In this document: positions 1 through 62,128 of the stretch, piece by piece | Layout: each line of letters starts with the position of its first letter | Position numbering within the stretch: position 1 is the stretch's first letter | Assembly (NCBI GenBank): GCA_964529405.1 | Contig: CAZGWE010000005.1 | Coordinates: forward strand, 1-62,128 | Length of the DNA: 62,128 nt | Origin: an uncultured Candidatus Saccharibacteria bacterium | GTDB lineage: Bacteria; Patescibacteriota; UBA1384; XYA2-FULL-43-10; 1-14-0-10-43-13 | Reading direction: 5' to 3' | Program-made: the position numbers and the translations under genes | The notes under the pieces: generated by a model | Databases searched by the model: none | The model's input: the letters and a program-made list of their open reading frames with translations, nothing else | What the model was told of the DNA's origin: nothing

Positions 1-774
1 GCTGACTTGCTTCGTTTTGTAGACATTTTTGATAATTTCTTGTTGATGGGCGCCGGCCGCTACCAGTTGTGCTGCCACCGTCAACGATTTGGGTGTTGTG
101 TTGGCATTTTGAAATGAATTTGTGTCAGTGATAATGCCGGTCAGAAGAGCCGTGGCAATTTGTTCATCCAAAAATTTAGGGTCACCCGTTACTGCTTCGA
201 GAACCGAGACTAAAATTTCAGCTGTCGAGGTTGCCGTCAAATCAACCAGATTGATTTTACCGAAATGGCTATTGCCGGAATGATGGTCAATATTAATAAC
301 CGGAACCTCGTAAAATATTTGGGAATTTTTCTCGTAGAGAGAACCCAGACGGTCCAGATCGGGCGCATCCAAGACAATCACGGCTTCGTAATTAAAATCC
401 CCCTCCGAAAACACTACCATTTGCGACGTGAACTGGTCTTTTTTAGGCGTAATAATAATGTCGAGCCTCTTGTCGTGGACTTTATACATGACCTTATCGG
501 CCTTAACATTTGAAATATCCAGCGAAATCACAAAGTCTTTGGCACCGTGAAAATCCTGTTTGATGTTTGAAAGTCCCGGCAAAAACTCCATGGCCGAAGG
601 AGCGATGTCATTACAAACCGCCAAAACATCCTTGCCCTGCTTTGCTAGGAATAAATACAACGCCAAAAGGCTGCCCAGGGCATCGCCATCCGGATCTTTG
701 TGGGTTATTAAAAGAATCTTCTTTTTGTTTTTTAGGGCGTCAACAACTTGTTGTTTTGGCGTTAATTCCATCAT
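1..774 (-). CDS. DHH-family phosphoesterase (NrnA-like), C-terminus cut by window edge
   Basis: Not in the ORF track because it is open at the edge. My reverse translation from ATG 774-772 reads MMELTPKQQVVDALKNKKKILLITHKDPDGDALGS...VINIDHHSGNSH...GIITDTNSFQN with no stop to position 1. DPDGD and DHH motifs are present. Confidence 0.8.
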   Translation of the reverse strand, partial: MMELTPKQQVVDALKNKKKILLITHKDPDGDALGSLLALYLFLAKQGKDVLAVCNDIAPSAMEFLPGLSNIKQDFHGAKDFVISLDISNVKADKVMYKVHDKRLDIIITPKKDQFTSQMVVFSEGDFNYEAVIVLDAPDLDRLGSLYEKNSQIFYEVPVINIDHHSGNSHFGKINLVDLTATSTAEILVSVLEAVTGDPKFLDEQIATALLTGIITDTNSFQNANTTPKSLTVAAQLVAAGAHQQEIIKNVYKTKQVS

Positions 775-940
775 TCGTTTGCGTCTTCCATTAAAACAGG
801 AACGATTCAATATAGCCAACTAAACGGTAAAAGTCAAATAGCGGAAAGGACATATTTCGCTTTACCTTTACATTTCCTCCTTTTTATGTTACGTTAAGTT
901 TAAGAATTAAAAATTATCATTTAAAAATTGGATTTTACCC

Positions 941-1258
941 ATGCCTCTTACATCTTCAGCTAAAAAAGCTCTCCGCGTTGACCGCAGACGAAAACTTGAA
1001 AATGACCTGGTGCGGGCCAAAATTAAAAGCGCCCTAAAAAGCGCCAGGATTAGCATTGCGACGCAAGCCTTCGACATTGAAGAAAAGATGAAGCAAGCGT
1101 ACAAGGAGCTTGATTTAGCCGCCAAGAAAAACATCATCCACGACGGTAAGGCGGACAGATTGAAGTCGCGTCTGGCCAAAGCTTTAAGCAAAACCAAGAC
1201 CGCAGAAACACCCCTCAAAAAAACCGCCAAGGCCAAAGCTGTAAAAAAGAAAAAGTAG
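941..1258 (+). CDS. rpsT: 30S ribosomal protein S20
   Basis: 105 aa, basic. SAKKALRVDRRRKLEN...AKKNIIHDGKADRLKSRLAK matches the S20 pattern. Confidence 0.9.
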   Translation: MPLTSSAKKALRVDRRRKLENDLVRAKIKSALKSARISIATQAFDIEEKMKQAYKELDLAAKKNIIHDGKADRLKSRLAKALSKTKTAETPLKKTAKAKAVKKKK

Positions 1259-1310
1259 CCTCAACCAATATTATTCGAACAAAGCCACGCTCATGGCGCT
1301 GCGGCAATAT

Positions 1311-1338
1311 AAAAATCAGCTTTTAGCTGATTTTTTTG
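1311..1338. terminator. Bidirectional hairpin terminator between rpsT and lepB
   Basis: aaaaATCAGCttttaGCTGATttttttg: a stem flanked by an A-run and a T-run, between convergent genes. Confidence 0.6.
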
Positions 1339-1368
1339 TGCTCTTTTGCTACTCTTCGCTCTCCGCCC

Positions 1369-1947
1369 TTAGAACTGGCTCTCGATTGCTCTCAAGCGAG
1401 GGTAGATTATAAACACGGCCCGACCCAAAAAGAAACGCTTCTCAACCCCGCCGAAATAACGCGAATCATTGGAATTGGGACGGTTGTCGCCCATCAAAAA
1501 GTACTCTTTGTCGCTCATTTTCCAAGTGCCGGCCGGTTCAGTTCTGATGTCAAACGTCAGATAGCTCTCTCTAGCCAAACTGTTATTGATAAAAACTTGC
1601 CCTTCGCTTATCTTCACTTCATCTCCCGGCAGGCCGACCACCCTTTTTACATAATGTTTACGTTCCGGATCGCCCGGATACTCTACCACCACCACATCGC
1701 CGCGCTTTGGCGTCTTGCCAACCAAATAGCTGTTCTTTCCGAGCAAAACAAACTCCCGATCATGCAGGTTGGGTTCCATCGAGACGCCGTCAACAACAAA
1801 TATCGTATACAAAAAGGTGCTGACCAGCACAAGGACGATGCCTGCCAATATAACCCAACGGGTCAAATCAAAAAAAACTCCACCGCCGAACAACAATCTA
1901 TTTAGGATTCTATTCATTACAAACCTTAATAATAATTTCTCACTCAA
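1369..1947 (-). CDS. lepB: Signal peptidase I
   Basis: N-terminal TM. GVSMEPNL (Ser box), KRVVGLPGD (Lys box) and GDNRPNSNDSRYFG motifs. Confidence 0.9.
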   Translation of the reverse strand: MSEKLLLRFVMNRILNRLLFGGGVFFDLTRWVILAGIVLVLVSTFLYTIFVVDGVSMEPNLHDREFVLLGKNSYLVGKTPKRGDVVVVEYPGDPERKHYVKRVVGLPGDEVKISEGQVFINNSLARESYLTFDIRTEPAGTWKMSDKEYFLMGDNRPNSNDSRYFGGVEKRFFLGRAVFIIYPRLRAIESQF

Positions 1948-3517
1948 ACCCCGGCTCCCTTAAGGCCGCCAGACTGCGGGATACATAAGAGATAATCGGG
2001 AAAAGGGCCAAACAAAAGTCTTCCAGGCCCAAACTACCCTTTTCCGTCAAAAACCATCCGGGCATAATGAAATTCTGCCTCGCGAACCGCTTGGCCCAGG
2101 CCGCTTCGCAATTTAAGACGATAGCATAAGGCAAATATCGAATAAAAAGACTGTTCTCATTAAATTCGAAGGGCATCGGCTTAGGATCGGAAAGAAATTT
2201 CCTGAAAGCGTACCAATTCGCCAAGGCTTCCTGGCCGAGAATGCTCCTGATTGGAATACGGGAGGAACAAATAATGATAATGAGAGCTGCCAGCATCATT
2301 CCGACCCAGAAGAAAACAATGTACGGAGGATTGGTGAAAGTTATCAAGCTTAAAATAAAACCGCCCAATCCGGCTGCCAGGGCTAAAATGCCAATTAAAC
2401 GATAGCGGGCATGAATTTTTTGCGGATTCGATTTAAAATAACCCAGGCGGGTCGAAAGAGCGTAGATACCGGCCGAAACGAGCGAAATTTTTTTACTATA
2501 AAAGTGGTTATTAATCCTTCTCTCGATCTCAACTCGATCAGAGCTCAAGTTCTTTTGGAAAATTTTGGAGAGCAAAACTTTTTCATAACCAAGCAGGCGC
2601 TGATCGAATTTACCCTTGCCAAAAGCAAAGCTTCGTTCGCGGTCAATAATAGCAATATCTCCCCGCACGGCCAAATCAATCAGGGTGGCAGCAATCTCCC
2701 TTGAACGCACCCGTTGGTTGACCAGCGCTCCCACCACCGACGGAGGCAAAGCCATAGGGGGCGAGTCAATGCTCTTGTCCGGTATTTCGATACGCTGGCG
2801 CCGTGTTTGATAAAGCACCAGCAGGGACATAAAGATGATAGTAATTACAGGCAAGCTAATTGCCACGGTTACCCAGACATTCAGTTGCAAGCCGGAAAGT
2901 ATTTTCTTAATTTTCTCGTTAACCGGCGCATTAACTGTTCCCTTTGGCATCTTGGCCACAATCGAAACAACAGCACTGCCGGAGACATCTTCGGCTAAAT
3001 AGGTGATAGTCGAATCATCCGAGACAGACGAATTGGTTTCGCCGACGCCATGGATAGCCAGGATTTGGTGTTCCGTTTGCTTGGCTACCGGTTGTGGCAG
3101 AGCCAAAGTAATTTCGATCGAAGTGTACTCAACCCCGGCAGCATCAAGAACCGGCAGTCTGGCTTCATCGCCATCCTGAAGCAAATTGATTTTTTTGTTG
3201 GAGGGATTGCCATCAATTTCAATTTTACCGTCATTAAGAATCTCGACATCAATTTTAAGACTTGTCCGGTCTTCACCAGTAGCGATCGGTTCGGTATCGG
3301 CTTGGTACTTGTTGAAATAAACCGTCCTGACTCCGCCCGCAGCCAGCAAGGCCAATAACGCAAAAAATAGTAGTTTCTTTTTGTAGAAACCAATCAAGCC
3401 GGTTTTTTTTTCTGCCTTTACTTTCTCGCCCTTGGTCAACCACCCTCCTATTTGTGAAGCTTGAAACTTAAAATGTGAAACTTGGTTGAAAACCATCCAT
3501 GCAAACTTCGAGGACAA
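1940..3517 (-). CDS. DUF2207-like membrane protein
   Basis: N-terminal TM, ~170 aa ectodomain, TM, then PPSVVGALVNQRVRSREIAATLIDLAVRGDIAIIDRE, then C-terminal TM cluster. This is the DUF2207 architecture. Confidence 0.6.
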   Translation of the reverse strand: MSSKFAWMVFNQVSHFKFQASQIGGWLTKGEKVKAEKKTGLIGFYKKKLLFFALLALLAAGGVRTVYFNKYQADTEPIATGEDRTSLKIDVEILNDGKIEIDGNPSNKKINLLQDGDEARLPVLDAAGVEYTSIEITLALPQPVAKQTEHQILAIHGVGETNSSVSDDSTITYLAEDVSGSAVVSIVAKMPKGTVNAPVNEKIKKILSGLQLNVWVTVAISLPVITIIFMSLLVLYQTRRQRIEIPDKSIDSPPMALPPSVVGALVNQRVRSREIAATLIDLAVRGDIAIIDRERSFAFGKGKFDQRLLGYEKVLLSKIFQKNLSSDRVEIERRINNHFYSKKISLVSAGIYALSTRLGYFKSNPQKIHARYRLIGILALAAGLGGFILSLITFTNPPYIVFFWVGMMLAALIIIICSSRIPIRSILGQEALANWYAFRKFLSDPKPMPFEFNENSLFIRYLPYAIVLNCEAAWAKRFARQNFIMPGWFLTEKGSLGLEDFCLALFPIISYVSRSLAALREPGFE

Positions 3518-3589
3518 ATCGTCTGCGCTTTGCGGTTTACGTTTTATGCTTTACGTTTTATTTTAGCACTTTTTATTTGCAACACCAAC

Positions 3590-4546
3590 CTACATTCTAC
3601 AAATATCAACTACCAGTAAATCAAGCACCAGGCCCGGCACTGAACCGCTCTTGAGTTCATAGTCCGCTTGTTCTAATTTTAAATAGATACTCTCCAGCTT
3701 ATCGAGCGGATAAATCCTTAATAATGTTGCAAGTTTGCGAAAGACATAGGGGTTTATTCTGGTTAATTTAAGAATCTCCTGATCGCCCGCCCCGCTTGCC
3801 CTCAAATCAGCCGCGCTCAAGGCATGACGGAATTGATAAACAATCATGGTCAGAATGTAAATCTCGTTCTCTCCGGCCTCAATTAAGCGATGGAGAGCTT
3901 GGATGGATTCTTTTTCGTTCTTTTTGGCTAGCCAATCAATCAGGTCGAAAATCTTGACTTCGGAATTTGGCGCGACCATCAACTCAACGGATTTTTCGTC
4001 AATCCCGTCCACTCCGCGGGCACCGGCGTAAGCAATCAGCTTATTGGTTTCCTGATCCAGCCGCCAGAGGTCGGCGTCCACAAAGAGAATTAATTTTTCA
4101 ACCGCTTGCTGCGAAATGGTCAATTTAGCTTTATCGACTCTCGCGCGGATCCATCTTTGCAAAAAGGATCGGGGGAGCGGGGAAAATGTTTGGGCGATTT
4201 TCGGCTTATCGAGCGTTTTAAAAAGAACGGTGCGGGCATCCGGTAAACCCTCTTCGATAAAAAGAACAACGCTGGACTGCGGTATCTTGTCCAAATTATA
4301 GGCAATATATTTTTTGAGATCTAAATCCTTATTTTCCATAAGCAGATTAGTAATTTCAACCAGCTTTGTCTCCATCAGAAACGGCAGCGACAAAACCGCC
4401 TCGAGATAGTTCGCTTTGGTTAATTTAGCCCCGTCCAGACGGATATGATTAAAAAGAGCGTTTGAATCATTGTTGAATTTAGCTCGAAACGCCCTCACCT
4501 TTTCTTTTATAGAGTATGTGTCTTCACCGTAGAGAAAGAAATACAT
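3590..4546 (-). CDS. holA: DNA polymerase III delta subunit
   Basis: MYFFLYGEDTYSIKEK start and a length/helical C-terminus typical of HolA. The track ORF extends to a TTG at 4588; ATG 4546 is preferred. Confidence 0.7.
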   Translation of the reverse strand: MYFFLYGEDTYSIKEKVRAFRAKFNNDSNALFNHIRLDGAKLTKANYLEAVLSLPFLMETKLVEITNLLMENKDLDLKKYIAYNLDKIPQSSVVLFIEEGLPDARTVLFKTLDKPKIAQTFSPLPRSFLQRWIRARVDKAKLTISQQAVEKLILFVDADLWRLDQETNKLIAYAGARGVDGIDEKSVELMVAPNSEVKIFDLIDWLAKKNEKESIQALHRLIEAGENEIYILTMIVYQFRHALSAADLRASGAGDQEILKLTRINPYVFRKLATLLRIYPLDKLESIYLKLEQADYELKSGSVPGLVLDLLVVDICRM

Positions 4547-4634
4547 AAACACGAATGGATGACTAATAATCCGAATAACTAATAACAAATATATTGGTCA
4601 TTCGTCATTTGGTTAATTCGTTATCCATTTCTGG

Positions 4635-5909
4635 CTAGTGTTTAGCTTCTGCCCAATTACTACCGATTCCCACTTCGACCTCCAGCGGTACACATAATTT
4701 TACTACATTTTGCATCACCTCCTTAACCAGCTTAGCAACTTTTTCGGCATCCTCATCGCACACTTCAATTACCAATTCATCGTGCACCGTCAGAATCAGT
4801 TTTGATTTACTGTCTTGCTGTCTAGCTGTTTTGCTGTCTAGCTTTTTACTCAATTCGATCATCGCCAACTTCAGCACCTCCGCCGCCGTGCCCTGAACCG
4901 GCGCATTAACCGCCATCCGTTCCTCTGCCCCTGCCAGGCTGTGATTATGAGAATTGATATTCTTCATCGATCTTCGAAAGCCAAAAAGCGTTTCAACATA
5001 ACCTTTTTCTCTGGCTTCGCTGATCATCCGTTCGCAATATGCCTTAATGCCGATATGAGTCTCAAAATAACGCTTGATATATTGATAAGCCTTTTCCTGA
5101 TCAATTTTTAGAGCCTGCGATAAACCGTACGGGCTCATGCCGTAAAGCACGCCAAAGTTAACTGTCTTGGCCACCCGGCGCTGGTCTGATGTGACTTTAG
5201 CAATAGGAATATCAAAAATTTCAGAGGCCGTGGCGGTATGAATATCTTTTTTCGACTCAAATGCCTTCATCATAACCGGATCCTGAGATAAACAGGCGAC
5301 AATTCTTAATTCGATCTGAGAATAATCGGCCGAAATCAACTTGCAGCCTTGTGGCGCAATGAAAGCTTGCCTGATCTCCGTGCCCAGCTCGCCCTTAATA
5401 GGAATATTTTGCAAGTTCGGATTCGACGAGGTCATCCGACCGGTCGAAGTTTCTTGGCCGTAAGTGGTATGAAGTCTTGAATTTTTATCAACCATCTCGG
5501 GCAACGGTTTTAAGTATGTTGAAACTAATTTGGACAGTTCGCGATACTCGAGAATTGGTTTGATAATAGGATGCTTGTCTTCCAGTTTCGATAATCCCGA
5601 TGCTGCCGTCGATATGCCCGTCTTCGTCCGTTTTAAATCATCAGTCGGAAGTTTTAATTTCTTAAATAGCACATCGGCCATTTGCGAGGGCGAATTGATA
5701 TTGAATTCTTCCCCGGCCAATTTATATATCCGTGATTCGTAATTCTTAATTCGTAATTCGAGCTTTTTAGATAATTTCCGCAAAACATCACAATCAATCA
5801 TCACCCCGGTCTTCTCCATACCACGCAAAACCGGCTCAACATCTTTTGAGATTTTTTCCGAACTTATTTTAGGCAGCTTAACGCCATTTTCGCTCAAATG
5901 GGTCCACAT
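4635..5909 (-). CDS. polA: Family A DNA polymerase, polymerase domain only (split Pol I)
   Basis: Motif A DYSQIELR, motif B RRVAKTVNFGVLYG, motif C VHDEL. The N-terminus starts at the thumb (EEFNINSPSQMADVLF). No exonuclease domains. Confidence 0.88.
   Translation of the reverse strand: MWTHLSENGVKLPKISSEKISKDVEPVLRGMEKTGVMIDCDVLRKLSKKLELRIKNYESRIYKLAGEEFNINSPSQMADVLFKKLKLPTDDLKRTKTGISTAASGLSKLEDKHPIIKPILEYRELSKLVSTYLKPLPEMVDKNSRLHTTYGQETSTGRMTSSNPNLQNIPIKGELGTEIRQAFIAPQGCKLISADYSQIELRIVACLSQDPVMMKAFESKKDIHTATASEIFDIPIAKVTSDQRRVAKTVNFGVLYGMSPYGLSQALKIDQEKAYQYIKRYFETHIGIKAYCERMISEAREKGYVETLFGFRRSMKNINSHNHSLAGAEERMAVNAPVQGTAAEVLKLAMIELSKKLDSKTARQQDSKSKLILTVHDELVIEVCDEDAEKVAKLVKEVMQNVVKLCVPLEVEVGIGSNWAEAKH
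4811..4842. repeat. Octamer microsatellite (TGTCTTGC-like x4) inside polA
   Basis: tgtcttgc tgtctagc tgttttgc tgtctagc. Encodes the SKTARQQDSK insert just before motif C. Confidence 0.85.
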
Positions 5910-5936
5910 ACGGTTTGATATTTTATGGAAGCTACT

Positions 5937-6521
5937 TTACGATATGACTTCTAATAATTGATTTACCCCCAAGCCCCTGTGGCTGATTGAATCCCTTTCT
6001 TCATCCGATAACAGCGAATAATATTTGTTAAAAGTAGTTGAGATAAAAATGGGGTCGTAGCCAAATCCTTTACCTTTGAGCGGTTTATCGGCGATTATGC
6101 CCTCTAAATCACTCTCAAAAGTCCAAAATTTCCTGTCCTTCGGATTATAAAGTGCCAGAACTCCGGTGTATCGGCAGGTTCGCTTTTCCTTGTGAATACC
6201 CTTCATCCTCTCCAGAATCTTTTCATTTCGATCTGCTTCGCTCCCCTCATGCCACCGCTTGGCATGAATACCCGGTTCGCCGCCTAAAGCATCGATAAAC
6301 AAGCCGGTATCGTCAGCCAGTGTTAGCATCTTTGACTTCTCGCCAAAAAATAGAGCCTTCTTCTTGGCATTTCCAAGCAAGCTGTCTTCATTCTCCTCAA
6401 CATCTTCGAAAATTCCAGCTTCTCCGAGCGAAACCAGCTCAATACCAGAACCATGATTCTCAAATATCCGCCTAAACTGCTTGAGCTTATTTTGGTTATT
6501 GGTACCAATCAAAATTTTCAT
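5937..6521 (-). CDS. rdgB: Non-canonical purine NTP pyrophosphatase (RdgB/HAM1)
   Basis: KILIGTNNQNKLKQF, LADDTGLFIDALGGEPG, GFGYDPIF motifs. Confidence 0.9.
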   Translation of the reverse strand: MKILIGTNNQNKLKQFRRIFENHGSGIELVSLGEAGIFEDVEENEDSLLGNAKKKALFFGEKSKMLTLADDTGLFIDALGGEPGIHAKRWHEGSEADRNEKILERMKGIHKEKRTCRYTGVLALYNPKDRKFWTFESDLEGIIADKPLKGKGFGYDPIFISTTFNKYYSLLSDEERDSISHRGLGVNQLLEVIS

Positions 6522-6566
6522 TATCTTAACTCTTCATGCCGTCCTGCTTACTTGCTGTCCTGCCCA

Positions 6567-7685
6567 CTATAACTCCAACTTTAACTGCTCATCCTTTTTC
6601 TTCTGCTCCTCCGTGACCTGACTTTTGACTTCATCGCCCCAACCTTTGGCAAATCTCCGTAGTAAGGAATGGAATTCCAGCTCTTCGAACAATGCCCTGA
6701 GCTTTTCCCTATCATACTGCCCCCACTTAGCAGATTCAAGGTCAAATTCTATCGGTACGTCCCGTCTAATCGTCGCCAATCTCTGCGATTGAAACGCCTG
6801 ATCCTTGTATTCAATCAAGAGCTTAAGGATTCTCTCCTTAATATCCAACTCCTTTGAGAGTGTTTTGAAAATTGAATCATTGGAAATTGCTTGAAAATTG
6901 AAAATTGAAAATTGAAAATTATCCTCCAGCGGTTTTGCTTTTTCAGTAATTTCACAATAAAGGTTTTCTAGCGTGTCATATCGCTGTATTAAATCCGTCG
7001 CCGTCTTCGGCCCGATCCCCGGCACACCCGGAATGTTATCCGAAGCGTCACCCGCCAAGGCTTTTAAGTCAATGAAATCGCCGGGCTCCAAACCATAAAC
7101 TTCTTTAAGATGCTTGTGGTCAAAGATCTCCGCCTCCGAAAAACCTTTCTTGAGCATTAAAACTCTCACATGGCCATTCAATAGTTGATAAACATCCCGA
7201 TCGCCAGAAGCAATGTAAATCATCAGCTCGTCAGCTGGACAGCTGGACAGCTGGACAGCATTATCAGATGTATTTTTAGCTGTCTTGCTATCTTGCTGTC
7301 TTGCTGTCTTGCTTGATCTTAAGCACTGTTCCACGAGTGTGCCTAATATATCATCAGCCTCAAATCCCTCCACAGCGTAAATCGGAACGCCAAAAGCGGT
7401 CAGCATCTCCCGCACACGAGGGATTTGATCATAAAGCTCCTGATCCGCCTTCACTCGCGTAGCTTTGTACTCTGTGTATTCAAGATGACGAAATGTTGGC
7501 CCGGCCAAATCAAAAGCGGCAATAATATAATCGGGATGCAACTCTTCCAGAATTTTAATCAAAGCAAGCGCAAAACCATAGGTCACATTCGTCCGCTCGC
7601 CTTTGGAATTCGATAAATTCTTAGGCAAAGCGTGATATGCCCTGTGCACGATGGCATTGGAATCAATTAAAACAAGCGTCTTCAT
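6567..7685 (-). CDS. 5'-3' exonuclease (FEN; N-terminal module of Pol I as a separate protein)
   Basis: LIDSNAIVHRAYHALP, EADDILGTL, GDASDNIPGVPGIGPKTA (H3TH). Contains low-complexity inserts. Confidence 0.9.
   Translation of the reverse strand: MKTLVLIDSNAIVHRAYHALPKNLSNSKGERTNVTYGFALALIKILEELHPDYIIAAFDLAGPTFRHLEYTEYKATRVKADQELYDQIPRVREMLTAFGVPIYAVEGFEADDILGTLVEQCLRSSKTARQQDSKTAKNTSDNAVQLSSCPADELMIYIASGDRDVYQLLNGHVRVLMLKKGFSEAEIFDHKHLKEVYGLEPGDFIDLKALAGDASDNIPGVPGIGPKTATDLIQRYDTLENLYCEITEKAKPLEDNFQFSIFNFQAISNDSIFKTLSKELDIKERILKLLIEYKDQAFQSQRLATIRRDVPIEFDLESAKWGQYDREKLRALFEELEFHSLLRRFAKGWGDEVKSQVTEEQKKKDEQLKLEL
6891..6918. repeat. Heptamer microsatellite (TTGAAAA x4) inside the FEN CDS
   Basis: ttgaaaattgaaaattgaaaattgaaaa. 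Translated as FQFSIFNFQ in the minus frame. Confidence 0.85.
7232..7259. repeat. Octamer microsatellite (CAGCTGGA x3.5) inside the FEN CDS
   Basis: cagctgga cagctgga cagctgga cagc. Encodes VQLSSCPAD. Confidence 0.85.
7281..7312. repeat. Octamer microsatellite (TGTCTTGC x4) inside the FEN CDS
   Basis: tgtcttgc tatcttgc tgtcttgc tgtcttgc. Encodes KTARQQDSKTAK. Same unit as 4811-4842. Confidence 0.85.
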
Positions 7686-7782
7686 GCGCTCATTCTATCG
7701 TAATTAGAACGAATAGTCTATTTCGACAAAAATGGCTCCGAGCTATGGAGCCCAAAGCCATCACGGTTTTCCGGGCGTTTAT

Positions 7783-8169
7783 TCAGACCACCACCCCCTT
7801 AAAGAAAAGCAGTCCCGAATTATCGCCGGGAAGACGCAAGGAGCCATCCCGGCCGGACAATTCCATCGCGCCATCCTTCTCATAGGCCAAGCCGGTCAAG
7901 ACAGCGAACTTGGCGATAGTACCCACTATTGCCACCCACTCGGGACGACACTGTTCCTGATGCTCCCGCCGCACTCGAACAAACGCCCCTCCATCCACGC
8001 GCAGTTCGCCGGACTCTTCGTCCACACAGTAAATCTGGCGGAGGATGGCGGCAAAACGCCGGAACAGCCTGCCCTCTTCTTGGGCGGTAACCTGGATAAC
8101 GGCTTCGGCCCCGGGGATGATATCTCCCAGAGCAAGGCTGACCCTATCTGTCTGAAGTATCCACAGCAT
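7783..8169 (-). CDS. Hypothetical protein (G+C-rich orphan)
   Basis: 128 aa. Strong SD (aaggagaggtaagaaATG). Hairpin + T-run terminator on the minus strand at ~7730-7756. No recognisable family. Confidence 0.45.
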   Translation of the reverse strand: MLWILQTDRVSLALGDIIPGAEAVIQVTAQEEGRLFRRFAAILRQIYCVDEESGELRVDGGAFVRVRREHQEQCRPEWVAIVGTIAKFAVLTGLAYEKDGAMELSGRDGSLRLPGDNSGLLFFKGVVV

Positions 8170-8294
8170 TTCTTACCTCTCCTTCGCTGGATTCTGTCTA
8201 TCTTCTATCCTCCAACCTCAAGATTCACTCTCTAGCTTCGACTGCCTATCGTCAATTATAAGTTGTTAAAATGGTAGGGTTTACTGTAAATTTA

Positions 8295-9728
8295 TTATCC
8301 TGCCAGTTCTCTTACCTCCACAGTCCCCTCCGGCAAACGGCGTTTCTCCAGGTCGGCAAAACGCATTTGGGCCGGGTTAAAGAAGACTTCAACCTGGCCG
8401 GTTGGACCGTTTCTATGCTTTTTGATTAGAATTTCAGTGATGCCCTTCTTTTCCGTATCGGGCTTGTAGTACTCCTCGCGGTACAAAAACATGACCATAT
8501 CGGCATCCTGCTCGATTGAGCCTGATTCTCTTAAATCCGACAGTTGCGGCCGCTTGTCATCCCGGTGCTCAACGGCCCGGGAGAGCTGGGAAAGGGCAAT
8601 GACCGGCACGTTCAATTCGCGGGCCAAGCCCTTGAGCGAGCGTGAAATTTCAGAGATCTCCTGAACACGGTTGCCGTCGGAACTGCGCGAGTGGCCGGAC
8701 ATCAATTGCAAATAGTCAACAATAATCATTCCCAATCCATGCTCCATTTGAAGGCGTCTGGCCTTGGCCCGAATCTCCATAACATTAGCTCCCGGCGAAT
8801 CGTCAATAAAAATTGGCGCCTCCGACAGAACGCCCATAGCATAACCGATCTTGGGAAAATCATCATCAGAGAGGTTGCCGGTACGCAGTTTCCAGGAGTC
8901 AACACCAGCTTGCGAGGATAGTAAACGGTCAACCAGCTGATCCTTGCTCATCTCCAGCGAAAATACGCCGACGGCAATTTTTTCTTCGATGGCGGCATGT
9001 TCGGCTAAATTCAAAGCGAATGAAGTTTTGCCCATCGAGGGACGGGCGGCCAGGATAACAAGATCGGATTTCTGCCAACCGGCTGTTAAATTATCGAGAT
9101 GCTTAAACCCGGAAGGCACTCCCCTGATCGCGCCTTTATCTTTATCTTTATGGATGTGGTCAATACGGTCAAAAGCCTCGGCCAAGACCTCTCGGATCGG
9201 TACAAATTTATCCTTTAAAAATTTTTGGGAGACAGCAAAGAGCGACTGTTCGGCCCTGTCGAGCGTTTCGACAAGTTCGCTCTCTTCGTCAAACCCCAGG
9301 TCAGCAATACTGCTGCCCGCCTTGATCAAACGGCGCAAAACTGCCTTATCGCGCGTAATCTGGGCATAATGGACAATGTTGGTGGCGGTCGGCGTTTCAT
9401 TGACGATTTGGGCCAGATAGCTCGAACCGCCGGCCTCGTCAATTTTATTCTCCGCTTCGAGCGTTTCGGAGAGCGTCACAATATCAACTGGCATCCGTTT
9501 TTCAAACAGTTTGATCATGGCGTCATAAATCAGGTTGTGCCGGTCTTCATAAAAATCTTCCGGCATCAGAATGTCAGCGATTTTAATGAAGGCATCCTTA
9601 TCGAGCAAAATGGCGCCCAGGACGCTCCGCTCGGCCTCAACATTCTGGGGCGGCATACGGACGCCAGAATAAGACGACCGGTTGTCGCGCCTCTCCGCAC
9701 CCTCACTTTTTGAATTTCCCCTCGGCAC
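8295..9728 (-). CDS. dnaB: Replicative DNA helicase DnaB
   Basis: PPQNVEAERSVLGAILLD N-domain, Walker A ARPSMGKTSFAL, IVDYLQLM, SRSLKGLARELNVPVIALSQLSR. Confidence 0.95.
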   Translation of the reverse strand: MPRGNSKSEGAERRDNRSSYSGVRMPPQNVEAERSVLGAILLDKDAFIKIADILMPEDFYEDRHNLIYDAMIKLFEKRMPVDIVTLSETLEAENKIDEAGGSSYLAQIVNETPTATNIVHYAQITRDKAVLRRLIKAGSSIADLGFDEESELVETLDRAEQSLFAVSQKFLKDKFVPIREVLAEAFDRIDHIHKDKDKGAIRGVPSGFKHLDNLTAGWQKSDLVILAARPSMGKTSFALNLAEHAAIEEKIAVGVFSLEMSKDQLVDRLLSSQAGVDSWKLRTGNLSDDDFPKIGYAMGVLSEAPIFIDDSPGANVMEIRAKARRLQMEHGLGMIIVDYLQLMSGHSRSSDGNRVQEISEISRSLKGLARELNVPVIALSQLSRAVEHRDDKRPQLSDLRESGSIEQDADMVMFLYREEYYKPDTEKKGITEILIKKHRNGPTGQVEVFFNPAQMRFADLEKRRLPEGTVEVRELAG

Positions 9729-9775
9729 TATCTCTTACCTCGCCAATTTTTTAAATTAAAAATTTATAGCTGCGT

Positions 9776-11404
9776 TCACCCCTCTACCTCGAAGACCTCT
9801 GCCACCGCTGCTTGCAGTTCGTCATCGCTGGCCGCTTTGGCCTCTTTTTTGGCCCCTTTGGCACCAATTAATTCGCATAAAATTTGATAATCAGACCCTG
9901 TTACATCCCTTAAAATTTTTTCCAGAATGTTGCGATTCTTGACTTCCGAGATTTTGTCTTTATGAAACTTGAACCGTACGCCTATGCTAAGCCGGCTGTT
10001 TGTTATATTCATCGGCTTAGCGTCGCGCAACAGTGCAAACAAGCTGGCATTTTCGACCTTAGCCAGGGCGGTGATTTTCTGCCAAATATCGGCCGTCATT
10101 TCAAGGACGGGAGCCAAGGCAGCCTCCGGCTGTTTATTATTTAATGGTTCGACTGTTTCATTGCTTTTCATGCCCCCGCCATCCCGATAAACCTGCGGCA
10201 CGGGATCATGTTTTTTTTGGCTATTGCCGGATTTTTCGTCCTCACCCCGTTTTGGTTTAGAATAACTTCCGATAATTTCGGGATTCGGATTTTGAATATT
10301 AGAATTTATTTCAAATTCAGGCTTTATGATTTCTGATTTGTCACCGCAAGTGGCCACGATAGCCATCTCGAGCGGCAGGAGAGGATTACTTACCTCCTTG
10401 ATCAATCTGCCCTTATCAATAAACTCCTGCAAAACGGTCCTAATTTGGTCAACCTCAAGTTTTGTCGCTAAGCCAACTACTTTTTTCTTATTTTCCTCCG
10501 TGTCCTCGTGCATCGGTTTGCCGGCAATTCGAGCGAGGAGAATTTCCCGCAAACTCTCGATAATTTCGCTGTTCAGCTGCGCAATATCGGCGCCGCTCTC
10601 GTACACAGCCTGGACGATTTTTAATCCCTCCTCCGGGACGCCATTAAAAATCGTCTCTATTAAGCGGAAAACCTCCTCGCTCTGACTTAAACCCAAAACG
10701 TTAACTACATCAGGAACTGAAACCTTGTTGGAAAAAGCGGCGACTTGCTCAAATAAAGAAATACTGTCCCTGTGCCCGCCCGCCGCGGCAATGGCAATCA
10801 GGTCAAGCGAACCGTCATCAATCTCAATCTTCTCGGCTTGAGCAATTTTCTTTAAATTCTGTTTTATCTCTTCTTTCGAAACGCGGCGAAAGTCATACCG
10901 CTGGACGCGGGAAAGGATGGTGGCCGGCAATTTGTGAACTTCGGTCGTGGCCAGGATAAAAACGACATGGCCCGGCGGTTCTTCAAGCGTCTTTAGAAGG
11001 GCGTTAAAAGCACTCTTTGACAGCATATGGACTTCATCAATGATATAGACTTTCTTCTTGGCCTTGCCTGGGGCAATTCTGGCCTGGCCAATCAGCTCGC
11101 GAACATCGTCAACGCCGGTGTGCGAAGCAGCATCGATCTCGACTATATCTAATGCCCGGCCCTCTTTTATCTCCCGGCAGATATCACACTCGTCACATGG
11201 CTCGGCATCTTTTGGGTTGGTGCAATTAATAGCCTTGGCTAACAATCTAGCCGTGGTCGTTTTGCCAGTACCTCGTGGACCAGTTAGCAAATAAGCATGG
11301 CTCTCCATGCCATTTTTGAGTGCAGAAAGCAGGGTCTGGCTTATGTGGTCCTGGCCAACCAAATCAACAAACTTTTGCGGTCTGTATTTTAGATAAAAAG
11401 CCAT
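9776..11404 (-). CDS. dnaX: DNA polymerase III subunit gamma/tau
   Basis: YRPQKFVDLVGQ, Walker A GPRGTGKTT, zinc module CDECDIC, DEVHML, SRVQRY. Confidence 0.95.
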   Translation of the reverse strand: MAFYLKYRPQKFVDLVGQDHISQTLLSALKNGMESHAYLLTGPRGTGKTTTARLLAKAINCTNPKDAEPCDECDICREIKEGRALDIVEIDAASHTGVDDVRELIGQARIAPGKAKKKVYIIDEVHMLSKSAFNALLKTLEEPPGHVVFILATTEVHKLPATILSRVQRYDFRRVSKEEIKQNLKKIAQAEKIEIDDGSLDLIAIAAAGGHRDSISLFEQVAAFSNKVSVPDVVNVLGLSQSEEVFRLIETIFNGVPEEGLKIVQAVYESGADIAQLNSEIIESLREILLARIAGKPMHEDTEENKKKVVGLATKLEVDQIRTVLQEFIDKGRLIKEVSNPLLPLEMAIVATCGDKSEIIKPEFEINSNIQNPNPEIIGSYSKPKRGEDEKSGNSQKKHDPVPQVYRDGGGMKSNETVEPLNNKQPEAALAPVLEMTADIWQKITALAKVENASLFALLRDAKPMNITNSRLSIGVRFKFHKDKISEVKNRNILEKILRDVTGSDYQILCELIGAKGAKKEAKAASDDELQAAVAEVFEVEG

Positions 11405-11470
11405 GCGCTCCTTCCAGTCGCGCCCCTACGAAAATACGAATCTGAACGAAATTACCAAATTATGAATAAT

Positions 11471-11502
11471 GATCCTTTGTCATCCCCGCGAAGGCAGGGA
11501 TC
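11471..11502. repeat. Short hairpin element (GTCATCC...GGATC family)
   Basis: gatcctttgtcatccccgcgaaggcagggatc. Same head/tail as the elements at 25946, 26901 and 51233. Confidence 0.6.
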
Positions 11503-11622
11503 TATTCGTAGTTTCGCGAGGGGTAAGGCAACTTGCTATCATTATAGCCCCTCTGCCAACGTATCGTGAAGCGATGGCTTATTTGCCACTCCTGCGCTCA
11601 AAGGCCGATTTTGAGCCTAAAC

Positions 11623-11654
11623 TTATCCCCAGGTTGTGCACAGAGTTATGCACA
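11623..11654 (+). promoter_or_regulatory. Cluster of three DnaA-box-like 9-mers
   Basis: TTATCCCCA (11623), TTGTGCACA (11634) and TTATGCACA (11646), in direct orientation with 11-12 bp phasing, inside the divergent dnaX/pilB intergenic region. An AT-rich tract follows. Confidence 0.4.
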
Positions 11655-11822
11655 CCTCTCTCTCCTCCCCGTCAAACGATATTAAACCGATAATAAATAT
11701 CGGTCCAACGTCTTGCTTAAAATTACGGAAAAATGATACAATATTGATAAGAAAGATAATGGAAAGTCCCCCTTCGCCAAAGCTACGGGGGATGCCCCGA
11801 TATCCGGGGCAGAGGGGCAAGT

Positions 11823-14039
11823 ATGGTTCGGCAGGAGTTGGCCAGGCAACTGGCTAAAAAGGCAAAAATAACCCAGCGTCAAGCTGAAAATATTATCATT
11901 GCCTTTGGCGCGACAATTAGAGAAGCTCTCGAGAAAGGCGACAAGATCGTCTATTCTAACTTTGGTACTTTTTACACCGTCCACTATCCCTCCAAAATAA
12001 TAATGCACCCCAAATACGGCGCCGCCAAAAAAATGGTTATGCTGCCGACCAATGTCGCCAAATGGATGCCAGCCGAAAATATCAAAAAAATGGTCGCTAG
12101 TGGCAAAATAATCGAAAATCCCACTATGCACGGCAAAAAACGAAAAACGGAAACTGGCAATGATTCCGTTATCCGTCATCCGTCATCCGTCCCCCAATCG
12201 GAAGGCATCGAAATCCCCATCAAGCGCTCTGCCTCAAAAAAAGAGGCCGGGATAGAAAAAGCAACACAAATAACCGGTCCCGACAATAACCTCGTCTTCC
12301 AAAATAACGCAGGAGAGCCAGCCGCACCGGCAACCGGCAACATTGCTGAAAATCTGACGCCTGACGAAAACGAGAATACCAATCCCGAAGACAAGCATAA
12401 AACACTCTGGAACCGTCTCTGGGGCGACAAAAACGACGAGACGGCTGCAACGGTTGAAACAGCCGTAGAAAAGCTGCCGCCCTTCACCTCCGATTACTCT
12501 AATATCGCCTATATAGACCTCTCCAAAACAACCGTACCCAAAGAAATCCTCCAGCTTATTCCGGAAAAGATCGCCCGGAAATACAAAGCCGTTCCGATCG
12601 AAGAAAGCGAGGGCAAGTTAGTTTTGGCGATGAGCGATCCGGAAGATATCGAGGCTAAGGAAATAATTAAAAAATACTGCCAGAAGCAGCTTTTGATCCG
12701 TCTGTCTTCGGAATTGGATGTCAATCATATCATTGACCAATACCAGGGCCTCGAGTCAGAAGTTGAGGAAGCCATAGAAACCAATGAGGATGAACTTAAA
12801 AAAGATGGCGACAAACAGAAAAAAACTCTGCTGGAGTCAACTCTGAACGATGCCCCGGCGGCCCGCATTGTCACTTCGCTTCTAAAGCGGGCTATTCGCG
12901 ATAAAGCCTCCGACATCCACATCGAACCGGCCGAAAAAGAGATCCAGGTACGTTTTCGGCTCGACGGCATATTAAGAAAAAAAGTTACTCTGCCCAAGGA
13001 TATCCATCTGGCTGTCATTTCGCGCATCAAAATTATGGCCAATCTGAAGATAGACGAGCAAAGGCTGCCCCAGGACGGCCGTTTTAGCATCAATGCTGAC
13101 GGGCATAGAGTTGATTTTCGAATCTCCACCATGCCGACTGCTTATGGCGAGAAGGTCGTTATGCGCGTCTTGGATAAGTCGGCCGGAATTTTAACTGTCG
13201 AGCAGTTGGGCTTGCTGGGCAGCGGTCTTGACACCCTGAAGGCCAACCTCGACAAATCACACGGTATGATCCTGGTCACCGGACCGACCGGCTCCGGCAA
13301 GACAACAACCCTTTATGCTCTGATAGATAAACTTTTCAATGAGGGTGTTAATATTATTACCCTTGAGGATCCGATCGAATATCAAGTTCCCGGCATTAAC
13401 CAAAGTCAGGTCAACCACGAAATTAACTACACTTTCGCCTCCGGCCTCCGTTCAATTGTCCGACAGGACCCCGATATTATCATGATCGGAGAAATTCGCG
13501 ACAGCGAAACAGCCGAGATGGCTGTCCAGGCCGCACTCACCGGCCATGTTGTCCTTTCAACTCTCCACACCAATGATGCGGCCGGCGCCGCTCCCCGCCT
13601 GATTGACATGAAAGTCGAACCGTTCTTGCTCACTTCATCTTTAAACCTGGTCATCGGCCAACGTCTGGCCAGAAAAACCTGCGAGGAGTGCAAAGAGGAA
13701 ACCAAGGTTAGCGAAGCGGAAATTAAAACCGTTAACTTAATCATCGCCAAAATGCCGGCTGCCGAAAGAGAAAAATACACCAAGGCCGAGTTGAAGTTTT
13801 TTAAGGGCAAGGGTTGCAAAACTTGTTCCGGTTCCGGTTACAAGGGCCGGCTGGGCGTTTACGAAGTTATGGCAGTAAACGAACCGGTTAAGGAGCTGGT
13901 ATTAAAAAAGGCCTCCTCCGACGCCATTGCCCAAACTGCCGTCAAGGGTGGCATGGTTACCATGGTCCAGGACGGCATCATCAAAGCCATAGAAGGCATC
14001 ACCACGCTGGAAGAGGTCTGGAGAGTAACGAAGGATTAA
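11823..14039 (+). CDS. pilB: HU/IHF-like DNA-binding domain fused to type IV pilus assembly ATPase PilB (GspE family)
   Basis: Residues 1-95 are HU-like (ALEKGDKIVYSNFGTFYTV...). A ~130 aa low-complexity linker follows. Then a GspE N-domain (KYKAVPIEESEGKLVLAMSDP), Walker A GPTGSGKTTTLYA, GEIRD, TGHVVLSTLHTNDA, and CEEC...CKTCSGSGYKGR. Confidence 0.85.
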   Translation: MVRQELARQLAKKAKITQRQAENIIIAFGATIREALEKGDKIVYSNFGTFYTVHYPSKIIMHPKYGAAKKMVMLPTNVAKWMPAENIKKMVASGKIIENPTMHGKKRKTETGNDSVIRHPSSVPQSEGIEIPIKRSASKKEAGIEKATQITGPDNNLVFQNNAGEPAAPATGNIAENLTPDENENTNPEDKHKTLWNRLWGDKNDETAATVETAVEKLPPFTSDYSNIAYIDLSKTTVPKEILQLIPEKIARKYKAVPIEESEGKLVLAMSDPEDIEAKEIIKKYCQKQLLIRLSSELDVNHIIDQYQGLESEVEEAIETNEDELKKDGDKQKKTLLESTLNDAPAARIVTSLLKRAIRDKASDIHIEPAEKEIQVRFRLDGILRKKVTLPKDIHLAVISRIKIMANLKIDEQRLPQDGRFSINADGHRVDFRISTMPTAYGEKVVMRVLDKSAGILTVEQLGLLGSGLDTLKANLDKSHGMILVTGPTGSGKTTTLYALIDKLFNEGVNIITLEDPIEYQVPGINQSQVNHEINYTFASGLRSIVRQDPDIIMIGEIRDSETAEMAVQAALTGHVVLSTLHTNDAAGAAPRLIDMKVEPFLLTSSLNLVIGQRLARKTCEECKEETKVSEAEIKTVNLIIAKMPAAEREKYTKAELKFFKGKGCKTCSGSGYKGRLGVYEVMAVNEPVKELVLKKASSDAIAQTAVKGGMVTMVQDGIIKAIEGITTLEEVWRVTKD

Positions 14040-14065
14040 TAAAAGTGCGAAAGTACTTGATTGTT

Positions 14066-15256
14066 ATGCGATTTTCATACACGGCAAAAGACAAAACAGG
14101 CAAAGTTATCCAAGGCGCCGTTGAAGCCAACAACGAAAAGGGCGTCTCTTCTGTCCTGCACAATAAAGGCCTTTTTGCCATCGCCGTCAAAGCAGAATCT
14201 AAAGGCTTGGTTATTTTCAGGCGCAAGGTCAGCGCTAAAGACAAGATCATTTTCACGGAACAACTCCAAATTATGATTAAGGCCGGGCTGCCTTTAGCTG
14301 TCGCTATGGAATCGCTGAAAGATGAAACCGAAAATAAGAATTTTGCCAAGCAGATCAATCAAATTATGGCCGATATCGAAGGGGGCGAATCGCTCTCCAA
14401 TGCCCTAGCCAAACACCCTTCTACTTTTAGCGAAATATATGTCAATATGATCCGTTCGGGCGAAAAAAATGGTAAACTGGATATTGTCCTGGAACGCTTA
14501 ATCCAACAAACGTCAAAAGAGTATGAACTTAACCGTAAAATCCGCGGTGCCCTTAGTTATCCCATCTTTGTTTTTGTGGTTCTAATCTGCGTCCTGGTCC
14601 TGATCCTGGTTTTCATCATTCCACAGCTTAAACTTATCTTCGATGACGCCGGCATCGAACTTCCGGCCCTGACCAAAGCCGTCATTGCCTTAAGCCTTTT
14701 TTTAACCAAGTACGGCCTCTTTGTCCTTGGAGGCGCAGTAGCGTTGTTTATAACTCTGTCCCGCTGGCGAAAAACTTCCTCCGGCAAGCACTTCTTCGAC
14801 GCTCTGGTCTTGCACGTTCCCGTCATCGGTACTTTGCTCAAAAAAAGCTATATGTCCCGCTTCACCCGTACCTTTGCTTCACTCGTTGCTTCGGGCCTGC
14901 CCCTGCTGGAAATCTTCAAGATTTCCGGCAACGTGGTCGGCAATGTTTATTATGAAGAAGAAATCACCGGCATGGCGGACAAGGTCAAGAACGGGGTAGC
15001 TGTTTCTGCAACGCTCAAAGAGAGCAAATATTTTCCCGGCATTATCGGCCAATTAGCTGCTGTCGGCGAAAAATCGGGTAGTCTTGACGACGTTTTTAAC
15101 AACATGGCTGATTTCTTTGACCGGGATATTGACAATATGACAGCCAATCTTTCAACCATGCTTGAACCGATCCTTATGGCCGTGATGGGTGCCGGTATCG
15201 GCATAATTATAATTTCGGTCTTGCAACCGATGTATGGATTGGTCAATGCAATATAA
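14066..15256 (+). CDS. pilC: Type IV pilus platform protein PilC (GspF family)
   Basis: MRFSYTAKDKTGKVIQG start. Two GspF repeats with three TM segments. The track ORF starts at GTG 14045. Confidence 0.9.
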   Translation: MRFSYTAKDKTGKVIQGAVEANNEKGVSSVLHNKGLFAIAVKAESKGLVIFRRKVSAKDKIIFTEQLQIMIKAGLPLAVAMESLKDETENKNFAKQINQIMADIEGGESLSNALAKHPSTFSEIYVNMIRSGEKNGKLDIVLERLIQQTSKEYELNRKIRGALSYPIFVFVVLICVLVLILVFIIPQLKLIFDDAGIELPALTKAVIALSLFLTKYGLFVLGGAVALFITLSRWRKTSSGKHFFDALVLHVPVIGTLLKKSYMSRFTRTFASLVASGLPLLEIFKISGNVVGNVYYEEEITGMADKVKNGVAVSATLKESKYFPGIIGQLAAVGEKSGSLDDVFNNMADFFDRDIDNMTANLSTMLEPILMAVMGAGIGIIIISVLQPMYGLVNAI

Positions 15257-15268
15257 TAAATCAAGGAT

Positions 15269-16246
15269 ATGAGGAATTATATGACAGGGCTTTTTTCACA
15301 AAATAACACTCTCGGCCTTGACATTGGCTCCGATGCCCTAAAACTCGTCGAGCTTAAACCGGACGGGAATGGTTTTGCCGTGGTTAGCTCAATTGACTTG
15401 CCGATATCCGAAAGAATCATCGAAAAAGACCTGTTTAAAGACAAAGAAATGACTGTTAAAATAATTAAGGAGACATGCCAAAAAGCCAAACCGGTTGAAA
15501 TCAGAGCCAAAAAGCTTGTTACCGCCTTGCCGGAAACATATATTTTTTCCAAAGTTATTCAACTGCCCAAGATGAGACCGGGCGAATACGAAAAGGCCGT
15601 GCCGCTTGAAGCAGCCCAAACTTTGCCTATTCCCATCGAAGAAACTTGTATTGATTACCAAATATTATCGCAGCATCCCGACTCATCTTTAGTTGACATC
15701 TTGCTGGTGGCAGCTCCGAAGCGCTTGGTTGATGAGTACCTTGAGGTCACAAAAATGGCCGGATTGGATTTAGTCGCCATCGAAACCAAACCGTTAGCCT
15801 CGGGACGGGCCATCTTGACAGACAAAGATAACAGCGGGCTGGCTATTATCGAGATTGGTACGGAAGTGTCCCGAGTCTCAATCTGGGAGGAAAGAAATAT
15901 CCGTCTTACCACCACTATCGGTGTCGGCAAAAACCAGATAGACACAAGTTTGGCTGACGACGAAGAACCTTACAAGATTGGCAATTTAGAACAGAGCGAA
16001 ATTCTAGCCCAGATCAGCAAAGAGCTGCTTGAGGTTATCAAATACCATCAAAACCGCGATTACAAACCCCGGCCGGTTGAGAAAATCTATCTCTGCGGTT
16101 CGGGCGGCAAGATCGCCAATTTAGCTGCCTACCTGACTGACAAAGTTAAAATCAAGTGCGAGATCGGCAAGCCGAACGTGGCCGGCAAGATCCAATTAGG
16201 AACAGAATTTGCCATTGCGGCCGGTTTAGCCATGAGGAAAGAATGA
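15269..16246 (+). CDS. pilM: Type IV pilus assembly protein PilM (actin-like)
   Basis: LGLDIGSDALKLVELK, position after pilC, ~325 aa. Confidence 0.8.
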   Translation: MRNYMTGLFSQNNTLGLDIGSDALKLVELKPDGNGFAVVSSIDLPISERIIEKDLFKDKEMTVKIIKETCQKAKPVEIRAKKLVTALPETYIFSKVIQLPKMRPGEYEKAVPLEAAQTLPIPIEETCIDYQILSQHPDSSLVDILLVAAPKRLVDEYLEVTKMAGLDLVAIETKPLASGRAILTDKDNSGLAIIEIGTEVSRVSIWEERNIRLTTTIGVGKNQIDTSLADDEEPYKIGNLEQSEILAQISKELLEVIKYHQNRDYKPRPVEKIYLCGSGGKIANLAAYLTDKVKIKCEIGKPNVAGKIQLGTEFAIAAGLAMRKE

Positions 16247-16782
16247 TGATCAACCTTATCCCGACACAACTCAAGCGAGAACGTAAACTTAAGGCGGCTG
16301 CCGGGTCGGCCTCTTTGGCGGTTGCTCTCTTGATTATTGTTATAGCGATAATCTCGGAACTGCTGGGCTACCTGGCCGGAACCAGCCAAAGCCGTTTGAA
16401 ATCAATTGAAGATAAAATTTCTACCGCCAATAAATCAGCGGAGCAGTATGGCGAGATTGAACAGAAAATTAATCAGATTAACGGGAAACTGGTAAAAATT
16501 GAGACGGTTAATAAAAACCGGCCGCTCTGGAGTCTGGTTATAGCCGAATTTGAAAAATCCGTGCCCGTTCAAACCAGCATCAACAGTCTAAGTATGGACC
16601 AGGCTACCGGAACACTTGTCCTAAGCGGACAGGCCGAATCGCGGCGCGAAATTGCCAAATTTAAGGAAAAAATGGAGAGCTCCCCGTTTTTCAAAGACGT
16701 TTACTTCTCTTCGTCGGCCTATCAAAGCGGCCAAAATAATTTTAGTTTTTCTATCACGGCTAATTTAGAGAGAGTGAAATGA
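16243..16782 (+). CDS. pilN: PilN-like bitopic pilus assembly protein
   Basis: MMINLIPTQLKRERKLK + TM + coiled coil. ATGA overlap with the pilM stop. The track start at 16156 lies inside pilM. Confidence 0.7.
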   Translation: MMINLIPTQLKRERKLKAAAGSASLAVALLIIVIAIISELLGYLAGTSQSRLKSIEDKISTANKSAEQYGEIEQKINQINGKLVKIETVNKNRPLWSLVIAEFEKSVPVQTSINSLSMDQATGTLVLSGQAESRREIAKFKEKMESSPFFKDVYFSSSAYQSGQNNFSFSITANLERVK

Positions 16783-17354
16783 TCGCTTTTTGGAAAAAAA
16801 CCGTTCTTCTCTCAACCATCTGCCTAATGGTATTTTTTGGCCTTGTCTGGTTCAGGTTTCTGCCCAATTTAAAAGCCATCATCCGAAACAATAAAGAAAC
16901 TGCGCAGAAAGAAACGGAACTAAAGGCAATCAATGACAAGATTGCCGTTTTGAAAGGTTCCGAATCTGATTCCGAAGAGATTTCAAACGCCCTTACCACT
17001 GTAAATGAGCTCTGGCCAGACAAAGAAGAAGTCAGCAACTTTATTGTCGAGATCGAAGGTTTGACCGCCAAAAAAGGTTTAATTTTGGATAGCCTCTCCG
17101 TGATCGAAAAACCGGCCGCAAAAGCCGACAACGGGGGAAGCGGCAGTAAATCAGAAAACAAAGAGAGCGCAAAATCGGCTAAAGATGGTATCGGTTTTAA
17201 CTTTGACACCTCCGGTCATTATACCGTTATCAAAGAATTCATTGCTGATTTAGAAAAATTATCGCGCTTCAACACTGTTTCCACCGTCTCATTAACTAAC
17301 GGCAGCCAGGACATGATTGCAATAAGGATCAACGGTTACATCTATGCAAAATAA
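16779..17354 (+). CDS. pilO: PilO-like pilus assembly protein
   Basis: N-terminal TM, coiled coil, C-terminal alpha/beta region. 4-nt overlap with pilN. Confidence 0.6.
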   Translation: MIAFWKKTVLLSTICLMVFFGLVWFRFLPNLKAIIRNNKETAQKETELKAINDKIAVLKGSESDSEEISNALTTVNELWPDKEEVSNFIVEIEGLTAKKGLILDSLSVIEKPAAKADNGGSGSKSENKESAKSAKDGIGFNFDTSGHYTVIKEFIADLEKLSRFNTVSTVSLTNGSQDMIAIRINGYIYAK

Positions 17355-17586
17355 AACGCCTCTAAATTTAATAATTCTTGGTTTTATCCTGATTGCCGGA
17401 GGAGTGTTTTTCTTCTGGCGTTTTTCTCAACCCCCCTCCGCGGCTGATAAGCCGGACGAGTCAACGGTTCTCAAAATCAACAAAACGACCCTCAACGAGC
17501 TAGCCAAACCGAAGAATTATGGCCAATCCATTTCGACTGATGAACCGGGCTTCGGCCGGGAAAACCCCTTTGCTCCCTACAAATAG
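17344..17586 (+). CDS. Small membrane protein at the end of the pilus operon
   Basis: 80 aa, one TM (LNLIILGFILIAGGVFFFW). Overlaps the pilO end. Confidence 0.45.
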   Translation: MQNKTPLNLIILGFILIAGGVFFFWRFSQPPSAADKPDESTVLKINKTTLNELAKPKNYGQSISTDEPGFGRENPFAPYK

Positions 17587-17615
17587 GCCAAAAGACCAAT
17601 AACGTTCTTCCGTCT

Positions 17616-18017
17616 TTATTGTTTTTCGATTTCGCCGCTTGCCTTTACCAACGACTCCTTAATCTTCTTTATCACTTCCCCGGGCATGATTTCGCTTTTG
17701 ATCAGATAATGATCGTAATCTCTCATCTGCTCTTTAATTTTATCAATCTCTTTTATGAGCGCTGTCAGAAGAATAACCGGGATACCTTCGGTTTCTTTGT
17801 CGGCTCTTAATTTCTTCATGACATCAATACCGTTAATTTTTGGCATCATAATGTCTAAAATAATGATGTCTGGTTTCTCCCTGAATGCTTTTTGAAGCGC
17901 TTCTTCGCCATCTGAAGCAGAAATAACAACATAACCCTCCTCTTTAATGCGGGCTTCATACATCTCCCGAAGGATCATATCGTCATCAACGATCAATACT
18001 TTCGGCTGATTGGCCAT
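17616..18017 (-). CDS. Single-domain response regulator (CheY-like receiver)
   Basis: KVLIVDDDMILREMYE, DIIILDIMMPKINGIDV, ILLTA. ATG 18017 is preferred over the track start at 18038. Confidence 0.85.
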   Translation of the reverse strand: MANQPKVLIVDDDMILREMYEARIKEEGYVVISASDGEEALQKAFREKPDIIILDIMMPKINGIDVMKKLRADKETEGIPVILLTALIKEIDKIKEQMRDYDHYLIKSEIMPGEVIKKIKESLVKASGEIEKQ

Positions 18018-18056
18018 TGCTACCTCCTTAATGATCAATGTTTACGACACGTCTTA

Positions 18057-19013
18057 TCAATCTGCATCGTAAACAACATAGTCAAATAAATCATACAACG
18101 TGCCATGCTGGCGGTCAATATTGGCGGCGATTTCCCGGCTGACACCATTATAGTAACCGTTTGATTTAATCTTGGAGTACGGTCCGAAAATAGGCCGCCC
18201 GTTGACTGAACTAAAAGAAACAGTGACATCATTACCAATCGGCTTAATGTAGAGTTCGGCGCCATTCAATACACCAAGATCGGGCCAGGTAGTCTCAATT
18301 AATCTGTTTAGCCGGATCAGGGTAGTAGCAGCTTCCATAACATAAGGTTTTGCCCCGATAGTAACAACATCGCCAGTGTTGCTGCCATCCAATCTGCCGC
18401 ATAGAACCGTTTCACTACTTCTAAAAATAGCTTTTCTCTCAACCGGAATGGGTGAATTGTTGACTATCCTCATCTCAATCAAAACGCAGCGCGCGTTATT
18501 AAGCGGGCTCGGTTTAGAGACCGCCTCGCCGACCGATTTTAGAACAAGATTGATGTCTTCATAGGTTTTAAACTTCTTTGACTCGTCACGAGGAATATAG
18601 TACGGCGAACCGGGGTCGGCTAGTACTCCGGGGTCGGAAAGAAGGGTTTCGCTGCCATAAGAGCTCTCCCCTGAATTCATCCTGAGATCATAAAGTTGTT
18701 TCGCTAGCGATAAGCCATCTCCCATGCCCATATCAACAGAGTTGCTCACCAGACTTAAATCACTCAAATTTGTCCGCTGGGCGCTATTCGTTATACCTGA
18801 TTCGCCAGTCGGCAGAGCGGTTTCCATATCATAGCGGTAGCGCAGAAAACCCTCCTCGATCCCGGATTCGGCCGCATAGAAAGCTTGTATGCTGCTTTCA
18901 TACATTGAGAACGACCCGATTTCAAACAGTAAGACTCTGCCAACGCCGAAAGCAACGCTACCGATAGCGGTCATAATCAGCATCGCAATGATGAGCGCCG
19001 AACCCCTCCGCAT
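18057..19013 (-). CDS. PilX-N-like minor pilin / pilus assembly protein
   Basis: MRRGSALIIAMLIMTAIGSVAFGVG...QAFYAAESGIEEG resembles the PilX N-terminal domain pattern. Confidence 0.5.
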   Translation of the reverse strand: MRRGSALIIAMLIMTAIGSVAFGVGRVLLFEIGSFSMYESSIQAFYAAESGIEEGFLRYRYDMETALPTGESGITNSAQRTNLSDLSLVSNSVDMGMGDGLSLAKQLYDLRMNSGESSYGSETLLSDPGVLADPGSPYYIPRDESKKFKTYEDINLVLKSVGEAVSKPSPLNNARCVLIEMRIVNNSPIPVERKAIFRSSETVLCGRLDGSNTGDVVTIGAKPYVMEAATTLIRLNRLIETTWPDLGVLNGAELYIKPIGNDVTVSFSSVNGRPIFGPYSKIKSNGYYNGVSREIAANIDRQHGTLYDLFDYVVYDAD

Positions 19014-19089
19014 CCCAAATACTCCGAAAATTAACTGCTGGTGATTTTATTATAGCATGGACAATATCGGGATGACAAATACCTTAAAG

Positions 19090-19118
19090 TTGCAGCAAAG
19101 CTCAATTTCTGTTAGAAT
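19090..19118 (+). promoter_or_regulatory. Sigma70-type promoter of the tRNA pair
   Basis: TTGCAG-17 nt-TAGAAT, ~18 nt upstream of tRNA-Glu. Confidence 0.55.
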
Positions 19119-19136
19119 TACAACAACAAATTTTTT

Positions 19137-19213
19137 GCCGCGTTCGTCTAGTGGTCTAGGACACTGCCCTCTCACGGCAGAGATCATGGGTTCGACTCCC
19201 ATACGCGGTACCA
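19137..19213 (+). tRNA. tRNA-Glu (anticodon CTC), CCA encoded
   Basis: Cloverleaf folded by hand. Anticodon arm CTGCC-CTCTCAC-GGCAG, T-arm ATGGG-TTCGACT-CCCAT. G1-U72 wobble. Confidence 0.85.
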
Positions 19214-19255
19214 CGTCACGACAGAAATCGAAAACTCGCCCCGCATTAATCTTGT

Positions 19256-19329
19256 TCGGAGATCGTCTAGCGGCAGGACGGCGGATTCTGGCTCCGTCAA
19301 CCTAGGTTCGAATCCTAGTCTCCGAACCA
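19256..19329 (+). tRNA. tRNA-Gln (anticodon CTG), CCA encoded
   Basis: Acceptor TCGGAGA/TCTCCGA, anticodon arm GCGGA-TTCTGGC-TCCGT, T-arm CTAGG-TTCGAAT-CCTAG. Confidence 0.85.
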
Positions 19330-19345
19330 GCGAGAAAATTGGTAA

Positions 19346-19374
19346 AGATGGCCCTAAACGGTCATTTTTTGTTT
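19346..19374 (+). terminator. Rho-independent terminator after the tRNAs
   Basis: ATGGCCctaaacGGTCATtttttgttt. Confidence 0.6.
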
Positions 19375-19448
19375 GAAAAATTTTTTATTCTTGGCGTTCC
19401 GACATTGGCCGGCTGGCGCTTCAGCCATAAATCTGCTAATTTAAATTC

Positions 19449-20006
19449 ATGATGTCAAAGATCTTTATTATCTCCGGCCCCTCCGGATCAGGCAAGAGCT
19501 CCGTTAGTGCGCCGCTAAGAGACCGTGACGATTGTATTTTTTCTATTTCTTACACCACCAGAAAATGTATCCGTCCGGGCGAGATCAAGGGAAAAGATTA
19601 CAACTTTGTTACCGACAAAGAATTTGACCGCGCCATTCAAAACAATGAGTTTCTGGAATGGGAACAAGTCTTTGAAAACAGGTACGGGACTAAAAGAGAG
19701 GATTTTGACCGGCTGGCAGAATCCGGTAAAAATGTCATCGCCATCTTGGATGTTAAGGGAGCAATGAATATTAAAAAACTCTATCCCGATGTCGTCACCG
19801 TTTTTATCTTGCCCCCCAACCCAAAAGAAGCCGCCGGCAGATTGCAAAATCGAGGTACGGAAAATAAAGCTTCGCGTGCTATCCGTCAAGCCCGTTTTAG
19901 TCTAGAATTGGGATATAAAGATTTATATGACCATACTATCATCAACGGCGACCTTAAAACAGCCCAACATAAACTGATTGACATTGTTATGGGATTAAAG
20001 AAATAA
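19449..20006 (+). CDS. gmk: Guanylate kinase
   Basis: IFIISGPSGSGKSS P-loop, SYTTRKCIRPGEIKGKDYNFV. Confidence 0.9.
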   Translation: MMSKIFIISGPSGSGKSSVSAPLRDRDDCIFSISYTTRKCIRPGEIKGKDYNFVTDKEFDRAIQNNEFLEWEQVFENRYGTKREDFDRLAESGKNVIAILDVKGAMNIKKLYPDVVTVFILPPNPKEAAGRLQNRGTENKASRAIRQARFSLELGYKDLYDHTIINGDLKTAQHKLIDIVMGLKK

Positions 20007-20042
20007 AAGCTACAATATAGGGCAAGCCCTAAACCCATAGAA

Positions 20043-20062
20043 CGCCCCGATCGATCGGGGCG
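20043..20062. terminator. Perfect 20-nt palindrome between convergent genes
   Basis: CGCCCCGATCGATCGGGGCG, followed by a T-run at ~20075. Confidence 0.5.
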
Positions 20063-20141
20063 GCGGGGTATTAACCCTTTTTTACGCCTTGTATACCCTT
20101 TAGGCGACTAGCGTATCTTGTAATAAATTTGATATTCGTCT

Positions 20142-20408
20142 CTAGCGCAAGACCCGCACCCAACGCAGAACTGCAATCAGGATCACGGCACCGACAACAC
20201 CCCAAATCAGCCCCCAAAAAGTTAACGAACCGGCACTCGCGGCCGAACCGATACCAAGCAGATCAAAGAAGACTAATCTGGCCAGCAGGGCGCCAATAAC
20301 ACCAACGATGATGTTGGCCCAAAAACCTTGTTCCTCATCGGTTTTCATGATTAAACTGGCAACCCAGCCGATTATGCCACCCACAATAATGGCAACGATC
20401 CATCCAAT
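20142..20408 (-). CDS. GlsB/YeaQ/YmgE (transglycosylase-associated) small membrane protein
   Basis: G-rich TM repeats [10 protein letters not shown]...GVIGALLA. The track starts at GTG 20384, but the in-frame upstream sequence reads GWIVAIIV after a GGAGGA SD. A likely ATT start at 20408 lies 7 nt after the SD. Confidence 0.7.
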
Positions 20409-20501
20409 TATTTTATCCTCCTAACACGTTAATTATGCCGGACACTTCACTCCCACATTGTATCACTCGAGTCAAGATAAAAAATTGTACAGGAAATCAC
20501 A

Positions 20502-21281
20502 ATGGCCGCAAGGCGCCTTATTAAAAATTTACTTCATCTGAACCACCTGCGTAAATTTCTGGGTTGGGAAGTTTTTAATAAAGCCATCGCTTCAGAATTT
20601 AAGCTGGAAATTTTAGACAACCCGCCGAAGGGCAATATTCTTGTTTTGTCTTCCCATCCCGATGACGACGTCTTTGGTTGCGGCGGAGCTCTTTGTCTCC
20701 ACCAAAAAGCAGGGAATAAAATTAAAATAATTTATCTGGCTGACGGCTCCGGGGAAAAAAAATCCAACCCCGGCCGGCGGCAAAAAGAAGCTCGGGAAGC
20801 CGCCCTGGTTTTAGGTGTTACCGACCTCGATTTTTGGCAAATCCCCGATGGTCGTTTGTCTCCCAACAATTCAACGATTCAACGATTAAACGATTTGATA
20901 TTAAAATTCCAGCCGGACATCATCTATGCACCATCTTTTATAGACTCCCATCCCGACCATTTTGAAACCGCCGCCATTCTTGCCGAAGCCCTGAAAAAAA
21001 TGCCTGATTTTAATGGTATGATTTTTTCGTACGAAATTTGGACACCTGTCTTCGCCAATCGCCTCATAAATATCGATGAAGCAATAGAATTAAAAAAGGA
21101 AGCTATGGCCGCGCACGCTTCTCAACAAAATTCTCGCTCCTATTCAAAAGCAATTCTAGGGCTTAATCAATACCGCGCCGGCATGTTTAACCATGGTCAG
21201 TATGCCGAAGCGTTTTTTGAGTCCAATAGAGAACTTTACATTAATCTGTTCAATTTGGTTAACAACCCCGAACCAATATAA
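20502..21281 (+). CDS. PIG-L/LmbE-family deacetylase
   Basis: LVLSSHPDDDVFGCGG and DSHPDHF motifs. Confidence 0.85.
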   Translation: MAARRLIKNLLHLNHLRKFLGWEVFNKAIASEFKLEILDNPPKGNILVLSSHPDDDVFGCGGALCLHQKAGNKIKIIYLADGSGEKKSNPGRRQKEAREAALVLGVTDLDFWQIPDGRLSPNNSTIQRLNDLILKFQPDIIYAPSFIDSHPDHFETAAILAEALKKMPDFNGMIFSYEIWTPVFANRLINIDEAIELKKEAMAAHASQQNSRSYSKAILGLNQYRAGMFNHGQYAEAFFESNRELYINLFNLVNNPEPI

Positions 21282-21288
21282 CTTCCAA

Positions 21289-21377
21289 CTATCAATTATC
21301 AATGTTCAATCAAGTTCCAGGTATCAATGATCGCTGGATAATCGGAAATTGATTGGATATTGAACATTGATAATTAG
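21289..21377. repeat. AT-rich imperfect inverted-repeat element
   Basis: ctatcaattatcaatgttcaatcaa ... ttgattggatattgaacattgataattag. Confidence 0.6.
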
Positions 21378-21388
21378 CCAAAGACTTT

Positions 21389-22540
21389 CTAGCACTGTTT
21401 GGCATTTTCGACAATTCCAAGGTATGCCCTTTCAACTTTCTTCACTATTCTCTCCCACCCGTACTCTTCTGCAGTCTTGTTTCCCGCCTTAATCAATTTT
21501 GCGGCCAGTTTCTGGTCGCCAAGCACTCTTATGACTTTTTCAGCCAAATCGGCCGGATTTTTTGTTTTAGCGAGTAGTCCATTTTGACCATCCTGAACGA
21601 TATCTTTGATGCCGCCAACCTCACTTGCCACCACCGGAATTCCAACAGCAAAAGATTCCAAAATTGCCACGCCAAACGTCTCTGATATCGATGGCAAGAC
21701 AAACGTATCCCACTTTTCAAGATACTTTCGAGTATTCTCTTGCTTACCCGGTAAACTGACCCTCCCCTCCAGTTTCAAATTAAAAATTAGAAATTTCAAA
21801 TTATCGTACTCTGGTCCTTCCCCGACGATCTCCAACTTTGCCTCCGGATATTTCTCTAATATAGTCGGCAACGCCTCAATTAAATATTTCTGTCCTTTCT
21901 GTTTGTTCAAATTACCAATTGTTCCGATCATAACTCCTTTGCCGCTCTCTGTCGCCCTTAATTCTCTCTTGTTGTCCCTTAGCTCAATCCCGTTTGGAAT
22001 AATGATTGTCCGGTTCTTCGGCGCTAATCCAGATTTTAGCAAATAATCCTTAACTGCCGTTGAGACGGCGATCACTAAATCCGATTTGAAGTTTAATCTC
22101 TTAAGTAAATTCTTTTGCAACCATTCGTTAATCGAGTTGCCTAAATGGTAATCACCGGTATAGATATGCTCCGTGTAGATATTTTTTGCGCCGACAATTC
22201 GCTTGAAACGGGCGACAAAGCCGGCACGAGGCCCATGCGAATGGATAATCAATGGTCCAAAGGGATCATGATCAGTCCTGATCTTACTAACGATCTCGCG
22301 AAATTGGACCAAACTCCCCAGGTCGAACTTCGACTTAAAATCAATTCTAAAAACCCCAACCCCCCCGATCTCCCCGGCTTTTCTCTCCAACCATCCAGCT
22401 GGAAAAGCCAAAAAAAGATCAAACTTGTCTTGATCGAGATTCTCCAAGAGTCCCAATACATGTTTTGGACCCCCTCCGATCTCAGAATCAGCAATGACCT
22501 GAATAACTTTTATTCTTCTAACATCAGACCTATCCGTCAT
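21389..22540 (-). CDS. GT4-family glycosyltransferase
   Basis: IADSEIGGGPKHVLGL N-domain, ISETFGVAILESFAVGIPVVAS (E-x7-E). ATG 22540 avoids an overlap with gltX. Confidence 0.85.
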   Translation of the reverse strand: MTDRSDVRRIKVIQVIADSEIGGGPKHVLGLLENLDQDKFDLFLAFPAGWLERKAGEIGGVGVFRIDFKSKFDLGSLVQFREIVSKIRTDHDPFGPLIIHSHGPRAGFVARFKRIVGAKNIYTEHIYTGDYHLGNSINEWLQKNLLKRLNFKSDLVIAVSTAVKDYLLKSGLAPKNRTIIIPNGIELRDNKRELRATESGKGVMIGTIGNLNKQKGQKYLIEALPTILEKYPEAKLEIVGEGPEYDNLKFLIFNLKLEGRVSLPGKQENTRKYLEKWDTFVLPSISETFGVAILESFAVGIPVVASEVGGIKDIVQDGQNGLLAKTKNPADLAEKVIRVLGDQKLAAKLIKAGNKTAEEYGWERIVKKVERAYLGIVENAKQC

Positions 22541-22556
22541 ATTAGACCTATCCGAC

Positions 22557-23978
22557 CTATTGAATTTTCCCCAATGCCCTCTCAATTCTTTTCAAACTCT
22601 CATCTTTCCCTAACGTTAACATCAGTTCAACCGGCGAAGGCGACTTTTCAGCACCCGATAAAGCCACCCGTACCGGCCAAAAAACATCCCCGTTTGCCAA
22701 GCCGTTCTCCAAGACCACTTTTTCTAAAATCCTCTGATAATCTTCTTCTATTTCTTTCCCTTCTCCATACTCTTTTATCTTCTTCATCTTCTCTAATACT
22801 TTCTTCAGCCCCACCAGCGTTCTCTCCCTATCCGACTTTTTAAACACCAAAAGTTCAGTTGGATACTCAGGTTCTTTTCTTAGCTCAACAACATAATTAG
22901 CAATTTCCTTAAGCGTCTTAAATCCGCCCCGCCCCGCCAGCTCCAGCTCTCCCTCCGACATTCCCAATTCCCCCAAAATCTCCAATCTTCCTAATTCCCC
23001 CGATTTCCCCAATTCCCTAATATATCGCTCGTTAATACTATTCAATTTATCGACATTAAAGACGGCCGGCGACTTCTGAACGTTTTCGATTTTAAATTCT
23101 TTAACCAGTCCCTTTAAATCAAATTCCTCCCGCTCGTCCTTAGGATTCCAACCAAGCAAAGCAATAAAATTAACAATAGCCTCCGGCAAATAACCCTCTT
23201 TTCGATAATCAAGCACTGCCGTAGCACCATGCCGTTTGGATAATTTCTTTTTATCCGGTCCCAAAATCATCGGTAAATGGGCAAATTCAGGCTTGGGCCA
23301 ACCGAAAGCATCATACAAAGTATGATGCTTGGGTGTTGAAGACAACCACTCCTCCGCCCGAATGACGTGAGTGATGCCCATGTCGTGATCATCAACCACC
23401 ACAGCCAAGTGGTAGGTCGGAAAACCATCGGATTTCATGATAATCGGATCATCCTGAAGAGCAGTGTCAAACTCAACTTTCCCCCGAATCAAATCATTGA
23501 CAACAATCTTTCCGCTTTCCGGCATTTTCAATCGAATGACTGCTCCTTCCGGCAATTTTTCATAATTCGTAATTCTTGACCCGTTATTCGAAAGTTCCCG
23601 ACAGTGCCGATCATATCCCGTCGGCGTTCCCTTCGCCTCCTGATCCTTCCGCAGCTCCTCCAATCTCTCTTTCGTACACGTGCAAATATAGGCCGCGCCC
23701 TTTTCGACCAATTCCAATGCATGTTTCTTGTAGGTCTCCTTGCGCTCCGACTGAATCATGGGCTCGTCAACGTTATCAGTGATAATTCCAAGCCACTTCA
23801 TCGCTTCAATAATACGTTCAGTCGCGCCTTCAACAAAACGTTCGCGATCAGTGTCCTCGATTCTAAGTAAAAAATCGCCGCCTTCATGCTTGGCAAATAG
23901 GTAAGCGAAAAGGGCAGTGCGGGCACCGCCAATATGCAATTCCCCCGTCGGGCTCGGCGCAAATCGTGTTTTAATCAT
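22557..23978 (-). CDS. gltX: Glutamyl-tRNA synthetase
   Basis: RFAPSPTGELHIGGARTALF (HIGH) and KLSKRHG (KMSKS). A low-complexity insert GKSGELGRLEILGELGMSEGELELAGRGG lies in the C-domain. Confidence 0.95.
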   Translation of the reverse strand: MIKTRFAPSPTGELHIGGARTALFAYLFAKHEGGDFLLRIEDTDRERFVEGATERIIEAMKWLGIITDNVDEPMIQSERKETYKKHALELVEKGAAYICTCTKERLEELRKDQEAKGTPTGYDRHCRELSNNGSRITNYEKLPEGAVIRLKMPESGKIVVNDLIRGKVEFDTALQDDPIIMKSDGFPTYHLAVVVDDHDMGITHVIRAEEWLSSTPKHHTLYDAFGWPKPEFAHLPMILGPDKKKLSKRHGATAVLDYRKEGYLPEAIVNFIALLGWNPKDEREEFDLKGLVKEFKIENVQKSPAVFNVDKLNSINERYIRELGKSGELGRLEILGELGMSEGELELAGRGGFKTLKEIANYVVELRKEPEYPTELLVFKKSDRERTLVGLKKVLEKMKKIKEYGEGKEIEEDYQRILEKVVLENGLANGDVFWPVRVALSGAEKSPSPVELMLTLGKDESLKRIERALGKIQ

Positions 23979-24113
23979 GACTCCACCATATCAAAATGTT
24001 TCTTTATTGTCATCTTCATTCATCATAATTATTCGCTCTCTTTACTCGCCTCATCATCTTCACTCCATTAATTCTCTATAGATAAAACATCATAAAATCG
24101 CATTTCCCTCTGT

Positions 24114-24163
24114 CTGTCATTCCTGCCCCGTAACTCAGTACGGGGTAAATTCCGGCGGGAATC
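24114..24163. repeat. Hairpin element (GTCATTCC...GGAATC family)
   Basis: ctgtcattcctgccccgtaactcagtacggggtaaattccggcgggaatc. Confidence 0.6.
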
Positions 24164-24259
24164 TTGGTGCGCTAACTAGGTGTGATGTCTCTATATCCCC
24201 CAACCCAAACAACCAATATTGGCATCAAATCATCCATCATAACCGATTAAAAAACCATT

Positions 24260-24299
24260 TTTCGTCGTACAGAACGCGGCCGCGTTCTGTACGACGAAA
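24260..24299. repeat. 40-nt perfect palindrome with GCGGCCGC centre (copy 1)
   Basis: tttcgtcgtacagaacgcggccgcgttctgtacgacgaaa. Identical to 25059-25098. Confidence 0.95.
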
Positions 24300-24317
24300 T
24301 TCAACACAGCTGGTCGT

Positions 24318-24971
24318 TCATGTCCTAATTGATTCGCACCTGTTCCGATGTAATTTACGCCCATGGATCGCCCTGGGCTCTCTTTTAATTGTATCATTTT
24401 TCGATCGATCAAATTTTTTCTCAATAATACCATCGATATCAGACTTTTCGGCCACAATATAGACCACATATCCCTCAATTCCGAATGTATACGCTGCCAT
24501 CTCAACAAATTTACCAATATTTCGATTCGTAACCCAAAGACTGCCCTGTATTTTTTGGCAACCAAGATCCTTTAGCGCCTGTCTAAACTGATCTCTTTTT
24601 ACCTTGTCCTTCTCTGGTATATCAAAGGAGATATACCGATTCGTGCCATCTGCCTCAATCTTATCCGACAGTGTTTCAAGAGTTCTAAGTTTCGCTTTAT
24701 CCGTAAACCGAATCGAGGTTTGCTTTCCCACCCCTTCAAACTCAAGATAACCGCTCCGTTTCAAATTATAAAGTTGCTTGGCGGCTTTAATATCAGACCA
24801 GCCCGTCCCAAGCGAAAAATGGTCATTAAGGGAACGATAGACGTCCTTCCTGGTCAGAACAATTTCATCCGCAGCTTCAGCAAAAGCGGCAAGAAAATTC
24901 AACACCGCAAGCCCAGTATTACGCGCTCCTTTCTTTATATCCCTAAGTAACACCTGACGCCTATATCTCAC
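24318..24971 (-). CDS. PaaX-like / Cas2-fold-containing putative regulator
   Basis: C-terminal RYISFDIPEKDKVKRDQFRQALKDLGCQKIQGSLWVT resembles the PaaX C-domain (ferredoxin/Cas2-like) pattern. GTG 24971 follows GAAGGAGGGG. Confidence 0.4.
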   Translation of the reverse strand: MRYRRQVLLRDIKKGARNTGLAVLNFLAAFAEAADEIVLTRKDVYRSLNDHFSLGTGWSDIKAAKQLYNLKRSGYLEFEGVGKQTSIRFTDKAKLRTLETLSDKIEADGTNRYISFDIPEKDKVKRDQFRQALKDLGCQKIQGSLWVTNRNIGKFVEMAAYTFGIEGYVVYIVAEKSDIDGIIEKKFDRSKNDTIKREPRAIHGRKLHRNRCESIRT

Positions 24972-25058
24972 TGCCCCTCCTTCATTATTAACAATCACAT
25001 CTTTCTAGTAATGATTCCAGCCATTATCTACAACTCTCACCCCCCATTTTACCCCATA

Positions 25059-25098
25059 TTTCGTCGTACAGAACGCGGCCGCGTTCTGTACGACGAAA
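25059..25098. repeat. 40-nt perfect palindrome with GCGGCCGC centre (copy 2)
   Basis: Identical to 24260-24299. The local palindrome extends to 25057-25100. Confidence 0.95.
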
Positions 25099-25139
25099 TA
25101 GCTATCATACAATACGGAATGTAAAAATAGTAATATTAT

Positions 25140-25517
25140 TTACCAGACGGCGTTTTTGAGGTGGTCAATTTGGAGGTTGCCGTGATAGTCGAACTGGACA
25201 CCGACGACGTCGATGCGGATGGTTTTGCCGGGGTATTGCTGTTCGAGAGCGCGAGCAAGAAGTTTGAGCTTGTTCTGTTTTTTGAATCTGACCAGTTCCT
25301 GGGCCGAGCCGAAACCGGTTCCGCGAACCGATTTAACTTCGACGATCACAATATTAGCGCCATCTTGGGCCAAAATATCAATCTCCCCGCAAACCAACCT
25401 CAAATTTCGCTCGATGATCTTATATCCGATTCCCGTCAAAAACGCCGCCGCCTGATCCTCGCCTGCATTACCCGTTTTTTTATTTTGAGTTTTATCAAAC
25501 GTCATTTGCTTAATCAT
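25140..25517 (-). CDS. yraN: YraN-family endonuclease (UPF0102)
   Basis: GEDQAAAFLTGIGYKIIERNLRLVCGEIDILAQDGANIVIVEVKS. Confidence 0.8.
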   Translation of the reverse strand: MIKQMTFDKTQNKKTGNAGEDQAAAFLTGIGYKIIERNLRLVCGEIDILAQDGANIVIVEVKSVRGTGFGSAQELVRFKKQNKLKLLARALEQQYPGKTIRIDVVGVQFDYHGNLQIDHLKNAVW

Positions 25518-25597
25518 AATCCTTTTTTCCACCAACAACCAATCACAATAGTAAATATTTAAGCTATAATGCAATTAATTAATAGTTTGGAGGAAAA

Positions 25598-25858
25598 ATG
25601 TCAGCCGTCGAAATTGGTTATCAACCAGCATCACCGGAAACATCACCAGCATCAGAACCGAACGATGAACGCAGAATAAGGACCAAACAGCTGCGACACG
25701 AGCTAGACACAATTGATAGCTGCTTGGATCTCGGAATGGGTCCAAATGGCAATGAAGGCAGGCACCCGCTAACCAAAGATAAATCATATGAGGAACTTTT
25801 GAAGATGTATCAAGATCGAAAGACGGAACTTACCCATTTGCAAAATCCAGAGAGTTAA
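25598..25858 (+). CDS. Hypothetical small protein
   Basis: 86 aa, good SD (ggaggaaaaATG). No family recognised. Confidence 0.4.
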   Translation: MSAVEIGYQPASPETSPASEPNDERRIRTKQLRHELDTIDSCLDLGMGPNGNEGRHPLTKDKSYEELLKMYQDRKTELTHLQNPES

Positions 25859-25945
25859 CCCACCAATAGTCGGCTCCACGATCTAGAACTCGATTCCTAA
25901 TTACTCCCACACTCTCTAGCTATCACCCTCTAACACTTAAAATAG

Positions 25946-25984
25946 TTGTCATCCCAGACTGCGGTGCTGAGATCTGGGATCCAC
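25946..25984. repeat. Hairpin element (TTGTCATCC...GGGATCCAC family)
   Basis: ttgtcatcccagactgcggtgctgagatctgggatccac. Near-identical design at 51233-51271. Confidence 0.75.
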
Positions 25985-25988
25985 TCAA

Positions 25989-26762
25989 CTATTCCACCTC
26001 CAGCCCCCTAGACTGTACCCAAACCGACTCAAAAAACACTTGCATCGTTTGATAAAAACTAGTACTCGTAATAATCATTGCGTAAGGCTTCTCTTTTGTT
26101 TGAGAAAAAATAGCCACTTTATCATCATAGATGTGAATATGGCTCTCGGGTACGAACCACTCCGGAGCAATCCTAATCTGCCTGTTATCATCAGTCTCAG
26201 GCTTATATCGCCTGTAACCTGTTTTTTTATACTCTTCATTATCAGTCGCCAATCTTAAAGACCTATATACAATCTGGTGTTTTTTCGTTTCATCTAAATA
26301 GTTCGCAATAAATTCGTCACCCACGTGGCTGTGTCCAGATGCTCGAACGGGTATGGCATCAACTTTTTTACCAGTTGATTCCAGGGAGAGACGAAAAACT
26401 TCTTTGATACCCTCAACGCCCTCGAACATCTCCACCGCCGGCTTACCCTCCTCCTGTTTGTAAAGCGAGAAGAGGGCAGGAACGGCGTGTTCGATCGTAG
26501 CCAGCCTTGCCCGCATTATCTCTTGGAGTCGCGCCGGCGAAGCGGCAATGTAGTATTGATGCCTGTTTCGCTCAGTAATACTAATTAAACCAAGTCGGCG
26601 AAAATCATCCAGATAATTGTAAACAGTAGTCCTCTTAATACCGGCCCGCTGTGCAATCGGAATAATACTAGATTCCCCCAACTCCAACATAGCCAGATAT
26701 ACTTTGGCTTCTTTTTCGGTTAATCCGGCTTCTTTTAAAGATGTAAGTAAAGTGTTGTCCAT
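25989..26762 (-). CDS. TrmB-family transcriptional regulator (paralogue 1)
   Basis: LKEAGLTEKEAKVYLAMLELGESSIIPIAQRAGIKRTTVYNYLDDFRRLGLI wHTH. C-terminal domain ends ...FFESVW. Confidence 0.8.
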   Translation of the reverse strand: MDNTLLTSLKEAGLTEKEAKVYLAMLELGESSIIPIAQRAGIKRTTVYNYLDDFRRLGLISITERNRHQYYIAASPARLQEIMRARLATIEHAVPALFSLYKQEEGKPAVEMFEGVEGIKEVFRLSLESTGKKVDAIPVRASGHSHVGDEFIANYLDETKKHQIVYRSLRLATDNEEYKKTGYRRYKPETDDNRQIRIAPEWFVPESHIHIYDDKVAIFSQTKEKPYAMIITSTSFYQTMQVFFESVWVQSRGLEVE

Positions 26763-26848
26763 GTGTTTGTTTTGTCTATATTTCTAGACACATTCTAGCA
26801 CTTACTGATCATTTAGTCAAGACTTTAGCCATTTTTATGTCTAAACTA

Positions 26849-26877
26849 TTGACATATTACCGCTTACATGCTATAAT
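26849..26877 (+). promoter_or_regulatory. Conserved consensus promoter, copy A
   Basis: TTGACA-17 nt-TATAAT with extended -10 (TGCTATAAT), followed by GGCAAGTCACGATGAG. Confidence 0.75.
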
Positions 26878-26900
26878 GGCAAGTCACGATGAGAATTTGA

Positions 26901-26948
26901 TTGTCATCCTCGGGCAGCACGCCAGCAGGCGGCATGACCCGGGGATCC
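26901..26948. repeat. Hairpin element inserted in the cargo-A leader
   Basis: ttgtcatcctcgggcagcacgccagcaggcggcatgacccggggatcc. It sits between the TCAC and GTGA halves of the leader stem. Confidence 0.7.
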
Positions 26949-27119
26949 AGTTACTCTCAAAGTGAAGCAAGTGGCAACGGTCCTTCTCCTGGATCAGCCG
27001 GCAGCAAGCTGGCCCTGGGGGGAGAAGCTAGATGAGGTAGAGAGATTCACGCCATCAAAAACGCCAACCGAGGGCATAAGGCACAGGTTGGAATCACGAT
27101 CAGAAAGAGAAACAGAAAA

Positions 27120-27404
27120 ATGGACAAGATCAAGCTAGTTGCTGCAATGAAAAAAATCGGAGGCTACAAAGCCATCCTAATCGACAAAGACGGGGCCAAA
27201 ACCCAGGTGATGATGGGTAGATGGAGCAATCGTCTTAGTGTCGATGGGCACATTATCAAAGATCTGCCCGAGTTTGACACCGTCCGGCTTTTTGACGGGT
27301 GGTATGACTGCCACACAGCAGAATGGACAGCGGAGGAAGTAGAACAACATTGGGATGGGCTACCGAAATACCTGCGTGAAAACGCAAAGGTGAATGGCTG
27401 GTAG
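27120..27404 (+). CDS. Hypothetical small W-rich protein (cargo A1)
   Basis: 94 aa, G+C-rich, downstream of promoter A and its leader. Confidence 0.5.
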   Translation: MDKIKLVAAMKKIGGYKAILIDKDGAKTQVMMGRWSNRLSVDGHIIKDLPEFDTVRLFDGWYDCHTAEWTAEEVEQHWDGLPKYLRENAKVNGW

Positions 27405-27537
27405 CAGCTCTTCCATCCTCCTCCCCGCCTAGTACCCACCAACTTACGCCCCTCAGACAGTGATCATTACCTTAACAGGTAATGATCTCCTCCGAGGGAA
27501 TCATTCCCTTGCACACAGACACGAAAGGAAAACAAAA

Positions 27538-27801
27538 ATGACCGCAACCATACTGATCCGCGCTATGAAAATGTTCGGTGCCAGGTATTGCCATCTGGTG
27601 GAAATTGATGGAAAAACAAGGGAAGAGTATGGGTTGGACTGGACAGGAGCGCTAGTAAGCCTACTTGGAAAAGGCACGCTTAGCGAGGGAGACGAGATCC
27701 CTCGGTATCCAATTGTAAAATTGTTCGGAGTGTCATTCCCTTATGGGGAGATCTGGCTATATGAGCAAGTAGAGGCACGAGCTCTAGAATCTTCCATGTA
27801 A
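27538..27801 (+). CDS. Hypothetical small protein (cargo A2, possible paralogue of A1)
   Basis: ATG 27538 after gaaaggaaaac. AMKMFGARYCHLVEIDGKT resembles AMKKIGGYKAILIDKDGAKT of A1. Confidence 0.45.
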   Translation: MTATILIRAMKMFGARYCHLVEIDGKTREEYGLDWTGALVSLLGKGTLSEGDEIPRYPIVKLFGVSFPYGEIWLYEQVEARALESSM

Positions 27802-27816
27802 GGAGATATGAACCGA

Positions 27817-27848
27817 AAGAGCCAATCCATAAGGAAAGGCTCTTTTTT
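27817..27848 (+). terminator. Rho-independent terminator of cargo A
   Basis: AAGAGCCaatccataaggaaaGGCTCTTtttt. Near-identical hairpin at 32263-32296. Confidence 0.75.
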
Positions 27849-27865
27849 AATTCCGATTCCATTCT

Positions 27866-28063
27866 TCAATCCTTCAAAAACACCATCGTGAGGATCCGCA
27901 GAAACTCTAGCTTCTCCTCCATCACTCTCAATCTGATTTTGCGCTGTTCAATTTTAGCCAACAAAAATTCATTGCCCTGAGATCTGATCTCCAGCCAGAC
28001 AATCCATCTCCTTAAGTCCTCCAGCTCGGCTTTTAGCTCAAAATAGCCGTCCATAATCACCAA
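27866..28063 (-). CDS. Hypothetical coiled-coil protein
   Basis: 65 aa, 6 nt downstream of 28069-28440. RKIRLRVMEEKLEFL resembles the C-terminus of its neighbour. Confidence 0.35.
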   Translation of the reverse strand: MVIMDGYFELKAELEDLRRWIVWLEIRSQGNEFLLAKIEQRKIRLRVMEEKLEFLRILTMVFLKD

Positions 28064-28068
28064 TAGTA

Positions 28069-28440
28069 TTAGTGCACCAATTTCAACTTCTCCTCCAGAA
28101 CCCTGACACGTTTCTTGAGCTTCTCGAGTTCAAACGCAATAGTATCGTCGTCCTTAATAGTCCGCTTCTCAAGACGGGCGATACCTGCTTTGATCTCGTT
28201 TATCTCCGACCTTATTAACAAAAAACCACCACTTATTCCTGTGATTTGGTTTTCGAGCCTTCGCTGGCCTTGCTCAAGATTTCCAGCCCTATCTTCAAGC
28301 CGTTCTTGGCCTTGCTCAAGCCGTTCTTGGCCTTGCTCAAGCCGTTCTTGGCCTTGTTTTAGTTCATCAAACTGGCCTTGAAATACATCAAATTGCTTCT
28401 GGATTGATATGGCCAAACTTTCAATCGTTACTTTTACCAT
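28069..28440 (-). CDS. Coiled-coil protein with QGQERLE tandem repeats
   Basis: 123 aa, SD agaaggaac. Three in-frame 21-bp repeats. Confidence 0.5.
   Translation of the reverse strand: MVKVTIESLAISIQKQFDVFQGQFDELKQGQERLEQGQERLEQGQERLEDRAGNLEQGQRRLENQITGISGGFLLIRSEINEIKAGIARLEKRTIKDDDTIAFELEKLKKRVRVLEEKLKLVH
28300..28356. repeat. 21-bp tandem repeat (x2.7), coding
   Basis: ccgttcttggccttgctcaag repeated. Encodes QGQERLE units. Confidence 0.9.
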
Positions 28441-28584
28441 TTTAGTTCCTTCTTGTTCTATGTTTCCATTCTATCACCGACCATATCGGCGCTGTCAATG
28501 GTCAATTTTAATTACTTGCGCGCTCTCCGACTCTCGCCCTCCTTGTCCCGCGAAGCCTTGGCAAAGCGGGATCACTCTCTCACA

Positions 28585-29349
28585 CTATCTTATCTCCTTC
28601 GGCTTCTTGGCAATCTCCCAAAGCAAATTAAACCTCTGCCGTTCGTCATATGCCAAGGCCGAACTTTCGATTACTGTGGCAAATGGATTACTTTCCGAGT
28701 GGGCGATATTGGCAATCGAATCGCCAAAGATAAAAGTGATTGTCCTGGGATCAAATTCCGGTCCTGGCACCAATCTTGTCTCCCGCAATTCGGGATCATC
28801 ATTTGATGCCAGTTCGCGATTAGGTTTATTATTTTCAAAAATAGCCCGGGCAAAAATTTTCTTCTTAGCCCGTTCGGCGATGAAAATTTTAAAATATTCC
28901 GAATAAGCAGTCTCGATCATATTTGTGCCAATAATCAATAATTCGCTGCCCTCCGGCTGATTCAGAACTAAGTTAAAGACCTGTTCTACGCCATGAGCAC
29001 CTTCATAAAGGCGTATTTTAGGTTTCTGGGCAGATTTACTACTTAAGGCGTCAAACTGAGCCAAACTTTGGCTAAACTGTTTTTTGCGCTGGTCAAAAGC
29101 CGCCAACAATTCTCGGGGATTTACAACCGAGTAGATCGTCCGCTTATTATCATTGGTTTTACTGGCATATCCCATTGACAATAAATCGTCGAGCACAACG
29201 TAACAGGTTGGCCGCTTTACGCCGCATTTTTGAGCAATGTCCCAAATAGAACTCGGCCCCAACTCCAAACAAGCCAAATAAACCTTGGCCTCATTTTCGC
29301 CCAAGCCGATCATGTTTAACGTTTGAATTAAATCTGTGTTTTGAGTCAT
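28585..29349 (-). CDS. TrmB-family transcriptional regulator (paralogue 2)
   Basis: LNMIGLGENEAKVYLACLELGPSSIWDIAQKCGVKRPTCYVVLDDLLSMGY. Confidence 0.8.
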   Translation of the reverse strand: MTQNTDLIQTLNMIGLGENEAKVYLACLELGPSSIWDIAQKCGVKRPTCYVVLDDLLSMGYASKTNDNKRTIYSVVNPRELLAAFDQRKKQFSQSLAQFDALSSKSAQKPKIRLYEGAHGVEQVFNLVLNQPEGSELLIIGTNMIETAYSEYFKIFIAERAKKKIFARAIFENNKPNRELASNDDPELRETRLVPGPEFDPRTITFIFGDSIANIAHSESNPFATVIESSALAYDERQRFNLLWEIAKKPKEIR

Positions 29350-29786
29350 CTGGTCCTCCCCTTGAAGCAGGGGAAGTTAGTGGGGGTATGGCCCCTCCCC
29401 CTAGTGTAAGGGGAGCTGGAGGGGGTATTCTCCCCCAACTCATTCGCGATTTTTTCCACTACCCCCTCTAAATTTTCGGTCACTTCTTTGTTTGTAAATC
29501 TAAGAACTATTATGTCCAGTCCACTCAACACTGTATCCCTTTCCCGGTCTTTTATTCTGCCACTCTCGGAATAATGCGAATCCCCATCGATCTCTATAGC
29601 CAAACGCTTGTTTGGGCAATAAAAATCAACAATAAAACTGTCAATGCTATACTGGCGACGAAACTTATATCCATTTAATTGACAATTCCTGATCTTCTGC
29701 CAAAGCTTTCTCTCCGGTTCCGTCATGTTGCCGCGTAGTATCTTGCGTTTTTCCTTTAGAATTTCCTTGTTGTAAGTTTGATCCAT
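29346..29786 (-). CDS. DUF559 (Vsr/MutH-like endonuclease fold) protein
   Basis: RGNMTEPERKLWQKIRNCQLNGYKFRRQYSIDSFIVDFYCPNKRLAIEIDGDSHY. The C-terminal 30 aa are translated from a hairpin repeat. Confidence 0.75.
   Translation of the reverse strand: MDQTYNKEILKEKRKILRGNMTEPERKLWQKIRNCQLNGYKFRRQYSIDSFIVDFYCPNKRLAIEIDGDSHYSESGRIKDRERDTVLSGLDIIVLRFTNKEVTENLEGVVEKIANELGENTPSSSPYTRGRGHTPTNFPCFKGRTR
29352..29386. repeat. Hairpin repeat flanking the DUF559 gene (left)
   Basis: ggtcctccccttgaagcaggggaagttagtggggg. Its reverse complement matches 29881-29914 with 2 mismatches in the core. Confidence 0.75.
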
Positions 29787-29880
29787 TTTGTCCTCGATGA
29801 GCCTACCCTCTACTGGTTCTCCTCCTAAGGTAGGAGGAGTCAGAGAAGGTATTTTATTTATTTCTACAATGCTCTCCTAC

Positions 29881-29914
29881 CTCCTCTAACTCCCCCTGCT
29901 TCAGGGGGAGGACC
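29881..29914. repeat. Hairpin repeat flanking the DUF559 gene (right)
   Basis: ctcctctaactccccctgcttcagggggaggacc. Confidence 0.75.
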
Positions 29915-30039
29915 TGTAGTCATATTTATTGACACTAATATATCACACTACTTGTCTGATTGTCAATAGTATGGTTATCTTACGATTGATATTAATACTA
30001 TTATATATGAACTGATAAATATTATTACTGTCATATCTA

Positions 30040-30068
30040 TTGACAAAAGACTTATCATATGCTATAAT
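30040..30068 (+). promoter_or_regulatory. Conserved consensus promoter, copy B
   Basis: TTGACA-17 nt-TATAAT (TGCTATAAT), followed by GGCCTGTTCACGATGAG. Confidence 0.75.
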
Positions 30069-30161
30069 GGCCTGTTCACGATGAGGAAGCGGTCACCCGC
30101 CAATCACCGTGAAAGCAAATAGCAATCACGCCATCAACAACGCTGGACGAAAGGCAAGAAG

Positions 30162-30617
30162 ATGAACTTCAATAACAAAACGATGGGGATTTTGGTTGTT
30201 GATTTGTCCTGCTGGTGCGACGAGATCGGATTCATACAATGCCGGATTGATGAAATAGCCAATCGTGTAAGAGAATTCAGAGCCGTCTACGGCCACAATA
30301 TCGATGACGAAGGGAACGATGAGTGGACACTCGTTTCAGTTAAGTGGTTCCCTCGCTGGTGTGATAACCTTCGCCCACTAGTTTTCTACATCAACAAGAC
30401 CAAGACTGGTGACCCAAGAGATTATTACAGGATCCACAAAGAAAACGGCGAGATTATCTGGGAAACAAGCCCTGGTGACCTGGCCGGTCCACGTTCTGAA
30501 TTTTATTTTGTTGAGTGGGCCGTCAAAGTCCACGAGTCCCGAATTGAGGAAGAGATCTTAGAAGTCTCGCTCGAGGAACTGAAAGACTGGGTGATACTCA
30601 GTCTGGGTGGTGTTTAA
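30162..30617 (+). CDS. Hypothetical W/C-rich protein (cargo B1)
   Basis: 151 aa, G+C-rich, downstream of promoter B. Confidence 0.5.
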   Translation: MNFNNKTMGILVVDLSCWCDEIGFIQCRIDEIANRVREFRAVYGHNIDDEGNDEWTLVSVKWFPRWCDNLRPLVFYINKTKTGDPRDYYRIHKENGEIIWETSPGDLAGPRSEFYFVEWAVKVHESRIEEEILEVSLEELKDWVILSLGGV

Positions 30618-30700
30618 TACAACTCCGGCCATCCTCGCGGATGGCCCCCTTTCCCTGCTGTTCGACCATGAACAGCAGAGAGTGAACGAGAGGAAGAAAG

Positions 30701-31054
30701 ATGCGATACATGACATGGAAGATATGCATGGTCAGGATCGTAAAGCCGAATCCCAAGAACGCTCCCCTGGCCATCGCGGTTCGATCGGCCATCCTACGAT
30801 ACGACGAAAACGAGTGCAAAGCATCGTTCGACAGCTTTGAGCTTACGCTGGACGACAACTCAGAATACGCCAATTGGTGTAACGAATGGCGCATGAAGTT
30901 GTCCGGCAAGCTCGATCTCGGAGCCGACGCGTCAAACGAATACGGCAGGTTCGTTTCGCTGACCGACGAGGCGGGCAAGATCGAGGTAGAATGCTTCTAC
31001 CACGAACCGCCGCGTTTCTTCAAGAAAGACGGCACCGACATCACCCCCGTCTAA
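30701..31054 (+). CDS. Hypothetical protein (cargo B2)
   Basis: 117 aa, SD gagaggaagaaagATG. Confidence 0.5.
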   Translation: MRYMTWKICMVRIVKPNPKNAPLAIAVRSAILRYDENECKASFDSFELTLDDNSEYANWCNEWRMKLSGKLDLGADASNEYGRFVSLTDEAGKIEVECFYHEPPRFFKKDGTDITPV

Positions 31055-31077
31055 CCCCGAGGAGCCGAAGCTAAACG

Positions 31078-31108
31078 GACACCAGTCCTAGTAAGCCGAG
31101 GCTCTTTT
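31078..31108. repeat. 31-nt direct repeat (left) bracketing the GHKL cassette
   Basis: gacaccagtcctagtaagccgaggctctttt. 30/31 identical to 32362-32392. Confidence 0.9.
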
Positions 31109-31121
31109 TCTATTCATCTTG

Positions 31122-31197
31122 TTGACAAGATTGTTGACAAGATTTTATTTCTACTTGACAAGATTGTTGACAAGATATATAATTTACATGACAAGAT
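31122..31197 (+). promoter_or_regulatory. Iterated TTGACAAGAT operator-like array overlapping a consensus promoter
   Basis: Five copies, at 31122, 31134, 31155, 31167 and 31188 (ATGACAAGAT). TTGACA 31155 -17 nt- TATAAT 31178. Confidence 0.7.
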
Positions 31198-31211
31198 TAA
31201 CGAAAGAGTAT

Positions 31212-32243
31212 ATGAATTTAGAAGAGAAAATAATCGAAATTGCCAGCAAGAAAAAGAAATTTAAAACCTCCGACATAGTCAAAGGACTGGGGGGTTCATT
31301 TTCGCGACAGTATATTAGCACAATAATTAATAATATGGCCAAAAAAGGGTTGCTGCTTCGTACCGGCAAAACAACTGGCACGTTCTATGCCCTGCCCGAG
31401 TACTCCGACTTTCTTCTCAACGGACACATAATGAAGAAATTTAAAAACGATGGGCTTAAGGAGCATGAAGTACTGCAAGAGATAGAGAGCCGGGCCACTT
31501 ATATCACAAAGCTAAAAGACAATGTTAGAAGTATTTTTACGTATGCTTTTTCTGAAATGCTTAATAATGCAATTGAGCACTCTAAGTCACCAGAAGCTCA
31601 AATTGAAGTTAGCCAAAACAAAGAAAGTTTTTCATTCATTGTTAAAGATACCGGCATTGGAGTATTTAAAAACATTATGCAAAAACGACACTTGAGTTCC
31701 GAGCTGGAAGCAATTCAGGACTTGCTTAAAGGCAAAACAACAACCGCTCCACATGCCCACTCCGGCGAAGGAATTTTTTTCACATCCAAAGCGGCTGATA
31801 TTTTCGTGTTGGAAAGTTTTGGCCACAGGCTAAGAATCGACAATATTATTAACGACATATTCGTTGAAGAACTTAAACCAAAAATGAAAGGTACCAAGGT
31901 TTTATTTTATATTAATCTCAATTCAAAAAGACACTTGAGCGATATATTCAAAGCTTATCAAACCGACCCAGAAGAGTACGCTTTTGATAAGACTGAGGTT
32001 AAAATAAGACTCTATACCATGGGCACCGTCTATATCTCCCGTTCGCAAGCCAGACGTGTGCTCTCTGGACTCGAAAAATTCAAGCATATAGTTATGGATT
32101 TCGACAAAGTCCCAACAGTCGGCCAAGCCTTCGCCGATGAGGTTTTCCGCGTCTTCAAAATCAAACACCCGGAAATCGTGATAGAACCAGTAAATATGAA
32201 TGAAACAACAGCTTTCATGGTTGGCAGAGTTGAGAAAGTTTAA
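31212..32243 (+). CDS. wHTH + GHKL ATPase (RsbW-like) + DUF4325 (STAS-like) fusion protein
   Basis: N-box SEMLNNAIEHS, G1 KDTGIGV, G2 SGEGIFF. C-terminal SRSQARRVLSGLEKFKHIVMDFDKVPTVGQAFADEVF resembles DUF4325. ATG 31212 follows gaaagag; the track start at 31119 translates the operator array. Confidence 0.7.
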   Translation: MNLEEKIIEIASKKKKFKTSDIVKGLGGSFSRQYISTIINNMAKKGLLLRTGKTTGTFYALPEYSDFLLNGHIMKKFKNDGLKEHEVLQEIESRATYITKLKDNVRSIFTYAFSEMLNNAIEHSKSPEAQIEVSQNKESFSFIVKDTGIGVFKNIMQKRHLSSELEAIQDLLKGKTTTAPHAHSGEGIFFTSKAADIFVLESFGHRLRIDNIINDIFVEELKPKMKGTKVLFYINLNSKRHLSDIFKAYQTDPEEYAFDKTEVKIRLYTMGTVYISRSQARRVLSGLEKFKHIVMDFDKVPTVGQAFADEVFRVFKIKHPEIVIEPVNMNETTAFMVGRVEKV

Positions 32244-32262
32244 AACCACAACGTTGTACACT

Positions 32263-32296
32263 AAAAGAGCCAATCCGAAAGAAAAGGCTCTTTTTT
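32263..32296 (+). terminator. Rho-independent terminator of the GHKL fusion gene
   Basis: AAAGAGCCaatccgaaagaaaaGGCTCTTTtttc. Confidence 0.75.
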
Positions 32297-32313
32297 CATT
32301 CACAATAATATTT

Positions 32314-32357
32314 AAATTCCAGATATAGTACGCGATCGCTGTGTATATCTGGAATTT
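32314..32357. repeat. Palindromic element with GCGATCGC core
   Basis: aaattccagatata-gtacgcgatcgctgtg-tatatctggaattt. Related to 41320-41359. Confidence 0.8.
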
Positions 32358-32361
32358 GACA

Positions 32362-32392
32362 GACACCAGTCCCAGTAAGCCGAGGCTCTTTT
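32362..32392. repeat. 31-nt direct repeat (right) bracketing the GHKL cassette
   Basis: gacaccagtcccagtaagccgaggctctttt. Confidence 0.9.
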
Positions 32393-32564
32393 CTTTTTGT
32401 GATTTTATTGTGCAAATCTAATAATTTCCCACTATTGACAATCTGGGACTTTGGAAGTAAGATCAGCTTACTAAATCGCCCTGTGAGGTTGTCGAGAGAT
32501 AACGTTTGCGGGGCCTTTTGTTTTCCAAATATTTCCAAATTTTATGTGATATAATGTTGCTATA

Positions 32565-32720
32565 ATGACTAAAGCGAGACAAAAAGAGCTGGAAAAAGCT
32601 CGTCAGAACGCGGTTAAAAATCCCCCAAGAGAGCTACGTAGCTTGATAATAAACACTTCGCGGTGCAAGAATAAGAAAAATACGCATCAGATACTGATGG
32701 AGATGCGATACGGTAAATAA
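32565..32720 (+). CDS. Putative small basic protein upstream of the PIN gene (candidate antitoxin)
   Basis: Not in the track (51 aa): MTKARQKELEKARQNAVKNPP...MRYGK. It ends 14 nt before the PIN start. Tandem extended -10 boxes lie immediately upstream. Confidence 0.35.
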   Translation: MTKARQKELEKARQNAVKNPPRELRSLIINTSRCKNKKNTHQILMEMRYGK

Positions 32721-32734
32721 CTGAGGGGATTTAA

Positions 32735-33136
32735 ATGAGACACTGCGTCTTACAAGATAGCAGTTTCTTAATAGCCACTCTAAACAATGATGACCTGTTT
32801 CATGCGGATGCTCTTTTTGTGTTCAAAAAGTTAATGGAATACAAAAGCAAGATCAAAATTATCATTCCCGCTCTTGTATTCTATGAGACCATCGTGACGC
32901 TTATCAAAAAAGGATCGCCCAGGGCTACCATTGAGAAAAAACTTTGGGACTTTCTTTATCATGACTCAGTTATAAACGTATCCTTGATTGAAACAGCGGC
33001 CTTTAAGGCTTGCCGAAGACTGTCTAACTGCCCCCTTGAAGACCTAAGGACACAGGATTTCATCATTGCAAATATTGGTATTGAATATGATGCTCAAATT
33101 CTGACCTTCGATAATAAAGATGAAAGAAAAAGTTAA
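32735..33136 (+). CDS. PIN-domain protein (VapC-like toxin)
   Basis: VLQDSSFLIATL, YETIVTL, TQDFIIANI, ILTFD acidic-residue pattern. SD gagggg. Confidence 0.7.
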   Translation: MRHCVLQDSSFLIATLNNDDLFHADALFVFKKLMEYKSKIKIIIPALVFYETIVTLIKKGSPRATIEKKLWDFLYHDSVINVSLIETAAFKACRRLSNCPLEDLRTQDFIIANIGIEYDAQILTFDNKDERKS

Positions 33137-33344
33137 ACAGGTATATCCATCAATTTACTATTGCTCCTCTAAAGACAACATGTCCGACGATACCGAATAT
33201 TTTCTGAAAGATTTCTATGAAGCAATCGACATAACAGATATTGATTTAAATGCAATTCCTTTCTGATAACAAAAAATGCCCTTGTCTTGCGACTTGGGCA
33301 TTTCTTCTAACATTTATTGTTCGAAGGCAATCGAGAACTATTTT

Positions 33345-33388
33345 GTGGATCCCCGGGTTCAGATCGGAGTCTGCCCCGAGGATGACAG
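33345..33388. repeat. Hairpin element (reverse orientation of the GTCATCC family)
   Basis: gtggatccccgggttcagatcggagtctgccccgaggatgacag. Confidence 0.65.
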
Positions 33389-33449
33389 AGGAGGGGTGGG
33401 CAAGATTCGTCGTTCGTTGTTAGTATTGTTCGTCGTCCATTTGTGATGA

Positions 33450-33947
33450 CTACTTCTTTATTCTGTCTCCGGCCATGGCAGCTGTTTTTTTATCAATTTC
33501 TTCCTCCTCGGCTTTTCTCTTAGCTTCTTCCTTGGCAGCCAATTCAGCCTTCTCGGCAGCAATTTTAGCTAGTTCCTCTTCTGCATCTTTTTCTTCCCAG
33601 ACTTTGACATCACGATTAAGCTCTTTCAGGCGGGCATGCTTGCCTGAAAGTTCGCGCATAAAGTAAAGTTTAGCGCGTCTAACTTTTGATTGTTTGATTC
33701 TTTCAACCTTCACGATTCTTGGAGAGTGGATCGGGAAAACACGCTCAACACCGACGCCGAACGACTCTTTTCGTACAGTGAAAGTGCCATCAAGACCTGT
33801 ACCGTGCTTGCAAGCAATGACTAACCCTTCAAAAACCTGGATACGTTCCTTGCCGGCTTCCTTAACTAAAAGGTGGACACGAACGGTGTCGCCAGGCTTC
33901 ACGGCTGGAGCATTTTTCTTTAAATATTTTGTAAGTATCTTTTCCAT
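33450..33947 (-). CDS. rplS: 50S ribosomal protein L19 with K/E-rich C-terminal extension
   Basis: [33 protein letters not shown]...[29 protein letters not shown]. Confidence 0.92.
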
Positions 33948-34063
33948 GATTTTCCAACGTATTACGAATTTACAAATTCAACGAAAGTACGAATTTTACG
34001 TATCTACAAATATTTGTAATATACGTAATTTCGATAGATTTGTAGATTTGTAGGAGATGTTGC

Positions 34064-34342
34064 CTATTTACTTACAACATGCACAAAAGTGCGCTTATCT
34101 TTGTTGCCATTGAAAGCTGTAATTCTTTTTTCTTGAAATTTAACGTTGCCGGAAGCTAAGGCATAAAGAGTGTCATCGTTACCGCGGCCGACGTTCAAAC
34201 CTGGATGATATTTTGTGCCGCGCTGACGGATGATAATACCACCGGCAGGCACAAATTGGTCACCAAAAATCTTGACGCCAAGCATCTTTGGTTGCGAATC
34301 TCGTCCTAATCTTGTACTACCGGCAGCTTTCTTGTGTGCCAC
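34064..34342 (-). CDS. rpmA: 50S ribosomal protein L27
   Basis: [52 protein letters not shown]. Confidence 0.95.
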
Positions 34343-34358
34343 AATAACTCCTTCGGAG

Positions 34359-34468
34359 AATTTTCAATTCTCAATTTCCAATCAATTTTTAAATCAAAAT
34401 TTTAAAAAATTAAATTATTTAGATTTGATTGTAAAATTGAAAATTAAAAATTGCAAAATTTCAAAAAC
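34359..34468. repeat. AT-rich inverted-repeat element
   Basis: aattttcaattctcaatttccaatc...tttgattgtaaaattgaaaattaaaaattgcaaaattt. Shares tgtaaaattgaaaattaaaaattg with 50472-50588. Confidence 0.7.
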
Positions 34469-36018
34469 ACTATTTCTCTCTTCACGACTTGATAGCCCCT
34501 ACCATAAACTAATGGTGTACGCAGCTCAGTATAACCTAATTTTTTGATCTCGTCAACACTCTCGTTATAGAGAGAATATTTTTTTCTTTCCGTGGTTTCG
34601 ACGAGGGGGAAGACAATGCAGAAAACCATCTCTATCTTGTCATCCTCGGGCAGGCGATAGCCATGACCCGGGAATCCACCAACAGATTTTTCCTTTTTCT
34701 GGATTCCTGCCTCCGCAGAAATGACAGAAGAAAACCGTTTAATATTTTTGAGAAACGCAAGATAAATTTCTTTTATCTTTAGGTATTCGCCTTGAACTGC
34801 TTTTAATGTGGGAGCAAATTTCTTAGGCTCGCCGAGATAAGGTTCGGTAACGATCACAATTTTACCACTGTCATCCTGAGGGAGTCTTCGACTGAAGGAT
34901 CTCTCCCCGGCGGAGAGATCCTTCGCTCCGTCAGAACTTCGCTCAGAATGACATTTAATAATATCAGACAAATTATCCTTGGTGGCATCTGCCTGAAATA
35001 TTTTGATCTTAGGTATTTGAATCTGGGATTTGTTTTGGCTTTGGAGTCTTGGCTTTTGGCTTTCTTCAATCAACCACTCTATATTTGCTCGAGTATCATT
35101 CACCGCCTTCTCGCTCACATCGCTGCCAACCACATCACATCCAAACAACATCGCCTCTAATAAAATGTTGCCAGAACCACAGAAAGGGTCAACGACCACA
35201 CAGTGGTCGAAATCCAAGGCCCTAGATCCCAAAGCCGAAACCTCTGAATTTTGATTTTTATTCTTTTGGATTTCTTTTGGATTTGGAGTCTTGACTTTGG
35301 GCTTTGCCTCGCTTAAAGCGATGTTCACCATCATCCTAGCCAGCTTCGGCGGTGCCATGCCCGATTTCTTATCGCCTGCCGGTTTGTCATAATCGCGCTT
35401 GCTCCACTCCTCCGGATTCGAAAGAGCAACCAAAATTCCGATTTGCTTATCAAAAACACCAACCTCAACACCCTCGCCAACCATCTTGTTTTTAAGTGAC
35501 AAAATTGAGGACAATTCTTTACCTTCTCGCAAGGCGACAAAACGACTCTTTAGCGTCCCCTCAAACAATCTTTTAGCCTCGAGGCCGGCCTTATTTATCC
35601 CCCTCTGGTCGAGATCCCTTACATAGGAAGAAATGCCATAATTAAACTTCTTACTCTCGCCCGCCTTCTTGGCAAAAACAGTCTCAAAAACTTGTCCGGC
35701 CAGATTAGAACTTCTTGGTCCGATCAACTCAAAAATCTTAACTGTGCCGCCTAGCTCCTCAATCACTCTCCCGGGATCAAAATCGGTCGTACTCTCTATG
35801 TTGATTAGTGCTACGTTACCAGTTAGACTGATGGTATAGAAACTTGAGCAATCCCTTGTTTTGCCTTCGATCAGTTTTTCCTCTTCATCCAGATAACAAT
35901 CGCCCTGCTCGCCAAAACAAAAACCAAAACGGTAGAGCACCGCTTCTAATTCTGTTTTGGCCAATTCAACTTCTCGGCCAAGCACAAAAGCATACTGTTT
36001 TTGGATTAATTCACCCAT
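34444..36018 (-). CDS. THUMP-like/UPF0020-type SAM-dependent methyltransferase with repeat-derived inserts
   Basis: Motif I VVDPFCGSGNILLEA, motif IV-like IVTEPYLGEP. Three low-complexity or hairpin-derived in-frame inserts. Confidence 0.65.
   Translation of the reverse strand: MGELIQKQYAFVLGREVELAKTELEAVLYRFGFCFGEQGDCYLDEEEKLIEGKTRDCSSFYTISLTGNVALINIESTTDFDPGRVIEELGGTVKIFELIGPRSSNLAGQVFETVFAKKAGESKKFNYGISSYVRDLDQRGINKAGLEAKRLFEGTLKSRFVALREGKELSSILSLKNKMVGEGVEVGVFDKQIGILVALSNPEEWSKRDYDKPAGDKKSGMAPPKLARMMVNIALSEAKPKVKTPNPKEIQKNKNQNSEVSALGSRALDFDHCVVVDPFCGSGNILLEAMLFGCDVVGSDVSEKAVNDTRANIEWLIEESQKPRLQSQNKSQIQIPKIKIFQADATKDNLSDIIKCHSERSSDGAKDLSAGERSFSRRLPQDDSGKIVIVTEPYLGEPKKFAPTLKAVQGEYLKIKEIYLAFLKNIKRFSSVISAEAGIQKKEKSVGGFPGHGYRLPEDDKIEMVFCIVFPLVETTERKKYSLYNESVDEIKKLGYTELRTPLVYGRGYQVVKREIVFLKFCNF
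34637..34679. repeat. Hairpin element inside the methyltransferase CDS
   Basis: ttgtcatcctcgggcaggcgatagccatgacccgggaatccac. Translated as GGFPGHGYRLPEDDK. Confidence 0.75.
34868..34954. repeat. Long hairpin element inside the methyltransferase CDS
   Basis: ctgtcatcctgagggagtcttcg...cgctcagaatgacat. Translated as CHSERSSDGAKDLSAGERSFSRRLPQDDSG. Confidence 0.75.
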
Positions 36019-36053
36019 GCGTATGAATCACATATTAACAGAATAAAACAATA

Positions 36054-39000
36054 ATGCCAAAAAACGAAGAATCACAACCCGAAAGTAAGTTCGTCCACCT
36101 CCACGTTCACTCGCACTACTCCATGCTTGATGGCATGGGAAAGCTTCCTGATCTCATCAAAAAGGCTAAGGCTGATGGCAGTATCGCGCTAGCTTTGACC
36201 GATCATGGAGTTATGCATGGGGCGATCGAGTTTTATGAGGAGTGTGGGAAGGCCGGCATTAAACCGATTATTGGCATTGAAGCCTACGTCGCACCGCGCA
36301 CGCTCAAGGACAAAACGCCCAGAATCGATGCCAGCCCATACCACCTGGTTCTCTTGGCAAAAAACGAAGAAGGTTACAAAAACTTACTCAAACTTACCTC
36401 CATCGCCCATCTTGAAGGCTATTATTATAAACCCAGAATCGACAAAGCCACACTCAGGAAGCATGCCAAAGGCTTGATCGGCCTCTCCGCCTGTCTCCAG
36501 GGCGAAATCCCCCGCAAAGCCATGGAAGATATAGAAAAGGGCCGCCAAACCCTGCGCGAATATTTAGAGATCTTTGAGCCCGGCGATTTTTACCTCGAGG
36601 TCCAAAAGCACCCCTCTATCAGAGAGCAGGATCCGACTAACGAGGTCGTTTTTCAATTGGCCAAAGAGTTCAACCTCAAGGTCGTCGCCACTTGCGACAC
36701 CCACTATGTCAACTCAGATGATGCCATTGCCCAGGATGCCCTTCTCTGCCTTCAAACCGGCAAAATCCTTTCCGATACCAATCGCATGCGTATGACAGGT
36801 GACGATTACTCGCTCCAGTCGCCCGATCAAATGGCCGCCAATTTTCCCGGCCATCCGGAAGTTCTCTCCAACACTCTCGAAGTGGCCGAAAAGTGCAATC
36901 TCCACTTGGATCTCGGCGGCATTATTATCCCGAATTTTCCGGTGCCGAAAGGCTACACCCTGGAAAATTACTTTCTGGAAAAAGCTTATCTCGGCATCAA
37001 TTGGCGTTATGGAACAGAAAAGATTAAAAAAGAGGATCTTCCCGATCTCCCCAATGACCCAACCGACACCGATTTCCCCAATTTATCCGAAACTTTAAAA
37101 ATCCCCGGAGAAATCTGGGAACGGGCTAAATACGAACTCTCCGTCATTCTGCGTATGGATTATGCCGGTTACTTCTTGATTGTGGCTGACTATGTCCAAT
37201 GGGCCAAAGACCACGGTATTGCCGTTGGTCCCGGCCGCGGCTCGGCTGCCGGTTCGATTGTGGCTTACGGCTTTAATATCACTAACCTCGACCCTCTTAA
37301 ATATGATCTTCTTTTTGAACGTTTTTTGAATCCCGACCGTATCTCTATGCCTGATGTTGATATGGACTTTGCCGATTCCCGTCGGGCTGAGGTGATTGAA
37401 TATGTCTGCAGCAAATATGGCCGCGACCACGTGGCTCAAATTATCACATTCGGTACAATGGCTGCCCGCATGGCCGTACGCGATGTCGGCCGGGTCCTAG
37501 GCATGAGTTACGCCGAAGTTGACTTGATCGCCAAGCTGATTCCCTCCGGTCCCGGCGGTATGTCGCTATCAAAAGCGCTGGCCAATATTGCCGAACTTAA
37601 ACAACTCTATGATTCCAACTCCCAAGTCAAGCAGTGTATAGATATTGCCGGCAAACTCGAGGGTGTCGTCCGCCACGCCTCCGTGCACGCCGCCGGCGTG
37701 GTTATATCAAAAGATACCTTGACCGAATATGTACCGCTTCAGGAGGCTGCCAAGGGTGATATTTCGGTTGTGACTGAATACTCCATGGGCCCAATCGAGC
37801 ATCTTGGCCTGCTCAAGATGGACTTTCTCGGCCTCTCCAACCTCACCATTATTCAAAATGCCCTACGCATTATCAGAAAAACAAAGGGGGTCGATCTCGA
37901 CATCGACAATTTGCCGCTCGACGACAAACCCTCCTACGAACTGCTGGCTCGCGGTGATACTATCGGCATCTTCCAGCTGGAATCGGACGGCATGAAACGC
38001 TATCTCAAAGAGCTTAAGCCCAATGTTTTTGAGGATATTGTTGCTATGGTCGCCCTCTACCGCCCGGGTCCGATGCAGTGGATCGATTCGTTTATTGCCA
38101 GAAAGCATGGCCGCGAAGCAATCAATTATCCTCATCCCAAAGCTAAAGCCGCTCTGGAAAATACCTACGGTATTATTGTCTATCAGGAGCAGGTTATGCA
38201 GATGTCCAAAGATATGGCCGGCTTCACCGGCGGCCAAGCTGACGGCCTGCGCAAAGCTATGGGCAAGAAAATCAAAGAGTTGATGGAGAAGATGGGCAAA
38301 CAGTTCGTCGAAGGTTGTATCGCCAACAATGTTGATAAACAGATTGCCCAGGATTTATATAAAGCCATGCAGGATTTCGCCCAATATGCTTTCAATAAAT
38401 CCCATGCTGCCTGTTACGCTATGATCTCCTACCAGACGGCCTATCTTAAATCACACTATCCCTCTGAATTTATGGCCGCGCTGTTGACCTCGAATCAGGA
38501 CGATCTTGACAAGATGGCTATGGAGATACAGGAGTGCGATCGTATTGGCATCAAGGTTCTACCGCCATCGGTCAATGAATCATTCGTTGATTTTGGCGTG
38601 GTCAAAGAGACCGGTAATATCCGTTTTGGACTCTCGGCCATTAAGAATGTCGGTTTAGCCGTAGCTGAGGCGATTGTTAAAGAGCGCAAAAATGGCATTT
38701 ACAAGGACCTTAAGGACTTTATTACGCGTCTGGATGGCAAAGTAATTAATAAAAAATCACTCGAGTCCCTGGCTATGGCCGGGGGAGTTGATGACCTGGG
38801 CGAGCGTGCCGAACTGCTTTACAACATGGAGCGGATCCTGGCTTTTGCCAATACCTTCCAGAAAAACAAGTCGGCCGGACAGTCCTCTCTTTTTGGCGAG
38901 ACTCAAATTGAGCTGGGCAATATTGAAATGGAAAAAACCAGGGAAGCCGACCGCAAACAACGCCTGGCCTGGGAGAGAGAACTTTTGGGTATGTACGTCT

Positions 39001-39737
39001 CCGAACATCCCCTAACCGGCATCGGACACTTGCTTGAGCCTAATCGGACCAAAGCCATTCGCGAAATTAAAGAGGACATAGAAAATCAATTCGTCCGCGT
39101 GGCCGGCATCATCACATCCGTCCAAAAAATTATGACGCGCTCAAACCAGAATATGGCCTTTGCCAAGCTAGAAGATCTCTCTGGCAATATTGAGGTGCTG
39201 GCATTTCCCAAAGTACTTGACGCCAATCCGATGCTCTGGCTGGCTGACAAAATCGTGGCAGTTGACGGCTATGTTTCGTTTAAAGACGGCGCACCAAAGA
39301 TTTTGGCGGAATTGATCTGCGAAATCGACGAAAACAAAAATGCCCCAACCTTTGAACCCAGAGAAAAGAAGCGTAACGGTTTTAGGAGTGAAAACAGAGG
39401 CAATGGAGGCAGTAACTATAAAAATGGTTCTGACAGCGGTACAATGCCTTCCAACGGCCATTCTTCAACCTCCTTGCCCCCAACAAACTCCCCAATACCC
39501 CAAATGCCCCTAAAATCCCTTAAAATCATTATCCCCAAGGGCTCCGACCGCTCGATCTTGAACCATCTTAAAGACATCTTAAGCTCCCGCAAAGGCGAAG
39601 CCTCTGTGACTTTAAGCATACCCAACAACGGCTCAGGCTACAAAGACGTTAAAATCAAATCCAAAGTCGAAGCTTGCCCCACCCTCATTCATCAACTCAA
39701 GCAGCTCGTCGGCAAAGAGAACGTGGTACAGGTATAA
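36054..39737 (+). CDS. dnaE: DNA polymerase III alpha subunit
   Basis: PHP FVHLHVHSHYSMLDG, palm PDVDMDF, fingers and OB-fold regions, 1227 aa. Confidence 0.95.
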   Translation: MPKNEESQPESKFVHLHVHSHYSMLDGMGKLPDLIKKAKADGSIALALTDHGVMHGAIEFYEECGKAGIKPIIGIEAYVAPRTLKDKTPRIDASPYHLVLLAKNEEGYKNLLKLTSIAHLEGYYYKPRIDKATLRKHAKGLIGLSACLQGEIPRKAMEDIEKGRQTLREYLEIFEPGDFYLEVQKHPSIREQDPTNEVVFQLAKEFNLKVVATCDTHYVNSDDAIAQDALLCLQTGKILSDTNRMRMTGDDYSLQSPDQMAANFPGHPEVLSNTLEVAEKCNLHLDLGGIIIPNFPVPKGYTLENYFLEKAYLGINWRYGTEKIKKEDLPDLPNDPTDTDFPNLSETLKIPGEIWERAKYELSVILRMDYAGYFLIVADYVQWAKDHGIAVGPGRGSAAGSIVAYGFNITNLDPLKYDLLFERFLNPDRISMPDVDMDFADSRRAEVIEYVCSKYGRDHVAQIITFGTMAARMAVRDVGRVLGMSYAEVDLIAKLIPSGPGGMSLSKALANIAELKQLYDSNSQVKQCIDIAGKLEGVVRHASVHAAGVVISKDTLTEYVPLQEAAKGDISVVTEYSMGPIEHLGLLKMDFLGLSNLTIIQNALRIIRKTKGVDLDIDNLPLDDKPSYELLARGDTIGIFQLESDGMKRYLKELKPNVFEDIVAMVALYRPGPMQWIDSFIARKHGREAINYPHPKAKAALENTYGIIVYQEQVMQMSKDMAGFTGGQADGLRKAMGKKIKELMEKMGKQFVEGCIANNVDKQIAQDLYKAMQDFAQYAFNKSHAACYAMISYQTAYLKSHYPSEFMAALLTSNQDDLDKMAMEIQECDRIGIKVLPPSVNESFVDFGVVKETGNIRFGLSAIKNVGLAVAEAIVKERKNGIYKDLKDFITRLDGKVINKKSLESLAMAGGVDDLGERAELLYNMERILAFANTFQKNKSAGQSSLFGETQIELGNIEMEKTREADRKQRLAWERELLGMYVSEHPLTGIGHLLEPNRTKAIREIKEDIENQFVRVAGIITSVQKIMTRSNQNMAFAKLEDLSGNIEVLAFPKVLDANPMLWLADKIVAVDGYVSFKDGAPKILAELICEIDENKNAPTFEPREKKRNGFRSENRGNGGSNYKNGSDSGTMPSNGHSSTSLPPTNSPIPQMPLKSLKIIIPKGSDRSILNHLKDILSSRKGEASVTLSIPNNGSGYKDVKIKSKVEACPTLIHQLKQLVGKENVVQV

Positions 39738-39782
39738 AAAGTTCACTAACGCTTTGTGCTAATTAATATCTAACTCTATATA

Positions 39783-39903
39783 AATAATCTGTCATTTCGA
39801 CACCATTCGAGTCTGCTCGAAGGCGAGAAATCTACAAATTAATGAGCCAGAGTAAGCGGTAGATTTCTCGTCCCGATCGGAATCGGGATGTCAAAATGAC
39901 ATA
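39783..39903. repeat. Complete GTCATTTCGAC...GAAATCT hairpin element
   Basis: tgtcatttcgacaccattcgagtc...cgagaaatctac pairs with gtagatttctcgtcc...gtcaaaatgaca. The first 66 nt are identical to 42231-42296. Confidence 0.85.
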
Positions 39904-39971
39904 GTAATTAATGGGGAAATTGCGAATTTAATATTTTGCGGGCGATTTGCAAGATAGCTTCTGTTTTTATA

Positions 39972-40673
39972 TTACCTTCCTGTATATTTCTTAGCGTAAA
40001 TCCTCACCAAAAAAATCAGCTCGGATAATAATTTTTCCTTAACCCAAGCTTTTTGCTTCAGTTCGAGCAGTTCGCCCAAACCGTGCAGAATGTTAATTTT
40101 GTCCAACTTTTCCAGTTTGCCGGCTAAATCATCTAAAAACTCGCCCGTACCCATGCCGGTTTTTTCTTTGATCACTTTTTCGTCGATGGACCAATCGTTC
40201 TTGAGCATAAAATGAGCATCAAAAAGATCGCGGTTAGCAAAGCGCTTACGATTAAAAATGGCAATTAATTTATTAGCCAGCATGAATTCTTTCTTGGCAA
40301 TCAGCATGCTCAAACCATAATAGTTCTTAACCTCGTAGTTCTCCCTGCTGCCGGTCAGGCGCGAGATTTCAACCTTGACATTTTGTCTTTCCGACTCGTA
40401 ACTCAAACGCCAAAACAAGGTAAAATGCTTTATCCGGCTGTCTTTTACTTGGCCAAACTCCGGCAGTATCCGATCGATTTTCTTGAAAACCTCTGCGCCC
40501 TGATCATTCTCAAGCAGATCAAAGTCCAAATCAACCGAAAAACGAGGCAAATCGTAAAAAAGGTAGCAGGCCGTACCGCCCTTAAAACCCAAAAGAGGCG
40601 CCAGTTTATTGTCGCCATACAAAGCAAGTAAAATCTTATTCATTACCACATCGTGATCACCCCTATGAAGCAT
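39972..40673 (-). CDS. AbiEii/AbiGii-family nucleotidyltransferase toxin
   Basis: FKGGTACYLFYDLPRFSVDLDFDL motif, 233 aa. Confidence 0.8.
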   Translation of the reverse strand: MLHRGDHDVVMNKILLALYGDNKLAPLLGFKGGTACYLFYDLPRFSVDLDFDLLENDQGAEVFKKIDRILPEFGQVKDSRIKHFTLFWRLSYESERQNVKVEISRLTGSRENYEVKNYYGLSMLIAKKEFMLANKLIAIFNRKRFANRDLFDAHFMLKNDWSIDEKVIKEKTGMGTGEFLDDLAGKLEKLDKINILHGLGELLELKQKAWVKEKLLSELIFLVRIYAKKYTGR

Positions 40674-41238
40674 ATTCCTCCTTCAGTTTCTTAATGCGTT
40701 TAATCAGATTTTTATTGTCATAAATCAGACCGATCTTTAGACATTTTATCCAGTCAATATCAGACAAATTGTCAAAATAAAAGTCGCCCATCAGATAAAG
40801 GGTGTCGCAGATTGCCCGTTCTTTAGAAGCCACAGATTTTTCTCCGTCCTGGATAAGACCGAGAGGATCGAGTAAAGTCGGGTCTTTGATTTTCCGATAG
40901 ACAAATTCTTCCTTGCCGATTTTAATCGTCCGATTCACCCTGGCCGCCGAGTAGATCTTTGGATCGTACTGAAAAACTACTCCTTCCCGAGCCAGAACAG
41001 TCTCAAAACTGACATAAGAGGGCACAACCAGCTTATTAGCCAACTCTAATCGATCATAATTCCAATCTAGCGCATAAATTCCACCCCGAAGCCGAATCAA
41101 CTGCCCCGCCTTAGCCAACCGGTAAACTTTAGTTTTTAAATAGTCCCTGTCCGTGATTCCCCATAACAAAACCAGGTCATTCATGTCAAAGACCGTCTTC
41201 TTGCTTCTTATCAATGTAACCAGGCTTGATTCTTTCAT
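40663..41238 (-). CDS. AbiEi-like antitoxin/transcriptional regulator
   Basis: Overlaps the toxin start by 11 nt. AKAGQLIRLRGGIYAL wHTH pattern. Confidence 0.7.
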   Translation of the reverse strand: MKESSLVTLIRSKKTVFDMNDLVLLWGITDRDYLKTKVYRLAKAGQLIRLRGGIYALDWNYDRLELANKLVVPSYVSFETVLAREGVVFQYDPKIYSAARVNRTIKIGKEEFVYRKIKDPTLLDPLGLIQDGEKSVASKERAICDTLYLMGDFYFDNLSDIDWIKCLKIGLIYDNKNLIKRIKKLKEEYAS

Positions 41239-41319
41239 AATGTTATTTAAAAGTGATCAAAAATGATTACTTTTAATATACATTAACTAACACTCGTTGT
41301 CAAGTCAAAACAGCAATAT

Positions 41320-41359
41320 ATTCCAGAAATAGCAAGCGATCGCTTGCTATTTCTGGAAT
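41320..41359. repeat. 40-nt perfect palindrome with GCGATCGC centre
   Basis: attccagaaatagcaagcgatcgcttgctatttctggaat. Confidence 0.95.
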
Positions 41360-41440
41360 TTGAACGCAAAAAAACATCCCAAAACAAAAGAAAAAACCGC
41401 CGTGCCGAGGTGGCCGTGCGGTATAGGAATTGGAAAGCGT

Positions 41441-42070
41441 TTAGCTCTCCTCGGAAGGGGTGAGTGGCGGAGGATAGGCGGCGAGTTCCAGATTGTGCTT
41501 CTTCAGCCACTCCTGAATTTCAACCAGGGACTTTCTGCCAAAGTGTCTTGTACTCAGCAGCCCCTCCTCAGTCCACTCCAGCAACTGTTCAACCGTCTCG
41601 ATACCGAGATTCCGTAAACAGTTGCTGGTCCGAACAGAAAAGTCAGCTGCATCGACACGAGTCAGGCGAATCGTAGCCAGATCAACTAGAGCTGACTCCT
41701 CTTCCTCTTTATTTGCCTCCTGTTCGTTCAGCTTGGGCGGCTCTTTCAACTTCAGGCCGAGGCGCTGAAGCGCGTACTTGACTTCTTTCAGCTTTGCCCA
41801 ACTGAATGGACACCACATACGCAAGTCGTCCTCGGTCATCTGCAGCAGCCCCCCGATAGTCTCGATCCCGTGATCTCGGATGCTGGCCACAGTTGAGCTT
41901 GACATACCCAGTCCAGAAATGGGTATGTCCGCTTTTTCGCCCCCACCGGTACACTCTAGGATGAGCCGAGGAAGCCGTCGACGAAATTCGGCCACTTCCT
42001 CCGGCGTACCGATAACACGGTATGCCCACGAGATCAAGGTCTTTTCTGCACTCGATTCCGCGAGTTCCAT
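41441..42070 (-). CDS. Stand-alone protein with two RpoA alpha-CTD-like (HhH) repeats (cargo E)
   Basis: FSVRTSNCLRNLGIETVEQLLEWTEEGLLSTRHFGRKSLVEIQEWLKKHNLEL matches the alpha-CTD pattern. A degenerate first copy is at residues ~50-115. SD agaggagg. Confidence 0.65.
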   Translation of the reverse strand: MELAESSAEKTLISWAYRVIGTPEEVAEFRRRLPRLILECTGGGEKADIPISGLGMSSSTVASIRDHGIETIGGLLQMTEDDLRMWCPFSWAKLKEVKYALQRLGLKLKEPPKLNEQEANKEEEESALVDLATIRLTRVDAADFSVRTSNCLRNLGIETVEQLLEWTEEGLLSTRHFGRKSLVEIQEWLKKHNLELAAYPPPLTPSEES

Positions 42071-42230
42071 TCAATCACCTCCTCTCTTGGAATCAAGTAA
42101 TTTAACCAGATTACGAAAACTTTTTCAATGTTTTCACTTGATTTGTGATGAAATTTATGATAGTATTACAATCGATTTCACATCATATGATATTGACGCC
42201 TTGTACCAACTAATATTAACTCCTTAATAT

Positions 42231-42408
42231 AATAATCTGTCATTTCGACACCATTCGAGTCTGCTCGAAGGCGAGAAATCTACAAATTAATGAGCCCAAT
42301 TAAGTTGAATGAGATCCTCACGTCAGCTGATAAGAATCGGCTTCCTCAGGATGACATCAGAATGTCAGATTTCTCGCCTCCACCAGAGTGGATGGTGTCG
42401 AAATAACA
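42231..42408. repeat. Composite nested hairpin element
   Basis: Left half is identical to 39783-39848. A GATCCTCAC...CTCAGGATGACAT element (42311-42358) is inserted. The right half is gtcagatttctcgcc...ggtgtcgaaataaca. Confidence 0.8.
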
Positions 42409-42431
42409 AACAAGAGCGTATTGGAGTGTAC

Positions 42432-43166
42432 ATGCCTCATCGTGCCTTAAGACAAATTGGTTTGTCGCAGAAAGAAGCGGAAGTTTACGAAACACTGCTG
42501 AAAATCGGCGAATCGCCGGTGGCTGATTTGATCAAAGCCACAAATGACCACCCGCAGATTATTTACCGCGCACTTGATGGTCTAAATGCAATTGGTTTAA
42601 TAATCACGACCTACCGCAGACATCGCCGTTATGTGCGAGCTGAGGATCCGAAAGTGTTGGAAAAGATCGAAGAATCCAAGTTAAAAGAGATCAGAAAAAT
42701 CATCCCCGATCTCGCCGCACTCCAAAAAAACTCCTCCGATGCCATTGTTCGAATTAGCAAGGGCAATGAAGCATTGCGATCATTAAGAATTCGAGCTTAT
42801 GATGAATTAGCCAAAGATGAAGTCTATTATGTCATCGGCGCATCCGGCGATCGCTATTATGAAATCATGGGCGATTTGCAAACCGAAAATGAGCGCAAAA
42901 GAATCAAAAAAGGCGTCATCAAAAGAATGATCAGCTTCAAAAGCCAAAAAGAATTACTAGAGCAGCAAAACAAATATAGCCATTTAACTGAGTATCGCTA
43001 TTTAGCAGAAGAATTTTCTGTACCCTCAACTACAATAATCTTCAATGAGACTGCCGCCATCATCATCTGGAATCCCGAACCGATCGTTATCACTATCGAA
43101 TCGCCCGAGGTCGCCGAGAGCTACCGCCACTACTTTGAGTCCTTGTGGCAAATTGCCAAACCATAA
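42432..43166 (+). CDS. TrmB-family transcriptional regulator (paralogue 3)
   Basis: LRQIGLSQKEAEVYETLLKIGESPVADLIKATNDHPQIIYRALDGLNAIGLI. The track start at 42309 reads through the repeat element. Confidence 0.8.
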   Translation: MPHRALRQIGLSQKEAEVYETLLKIGESPVADLIKATNDHPQIIYRALDGLNAIGLIITTYRRHRRYVRAEDPKVLEKIEESKLKEIRKIIPDLAALQKNSSDAIVRISKGNEALRSLRIRAYDELAKDEVYYVIGASGDRYYEIMGDLQTENERKRIKKGVIKRMISFKSQKELLEQQNKYSHLTEYRYLAEEFSVPSTTIIFNETAAIIIWNPEPIVITIESPEVAESYRHYFESLWQIAKP

Positions 43167-43225
43167 ATTTGCATTAGCCAGATAATTAGATCTATATTGT
43201 TAGTGAAGTTAATTAAGGAACTCAC

Positions 43226-43717
43226 ATGCCATTCAGTGAACATGGAATACGAGCGACAATTGGAGCAGAACTACCGCCCGAAGCTCCCGAGAGATTAAGA
43301 ACGAAGCCAGAAGTTATCTTCGGCAACATTTTGGGCGTTGACCAAAGCGGTATAGCTACTGCTTGTACTGCAAGCATTAGAAACAAGACTAAGGCTTTGC
43401 GAATTCGACAGATAGAAGAATCTAAGGGCCAACATGTTGGCTCCGTTGATGCTCGAATCGACAAAATCCAAACCATGGGCAATGATGTTTTTGCCTCTAT
43501 TCGCCAAAACAGACACTTGCTCGAGAGCCGGCATGACGTAGAGCGGATCAGGGTTGAGTGGCTGGTTATGAAATGCTATGAGGAGATTCCACTGATTGTA
43601 GCAAGAGCCATTAATCGAGCCGACCTTGAAAGACAATCAAAGCGGCTTAAGCGCCAAATTTACGAAGAACGAATCACCAATCCCAGTCACGCCGCCCATC
43701 TTCAAAACGAAAAATAA
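43226..43717 (+). CDS. Hypothetical protein (possibly the N-part of an interrupted gene)
   Basis: 163 aa. Ends at TAA 43715, in the same frame as 43796-44548. Confidence 0.4.
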   Translation: MPFSEHGIRATIGAELPPEAPERLRTKPEVIFGNILGVDQSGIATACTASIRNKTKALRIRQIEESKGQHVGSVDARIDKIQTMGNDVFASIRQNRHLLESRHDVERIRVEWLVMKCYEEIPLIVARAINRADLERQSKRLKRQIYEERITNPSHAAHLQNEK

Positions 43718-43795
43718 ATAATTGAACAACAAATCGGTGAGCTCAATCATCCTGATGCTGTCTGGCAAATCCACCTTTCAGAGCTAATCGGCTAT

Positions 43796-44548
43796 TTGCG
43801 CTTGCTTCAGGGCCATGATCCTAAAACCGGTAGCCAAAGAGAGATTGTCGATCAATTCTGCTCTGATTTGTGGGACTCTCTGGAACACTTTGCCCAAGCT
43901 GCCACCTCGCCAGAGGAGGCAATGGCAATTGTCGATGAACGGAGAACGGGTATTGCCGGCCTCAGAGCTCTGATTGGTTTTTTTGAATCTGCCGGCATCA
44001 AGGCCTATTATCCGAAAATAGAAGACGAAAGAAGTGACCGGCCCACCTCAAAACAAGATGTGAGTGAGGGCTTTGACCTTTGGGTTACAGACGATACTGG
44101 CGCAGCTGCCATCGGAGTGCAGGTGAAGAGTCATCGAAGATTTAACAACAATGAGGAAGAGGAATTAACCGAGGATAAAAAAACTTCACGCTTAGAATTT
44201 CAACCAGTGACACCAGATTTGATAAGCCAAACGGAGGCAGAACTCCACAAACTCCGTCGGCGACAGAAGCAAGGAGAAGAGATTTCGACTGTCGCAATTC
44301 AACATAGGGAGAAAAAAGCAGGCCAAATGCGGGCTATGCTTGAAACATTGACAAAATCAGGTGTTTATAGTACTATTACGGACGCTGACCTAAGTGCCGG
44401 CTGGGTTGAGATCTGGGGTGTAAGCGACAAGGGCTCAATCGATCCCTTAACGGGCGAGATTGTCGAGGGATCCAGCCAGGACCTCGATCAAAGCCAAGTT
44501 GCCATACGCCTTAAGTCAATCCTAGCCTCGGGAGGGAATCATGAGTAA
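43796..44548 (+). CDS. Hypothetical protein, possible PD-(D/E)xK-like core
   Basis: 250 aa from a TTG with no SD. GFDLWVTDDTGAAAIGVQVKS is reminiscent of a nuclease core (weak). Confidence 0.35.
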   Translation: MRLLQGHDPKTGSQREIVDQFCSDLWDSLEHFAQAATSPEEAMAIVDERRTGIAGLRALIGFFESAGIKAYYPKIEDERSDRPTSKQDVSEGFDLWVTDDTGAAAIGVQVKSHRRFNNNEEEELTEDKKTSRLEFQPVTPDLISQTEAELHKLRRRQKQGEEISTVAIQHREKKAGQMRAMLETLTKSGVYSTITDADLSAGWVEIWGVSDKGSIDPLTGEIVEGSSQDLDQSQVAIRLKSILASGGNHE

Positions 44549-44735
44549 CGCCAACAGGCCGCCGGGCTTAGTCCCGGCCACCAATCCTTCTTTGCCGGAC
44601 TCCGACCTTGACATCTGCGAGTACTTCCGCCAGCAGATGGAGGGCAATCCGGAGTCCTACCCCGAACTGGCTCGGCTGCACCTCGAGGGGTGTGAGCCTT
44701 GTCGTGAATGGGAGAAGAGGAAACGCGGGCAGTAG
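44541..44735 (+). CDS. Small zf-HC2-like (anti-sigma-type zinc finger) protein
   Basis: 64 aa. HLEGCEPC fits H-x3-C-x2-C. Overlaps the previous ORF by 8 nt. Confidence 0.4.
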   Translation: MSNANRPPGLVPATNPSLPDSDLDICEYFRQQMEGNPESYPELARLHLEGCEPCREWEKRKRGQ

Positions 44736-44761
44736 CCCGCAGACATCGTCAGCGTCCTGAA

Positions 44762-44799
44762 ACGCCGTCAACCCGTCCCTCGGGTGGGCGGCGTATTTT
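44762..44799 (+). terminator. Rho-independent terminator
   Basis: ACGCCGtcaACCCGtccctCGGGTgggCGGCGTatttt. Confidence 0.65.
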
Positions 44800-44802
44800 G
44801 TT

Positions 44803-45034
44803 TCATATACTCAAATATTTTTCTACGCTCTCTTTATACCCATCCCGCATCGGATACCGGTCGATCTCTTTCGAGTCAATCCAGGCAAATTTCGAGTGCT
44901 CGTTGCTTAATTTCATATTCGATAGATCGGCTTCTGCCAGGTAATTCCCAATTTGTGCCATCATGCACAAACAAAAATTTGCCATCCCGGCAGAAGAGTG
45001 CTTTGACTGTAACTCGCTGAATTTGTTTTGGCAT
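44803..45034 (-). pseudogene. NUDIX hydrolase remnant (Nudix box deleted, frame broken)
   Basis: From ATG 45034: MPKQIQRVTVKALFCRDGKFLFVHDGTNWELPG, then out of frame. The 44803-44985 ORF supplies a NUDIX-like C-terminus (FAWIDSKEIDRYPM). No GX5EX7REUXEEXGU box. Confidence 0.5.
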
Positions 45035-45039
45035 TTTAT

Positions 45040-45065
45040 CTGTCATTCCTATGAAAACAGGAATC
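45040..45065. repeat. Short hairpin element
   Basis: ctgtcattcctatgaaaacaggaatc. Confidence 0.6.
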
Positions 45066-45091
45066 TTATTTAAGATTATCTGTTGACCGAA

Positions 45092-45154
45092 TGGATCCCC
45101 TGGTCATGGCCATGCCTGGCCCGAAGGGCGCCCTTCGGGCCCCGAGGATGACAA
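45092..45154. repeat. Hairpin element (reverse orientation)
   Basis: tggatcccctggtcatggccatgcctggcccgaagggcgcccttcgggccccgaggatgacaa. Confidence 0.65.
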
Positions 45155-45163
45155 GAAGGGGAG

Positions 45164-45661
45164 TTATTTCGTGTTCACGATCTTTTGCTGGATTTCATAG
45201 GGCTTGGCAATATTTTTGATTCTGATCTCTTTGCCATCGGATGAGCCGGCCGTGCGGATAATAACATCGCCGAATTTAAACATCATGCGTAAGAGCCCGT
45301 CGGTTTGGGAGGCGATATCCTGAATCCTGTCAATCTCCGTTTCGGTAATTTTACGTTTGACAAAACCCCCCTGTTCGACATTGATAATCCGGCCGTTTGT
45401 AATAACGCAAACGCTCTCCTTGAACATATAAAAGGCCCGCAAAAACCCGGCTAAGCCGACCGGAATTAAGACAAGGGCAACCAATCCGACAAATTCATTG
45501 TTGAATTTGAGATAGATAAGAACTGTCGCTGCGACCGGCACCACCATTTTCACGACCGGCCAAACCAAAACAACCGGATGATTCCGTACTACTTCGGTAA
45601 CCTTCTCGCCCGGACGCTGGCCGTTGAAGGTGAATTCTTTTCTCCTGTTTGTATTATTCAT
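45164..45661 (-). CDS. Membrane protein with bacterial PH (bPH_2/YdbS-like) domain
   Basis: Two TM segments, then VCVITNGRIINVEQGGFVKRKITETEIDRIQDI...GDVIIRTAG. Confidence 0.55.
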   Translation of the reverse strand: MNNTNRRKEFTFNGQRPGEKVTEVVRNHPVVLVWPVVKMVVPVAATVLIYLKFNNEFVGLVALVLIPVGLAGFLRAFYMFKESVCVITNGRIINVEQGGFVKRKITETEIDRIQDIASQTDGLLRMMFKFGDVIIRTAGSSDGKEIRIKNIAKPYEIQQKIVNTK

Positions 45662-46752
45662 TTGAATTTATCTACCGTCATTTTATTCAGCACTCTGGTC
45701 AAACCGAACATAATTAAAATTATGACCAATGCTGCGATTATCTTGCTTAAGGTGTGCGAACGCAATGAGACCCAACCAAAAGCGACCGAGATCAAATACA
45801 ATGAAATAATAGATTGGCGAACGCTGAATCCGGCTTTCAGAAAACGATGGTGCAAATGGGTTTTATCGGGAGTGGTAAAAGGGTTTTGTCCCCGCATAAT
45901 TCTGCCGCCCGCCACAATCAAGCCATCTATGATCGGAAAACCGAGGACCAAAAAGGCCGTCGCCAGTTTGCCGCCGGAAATGACTGCCAGTACCCCAAGC
46001 ATAAAACCCAAAAACATACTGCCGGAATCGCCCATAAAGATTTTGGCCGGTGGAAAATTCAAAACCAAAAAGCCAAGCGTTGCGCCAACCAGAATAATGG
46101 CAACCATCGCTGTGGCGGGCTGGTTTACTGCCAGACTAATTGAGAGTAAAAAGATGACAAAAGCGGCAATGGCAGACGTCCCGGCCGCCAAACCATCCAC
46201 CCCGTCCAGAAAATTGATGACATTCATCATACCTATTAACCAAATGAGGGTGAGCAGATCCGACCAGAGCGAAAAGTGGTAAACAATGCCGCCAACCGTC
46301 GCGATTGGTATATAGACCGAATTCAAATCAAAAGCGTTGCCGAAGGGATTCGAGAGATTTTCAATCCCGATGCCCGAAGCAATAATCGCAATAACCGCCA
46401 AAGCCTGGAAAAACAGCTTTTTCCAGGCGCTTAACCCGCGTATGTCATCAATCAGCATCGATATAATAATGATCAAAGCTCCGGCCCAAATACCGACCAA
46501 ATGCTTGTCAATATAGCCGAGCCTGGAGTTCACCAGCTCCAAATTTGTATTGCGAAATCCAAAAACCCAAAATGAAACAAGCAGAAACGATAGAGAAAAC
46601 GCCAAACCGCCGATCCGGGGCACGGGTTTTCTGTGAACATCGCGTTTTCGGGGCATTGAAACAATACCAAAACGAGTGCAGACCCTCTCCGCTGCCCAAG
46701 TCAATATGACAGAAAAGACAAACGCTAAGAAAAAGGGAGTTAGATATAACAC
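45658..46752 (-). CDS. MraY/WecA-family polyprenyl-phosphate sugar-1-phosphate transferase
   Basis: Polytopic membrane protein. MMNVINFLDGVDGLAAG, DSGSMFLGF, HLHHRFL motifs. Confidence 0.85.
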   Translation of the reverse strand: MLYLTPFFLAFVFSVILTWAAERVCTRFGIVSMPRKRDVHRKPVPRIGGLAFSLSFLLVSFWVFGFRNTNLELVNSRLGYIDKHLVGIWAGALIIIISMLIDDIRGLSAWKKLFFQALAVIAIIASGIGIENLSNPFGNAFDLNSVYIPIATVGGIVYHFSLWSDLLTLIWLIGMMNVINFLDGVDGLAAGTSAIAAFVIFLLSISLAVNQPATAMVAIILVGATLGFLVLNFPPAKIFMGDSGSMFLGFMLGVLAVISGGKLATAFLVLGFPIIDGLIVAGGRIMRGQNPFTTPDKTHLHHRFLKAGFSVRQSIISLYLISVAFGWVSLRSHTLSKIIAALVIILIMFGLTRVLNKMTVDKFK

Positions 46753-46936
46753 AATTGTAAAACCCGCAATCTAATTGCAAGACACAATGAACGAGGCTTT
46801 TAACGCATTGAAAGTCCTTCGGAACGCTCGGCATTCCTTCGAACACTATCACATCTTGCTATATGCCAAAAATTCGGTGCGTAAGCTTTGCTTATTTGAC
46901 ATTTGTTATTTAGGCTTCGACATTCCGCTATGTTCA

Positions 46937-47542
46937 TTAGAACATAGCGGCGTGGTCTGCTCTTTCGTAATCGTGAATCTCTTCCTCCGAAAACCAGTGG
47001 GCAATCTCGTTCTTGGTTTCGTCTGGAGTTTCGGAAGAATGGATAAGATTCTTAACAGAACGACCGCTTAGGTTGGCCGCCGCCGGCGAATCAACTGAAT
47101 AATCACCCCTGATTGTACCTATTTCGGCCTTGCTCGGCAAGGTCGAGCCGACGATCTTTCTAGCCATATCAATAGCATGAATGCCTTCAACAACCATGGC
47201 CACAACCGGTGCATCGGCAATGTATTCGATGAGCCATTGGCGAACCATCTTACCGGCCTCAAGCTGATCGCTTGTACCCATATGCTCTTTAGGGTCAAGC
47301 CCGTACTCCTCAAAAACCTTAAAACCCTTGCCGCCGAGGCGATGAATCCATTCTTCGTCTTTGGGATAGTGTAAATCAACATGCTCGACCGAAGGTTTCA
47401 TCATTTTCATGGCGACAATCTTTAAACCACGCCGTTCGAATCGCCCAACTATTTCGCCTATTAAACCCCGCTCAACACCGTCGGGCTTAATCATAACAAA
47501 AGTTCTTTCTAGCACAACATCCGGAATACATTTTTGGGACAT
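46937..47542 (-). CDS. ndk: Nucleoside diphosphate kinase (long form)
   Basis: ERTFVMIKPDGVERGLIGEIVGRFERRGLKIVAMKM, TIRGDY, NLIHSSE (active-site His). Confidence 0.88.
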   Translation of the reverse strand: MSQKCIPDVVLERTFVMIKPDGVERGLIGEIVGRFERRGLKIVAMKMMKPSVEHVDLHYPKDEEWIHRLGGKGFKVFEEYGLDPKEHMGTSDQLEAGKMVRQWLIEYIADAPVVAMVVEGIHAIDMARKIVGSTLPSKAEIGTIRGDYSVDSPAAANLSGRSVKNLIHSSETPDETKNEIAHWFSEEEIHDYERADHAAMF

Positions 47543-47641
47543 AATAAACTCCTAAATCAAAAAATCAAAATAATAGAATGTCTTATCTGTAAAAGTTCAG
47601 ACTCATTAATTTTGATTTTGCTAATATGTAACGCAAATTTA

Positions 47642-48865
47642 TCAAAGCACAAAAATGTCTTCAAGCTGGCCTTTGGTCAATGAAGGGCCAATGTATGCCA
47701 ACCCCATCCGTTCATCAGTCAAATACTTTCTTGCCACACTAAGTATATCATCTCTGCTGATTTTTTCATAAATTTTCATCAGTTCCGGGATCGTCACGAC
47801 TTTAGCGCTCAAGATTTCAGAAATAGCATAATACTCGGCGACCTCAAGGGAATCCTCAAACGAAACCAGCATGCGGCCGTTGGCGATTTCTTTGGCCCGA
47901 TTTAGTTCAGCCTCCGTTACGCCTGAATCCAGAGCCTTACGATATTCATCCAGAATCGCCTGAATTGTCTCCTTGACCTTTTCGTGGGGAACTCCTGCCT
48001 GGGTATCAAAACCGCCTGATTCAACATAACTCGACGAAGAAGTCCTGACGGCATATGCCAAGCCGCGCTTTTCCCGGATTTCGGTAAACATTCTTGAACT
48101 CATCGAACCGCCCAGTATGACCGCCAGAAGTTTCAAAATATAGCGTTCGGCATTCCGATATTCGGCGCCGCGGAAACCAACAACCAGATGGGATTGCTCT
48201 GTCGAACGATTGATGACGATTGAAGCCTTTTTATTATTAATCGTCACGGCTGGCAGAGCGTCAATCTTTTTATGCGGCAAAACGAAGTTTTCTTCAGCCA
48301 AGCGGACCATCTCCTCCTCGCTTTTGCCGCCAAAATTTCCCGCCATAACGACAACCGTATTCGGCGCCGTATAGTATTTTTCGCGATAATTTATGAGGTC
48401 GTCGCGCTGTACTGCCAGAACTGCCTCCTTGCGGCCGATAACATCCCGGCCAAGCGCATTTGACCCGAAGATCACCTCCTCGAACCGGCTGTCAACGATC
48501 TCCATAGGCAAATCTTCATACATGTTAATCTCTTCGACGATGACACCCTTTTCGCGCTCAAGCGAATCCCGATCAAAAAGGGGATTGACCACAATTTCTT
48601 TTAGAAATTCCAAGGCCGTCTCCAAATGCTTAGGCACGATTTTGGCATAATATCCGGTATATTCTTTGCCGGTAAAAGCATTGTGTTCGCCCCCGACATT
48701 TTCAATGAATTCCGCCACGTCAATCGGAGTCGGCAATTTTTTCGTCCCTTTGTAGTGCATATGTTCCAGCACGTGAGAGATGCCAGCCTGATGATCTGCT
48801 TCATTGCGGCTACCGACGCCAAAAATTACCAGGACCGTAATTACCCCGGTCGCATTATTAGGCAC
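47642..48865 (-). CDS. M16-family (insulinase-like) zinc peptidase
   Basis: GISHVLEHMHYKGT (HxxEH). Homology-like sequence (KHVLKSGVRLILVP) continues in frame upstream of the GTG start, up to 48907/48913. Confidence 0.85.
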   Translation of the reverse strand: MPNNATGVITVLVIFGVGSRNEADHQAGISHVLEHMHYKGTKKLPTPIDVAEFIENVGGEHNAFTGKEYTGYYAKIVPKHLETALEFLKEIVVNPLFDRDSLEREKGVIVEEINMYEDLPMEIVDSRFEEVIFGSNALGRDVIGRKEAVLAVQRDDLINYREKYYTAPNTVVVMAGNFGGKSEEEMVRLAEENFVLPHKKIDALPAVTINNKKASIVINRSTEQSHLVVGFRGAEYRNAERYILKLLAVILGGSMSSRMFTEIREKRGLAYAVRTSSSSYVESGGFDTQAGVPHEKVKETIQAILDEYRKALDSGVTEAELNRAKEIANGRMLVSFEDSLEVAEYYAISEILSAKVVTIPELMKIYEKISRDDILSVARKYLTDERMGLAYIGPSLTKGQLEDIFVL

Positions 48866-48955
48866 TAATATTAACCTGACACCACTTTTGAGAACATGCT
48901 TTGTTATGAGAATTTCCTAGCTATGAGTTTTATGTTTTGCGTTTTGAATTGGTTA

Positions 48956-49032
48956 TGGTATGCCTGGGAGGACTTGAACCTCCGACCTTCGGAACCGCAA
49001 TCCGACGCTCTATCCAACTGAGCTACAGGCAC
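48956..49032 (-). tRNA. tRNA-Arg (anticodon GCG), CCA encoded
   Basis: Reverse complement GTGCCTGTAGCTCAGTTGGATAGAGCGTCGGATTGCGGTTCCGAAGGTCGGAGGTTCAAGTCCTCCCAGGCATACCA. Anticodon arm TCGGA-TTGCGGT-TCCGA. Confidence 0.85.
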
Positions 49033-49114
49033 AAAAGACAGTCCAAAGTCTATAAAGAAAAAATCTGCCTCCCCCGACTTTATAGGCTTTACGAACTCGA
49101 TGGACTTTATGGAC

Positions 49115-49618
49115 TTAAAACCGCAGAATGCGGTTTATTACATCCACCAAGTCCTCACCCTTACTCTCATCTTCCGGCAAATGCTTTTTGAAATACAATC
49201 TCACTTGGCCTTCGTCAACATTCTTAAGCGGCAGGCTTACTTCACCGTTGAATTGTCCGACCAGATCCGCCTTAATTTTGGGAATGTCTCCGGGCACAAA
49301 GACGAAGGACTTAAACTGGCTAAATTGATAGGCTCTGTTGTGGACAACAATGCCGTCTTGATAGAGAGCACAGTCAATATTATTCGGCCTGACACCGGAA
49401 ATAACGGACAAAACGATTCCGGCCACGATAACTACCAAACCGCCGCTTATCATTTCCAGCAGCAAGAAAACTCCGGCAATTGCTACTGTAACAATCGCCA
49501 AGCCCAGAAACCAGCTGACATTTTTTTTGTGATAAGCATACTCGGGCGATTGCCAGGAAAAAATCGGCCTTTCTTCATTTATTGTCTTTTTTGGCACGCT
49601 CTTTTTAACTTCCGGCAC
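49115..49618 (-). CDS. Hypothetical membrane protein
   Basis: 167 aa, two TM segments, then a soluble domain. Antisense ORFs are rejected. Confidence 0.5.
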   Translation of the reverse strand: MPEVKKSVPKKTINEERPIFSWQSPEYAYHKKNVSWFLGLAIVTVAIAGVFLLLEMISGGLVVIVAGIVLSVISGVRPNNIDCALYQDGIVVHNRAYQFSQFKSFVFVPGDIPKIKADLVGQFNGEVSLPLKNVDEGQVRLYFKKHLPEDESKGEDLVDVINRILRF

Positions 49619-49719
49619 GTTTCCCTCCTAAAATTAGCCTTCTTGTGCTATAAAATTATCACTACTATCAAATTGGCTGTGCTAACCGTAGCCTTAAGCC
49701 GAAACCATTGAACGAAGGT

Positions 49720-49812
49720 TGGCGGAGAGAATGGGATTCGAACCCATGTGGCGGTTATTAGGCCACCGACGGTTTAGCAAACCGTTCCCTTAAGCCTCTC
49801 GGGCATCTCTCC
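49720..49812 (-). tRNA. tRNA-Ser (anticodon GCT), long variable arm, CCA encoded
   Basis: Reverse complement GGAGAGATGCCCGAGAGGCTTAAGGGAACGGTTTGCTAAACCGTCGGTGGCCTAATAACCGCCACATGGGTTCGAATCCCATTCTCTCCGCCA. Confidence 0.9.
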
Positions 49813-49942
49813 AAACATAGACCATTTAGTATTAAACAAAAACAAGGGAATTTGCCAACTTTCCCAATTGATTCAAGCTCCAAGATCCATGTTTCATGAT
49901 AAAGTCTAGCATAAAATTGATAAATTGTATATAATCTAAACC

Positions 49943-50473
49943 ATGATAAAAAAGCGTTTTCTCACATCCCTTATACTTTCTACTCTCTACTTTCTACTTT
50001 CCGCAAGCAAAGCCCGTGCGATCTGCGGTGTCTGTACCGGAGCGGCTGTGGCCGGAGTCGGCCTGACCCGCTGGCTTGGGATTGACGACCTGGTCTCAGG
50101 GCTCTGGGTTGGAGGCGCTCTTGCCTCTGTCACAGGTTGGACCATCAACTGGTTAAACAAGAAAGAGATCAGATTTTACGGTAGAAAAATTCTTGTTGCG
50201 CTGCTCTACTACGGTTTTGTTGTCATTCCGTTCTATTACTACGATATCGCCACTCATCCACGCAATAAATACATCCATGAAACCTATATCGGCATCGATA
50301 AATTAATCCTGTCGATTTTCATTGGCACCATCTTCTTTGTCATTGCCAATAAGACTTACGAATACCTCAAAGCTAAAAATGGCGGTCACGGCCATTTTCC
50401 ATTCGAAAAAGTCGTTTTTCCAATCGGAACGCTACTTATCTTAAGTGGAATTGCTTGGCTGATCAATAAATAA
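49943..50473 (+). CDS. Hypothetical polytopic membrane protein
   Basis: Signal/TM, then the ICGVCTG motif and 4-5 TM segments. Confidence 0.5.
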   Translation: MIKKRFLTSLILSTLYFLLSASKARAICGVCTGAAVAGVGLTRWLGIDDLVSGLWVGGALASVTGWTINWLNKKEIRFYGRKILVALLYYGFVVIPFYYYDIATHPRNKYIHETYIGIDKLILSIFIGTIFFVIANKTYEYLKAKNGGHGHFPFEKVVFPIGTLLILSGIAWLINK

Positions 50474-50588
50474 TTTTCAATTACCAATTTTACAATTTTC
50501 AATCAAATCTAAATTTTTCAAGGGTTAATTTTTAAATTTTTGGATTTGAAAATTAGTTGTAAAATTGAAAATTAAAAATTGAAAATTT
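50472..50588. repeat. AT-rich inverted-repeat element
   Basis: aattttcaattaccaattttacaattttcaatc ... atttgaaaattagttgtaaaattgaaaattaaaaattgaaaattt. Confidence 0.7.
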
Positions 50589-50597
50589 AGGAATATA

Positions 50598-51167
50598 ATG
50601 ATAGACAACATCGATGCTTTCATCAAAAAAGTTAATGATTCAAAAAAGGACAACAAGCTCGACCTCTCGGCCGATGAAGACCTGTCGATTGCCATAATGA
50701 ACCTGATTTCGATCGAGGAGCACTTCTTCTTCACGGCTAAAAAGACCGGCAAAGCCAAATATTTTGATTTACTCAAAGAAATCCGCGAGATGCGCAAAGA
50801 GCTCTTGAAAAAGATCGTCAAAGATTACGAAGGCGAAGTCTGGTGCATCTCCAAACACCTGCTTGCAGCTTCAATGCGCCTAATGGAAGTCGGCACCAAA
50901 GAACTCGGCCGCGATAATAAAAAAGAGGCCGAAGACCTATTCGAAAAATCATACAATTTGTACTCGCTCTTCTGGGGTCTAAATCTTGGCGTAGTTGATG
51001 TCGGAGGAATCAAGAAGATAGGAGAGGATGAAATTGATAAAGGGGAAAAGAGGGGGAAAAAAGAGGAAGAAGAAGGTGAAGAAGATAAAGCTGTTAAGGG
51101 TGGTAATTCCGTCATGAGCAAACTCGGCGGCTTAGTCAAACGCGCTATTGATTGCTGCATTGAATAG
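50598..51167 (+). CDS. Hypothetical protein with acidic/K-rich tail
   Basis: 189 aa. Helical N-domain. GEKRGKKEEEEGEED tail. Confidence 0.5.
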   Translation: MIDNIDAFIKKVNDSKKDNKLDLSADEDLSIAIMNLISIEEHFFFTAKKTGKAKYFDLLKEIREMRKELLKKIVKDYEGEVWCISKHLLAASMRLMEVGTKELGRDNKKEAEDLFEKSYNLYSLFWGLNLGVVDVGGIKKIGEDEIDKGEKRGKKEEEEGEEDKAVKGGNSVMSKLGGLVKRAIDCCIE

Positions 51168-51232
51168 TTTCATTTTCTCCTCCCCTTTTGAAGGGGAGGC
51201 GTAGGTGGGGTTACAAAATAGTCCCAAAAAGG

Positions 51233-51271
51233 TTGTCATCCCGGACTGTGGTGTTGAGATCCGGGATCCAC
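51233..51271. repeat. Hairpin element (TTGTCATCC...GGGATCCAC family)
   Basis: ttgtcatcccggactgtggtgttgagatccgggatccac. Confidence 0.75.
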
Positions 51272-51363
51272 TCCTTATTGTGTCGTTGCGAGCATATCGA
51301 AGCAATCTATCAGGATTAGTTCGTAGATTTCTCATTTCATTCGAAATGACTTTTTATTTTCAA

Positions 51364-51405
51364 ATAAAAAACCGCCCATCATTCCGTTTCCGGAAATCAG
51401 GGCGG
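51364..51405 (-). terminator. Rho-independent terminator of cargo D
   Basis: Minus strand: CCGCCCtgaTTTCCGgaaaCGGAAtgatGGGCGGtttttt. Confidence 0.7.
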
Positions 51406-51462
51406 CCGGTTGTGTTTGGTCGCACTACGCTGGTTCATTACTCCCCACTCGAATTGGCAGGC

Positions 51463-52113
51463 TTACCTGCTCTCCTCGTAGAGATGATCCATGTAGCTCC
51501 GCTTCATACCGACAATCTCGCTGAGGTCTGTATCCTTAGTAATGACCTGGTAGCCAGTGCTATCATCACCCACCCGATCTTCGTCCAGGAAGACAAGTCC
51601 GTAGTGCGAAAGGTTATAGGTATAGCAGACTGTCTTACCCTCGCTGGTTTGTGATTCGGTGTAAGTGATGAACAGGTGGCCACAATCGTCTTCCTTGTCC
51701 CAAGTCTGGCGTAGCTCAGCCACGAGAACCTCCAGGATTGTCATGCAAGTACGAGGAAAGACTCGTAACCAGGAACAACGATCCTCACTCTTCAGTTCTC
51801 GTTGCCTAGGCTGAGCATAGCTGAAAGTCTTGGTCCGGCGGGCCTTGATCGCATAGGACTCCTCAGTCGTCCTAGACATCTCGATAGAATCGAGATCCTT
51901 GAGCTCACTGAAGGCGCCGTAAACCCGCCTTATCTCGCACCACACCTGGGAAATCTTCACTCCCTTGGGAATGAAGAAGTACCAGTCATAGCCATCGAGT
52001 TCGGGCAGGTGCTTGAACTTGACCTCAACTTCCGCTGAGTCAACTTCAATACCCATGTGCGCCCAGAATTCGATATTCGCTTTGATCTCGCTCTCAACCG
52101 TTCTGACCTGCAC
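51463..52113 (-). CDS. Hypothetical W/C-rich protein (cargo D)
   Basis: G+C-rich. GTG 52113 follows gggagagaaaag. The track start at 52203 lies inside the conserved leader (CGTGAAAG). Confidence 0.5.
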   Translation of the reverse strand: MQVRTVESEIKANIEFWAHMGIEVDSAEVEVKFKHLPELDGYDWYFFIPKGVKISQVWCEIRRVYGAFSELKDLDSIEMSRTTEESYAIKARRTKTFSYAQPRQRELKSEDRCSWLRVFPRTCMTILEVLVAELRQTWDKEDDCGHLFITYTESQTSEGKTVCYTYNLSHYGLVFLDEDRVGDDSTGYQVITKDTDLSEIVGMKRSYMDHLYEESR

Positions 52114-52241
52114 CTTTTCTCTCCCTATCGGAATCGAGCTATCCAGCCTGCACCCTTGCGAGCCTCGGCTGGCGTTTTTGATGGCGTTTCCGTGCTCTTT
52201 CACGCTGATTGCGCTAAGCGCTTATTCATCGTGAACAGGCC

Positions 52242-52271
52242 ATTATAGCACTTCTTTTTCCGCTTTGTCAA
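52242..52271 (-). promoter_or_regulatory. Conserved consensus promoter, copy D
   Basis: Minus strand: TTGACA-18 nt-TATAAT (TGCTATAAT), followed by GGCCTGTTCACGATGAA. Confidence 0.7.
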
Positions 52272-52483
52272 TACCTTTCCACAGTTTATTGCTCTATTAG
52301 TCTTGCTGTTATCATAGCTATTGACAGGTTAATATATAAAGGTATATAATACAACTGTCGAAATATTTCCACACAGTATTAAGTCGGAGAGTATGAAAGT
52401 ACTAAGTGTGAAAGTCAGATCGAATTCTGTGCCTCACTCTCCGACTCTCTAACTCTCACCCTCTCACACTAATTAGGAGTCAT

Positions 52484-53257
52484 ATGAACACCGACCTATT
52501 AAAACAATTTGGTCTGTCGGCAAAAGAAGCTAGCATTTATTTGTCTTTGTTAGAGCTTGGAGCATCATCGGTCTCACAAATCGCCGTCAAAGCAAAAATT
52601 AACCGCACCACTGCATACGATATTTTGGAGGCACTGGTTCAATACGGCTTGGTAAGCTATGTCAAAGAGGAGACCAAAAAGCATTATGTGGCTGAAAACC
52701 CTGAGGCATTGGTCGGCTATTTAGAGAAAAAGGGCAGAGCATTGATTTCAAAGGCTTCTGAGGCCAAGAAAATATTACCGGAACTTAAAAGTGTCTATAA
52801 CTTAATCCCACATAAACCAAAGGTTAAATATTATGACGGCGAAGACGGTATTATCGCCATGTATGAAGATTCCCTTACTTCAAGATCAGAGATTTTGTCA
52901 TGGTTAGATCCAGAACGTACAGCCGACTTTTCAGAAGATTATTTTAGTCAATATTATAAACGCCGTGCTGAAAAAGGCATTCACATTAAAGCTATAGTTA
53001 ACGATGTGCCAATCTCGCACGAAATCAACTCACGCAACAAAGCAGAGGATAGAGAGATGAAAATAATCCCCCGCCAGATGATGGATATTGTGCCTGAGTG
53101 CTACGTATATGATGACAAAGTTGCCTTTATGTCCCTTCGTGAAAAGTTTGGCGTTATGATCGAATCCAAAGACATCGCCAAAGCCCTCCGCAAGCTTTAT
53201 GAACTCGCTTGGAAGCATGCGGGGGAAATTGATAAAGCAAGTCAGCGGAACAGCTAG
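52484..53257 (+). CDS. TrmB-family transcriptional regulator (paralogue 4)
   Basis: LKQFGLSAKEASIYLSLLELGASSVSQIAVKAKINRTTAYDILEALVQYGLV. Confidence 0.85.
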   Translation: MNTDLLKQFGLSAKEASIYLSLLELGASSVSQIAVKAKINRTTAYDILEALVQYGLVSYVKEETKKHYVAENPEALVGYLEKKGRALISKASEAKKILPELKSVYNLIPHKPKVKYYDGEDGIIAMYEDSLTSRSEILSWLDPERTADFSEDYFSQYYKRRAEKGIHIKAIVNDVPISHEINSRNKAEDREMKIIPRQMMDIVPECYVYDDKVAFMSLREKFGVMIESKDIAKALRKLYELAWKHAGEIDKASQRNS

Positions 53258-53285
53258 TCAGCAAGACAGCAAGATAACTTTACAT

Positions 53286-53312
53286 TTGTCATTCCTGCGG
53301 AGACAGGAATCC
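53286..53312. repeat. Short hairpin element
   Basis: ttgtcattcctgcggagacaggaatcc, preceded by (CAGCAAGA)x2 octamers. Confidence 0.6.
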
Positions 53313-53366
53313 AAGATCCCTGATCAAGTCAGAGATAACAATCAAAAACTAAGTAATAAGTAAAAT

Positions 53367-53399
53367 GAAAAGAACAGTTCGAATGAGAACTGTTCTTTG
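53367..53399. terminator. Bidirectional terminator between TrmB-4 and the radical SAM gene
   Basis: aaaAGAACAGTTCgaatgaGAACTGTTCTttg. Confidence 0.7.
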
Positions 53400-53432
53400 G
53401 TTATGGGGAGCCTGTACGGCTCTCACGGATTA

Positions 53433-54527
53433 TCATGGCACCCTCGCCTCCTTCTTGAGCCGGCTGCGAACAGCCTTCATAAGGTTAGCTTGGGTGCCGG
53501 CAGTGGCTCGCGTGATGCAGCGTATGCACGAGCCATCTGCCTCCCGGCAATGGCGCCAACTCGCCTGGATGATCAGGCGGTGAAAATGGCGCAAATCCTC
53601 GACGGTCATGGCCTTAATGTTGGGCATCAACCCGGTGGGGCCGGATTTATAGCCGCAGAGCATCATTAGGCCATCTGTGTCCATTGCCACCCCGCGATAG
53701 CCGTAGCTGCACTTGCCTGTTCGCAAGGAGCTTTGACCGCCAGTGTCAGAGTAGGTTTTGACCAAGGTATCCAGCCGAGCTTGATCGATAGCATTGCCGA
53801 CCCGCTCGAGCCAGACTCGTTCCCTGGCCACTTTCCCCTCAGGCATGACACAGTTTGAAATGAAGAGCAGGCCGTTGCTGTGAGCGAAAGCCTTGGCAAC
53901 CTCGACACCACTCTCGTTGAGCAGGGTGACAGTGAAGTTCACCCCGATCCGAGTGATCTCTCGGTTGCCAATGACCTCGTTTGGCCCATAAACAGCCCGA
54001 AGCAGTCTCAGGTTCTCGATGACCCTGAAGATATCACCATTGCCGGTTGAGCGGCGGTAAATCTCAGGGTCAAGTGAATGCAGGCTGATGAAAATCGAAA
54101 CCCCGTGGTCTCGCAAGAATTCAGCCTGTTCCTGGCTCAGAAAGTTCAGGGTAGTGAACATAATAGTTCCCATTCCCAAACTATGAGCCTGTTCGAGAAC
54201 CGGGCGTACCAACTCACAAAACCCAGGTCGGCCATCGGGCGGTTGCCACAAAGGCTCACCGTCACCGATAATCACGATGGTTTGAGCGCCTGCCTCATGC
54301 GCCTTGACAATCTGCTCGTTGCGCTCCTCGGGCGACAAAACCGGCTTACCGAGGCAAGCCCAGTTGATGCCGCCGCCAGAGCCCAGCGCGCAGATGGCGC
54401 AGCAATGCGGACAACTCGTCGGAATGTTAACTGTAAAGAAAGTTAAGCCTTCTTCATCTGGTGCAATCTCGCCTTTCAAACTGGCGACCAGCTCCAGATA
54501 GTCAAGCGACCCCCTCAGTGTCTTCAT
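53433..54527 (-). CDS. Radical SAM protein with C-terminal Cys cluster (SPASM/twitch-like) (cargo F)
   Basis: CPHCCAIC (C-x3-C-x2-C), IIGDGEPL, C-terminal HCREADGSCIRC. G+C-rich. Confidence 0.7.
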   Translation of the reverse strand: MKTLRGSLDYLELVASLKGEIAPDEEGLTFFTVNIPTSCPHCCAICALGSGGGINWACLGKPVLSPEERNEQIVKAHEAGAQTIVIIGDGEPLWQPPDGRPGFCELVRPVLEQAHSLGMGTIMFTTLNFLSQEQAEFLRDHGVSIFISLHSLDPEIYRRSTGNGDIFRVIENLRLLRAVYGPNEVIGNREITRIGVNFTVTLLNESGVEVAKAFAHSNGLLFISNCVMPEGKVARERVWLERVGNAIDQARLDTLVKTYSDTGGQSSLRTGKCSYGYRGVAMDTDGLMMLCGYKSGPTGLMPNIKAMTVEDLRHFHRLIIQASWRHCREADGSCIRCITRATAGTQANLMKAVRSRLKKEARVP

Positions 54528-54613
54528 ATTCTGTTCTCCCCTTGAATGTACCAGCCACCATTCTGGCGTGATGGCTCAACGCCGTTCAACCCGACTCCGG
54601 ATTGTAACTTGCT

Positions 54614-54642
54614 ATTCTAGCATTAAATTGCTGAAATGTCAA
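54614..54642 (-). promoter_or_regulatory. Conserved promoter, copy F (diverged)
   Basis: Minus strand: TTGACA-17 nt-TAGAAT (TGCTAGAAT), followed by AGCAAGTTACAAT. Confidence 0.6.
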
Positions 54643-54717
54643 CACTATCAATACAAAATGTTGTACAATTTTCCCAACATCTTGACATTTAGAATCGGAT
54701 AGCGTAATATATTTTGT

Positions 54718-55488
54718 ATGAATGACCAATACAAAAGTGAGGAACTGGAAAAAGAACTGCTTGACTATGGCCTCACCAGCAAACAAGCGCGAGTCTATTT
54801 AGCTTTGTTGCAGTTAGGCACTTCTAATATCCAAGCTATTGCCGAGAAGGCGCGCGTTGAGAGAACAAATACTTATGATGCCGTTCAAGGATTGATTGAT
54901 CGCCGGCTGATCAGCATCACTACGCAAGGCAAAAAACGGCTATTTGTGGCTGAGCCGCCCGAATCGTTAGAGGTCATCATCAAAGAAAAGGCAAAGAAAC
55001 TTAAAGACCTTTTGCCTGAACTCAGATCGCTCCATAATATTTCCGAATTCAAGCCCAAAATCCGCTTTTATCCAGGAGTTGAGGGTTACAAAGCAGTTTA
55101 TGAGGATACCCTCTCCGCTTCAAGCAAGTTGCTCTTTGGCATATACTCCAGCCAAGATATTATCGATGTTTTGGGCATGGACTTTATTCGCCACATAATT
55201 GAGCAGCGGGTAGAAAAGAAAATCACTCTCCGCGTTATTCGACCCAGAGAGACAGAGGTACCCGGTCTTTGGCCGGCCGGCGAAGAAGCACTAAGGGAAG
55301 TAAAACTAGCCCCCAAGGGAATGGTTTTCCCGATTGTAACCTTTGTTTACGACAACAAAGTCATCTATCTCTCATCAAAAAAAGAGACCTTTGGTCTCAT
55401 TATTGAAAGCCATGACATGGCCCAGGCTCATCAGAACTATTTTGAGGCTCTGTGGCAGATTAGTACGGAGATGCCGATAGTAAAATAA
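54718..55488 (+). CDS. TrmB-family transcriptional regulator (paralogue 5)
   Basis: LLDYGLTSKQARVYLALLQLGTSNIQAIAEKARVERTNTYDAVQGLIDRRLI. Ends YFEALWQIS. Confidence 0.85.
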   Translation: MNDQYKSEELEKELLDYGLTSKQARVYLALLQLGTSNIQAIAEKARVERTNTYDAVQGLIDRRLISITTQGKKRLFVAEPPESLEVIIKEKAKKLKDLLPELRSLHNISEFKPKIRFYPGVEGYKAVYEDTLSASSKLLFGIYSSQDIIDVLGMDFIRHIIEQRVEKKITLRVIRPRETEVPGLWPAGEEALREVKLAPKGMVFPIVTFVYDNKVIYLSSKKETFGLIIESHDMAQAHQNYFEALWQISTEMPIVK

Positions 55489-55490
55489 TC

Positions 55491-55829
55491 TTAGACGATC
55501 TTGAGAACTTTTTTGATCTTGGTAATTTCTTTTAGATGCCTTTTGTCGAGCCGGTCGATTCTAATGTTAGTAAAAACACGCTCCTGATCCAGGCGCTGAA
55601 CGATAGTCAAAATTTTATCCATACCTACTAATACTTCAAGGTGGTTGTTTCTCATCTCCTGCTTCATTTCATCAAAACGATCGTCATGCTCCAGAAGCTT
55701 GGCAATCATTCTCTCGTGGGCTTCGTCGTTTTGCTTAAACTTGAGGTCATGTTCGTCAAAACGGCGGTCATGCTCATTAAACCTCTTATCATGCTCAGCC
55801 AACTTTATAAGAATTTTATCTTCGCTCAT
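55491..55829 (-). CDS. Coiled-coil protein with EHDxRF repeats
   Basis: 112 aa. AEHDKRFNEHDRRFDEHDLKF. Same overall design as 28069-28440. Confidence 0.45.
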   Translation of the reverse strand: MSEDKILIKLAEHDKRFNEHDRRFDEHDLKFKQNDEAHERMIAKLLEHDDRFDEMKQEMRNNHLEVLVGMDKILTIVQRLDQERVFTNIRIDRLDKRHLKEITKIKKVLKIV

Positions 55830-55895
55830 TATGAAACCATAATATCATTACCGGTTCGAGTATTGTCAATAATTTATCTTGTAAAAAGCTGATAA

Positions 55896-58037
55896 TCAAT
55901 CTGATACTCTTTGAATAAAAATTCTGGCCAGGCGGAGGTCGTCGTAGGAGTATTTTTTGTTTAGAAGTTTGTAGGCCGGTGAGAGTGCGGAGATTGTAGT
56001 CTTTTCGAACGCGGCTTTGATTTCGGCCAGCTTTTCCGGCTCGGGTTTCAAGTGGGCAATGTCATCGAGCGGCAGATCTAATTTCTCCAGGTGTCCAATG
56101 ATCGTACCCACGGTTAAGTTGCGCTGTTTGGCAATCTGTTTTAGCGTCAGCTTTTTCAAGACAAGCTCTTTGGTTTGGGCATAAGTCGGACTGCTGTTTT
56201 GACGCAAAGAACGGCTTGGCTTCCTCTCGATGCTCGTGCGCGGCTGCTCGCTTTTGTTTGTCTCTTTAGCATAATTTCTGATCAGGCTCAAAAATCGTCC
56301 GCCAAACTCGTCTAATTTATGGCGTCCAACACCGCTGATACTCAAGAGCGAAACTTCGCTTTGCGGCAGATAGTAGGACATTTCCTGAAGTGCCTTATCG
56401 CCGAATATCACAAATGGCGGCACATTCATTTCGTCGGCAATCTCCTTGCGCAAAAACCTCAATCTTGAGAAGAGTTTTTCATCAAAATCAAGCTCCGTTA
56501 CATCCTTCACTTTGCCCGCCAACTCTGCCCTTGCTTCGGACAGCATGATGATCTCCTTATTTTTAAGAAAAGATAACCCTGCAGGTGCCACTCTTAAAAT
56601 CGGGTATTCCTCTCCTTCCTTAACGATCAATCCGCGCGCCACAAGCAAATTTATGAGCCGTTTGATCTCATCCGCCGGCAATTCGGAAGCGATACCAAAT
56701 ACCGAGAGCTGATTGTGGCCCCGCTCGCGAACTGTTTTCTTGTTCTCGCCGCGCAGCACCTGGCTGATATAACCGGCGCCAAAGCGCTGGTTAGCTCTAA
56801 GTATTGCCGAGAGAATCTTTTGAGTAATCTCCGTAGCCTCGAACTCCGCTTTAGGCGCAAGGCAGATGTCGCAGCCGCCGCAATTATTTATTTTGTTATC
56901 TTCGCCAAAGTAACGCAGTAGATGAGCTCGGCGACAGGACTGAAGTTCGCAGTATTCAAGCATTTCACGCAGCTTGATCTGGGCTCTTTGCCGCTCGGTT
57001 GGATCCTCGATCTGATTAATAAAATAATCATGTTTGATCTTATCGCCCGGCGAGTAGAAAAGAACACACTCGCTCGGCAAGCCATCGCGCCCGGCCCGCC
57101 CGGTTTCTTGATAATATCCCTCAACCGTTTTTGGCAGGTCAAAGTGGACAACCAGGCGCACATCCGGCTTATCTATACCCATGCCAAAGGCGATTGTAGC
57201 CACAATGATAGGCACTTCGTCACGAATAAATTTCTCCTGGGTTACTCTCCGTAAATCGTTGTCAAGCCCGGCATGATAGGCTAGGGCAGCTAAACCCTGG
57301 CTCGATAAATTAAGTGCCAGGTTCTCGGTATCTTTACGGGAAAAGCAGTAGATAATAGCCGGCTTGTTCTCATATTTTTTAAGCAGCAAAACGAGTTTGT
57401 TATATGCCTGGCGCTTCGGCTCAACGTGATATGACAGGTTTGCCCGGTTAAAGCTGGTCAGAAAAACCCTGGCTTGATCAAGATTGAGCTCAGTCAAAAT
57501 ATCATTTCGGACACGCTCCGTGGCAGTTGCGGTCAAAGCCACGATTGGCACATTCGGAAAATCGCTTCTCAATGTCTTCAGATTGCGATATTCGGGTCGA
57601 AAATCGTGCCCCCACTCCGAGATACAATGAGCTTCGTCAACTGCGATAAGAGAAATTGGCAACGTCTTCAGAAAAGATCGGAAGAAGTCCATGGCCAGCC
57701 GCTCCGGCGCCAGATAAAGAAGTATGATTTTGCCGGCTTTGATATCAGCCTGCGTCTGTCTGATCTCAGTCGAGCTCAGAGAACTGTTTATAAAAGCAGC
57801 CGAAATGCCATTAGCGCGCAGAGCATCAACCTGATCTTTCATCAGAGCGATCAGGGGCGAAATAACCAAGGTTAATCCGGGTAACTTCAAAGCTGGCAAC
57901 TGAAAACAGAGCGATTTGCCCCCGCCTGTCGGCATCAGCACCAGCGCATCTTTGCCTGCCAAAACATGCTCGATAATCTCCGCCTGCCCGGGCCTGAACT
58001 GATCGTAACCAAAGTGTTTTTTAAGCAATGTAAGCAT
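55896..58037 (-). CDS. recQ: ATP-dependent DNA helicase RecQ
   Basis: [40 protein letters not shown], zinc module CGGCDIC, HRDC, plus an extra C-terminal HTH. Confidence 0.95.
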
Positions 58038-58042
58038 TAAAA

Positions 58043-59023
58043 TCAGTCCTGAAGAATGTTGATGATTAATTTGATGATATTATCTTTTTCTTTGGGGTTA
58101 CTGCTGGCTACCAGCAACGCCAGCGCGATGATGGAGTTGTCATTCAGTTTGAGCTCGCCGTTGGCGCGATAGAGAAATTCATTGCGATTCAAAAAGTGCA
58201 GAAAGAGCATCGAACCGATGCGTTTGTTACCATCGGCAAAAGGGTGGTCTTTGATCGTCAAATAGAGCAAATTGGCCGCTTTTTCCTCGACACTGGGATA
58301 GAGATCTTGGCCGTCAAAAGTTTGGTTAATACAACCAAGTACGCTTTTTAATTTAAAACCGACCTCACAGCCAAACAAATCGCCGGCGATACCGAATTTC
58401 GATAGCTCCTGCCGCATCTCCTCAACTAACTTTTTTGATCGAGTGTATTCAAATTCATACTGAATTTGATGATTTAGCTTGGCAATCTCCAAACTATTAG
58501 CATCAAACTCATCGAGTACTCTCCAAGACTTGGCGTATTCAGTAATAATTTGCAGTAACTCTTTCTCTTTGCCTATCAACTCCTCCACGTTAGATTTCTC
58601 GCCGATCATCAGAATCGTACTCTTGATCTCCTCCAGGCGTTTGTTTTGCTCTCGTAGCAATTTTTCATTGATAGCGTAACCTTTAAGCAAGTAGCTTTTT
58701 AGAGTTTTAGTTGCCCAGATTCTGAACTGCGTCGCTTTTTGGGAGTTGACCCTGTAACCAACTGAGATAATCATATCCAAATTGAACACTTCTGTTATTC
58801 TTTTTACTTCCCGGGAACCCTCTTTTTGAACTGTTTCCATTTTGGAACAAGTTGCTTCAGAATTCAATTCTTTGGTACGTAGAATATTTTTGACGTGTTT
58901 CGAAACAGCCGGCACTTGCACATCAAAAAAGTCCTCAATCTGCTTTTGCGACAGCCATATTGACTCATCTTTGACGCGAGCTTCGATATAAACCTCGCCC
59001 TGGGGCGGAAGTATAAATAACAA
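58043..59023 (-). CDS. RhuM-like N-domain fused to a Fic/DOC domain
   Basis: [29 protein letters not shown] (RhuM-like). Fic motif [11 protein letters not shown]. Confidence 0.8.
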
Positions 59024-59208
59024 CTTGATTCTCTTCTATATTCCCCTCCTTGGTTATATTAAGGAAAGTATACCGAACATAGGCCAAACATGTCAAACAA
59101 ATTGTCAATTGCCGCTAGCGAATATTTAGCACCAACAGGAATCTAAAGCCAATCCCAGATGTCCACCAGCTGGCGGATCGAAAAACATCCTCCAGGTTTG
59201 GAAAGACA

Positions 59209-59499
59209 TTATTCGCTTTCTTGCATGTATTCGACAACAATATTAATGATTTTCTGAACATTTTCATTACAAGATTTAAAAAGCAAACGGTCCAACACAT
59301 CATCGCCATATTTTCGAATCAGATCACTGATTAGCGCATGAACAAACGACTGTGTAGCCGCATCAATGTTTTCAAAATCCAAAACTATTTCTTGTTTATC
59401 CTCTAAGGCTGGGACGATCTCCTTTGATCTGATCTCTTTGGCGATGTCTTTATTCTCGGCAAATACGCCAACCCTCTTGAACAACTTGATCACTTTCAT
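59209..59499 (-). CDS. DUF4325 (STAS-like) protein
   Basis: 96 aa. EIVLDFENIDAATQSFVHALISDL resembles the DUF4325 pattern. 4-nt overlap with the upstream ATPase. Confidence 0.65.
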   Translation of the reverse strand: MKVIKLFKRVGVFAENKDIAKEIRSKEIVPALEDKQEIVLDFENIDAATQSFVHALISDLIRKYGDDVLDRLLFKSCNENVQKIINIVVEYMQESE

Positions 59500-60449
59500 A
59501 TAAATCTCGCTTTCTTGTAGCCAGTCCCCTTCCTTTCCCTAACAGTTTTGATATAGACGTCTCGAATTAAATCCAAGAGGGCGGAGAATTCCTTAGTTTC
59601 GTCCAAAGAGATGTCAATCCCAACTACGGTCCCTTGCCAATACGGGAAATCGTCGTCTTTCGAGTGCCTATCACGGAACGGATCTGCATATAATCTATCC
59701 GAGGTGCCCTTGAGCAGCTTATACATAGCATTGCCACTGTAAATCATAAAGAAATTGCGTTTGACTTTGGCAATCGATTTAATGAAAAACAAACCCGCCC
59801 CGGCATTATATTCAGTACCCCCCTCCCTGCTTGTCGTGCCGGTGATGCCAGGCGTCAACGCTAATTGAATCGCCTCTATATCAGTATTAGCAACATGAGA
59901 ATGGTTAATTGTTTTTTTGATCCCCACGCCTCTATCAGCGATACCAATCCTGATCATATTACTTTTTTTATGATATTGGGCTGAGACAATTGAGCCTTGC
60001 CGAGAATCAGCGTGCTCAAGCACATTTCTGACCAACTCGCTCACAACATACCGAATAGAATCGACTTGGTGAGGGCTCAGATGTAACAAGGGAATCATCT
60101 CTGTAATAAAATCCGTCAGCTCTTCTGAATCTTTGATCGTCGTTAAGGGTATAAATCGCCCAGCAGATTCGTGCTCAGTTATTTTAATGCCAGAATCGAT
60201 ATTTAAAAATTTGAACAACCCCATCCGCTCCAGATAATGAGCAGATTTTGCCGTTGGCGTTTCAAATACTATTTTCTTGGGATCCAAAGAAAGTCCAATT
60301 GCTGCAACCATTGACAAAACAACCGGATGGACCGATATCCAGGATTGATTAGCTGTGACCTCCAACTTTTCCGGCTCTCGCGGATCGATTTCTCGCAGAA
60401 AAGGATCTATGTTGCCGATAAAAGCACTGTTAGGAATATGGACTTTCAT
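59496..60449 (-). CDS. GHKL-superfamily ATPase (RsbW/anti-sigma-kinase-like) with novel N-domain
   Basis: N-box SELVRNVLEHA, G1 ADRGVGI, G2 NAGAGLFF. No SD; the ATG lies 6 nt after the -10. Confidence 0.7.
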   Translation of the reverse strand: MKVHIPNSAFIGNIDPFLREIDPREPEKLEVTANQSWISVHPVVLSMVAAIGLSLDPKKIVFETPTAKSAHYLERMGLFKFLNIDSGIKITEHESAGRFIPLTTIKDSEELTDFITEMIPLLHLSPHQVDSIRYVVSELVRNVLEHADSRQGSIVSAQYHKKSNMIRIGIADRGVGIKKTINHSHVANTDIEAIQLALTPGITGTTSREGGTEYNAGAGLFFIKSIAKVKRNFFMIYSGNAMYKLLKGTSDRLYADPFRDRHSKDDDFPYWQGTVVGIDISLDETKEFSALLDLIRDVYIKTVRERKGTGYKKARFI

Positions 60450-60455
60450 GCCTAC

Positions 60456-60502
60456 ATTTTACCGGGAATGCCGGTATTTTGTCAATACCCCGGGATTCCC
60501 GG
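60456..60502 (-). promoter_or_regulatory. Promoter with palindromic operators for the GHKL-DUF4325 operon (leaderless)
   Basis: Minus strand: TTGACA (60485-60480) -18 nt- TAAAAT (60461-60456), then gtaggcATG. Palindromes TACCGG-N5-CCGGTA (60460-60476) and CCGGGA-T-TCCCGG (60490-60502). Confidence 0.6.
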
Positions 60503-60539
60503 TGTTCTATATGATCATTCGCAATCCCGGTAATAGCCA

Positions 60540-61322
60540 TTACAACCGATCCCAGATGAATTCGAAGTACTTCTGCCAGGTTTGGGCTATGACGGTGCTT
60601 TCTGTGATTGAAAAGAAGAGAGTGCGGGAGTCGTAGAGAATGATGTGATTTTTAGTTATAACGACTGAGCCTGGGTTAGCGTATTTGTCATCGATGAATT
60701 TGATCTCAGATCGAGGCAGGTTATAACGTGTCACGATGTATGGGTCGCCCGCATTGCCATCTCCGGGTAATTTTTGTGATTTGGGCAAAATTGTGCGCAA
60801 ATGGAGACCTAACTGCTCCTTGGGCGGAGAAAAGTACATAAACGCATCACCCGCTGAAGTTATCTTTCTAAACGAAGCCCCAAATATACAAATGTTATTG
60901 TCGGGTGTCTGCAGGGTCTTAAACAGCTCGTAAGTACGATCATAAAATTTGTTAACTTCTTCCTCGCCCTGAAAATACTCAACAATCGATTTGCTAGTCT
61001 CGCGTGAAAAGTGTTCCTGAAGTTTGGGAAGGATTTTGTTCAAGTCTCTCTCTTTTTGCTTGACCATAAGCTTCAAGTTCTCAGGATCTGAGGGTAAATA
61101 AATGGTCCTCTTGCCGCGTGAGGCGGTTTTTAGCAAGCCATCGCGTAAAAGTTTATCGATGTGATAATAAATGCCGGTACGCTCGATCTCGCCATTCTCA
61201 GCGATCTCGCTCACCGTACCGCCGCCAAGATCTATGGCAGATAAATAAATAAGCGCCTCTTTTTGGCTCAAACCCAGATTTATAAGAGCATCAAGCTCAA
61301 TTTTTGTGTTAAACTTTTTCAC
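60540..61322 (-). CDS. TrmB-family transcriptional regulator (paralogue 6)
   Basis: LINLGLSQKEALIYLSAIDLGGGTVSEIAENGEIERTGIYYHIDKLLRDGLL. Ends YFEFIWDRL. Confidence 0.85.
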   Translation of the reverse strand: MKKFNTKIELDALINLGLSQKEALIYLSAIDLGGGTVSEIAENGEIERTGIYYHIDKLLRDGLLKTASRGKRTIYLPSDPENLKLMVKQKERDLNKILPKLQEHFSRETSKSIVEYFQGEEEVNKFYDRTYELFKTLQTPDNNICIFGASFRKITSAGDAFMYFSPPKEQLGLHLRTILPKSQKLPGDGNAGDPYIVTRYNLPRSEIKFIDDKYANPGSVVITKNHIILYDSRTLFFSITESTVIAQTWQKYFEFIWDRL

Positions 61323-61382
61323 ACTTACATATTACATCAAGCCTAGACATCTGTCAAATATGTTTTAATTCGTTAAACTGAT

Positions 61383-61411
61383 TGACATATTAAGCATTTA
61401 GTGCTATAATG
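61383..61411 (+). promoter_or_regulatory. Conserved consensus promoter, copy C
   Basis: TTGACA-17 nt-TATAAT (TGCTATAAT), followed by GGCGTGTTCACGATTGG. Confidence 0.75.
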
Positions 61412-61485
61412 GCGTGTTCACGATTGGAAAGAGCTTCGAGTTCAACTAAGCGTGAAGATCGACCAACACAAGGAGGCATTACACA

Positions 61486-61908
61486 ATGCTATTCGATCAG
61501 AAAACCGTAGCAGGCTATCATTTGCTCGGCCCTACGGCCCAGCACATCCTGCAAGTTGCATTTGAGAACGCCAGACCCACCAATGACGGTCTGATCGTGG
61601 ACGGCCTTGATGGGATCTTGCGCGCAACCGGGAAGGTGGCCGCAACCACCATCAACCGTCTCGAGAAACGGGGGTACTTGGTACCCATCGGCGAGATTCC
61701 GACAGCCAAGGGCGGTCGAGCGAGGAAACGCCACAAGCTGGTTCTTGATCCACCGATCACCGAATACCAGCCCCTGAATGGCCCAGGTACGGGCCAGCTC
61801 GTCCTCACCTTCCGTCACAAGGACGAAGTCAGAACCTTTGTCATCGACCATAGCCTCCGTCTCTCTATTAAGACTGAGGAGTTCAGTATCGAGATCGCCG
61901 AGGAGTGA
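61486..61908 (+). CDS. Hypothetical protein, possible wHTH (cargo C)
   Basis: 140 aa, G+C-rich, SD aaggagg. TTINRLEKRGYLVPIGE resembles a winged-helix recognition region (weak). Confidence 0.5.
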   Translation: MLFDQKTVAGYHLLGPTAQHILQVAFENARPTNDGLIVDGLDGILRATGKVAATTINRLEKRGYLVPIGEIPTAKGGRARKRHKLVLDPPITEYQPLNGPGTGQLVLTFRHKDEVRTFVIDHSLRLSIKTEEFSIEIAEE

Positions 61909-61962
61909 TCGATTCCCCAGTCCGGCCTCATCCTTCCCCGCCGCTCGTTCTCCACATCATAA

Positions 61963-62000
61963 GCCTGCCCCGTGCTCCATGCACTTGGCAGGCCTTTTTT
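61963..62000 (+). terminator. Rho-independent terminator of cargo C
   Basis: GCCTGCCccgtgctccatgcacttGGCAGGCctttttt. Confidence 0.7.
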
Positions 62001-62014
62001 ATGTCTGGAATAAA

Positions 62015-62128
62015 TGTCATTTCGACGAGTCATCGAGGAGAAATCTACGACTTAATGAGTCCCTTAAAAGCAAAGATCCTCACGTCGTCCACAGGACTTC
62101 CTGCGGTCGCAACTCCTCAGGATGACAT
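62015..62128. repeat. Composite nested hairpin element (cut by window edge)
   Basis: tgtcatttcgacgagtcatcgaggagaaatctacgacttaatgag + agatcctcacgtcg...ctcaggatgacat. Same composite order as 42231-42358. Confidence 0.75.

Follow-up and report, generated by a model that had tools for sequence, protein, structure and literature searches.

The stretch of DNA analysed here (the window, 62,128 nucleotides from an uncultured Candidatus Saccharibacteria bacterium) encodes a stand-alone protein, P0001, made of two copies of the C-terminal domain of the RNA polymerase alpha subunit (alpha-CTD), the part through which the bacterial polymerase contacts UP elements and class I activators. P0001 is a new architectural variant within a known, unstudied and widespread class of free alpha-CTD proteins. 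We tentatively propose that it works in trans as an accessory regulator that binds DNA in the manner of an alpha-CTD, and that the divergently encoded TrmB-family protein TrmB-3 controls it or acts together with it. We regard this reading as quite possible, and within it we infer DNA binding, contacts with a partner and regulation by TrmB-3.

The open reading frame of P0001 lies on the minus strand, from an ATG at 42070 to a TAA at 41441-41443. The gene and the signals around it are the following:

41441..42070, minus strand: gene of the 209-aa stand-alone double alpha-CTD protein, P0001 (open reading frame list and translation, PF03118 86 bits, AlphaFold)
42075..42083, minus strand: Shine-Dalgarno sequence AGGAGGTGA of the P0001 gene, with the ATG 4 nt away (direct reading of the sequence)
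42099..42128, minus strand: candidate P0001 promoter, TTGAAA, 18-nt spacer, TAAATT (prediction from a consensus scan only)
42143-42172, plus strand: candidate TrmB-3 promoter, back-to-back with the candidate P0001 promoter (consensus scan)
42115-42135: imperfect palindrome GAAAACTTT/AATGTTTTC, overlapping the -35 box of the candidate P0001 promoter
41381..41422, minus strand: intrinsic terminator of the P0001 gene, a GC-rich hairpin followed by a U-run (RNA fold)
41320..41359, no strand: perfect palindrome of 40 bp with a GCGATCGC core, between the P0001 terminator and the AbiEi promoter

A preliminary description of this locus had called the gene G+C-rich and credited it with a strong Shine-Dalgarno sequence and a terminator of its own, and these features were all recovered. 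At 0.543, the G+C content exceeds that of the genome (0.456) and places the gene in the top 3.8% of the genome's 630-bp windows, and the terminator lies 19 nt past the stop codon (z-score of -6.6 for the fold of 41290-41450 on the minus strand). Two related copies of the 40-bp palindrome are present on contig C12 (87.5% identity), so this palindrome is dispersed in the genome and does not belong to the P0001 gene in particular.

The assignment of P0001 to the alpha-CTD family is specific. The PF03118 model (RNA_pol_A_CTD) matched the whole protein in two stretches with an E-value of 1.4e-24 and 86 bits, the Pfam cut-off being 23.8, and when the repeats were scored separately in a six-frame search of the genome both exceeded this cut-off, with 64.4 bits for repeat 2 and 25.7 bits for repeat 1. 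A phmmer search of the PDB gave 52 sequence matches, all 52 of them RpoA chains; residues 134-197 matched many solved alpha-CTDs (best E 8e-10) and residues 45-110 matched the Thermus alpha-CTD 1doq (E 1.3e-6). These results bear out the description of two alpha-CTD-like repeats, of which the C-terminal one follows the RpoA CTD pattern and is preceded by a more diverged copy. The N-terminal domain of the alpha subunit (alpha-NTD) is absent from P0001, as had also been noted: TIGR02027 aligned at model positions 219-296 only (90.7 bits against a cut-off of 227.8) and the NCBIfam rpoA models align to the protein by their C-terminal 80 positions only. Lacking an alpha-NTD, P0001 cannot be an RNA polymerase subunit.

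The fold agrees with the sequence assignment. From a 36-sequence alignment, AlphaFold2 produced a model with a mean pLDDT of 87.7, reaching 94-98 across both repeats, and according to DSSP the two repeats share one helix pattern in the model. When the PDB was searched with this model in Foldseek, every significant match was an RpoA alpha-CTD. Repeat 2 superimposes on 1z3e_B with a TM of 0.94 and on 1lb2_E with a TM of 0.92 (rmsd 0.9-1.0 Å), at a sequence identity of 38-41% between P0001 and the solved alpha-CTDs. It had also been considered that a search of this kind might assign P0001 to a different helix-hairpin-helix (HhH) family, for example a generic HhH of DNA repair. We extended this to a generic HhH protein of the DNA-repair or DNA-uptake type, unrelated to transcription. 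The models HHH_5, RAD51D_N and POLH-Rev1_HhH do match weakly, with 17-18 bits, but all remain below their 27-bit cut-offs where PF03118 gives 86 bits, and the PDB sequence matches and significant fold matches all correspond to RpoA alpha-CTDs. This reading is effectively refuted, and the chance that we leave to it is very slim.

The protein is built from the following parts:

41936..42070, minus strand: N-terminal helical hairpin, residues 1-45 (helices 7-20 and 23-40; DSSP on the model, pLDDT 72-81)
41741..41935, minus strand: repeat 1, a degenerate alpha-CTD, residues 46-110 (PF03118 25.7 bits; 1doq E 1.3e-6; pLDDT 94-96)
41660..41740, minus strand: acidic, partly helical linker, residues 111-137 (helix 116-135; pI 4.3)
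41480..41659, minus strand: repeat 2, a canonical alpha-CTD, residues 138-197 (PF03118 64.4 bits; Foldseek TM 0.92-0.94)

Contact residues were placed by aligning P0001 to the E. coli RpoA from NC_000913.3. In the established literature on E. coli, the DNA-contact residues of the alpha-CTD (the '265 determinant') are R265, N268, C269, G296, K298 and S299. All six are kept in repeat 2, as R147, N150, C151, G178, K180 and S181, respectively, and with these contact residues intact DNA binding by repeat 2 is plausible. None of the six is kept in repeat 1, which reads S/A/S/S/A/K at E. coli positions 265/268/269/296/298/299. Conservation of both the R265 position (as arginine) and the G296 position (as glycine) reaches 90% or more in a set of 36 diverse alpha-CTD proteins other than RpoA.

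The sole full-length relative of P0001 found among 5.8 billion clustered proteins is P0002, a 204-aa protein encoded on a 1261-bp contig, with 66-68% identity overall. The two proteins are 80% identical over the hairpin, 83% over repeat 1, 22% over the linker and 62% over repeat 2. The better conservation of the hairpin and repeat 1 indicates that selection acts on the non-DNA-binding half of the protein, with the tightest constraint there; given that repeat 1 has lost the DNA contacts yet is the most conserved part, this DNA-dead repeat is probably a surface for dimerisation or for contact with another protein. The hairpin is lineage-specific, being common only to P0001, P0002 and, weakly (domain E 7e-4), a single-CTD protein of G017, a genome of the window's family. 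Since the latter protein joins the hairpin motif to a single alpha-CTD of the repeat-2 type, the degenerate repeat 1 appears to have been inserted into an earlier architecture of hairpin and alpha-CTD.

If P0001 is the accessory regulator that we propose, repeat 2 would dock on A/T-rich, UP-element-like minor groove in the way the RpoA alpha-CTD does, the hairpin and the pseudo-alpha-CTD would hold a partner (P0001 itself, TrmB-3, or polymerase/sigma), and the result would be modulated transcription from a small number of promoters. P0001 itself would be expressed from the divergent, back-to-back promoter pair shared with TrmB-3, probably under TrmB-3 control.

Some observations run against this reading: P0001 is acidic overall (pI 5.0), a single alpha-CTD on its own binds DNA weakly, and the N268 position is occupied by serine in P0002, the only ortholog of P0001.

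The genome also encodes a canonical polymerase alpha subunit. The assembly comprises 936 kb in 30 contigs and is 98% complete, a size typical of Patescibacteria/CPR, and a search for the canonical rpoA outside the window located a 319-aa RpoA on contig C17 (TIGR02027 297 bits) that has its own CTD. Repeat 2 is 32% identical to this CTD and approximately 42% identical, as counted from the alignment, to that of B. subtilis. With PF03118, repeat 2 scores 64 bits against 52 bits for the host RpoA CTD, and at the contact positions the latter carries A in place of C269 and G in place of S299. Such low identity to the CTD of the host RpoA speaks against repeat 2 being a mimic of the polymerase of the cell. 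The preliminary description had raised the possibility of a decoy or competitor; nothing in our results shows such a role.

We considered whether P0001 is a recent duplicate of the tail of the host rpoA, and rejected this origin on the identities of repeat 2, which are 32% to the genome's own CTD against around 40% to the CTDs of Firmicutes, Actinobacteria and E. coli.

Across the window's class, PF03118 matched at E ≤ 1e-5 in 75 of the 162 genomes, and the comparison suggests that RpoA is without an alpha-CTD in about half of the class. For five class genomes with no PF03118 match in rpoA, RpoA aligns to model positions 1-231 only, in frames of 271-281 aa, so these five RpoA have no CTD; one of the five genomes, G061, carries two free alpha-CTD genes. 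Such losses imply that the roles of the domain are in flux in this lineage, which would suit a competitor, a protein that titrates regulators or sigma region 4 or occupies UP elements and thus acts as an anti-activator, mainly via protein contacts. Such a role would also fit the retained alpha-CTD fold and surface, the sigma-contacting patch of repeat 2, which retains D258 and has a conservative change of E261 to D, and the strongly conserved non-DNA-binding repeat, which suits a protein-binding role. However, the divergence of the host RpoA CTD from repeat 2 (C269 to A, S299 to G, 32% identity) makes shared partner surfaces doubtful, and we consider the competitor role unlikely.

The P0001 gene lies on an island, whose features are given below:

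39738..45163, no strand: accessory island, 5.4 kb, between dnaE and the bPH-domain gene
39783..39848, plus strand: 66-nt direct repeat, left copy, 100% identical to 42231-42296
39972-40673, minus strand: AbiEii (Pfam AbiEii E 1.2e-18; PADLOC 195 bits)
40663-41238, minus strand: AbiEi (PADLOC 160 bits)
42231..42296, plus strand: 66-nt direct repeat, right copy, in the P0001/TrmB-3 intergenic region
42309..43166, plus strand: TrmB-3, TrmB-family wHTH regulator and divergent partner of the P0001 gene (PF01978 35.9 bits)

Pfam and PADLOC confirmed the neighbourhood first described for the P0001 gene, divergent to TrmB-3 and beside an AbiE pair. The cargo of the island consists of AbiEii, AbiEi, the P0001 gene, TrmB-3 and orphans of 163, 250 and 64 aa. 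P0001 is not a single core-genome copy: the 5.4-kb insertion is absent from 6 same-family genomes, where the bPH, MraY-like, o201 and o407 genes follow dnaE within 0.2-1.2 kb, and within the family a P0001 query found the protein in one other genome of 22, there in a different form.

The downstream neighbour of the P0001 gene is the AbiEi/AbiEii toxin-antitoxin/abortive-infection pair, and the 66-nt repeat pair brackets AbiEii, AbiEi and the P0001 gene together; other copies of the repeat in the genome are 87-93% identical. The 100% identical repeats tie the P0001 gene physically to AbiE and not to TrmB-3, a point against the regulator reading.

The alpha-CTD of the polymerase is bound or modified by many phage proteins, as in the ADP-ribosylation of R265 by T4. 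A free alpha-CTD could then be a defence-linked decoy or sensor that mimics the phage-targeted polymerase domain and either soaks up a phage factor or alerts AbiE. The position of the P0001 gene, directly upstream of a strong AbiEi/AbiEii pair in the same repeat-bracketed segment and within a region that is as a whole an accessory island, is consistent with this role, as is the presence of an alpha-CTD-like segment within the BREX kinase PglW (match to P0001 with NCBIfam E 7.4e-8 and PADLOC E 1.8e-8). The PglW match is domain-level only, however: it covers positions 784-871 of approximately 1400 with 30.6 bits against a cut-off of 990 and leaves the Ser/Thr kinase part unmatched, so P0001 is not a full-length PglW, and besides this match no PADLOC family covers the protein. 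AbiE genes are absent beside the free alpha-CTD genes at all the other loci examined, and the P0001 gene and AbiEi form separate transcription units, since the former has its own terminator and AbiEi its own promoter; P0001 is thus not a third conserved AbiE component. With the poor likeness of repeat 2 to the host RpoA CTD (32% identity) added to these points, we judge the decoy or sensor role rather improbable.

Evidence for the link between our proposed regulator and TrmB-3 comes from the recurrence of their arrangement. The true start of TrmB-3 is probably Met42 (42432) and not 42309, given that its paralogs have 251-260 aa and that 42231-42408 is a repeat element; the head-to-head gap between the P0001 and TrmB-3 genes is 239-361 bp. 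This genome of 0.94 Mb has eight TrmB paralogs, six of them in the window. Using an HMM made from these eight paralogs, we scanned about 20 non-RpoA alpha-CTD loci of the class and found a TrmB gene head-to-head with the free alpha-CTD gene at seven of them, 143-897 bp apart and in four families (G000, G027, G031, G043 C105, G043 C140, G032 and G141, with one small orphan in between in two), that is, at six further loci, in four families, besides the window. The association with TrmB-3 that had been proposed from the window is therefore one that recurs in relatives. Genomes carry 2-9 TrmB genes, and about 3% of the genome lies within 1.5 kb of one; a rough binomial test, with 5 independent cases among 17 locus types and p = 0.034, gives P = 2e-4, which is approximate because the genomes are related.

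The pairing is also coherent in the phylogeny of the regulators. A tree of 35 TrmB paralogs places TrmB-3 in a five-member clade (99% SH-aLRT) that also contains the TrmBs encoded next to the alpha-CTD genes of G043 C140 and G032. The label 'alpha-CTD-adjacent' requires 3 changes on this tree against a mean of 5.6 for shuffled labels, with 0 of 500 shuffles as low. A second clade joins three TrmBs located beside 124-aa alpha-CTD genes of one genus and the other TrmB of the G032 locus. The G032 and G043 pairs have a common palindrome formed by two back-to-back TTGACA -35 boxes with a matching -10 on each side; this palindrome was not found in the P0001/TrmB-3 intergenic region of the window, which is interrupted by the repeat element.

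The link has limits. No TrmB is present within 4 kb at about 13 free alpha-CTD loci of the class, the alpha-CTD proteins paired with TrmB have mutually unrelated N-terminal parts, and opposite the other TrmB paralogs of the window lie orphans, a DUF559 nuclease or a radical-SAM gene. Within the TrmB-3 clade, two members are positioned opposite unrelated orphans, so TrmB may simply control any cargo encoded across from it. Because of these limits the safest reading is 'TrmB plus variable divergent cargo', with free alpha-CTDs as a recurrent cargo of particular TrmB clades. A bolder proposal is that TrmB and a free alpha-CTD constitute a portable two-gene module of promoter control in a lineage where RpoA is often CTD-less, in which the free-standing alpha-CTD would either provide the contacts with upstream DNA and activators that polymerase usually makes by its tail, or compete for them, and the degenerate repeat would be an adaptor to the regulator or the polymerase; we hold this to be quite improbable.

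An association of TrmB with free alpha-CTDs throughout the phylum was rejected, with 0 TrmB genes within 4 kb at the 4 stand-alone and 4 fused non-RpoA alpha-CTD loci sampled from other classes.

The preliminary description had taken P0001 for an unusual type of protein, and in this respect the distribution of its domain corrects it. An HMMER search of 1.84 billion representatives yielded 4544 proteins at E ≤ 1e-3; most of them are not RpoA and many have 2-12 tandem alpha-CTDs. The best library matches are non-RpoA proteins with 2-12 alpha-CTD stretches, either pure repeats or fusions with TPR or sigma-70 region 4. In ESM-Atlas/BFVD there are clusters of 98-240-aa 'alpha subunit C-terminal domain-containing' proteins from Planctomycetota, Bacillota and tailed phages, and small alpha-CTD proteins are likewise encoded by Mycobacterium phage Mithril, Rhodococcus phage Finch and uncultured Caudovirales. 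In a sample of 401 genomes of the phylum, which takes in the unpublished genome G309 although no particular claim depends on it, around 46 have at least 2 PF03118 matches.

Close relatives of P0001 itself are scarce. A metagenome scan with the alignment of P0001 and P0002 returned one distant match, at domain level only, and PHROGs gave nothing meaningful. A tblastn search of phage GenBank records with P0001 returned domain-level matches only, with 37-45% identity, and part of them correspond to host rpoA sequences that contaminate the phage records; as these matches do not go beyond the domain, the P0001 gene is not visibly phage-derived.

Free copies of the alpha-CTD are thus widespread in uncultivated bacteria and phages, yet we found no study of their role: our literature search returned no functional study of stand-alone alpha-CTD proteins, which also go unmentioned in a 2026 review of alpha-like subunits, and no paper on TrmB regulators in Patescibacteria was found. 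P0001 is of interest in that it unites a repeat predicted to be DNA-competent and one predicted to be DNA-dead in a single protein, whose conserved non-DNA-binding half should have a partner, and in that free alpha-CTDs pair recurrently, and in a phylogenetically coherent manner, with one TrmB subgroup. If the TrmB pairing is functional, it would represent promoter regulation built from detachable polymerase parts, in a lineage often without the alpha-CTD of the polymerase; if it is not, P0001 would simply be another accessory DNA-binding protein, carried by an island prone to swaps.

Among the closest known systems is the alpha-CTD of RpoA itself (PF03118; PDB 1LB2, 1Z3E, 3K4G and 9ZUM). P0001 has the same fold (TM 0.8-0.94, rmsd approximately 1 Å) and, in repeat 2, the same six DNA-contact residues, at 38-41% identity. 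Unlike RpoA, it has no alpha-NTD with which to assemble into polymerase, it holds two copies of the domain per chain, one of them stripped of the DNA-contact residues, and its gene lies on an accessory island, separate from the real rpoA on C17. With the small non-RpoA alpha-CTD proteins of phages and bacteria (ESM-Atlas clusters of 123-188 aa) it shares a variable, mostly helical N-terminal part and an alpha-CTD near the C-terminus; it differs from them in an additional alpha-CTD, degenerate, that separates the hairpin from the canonical domain, and in the TrmB pairing, which is seen only in the window's class.

The multi-repeat and fused alpha-CTD proteins resemble P0001 in having tandem modules outside RpoA, and residues 47-197 of P0001 align as a unit to many of them. 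In the multi-repeat proteins that were scanned all the repeats score strongly (150-250 bits in total), whereas one of the repeats of P0001 is degenerate, and P0001 is without the TPR, sigma-4 and kinase parts of the fused proteins (TPR with two alpha-CTDs, alpha-CTDs with sigma-70 region 4, and BREX PglW). Finally, the head-to-head orientation, the short intergenic region and the candidate back-to-back promoters are those of divergent local pairs of regulator and target in the TrmB family (PF01978). Characterised archaeal TrmB proteins control sugar metabolism genes, whereas here the TrmB paralogs face orphan or accessory genes.

All of the sequence separating dnaE from the bPH-domain gene (39738-45163 of the window) is an insertion of 5.4 kb, which six other members of the family lack. 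Considering that a different ORF of 263 aa occupies the dnaE/bPH gap in genome G013, this gap appears prone to swapping. The 66-nt direct repeats of the insertion (39783-39848 vs 42231-42296) are 100% identical, the rest of the two repeat elements is only ~76% alike outside these 66 nt, and further copies of the element in the genome are 87-93% alike. This pattern looks like the mark of a recombination junction and not of two separate insertions. Between the terminator of the alpha-CTD gene and the AbiEi promoter lies the following feature:

Window 41320-41359: perfect 40-bp palindrome, with GCGATCGC at its centre

Two copies of this palindrome, 87.5% identical, were also observed on contig C12 (24161-24200 and 25083-25122), where they lie ~0.9 kb apart and near another TrmB paralog (C12:26851-27627).

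Six of the eight TrmB paralogs of the genome fall within the 62-kb window:

Window 25989-26762: TrmB paralog
Window 28585-29349: TrmB paralog
Window 42309-43166 (+): TrmB-3, divergent to the alpha-CTD gene
Window 52484-53257: TrmB paralog
Window 54718-55488: TrmB paralog
Window 60540-61322: TrmB paralog

Orphan or accessory genes stand opposite or beside most of them, and these neighbours include a DUF559 nuclease, a radical-SAM protein and several proteins without a Pfam match. In locus L028 (G141:C3), the TrmB gene at 2146-2933, which adjoins a 112-aa alpha-CTD gene, is broken up, with one ORF of 155 aa and another of 102 aa; either a frameshift or an assembly error accounts for this, or the gene is a pseudogene.

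Long palindromes were found between the TrmB and alpha-CTD genes of two compared genomes:

L021 (G032:C58), 3526-3802: TrmB/alpha-CTD intergenic region with palindrome
L032 (G043:C140), 1439-1581: TrmB/alpha-CTD intergenic region with palindrome

Both palindromes consist of a pair of TTGACA -35 boxes placed back to back, and a -10 box comes 17 nt after each of them. The G032 palindrome is symmetric over ~20 nt on either side and forms a predicted divergent promoter of near-perfect symmetry.

Free alpha-CTD genes, which match PF03118 without an alpha-NTD, also occur as tandem pairs in two unrelated lineages (L024, G099:C1, 3947-5364; L033, G103:C9, 3944-5286), with one gene of ~138 aa and the other of ~260-275 aa, and no TrmB was found near either pair. 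A separate case is L070 (G349:C3, ~4001-5012), where the RpoA NTD is encoded by a 199-aa ORF and an alpha-CTD by a separate, adjacent frame of 119 aa; the rpoA of this genome, whose completeness is 78%, is split or frameshifted.

Any PF03118 match (E <= 1e-5) is present in only 75 of the 162 genomes of the window's class. RpoA lacks the alpha-CTD in the class relatives G046, G048, G061, G062 and G069, since its alignment to the rpoA model (298 positions) covers only 1-231 and the frames measure 271-281 aa, as exemplified by:

G062:C1:590950-591636: RpoA without the alpha-CTD

Yet G061, despite this RpoA, carries two free alpha-CTD genes, with frames of 203 and 133 aa.
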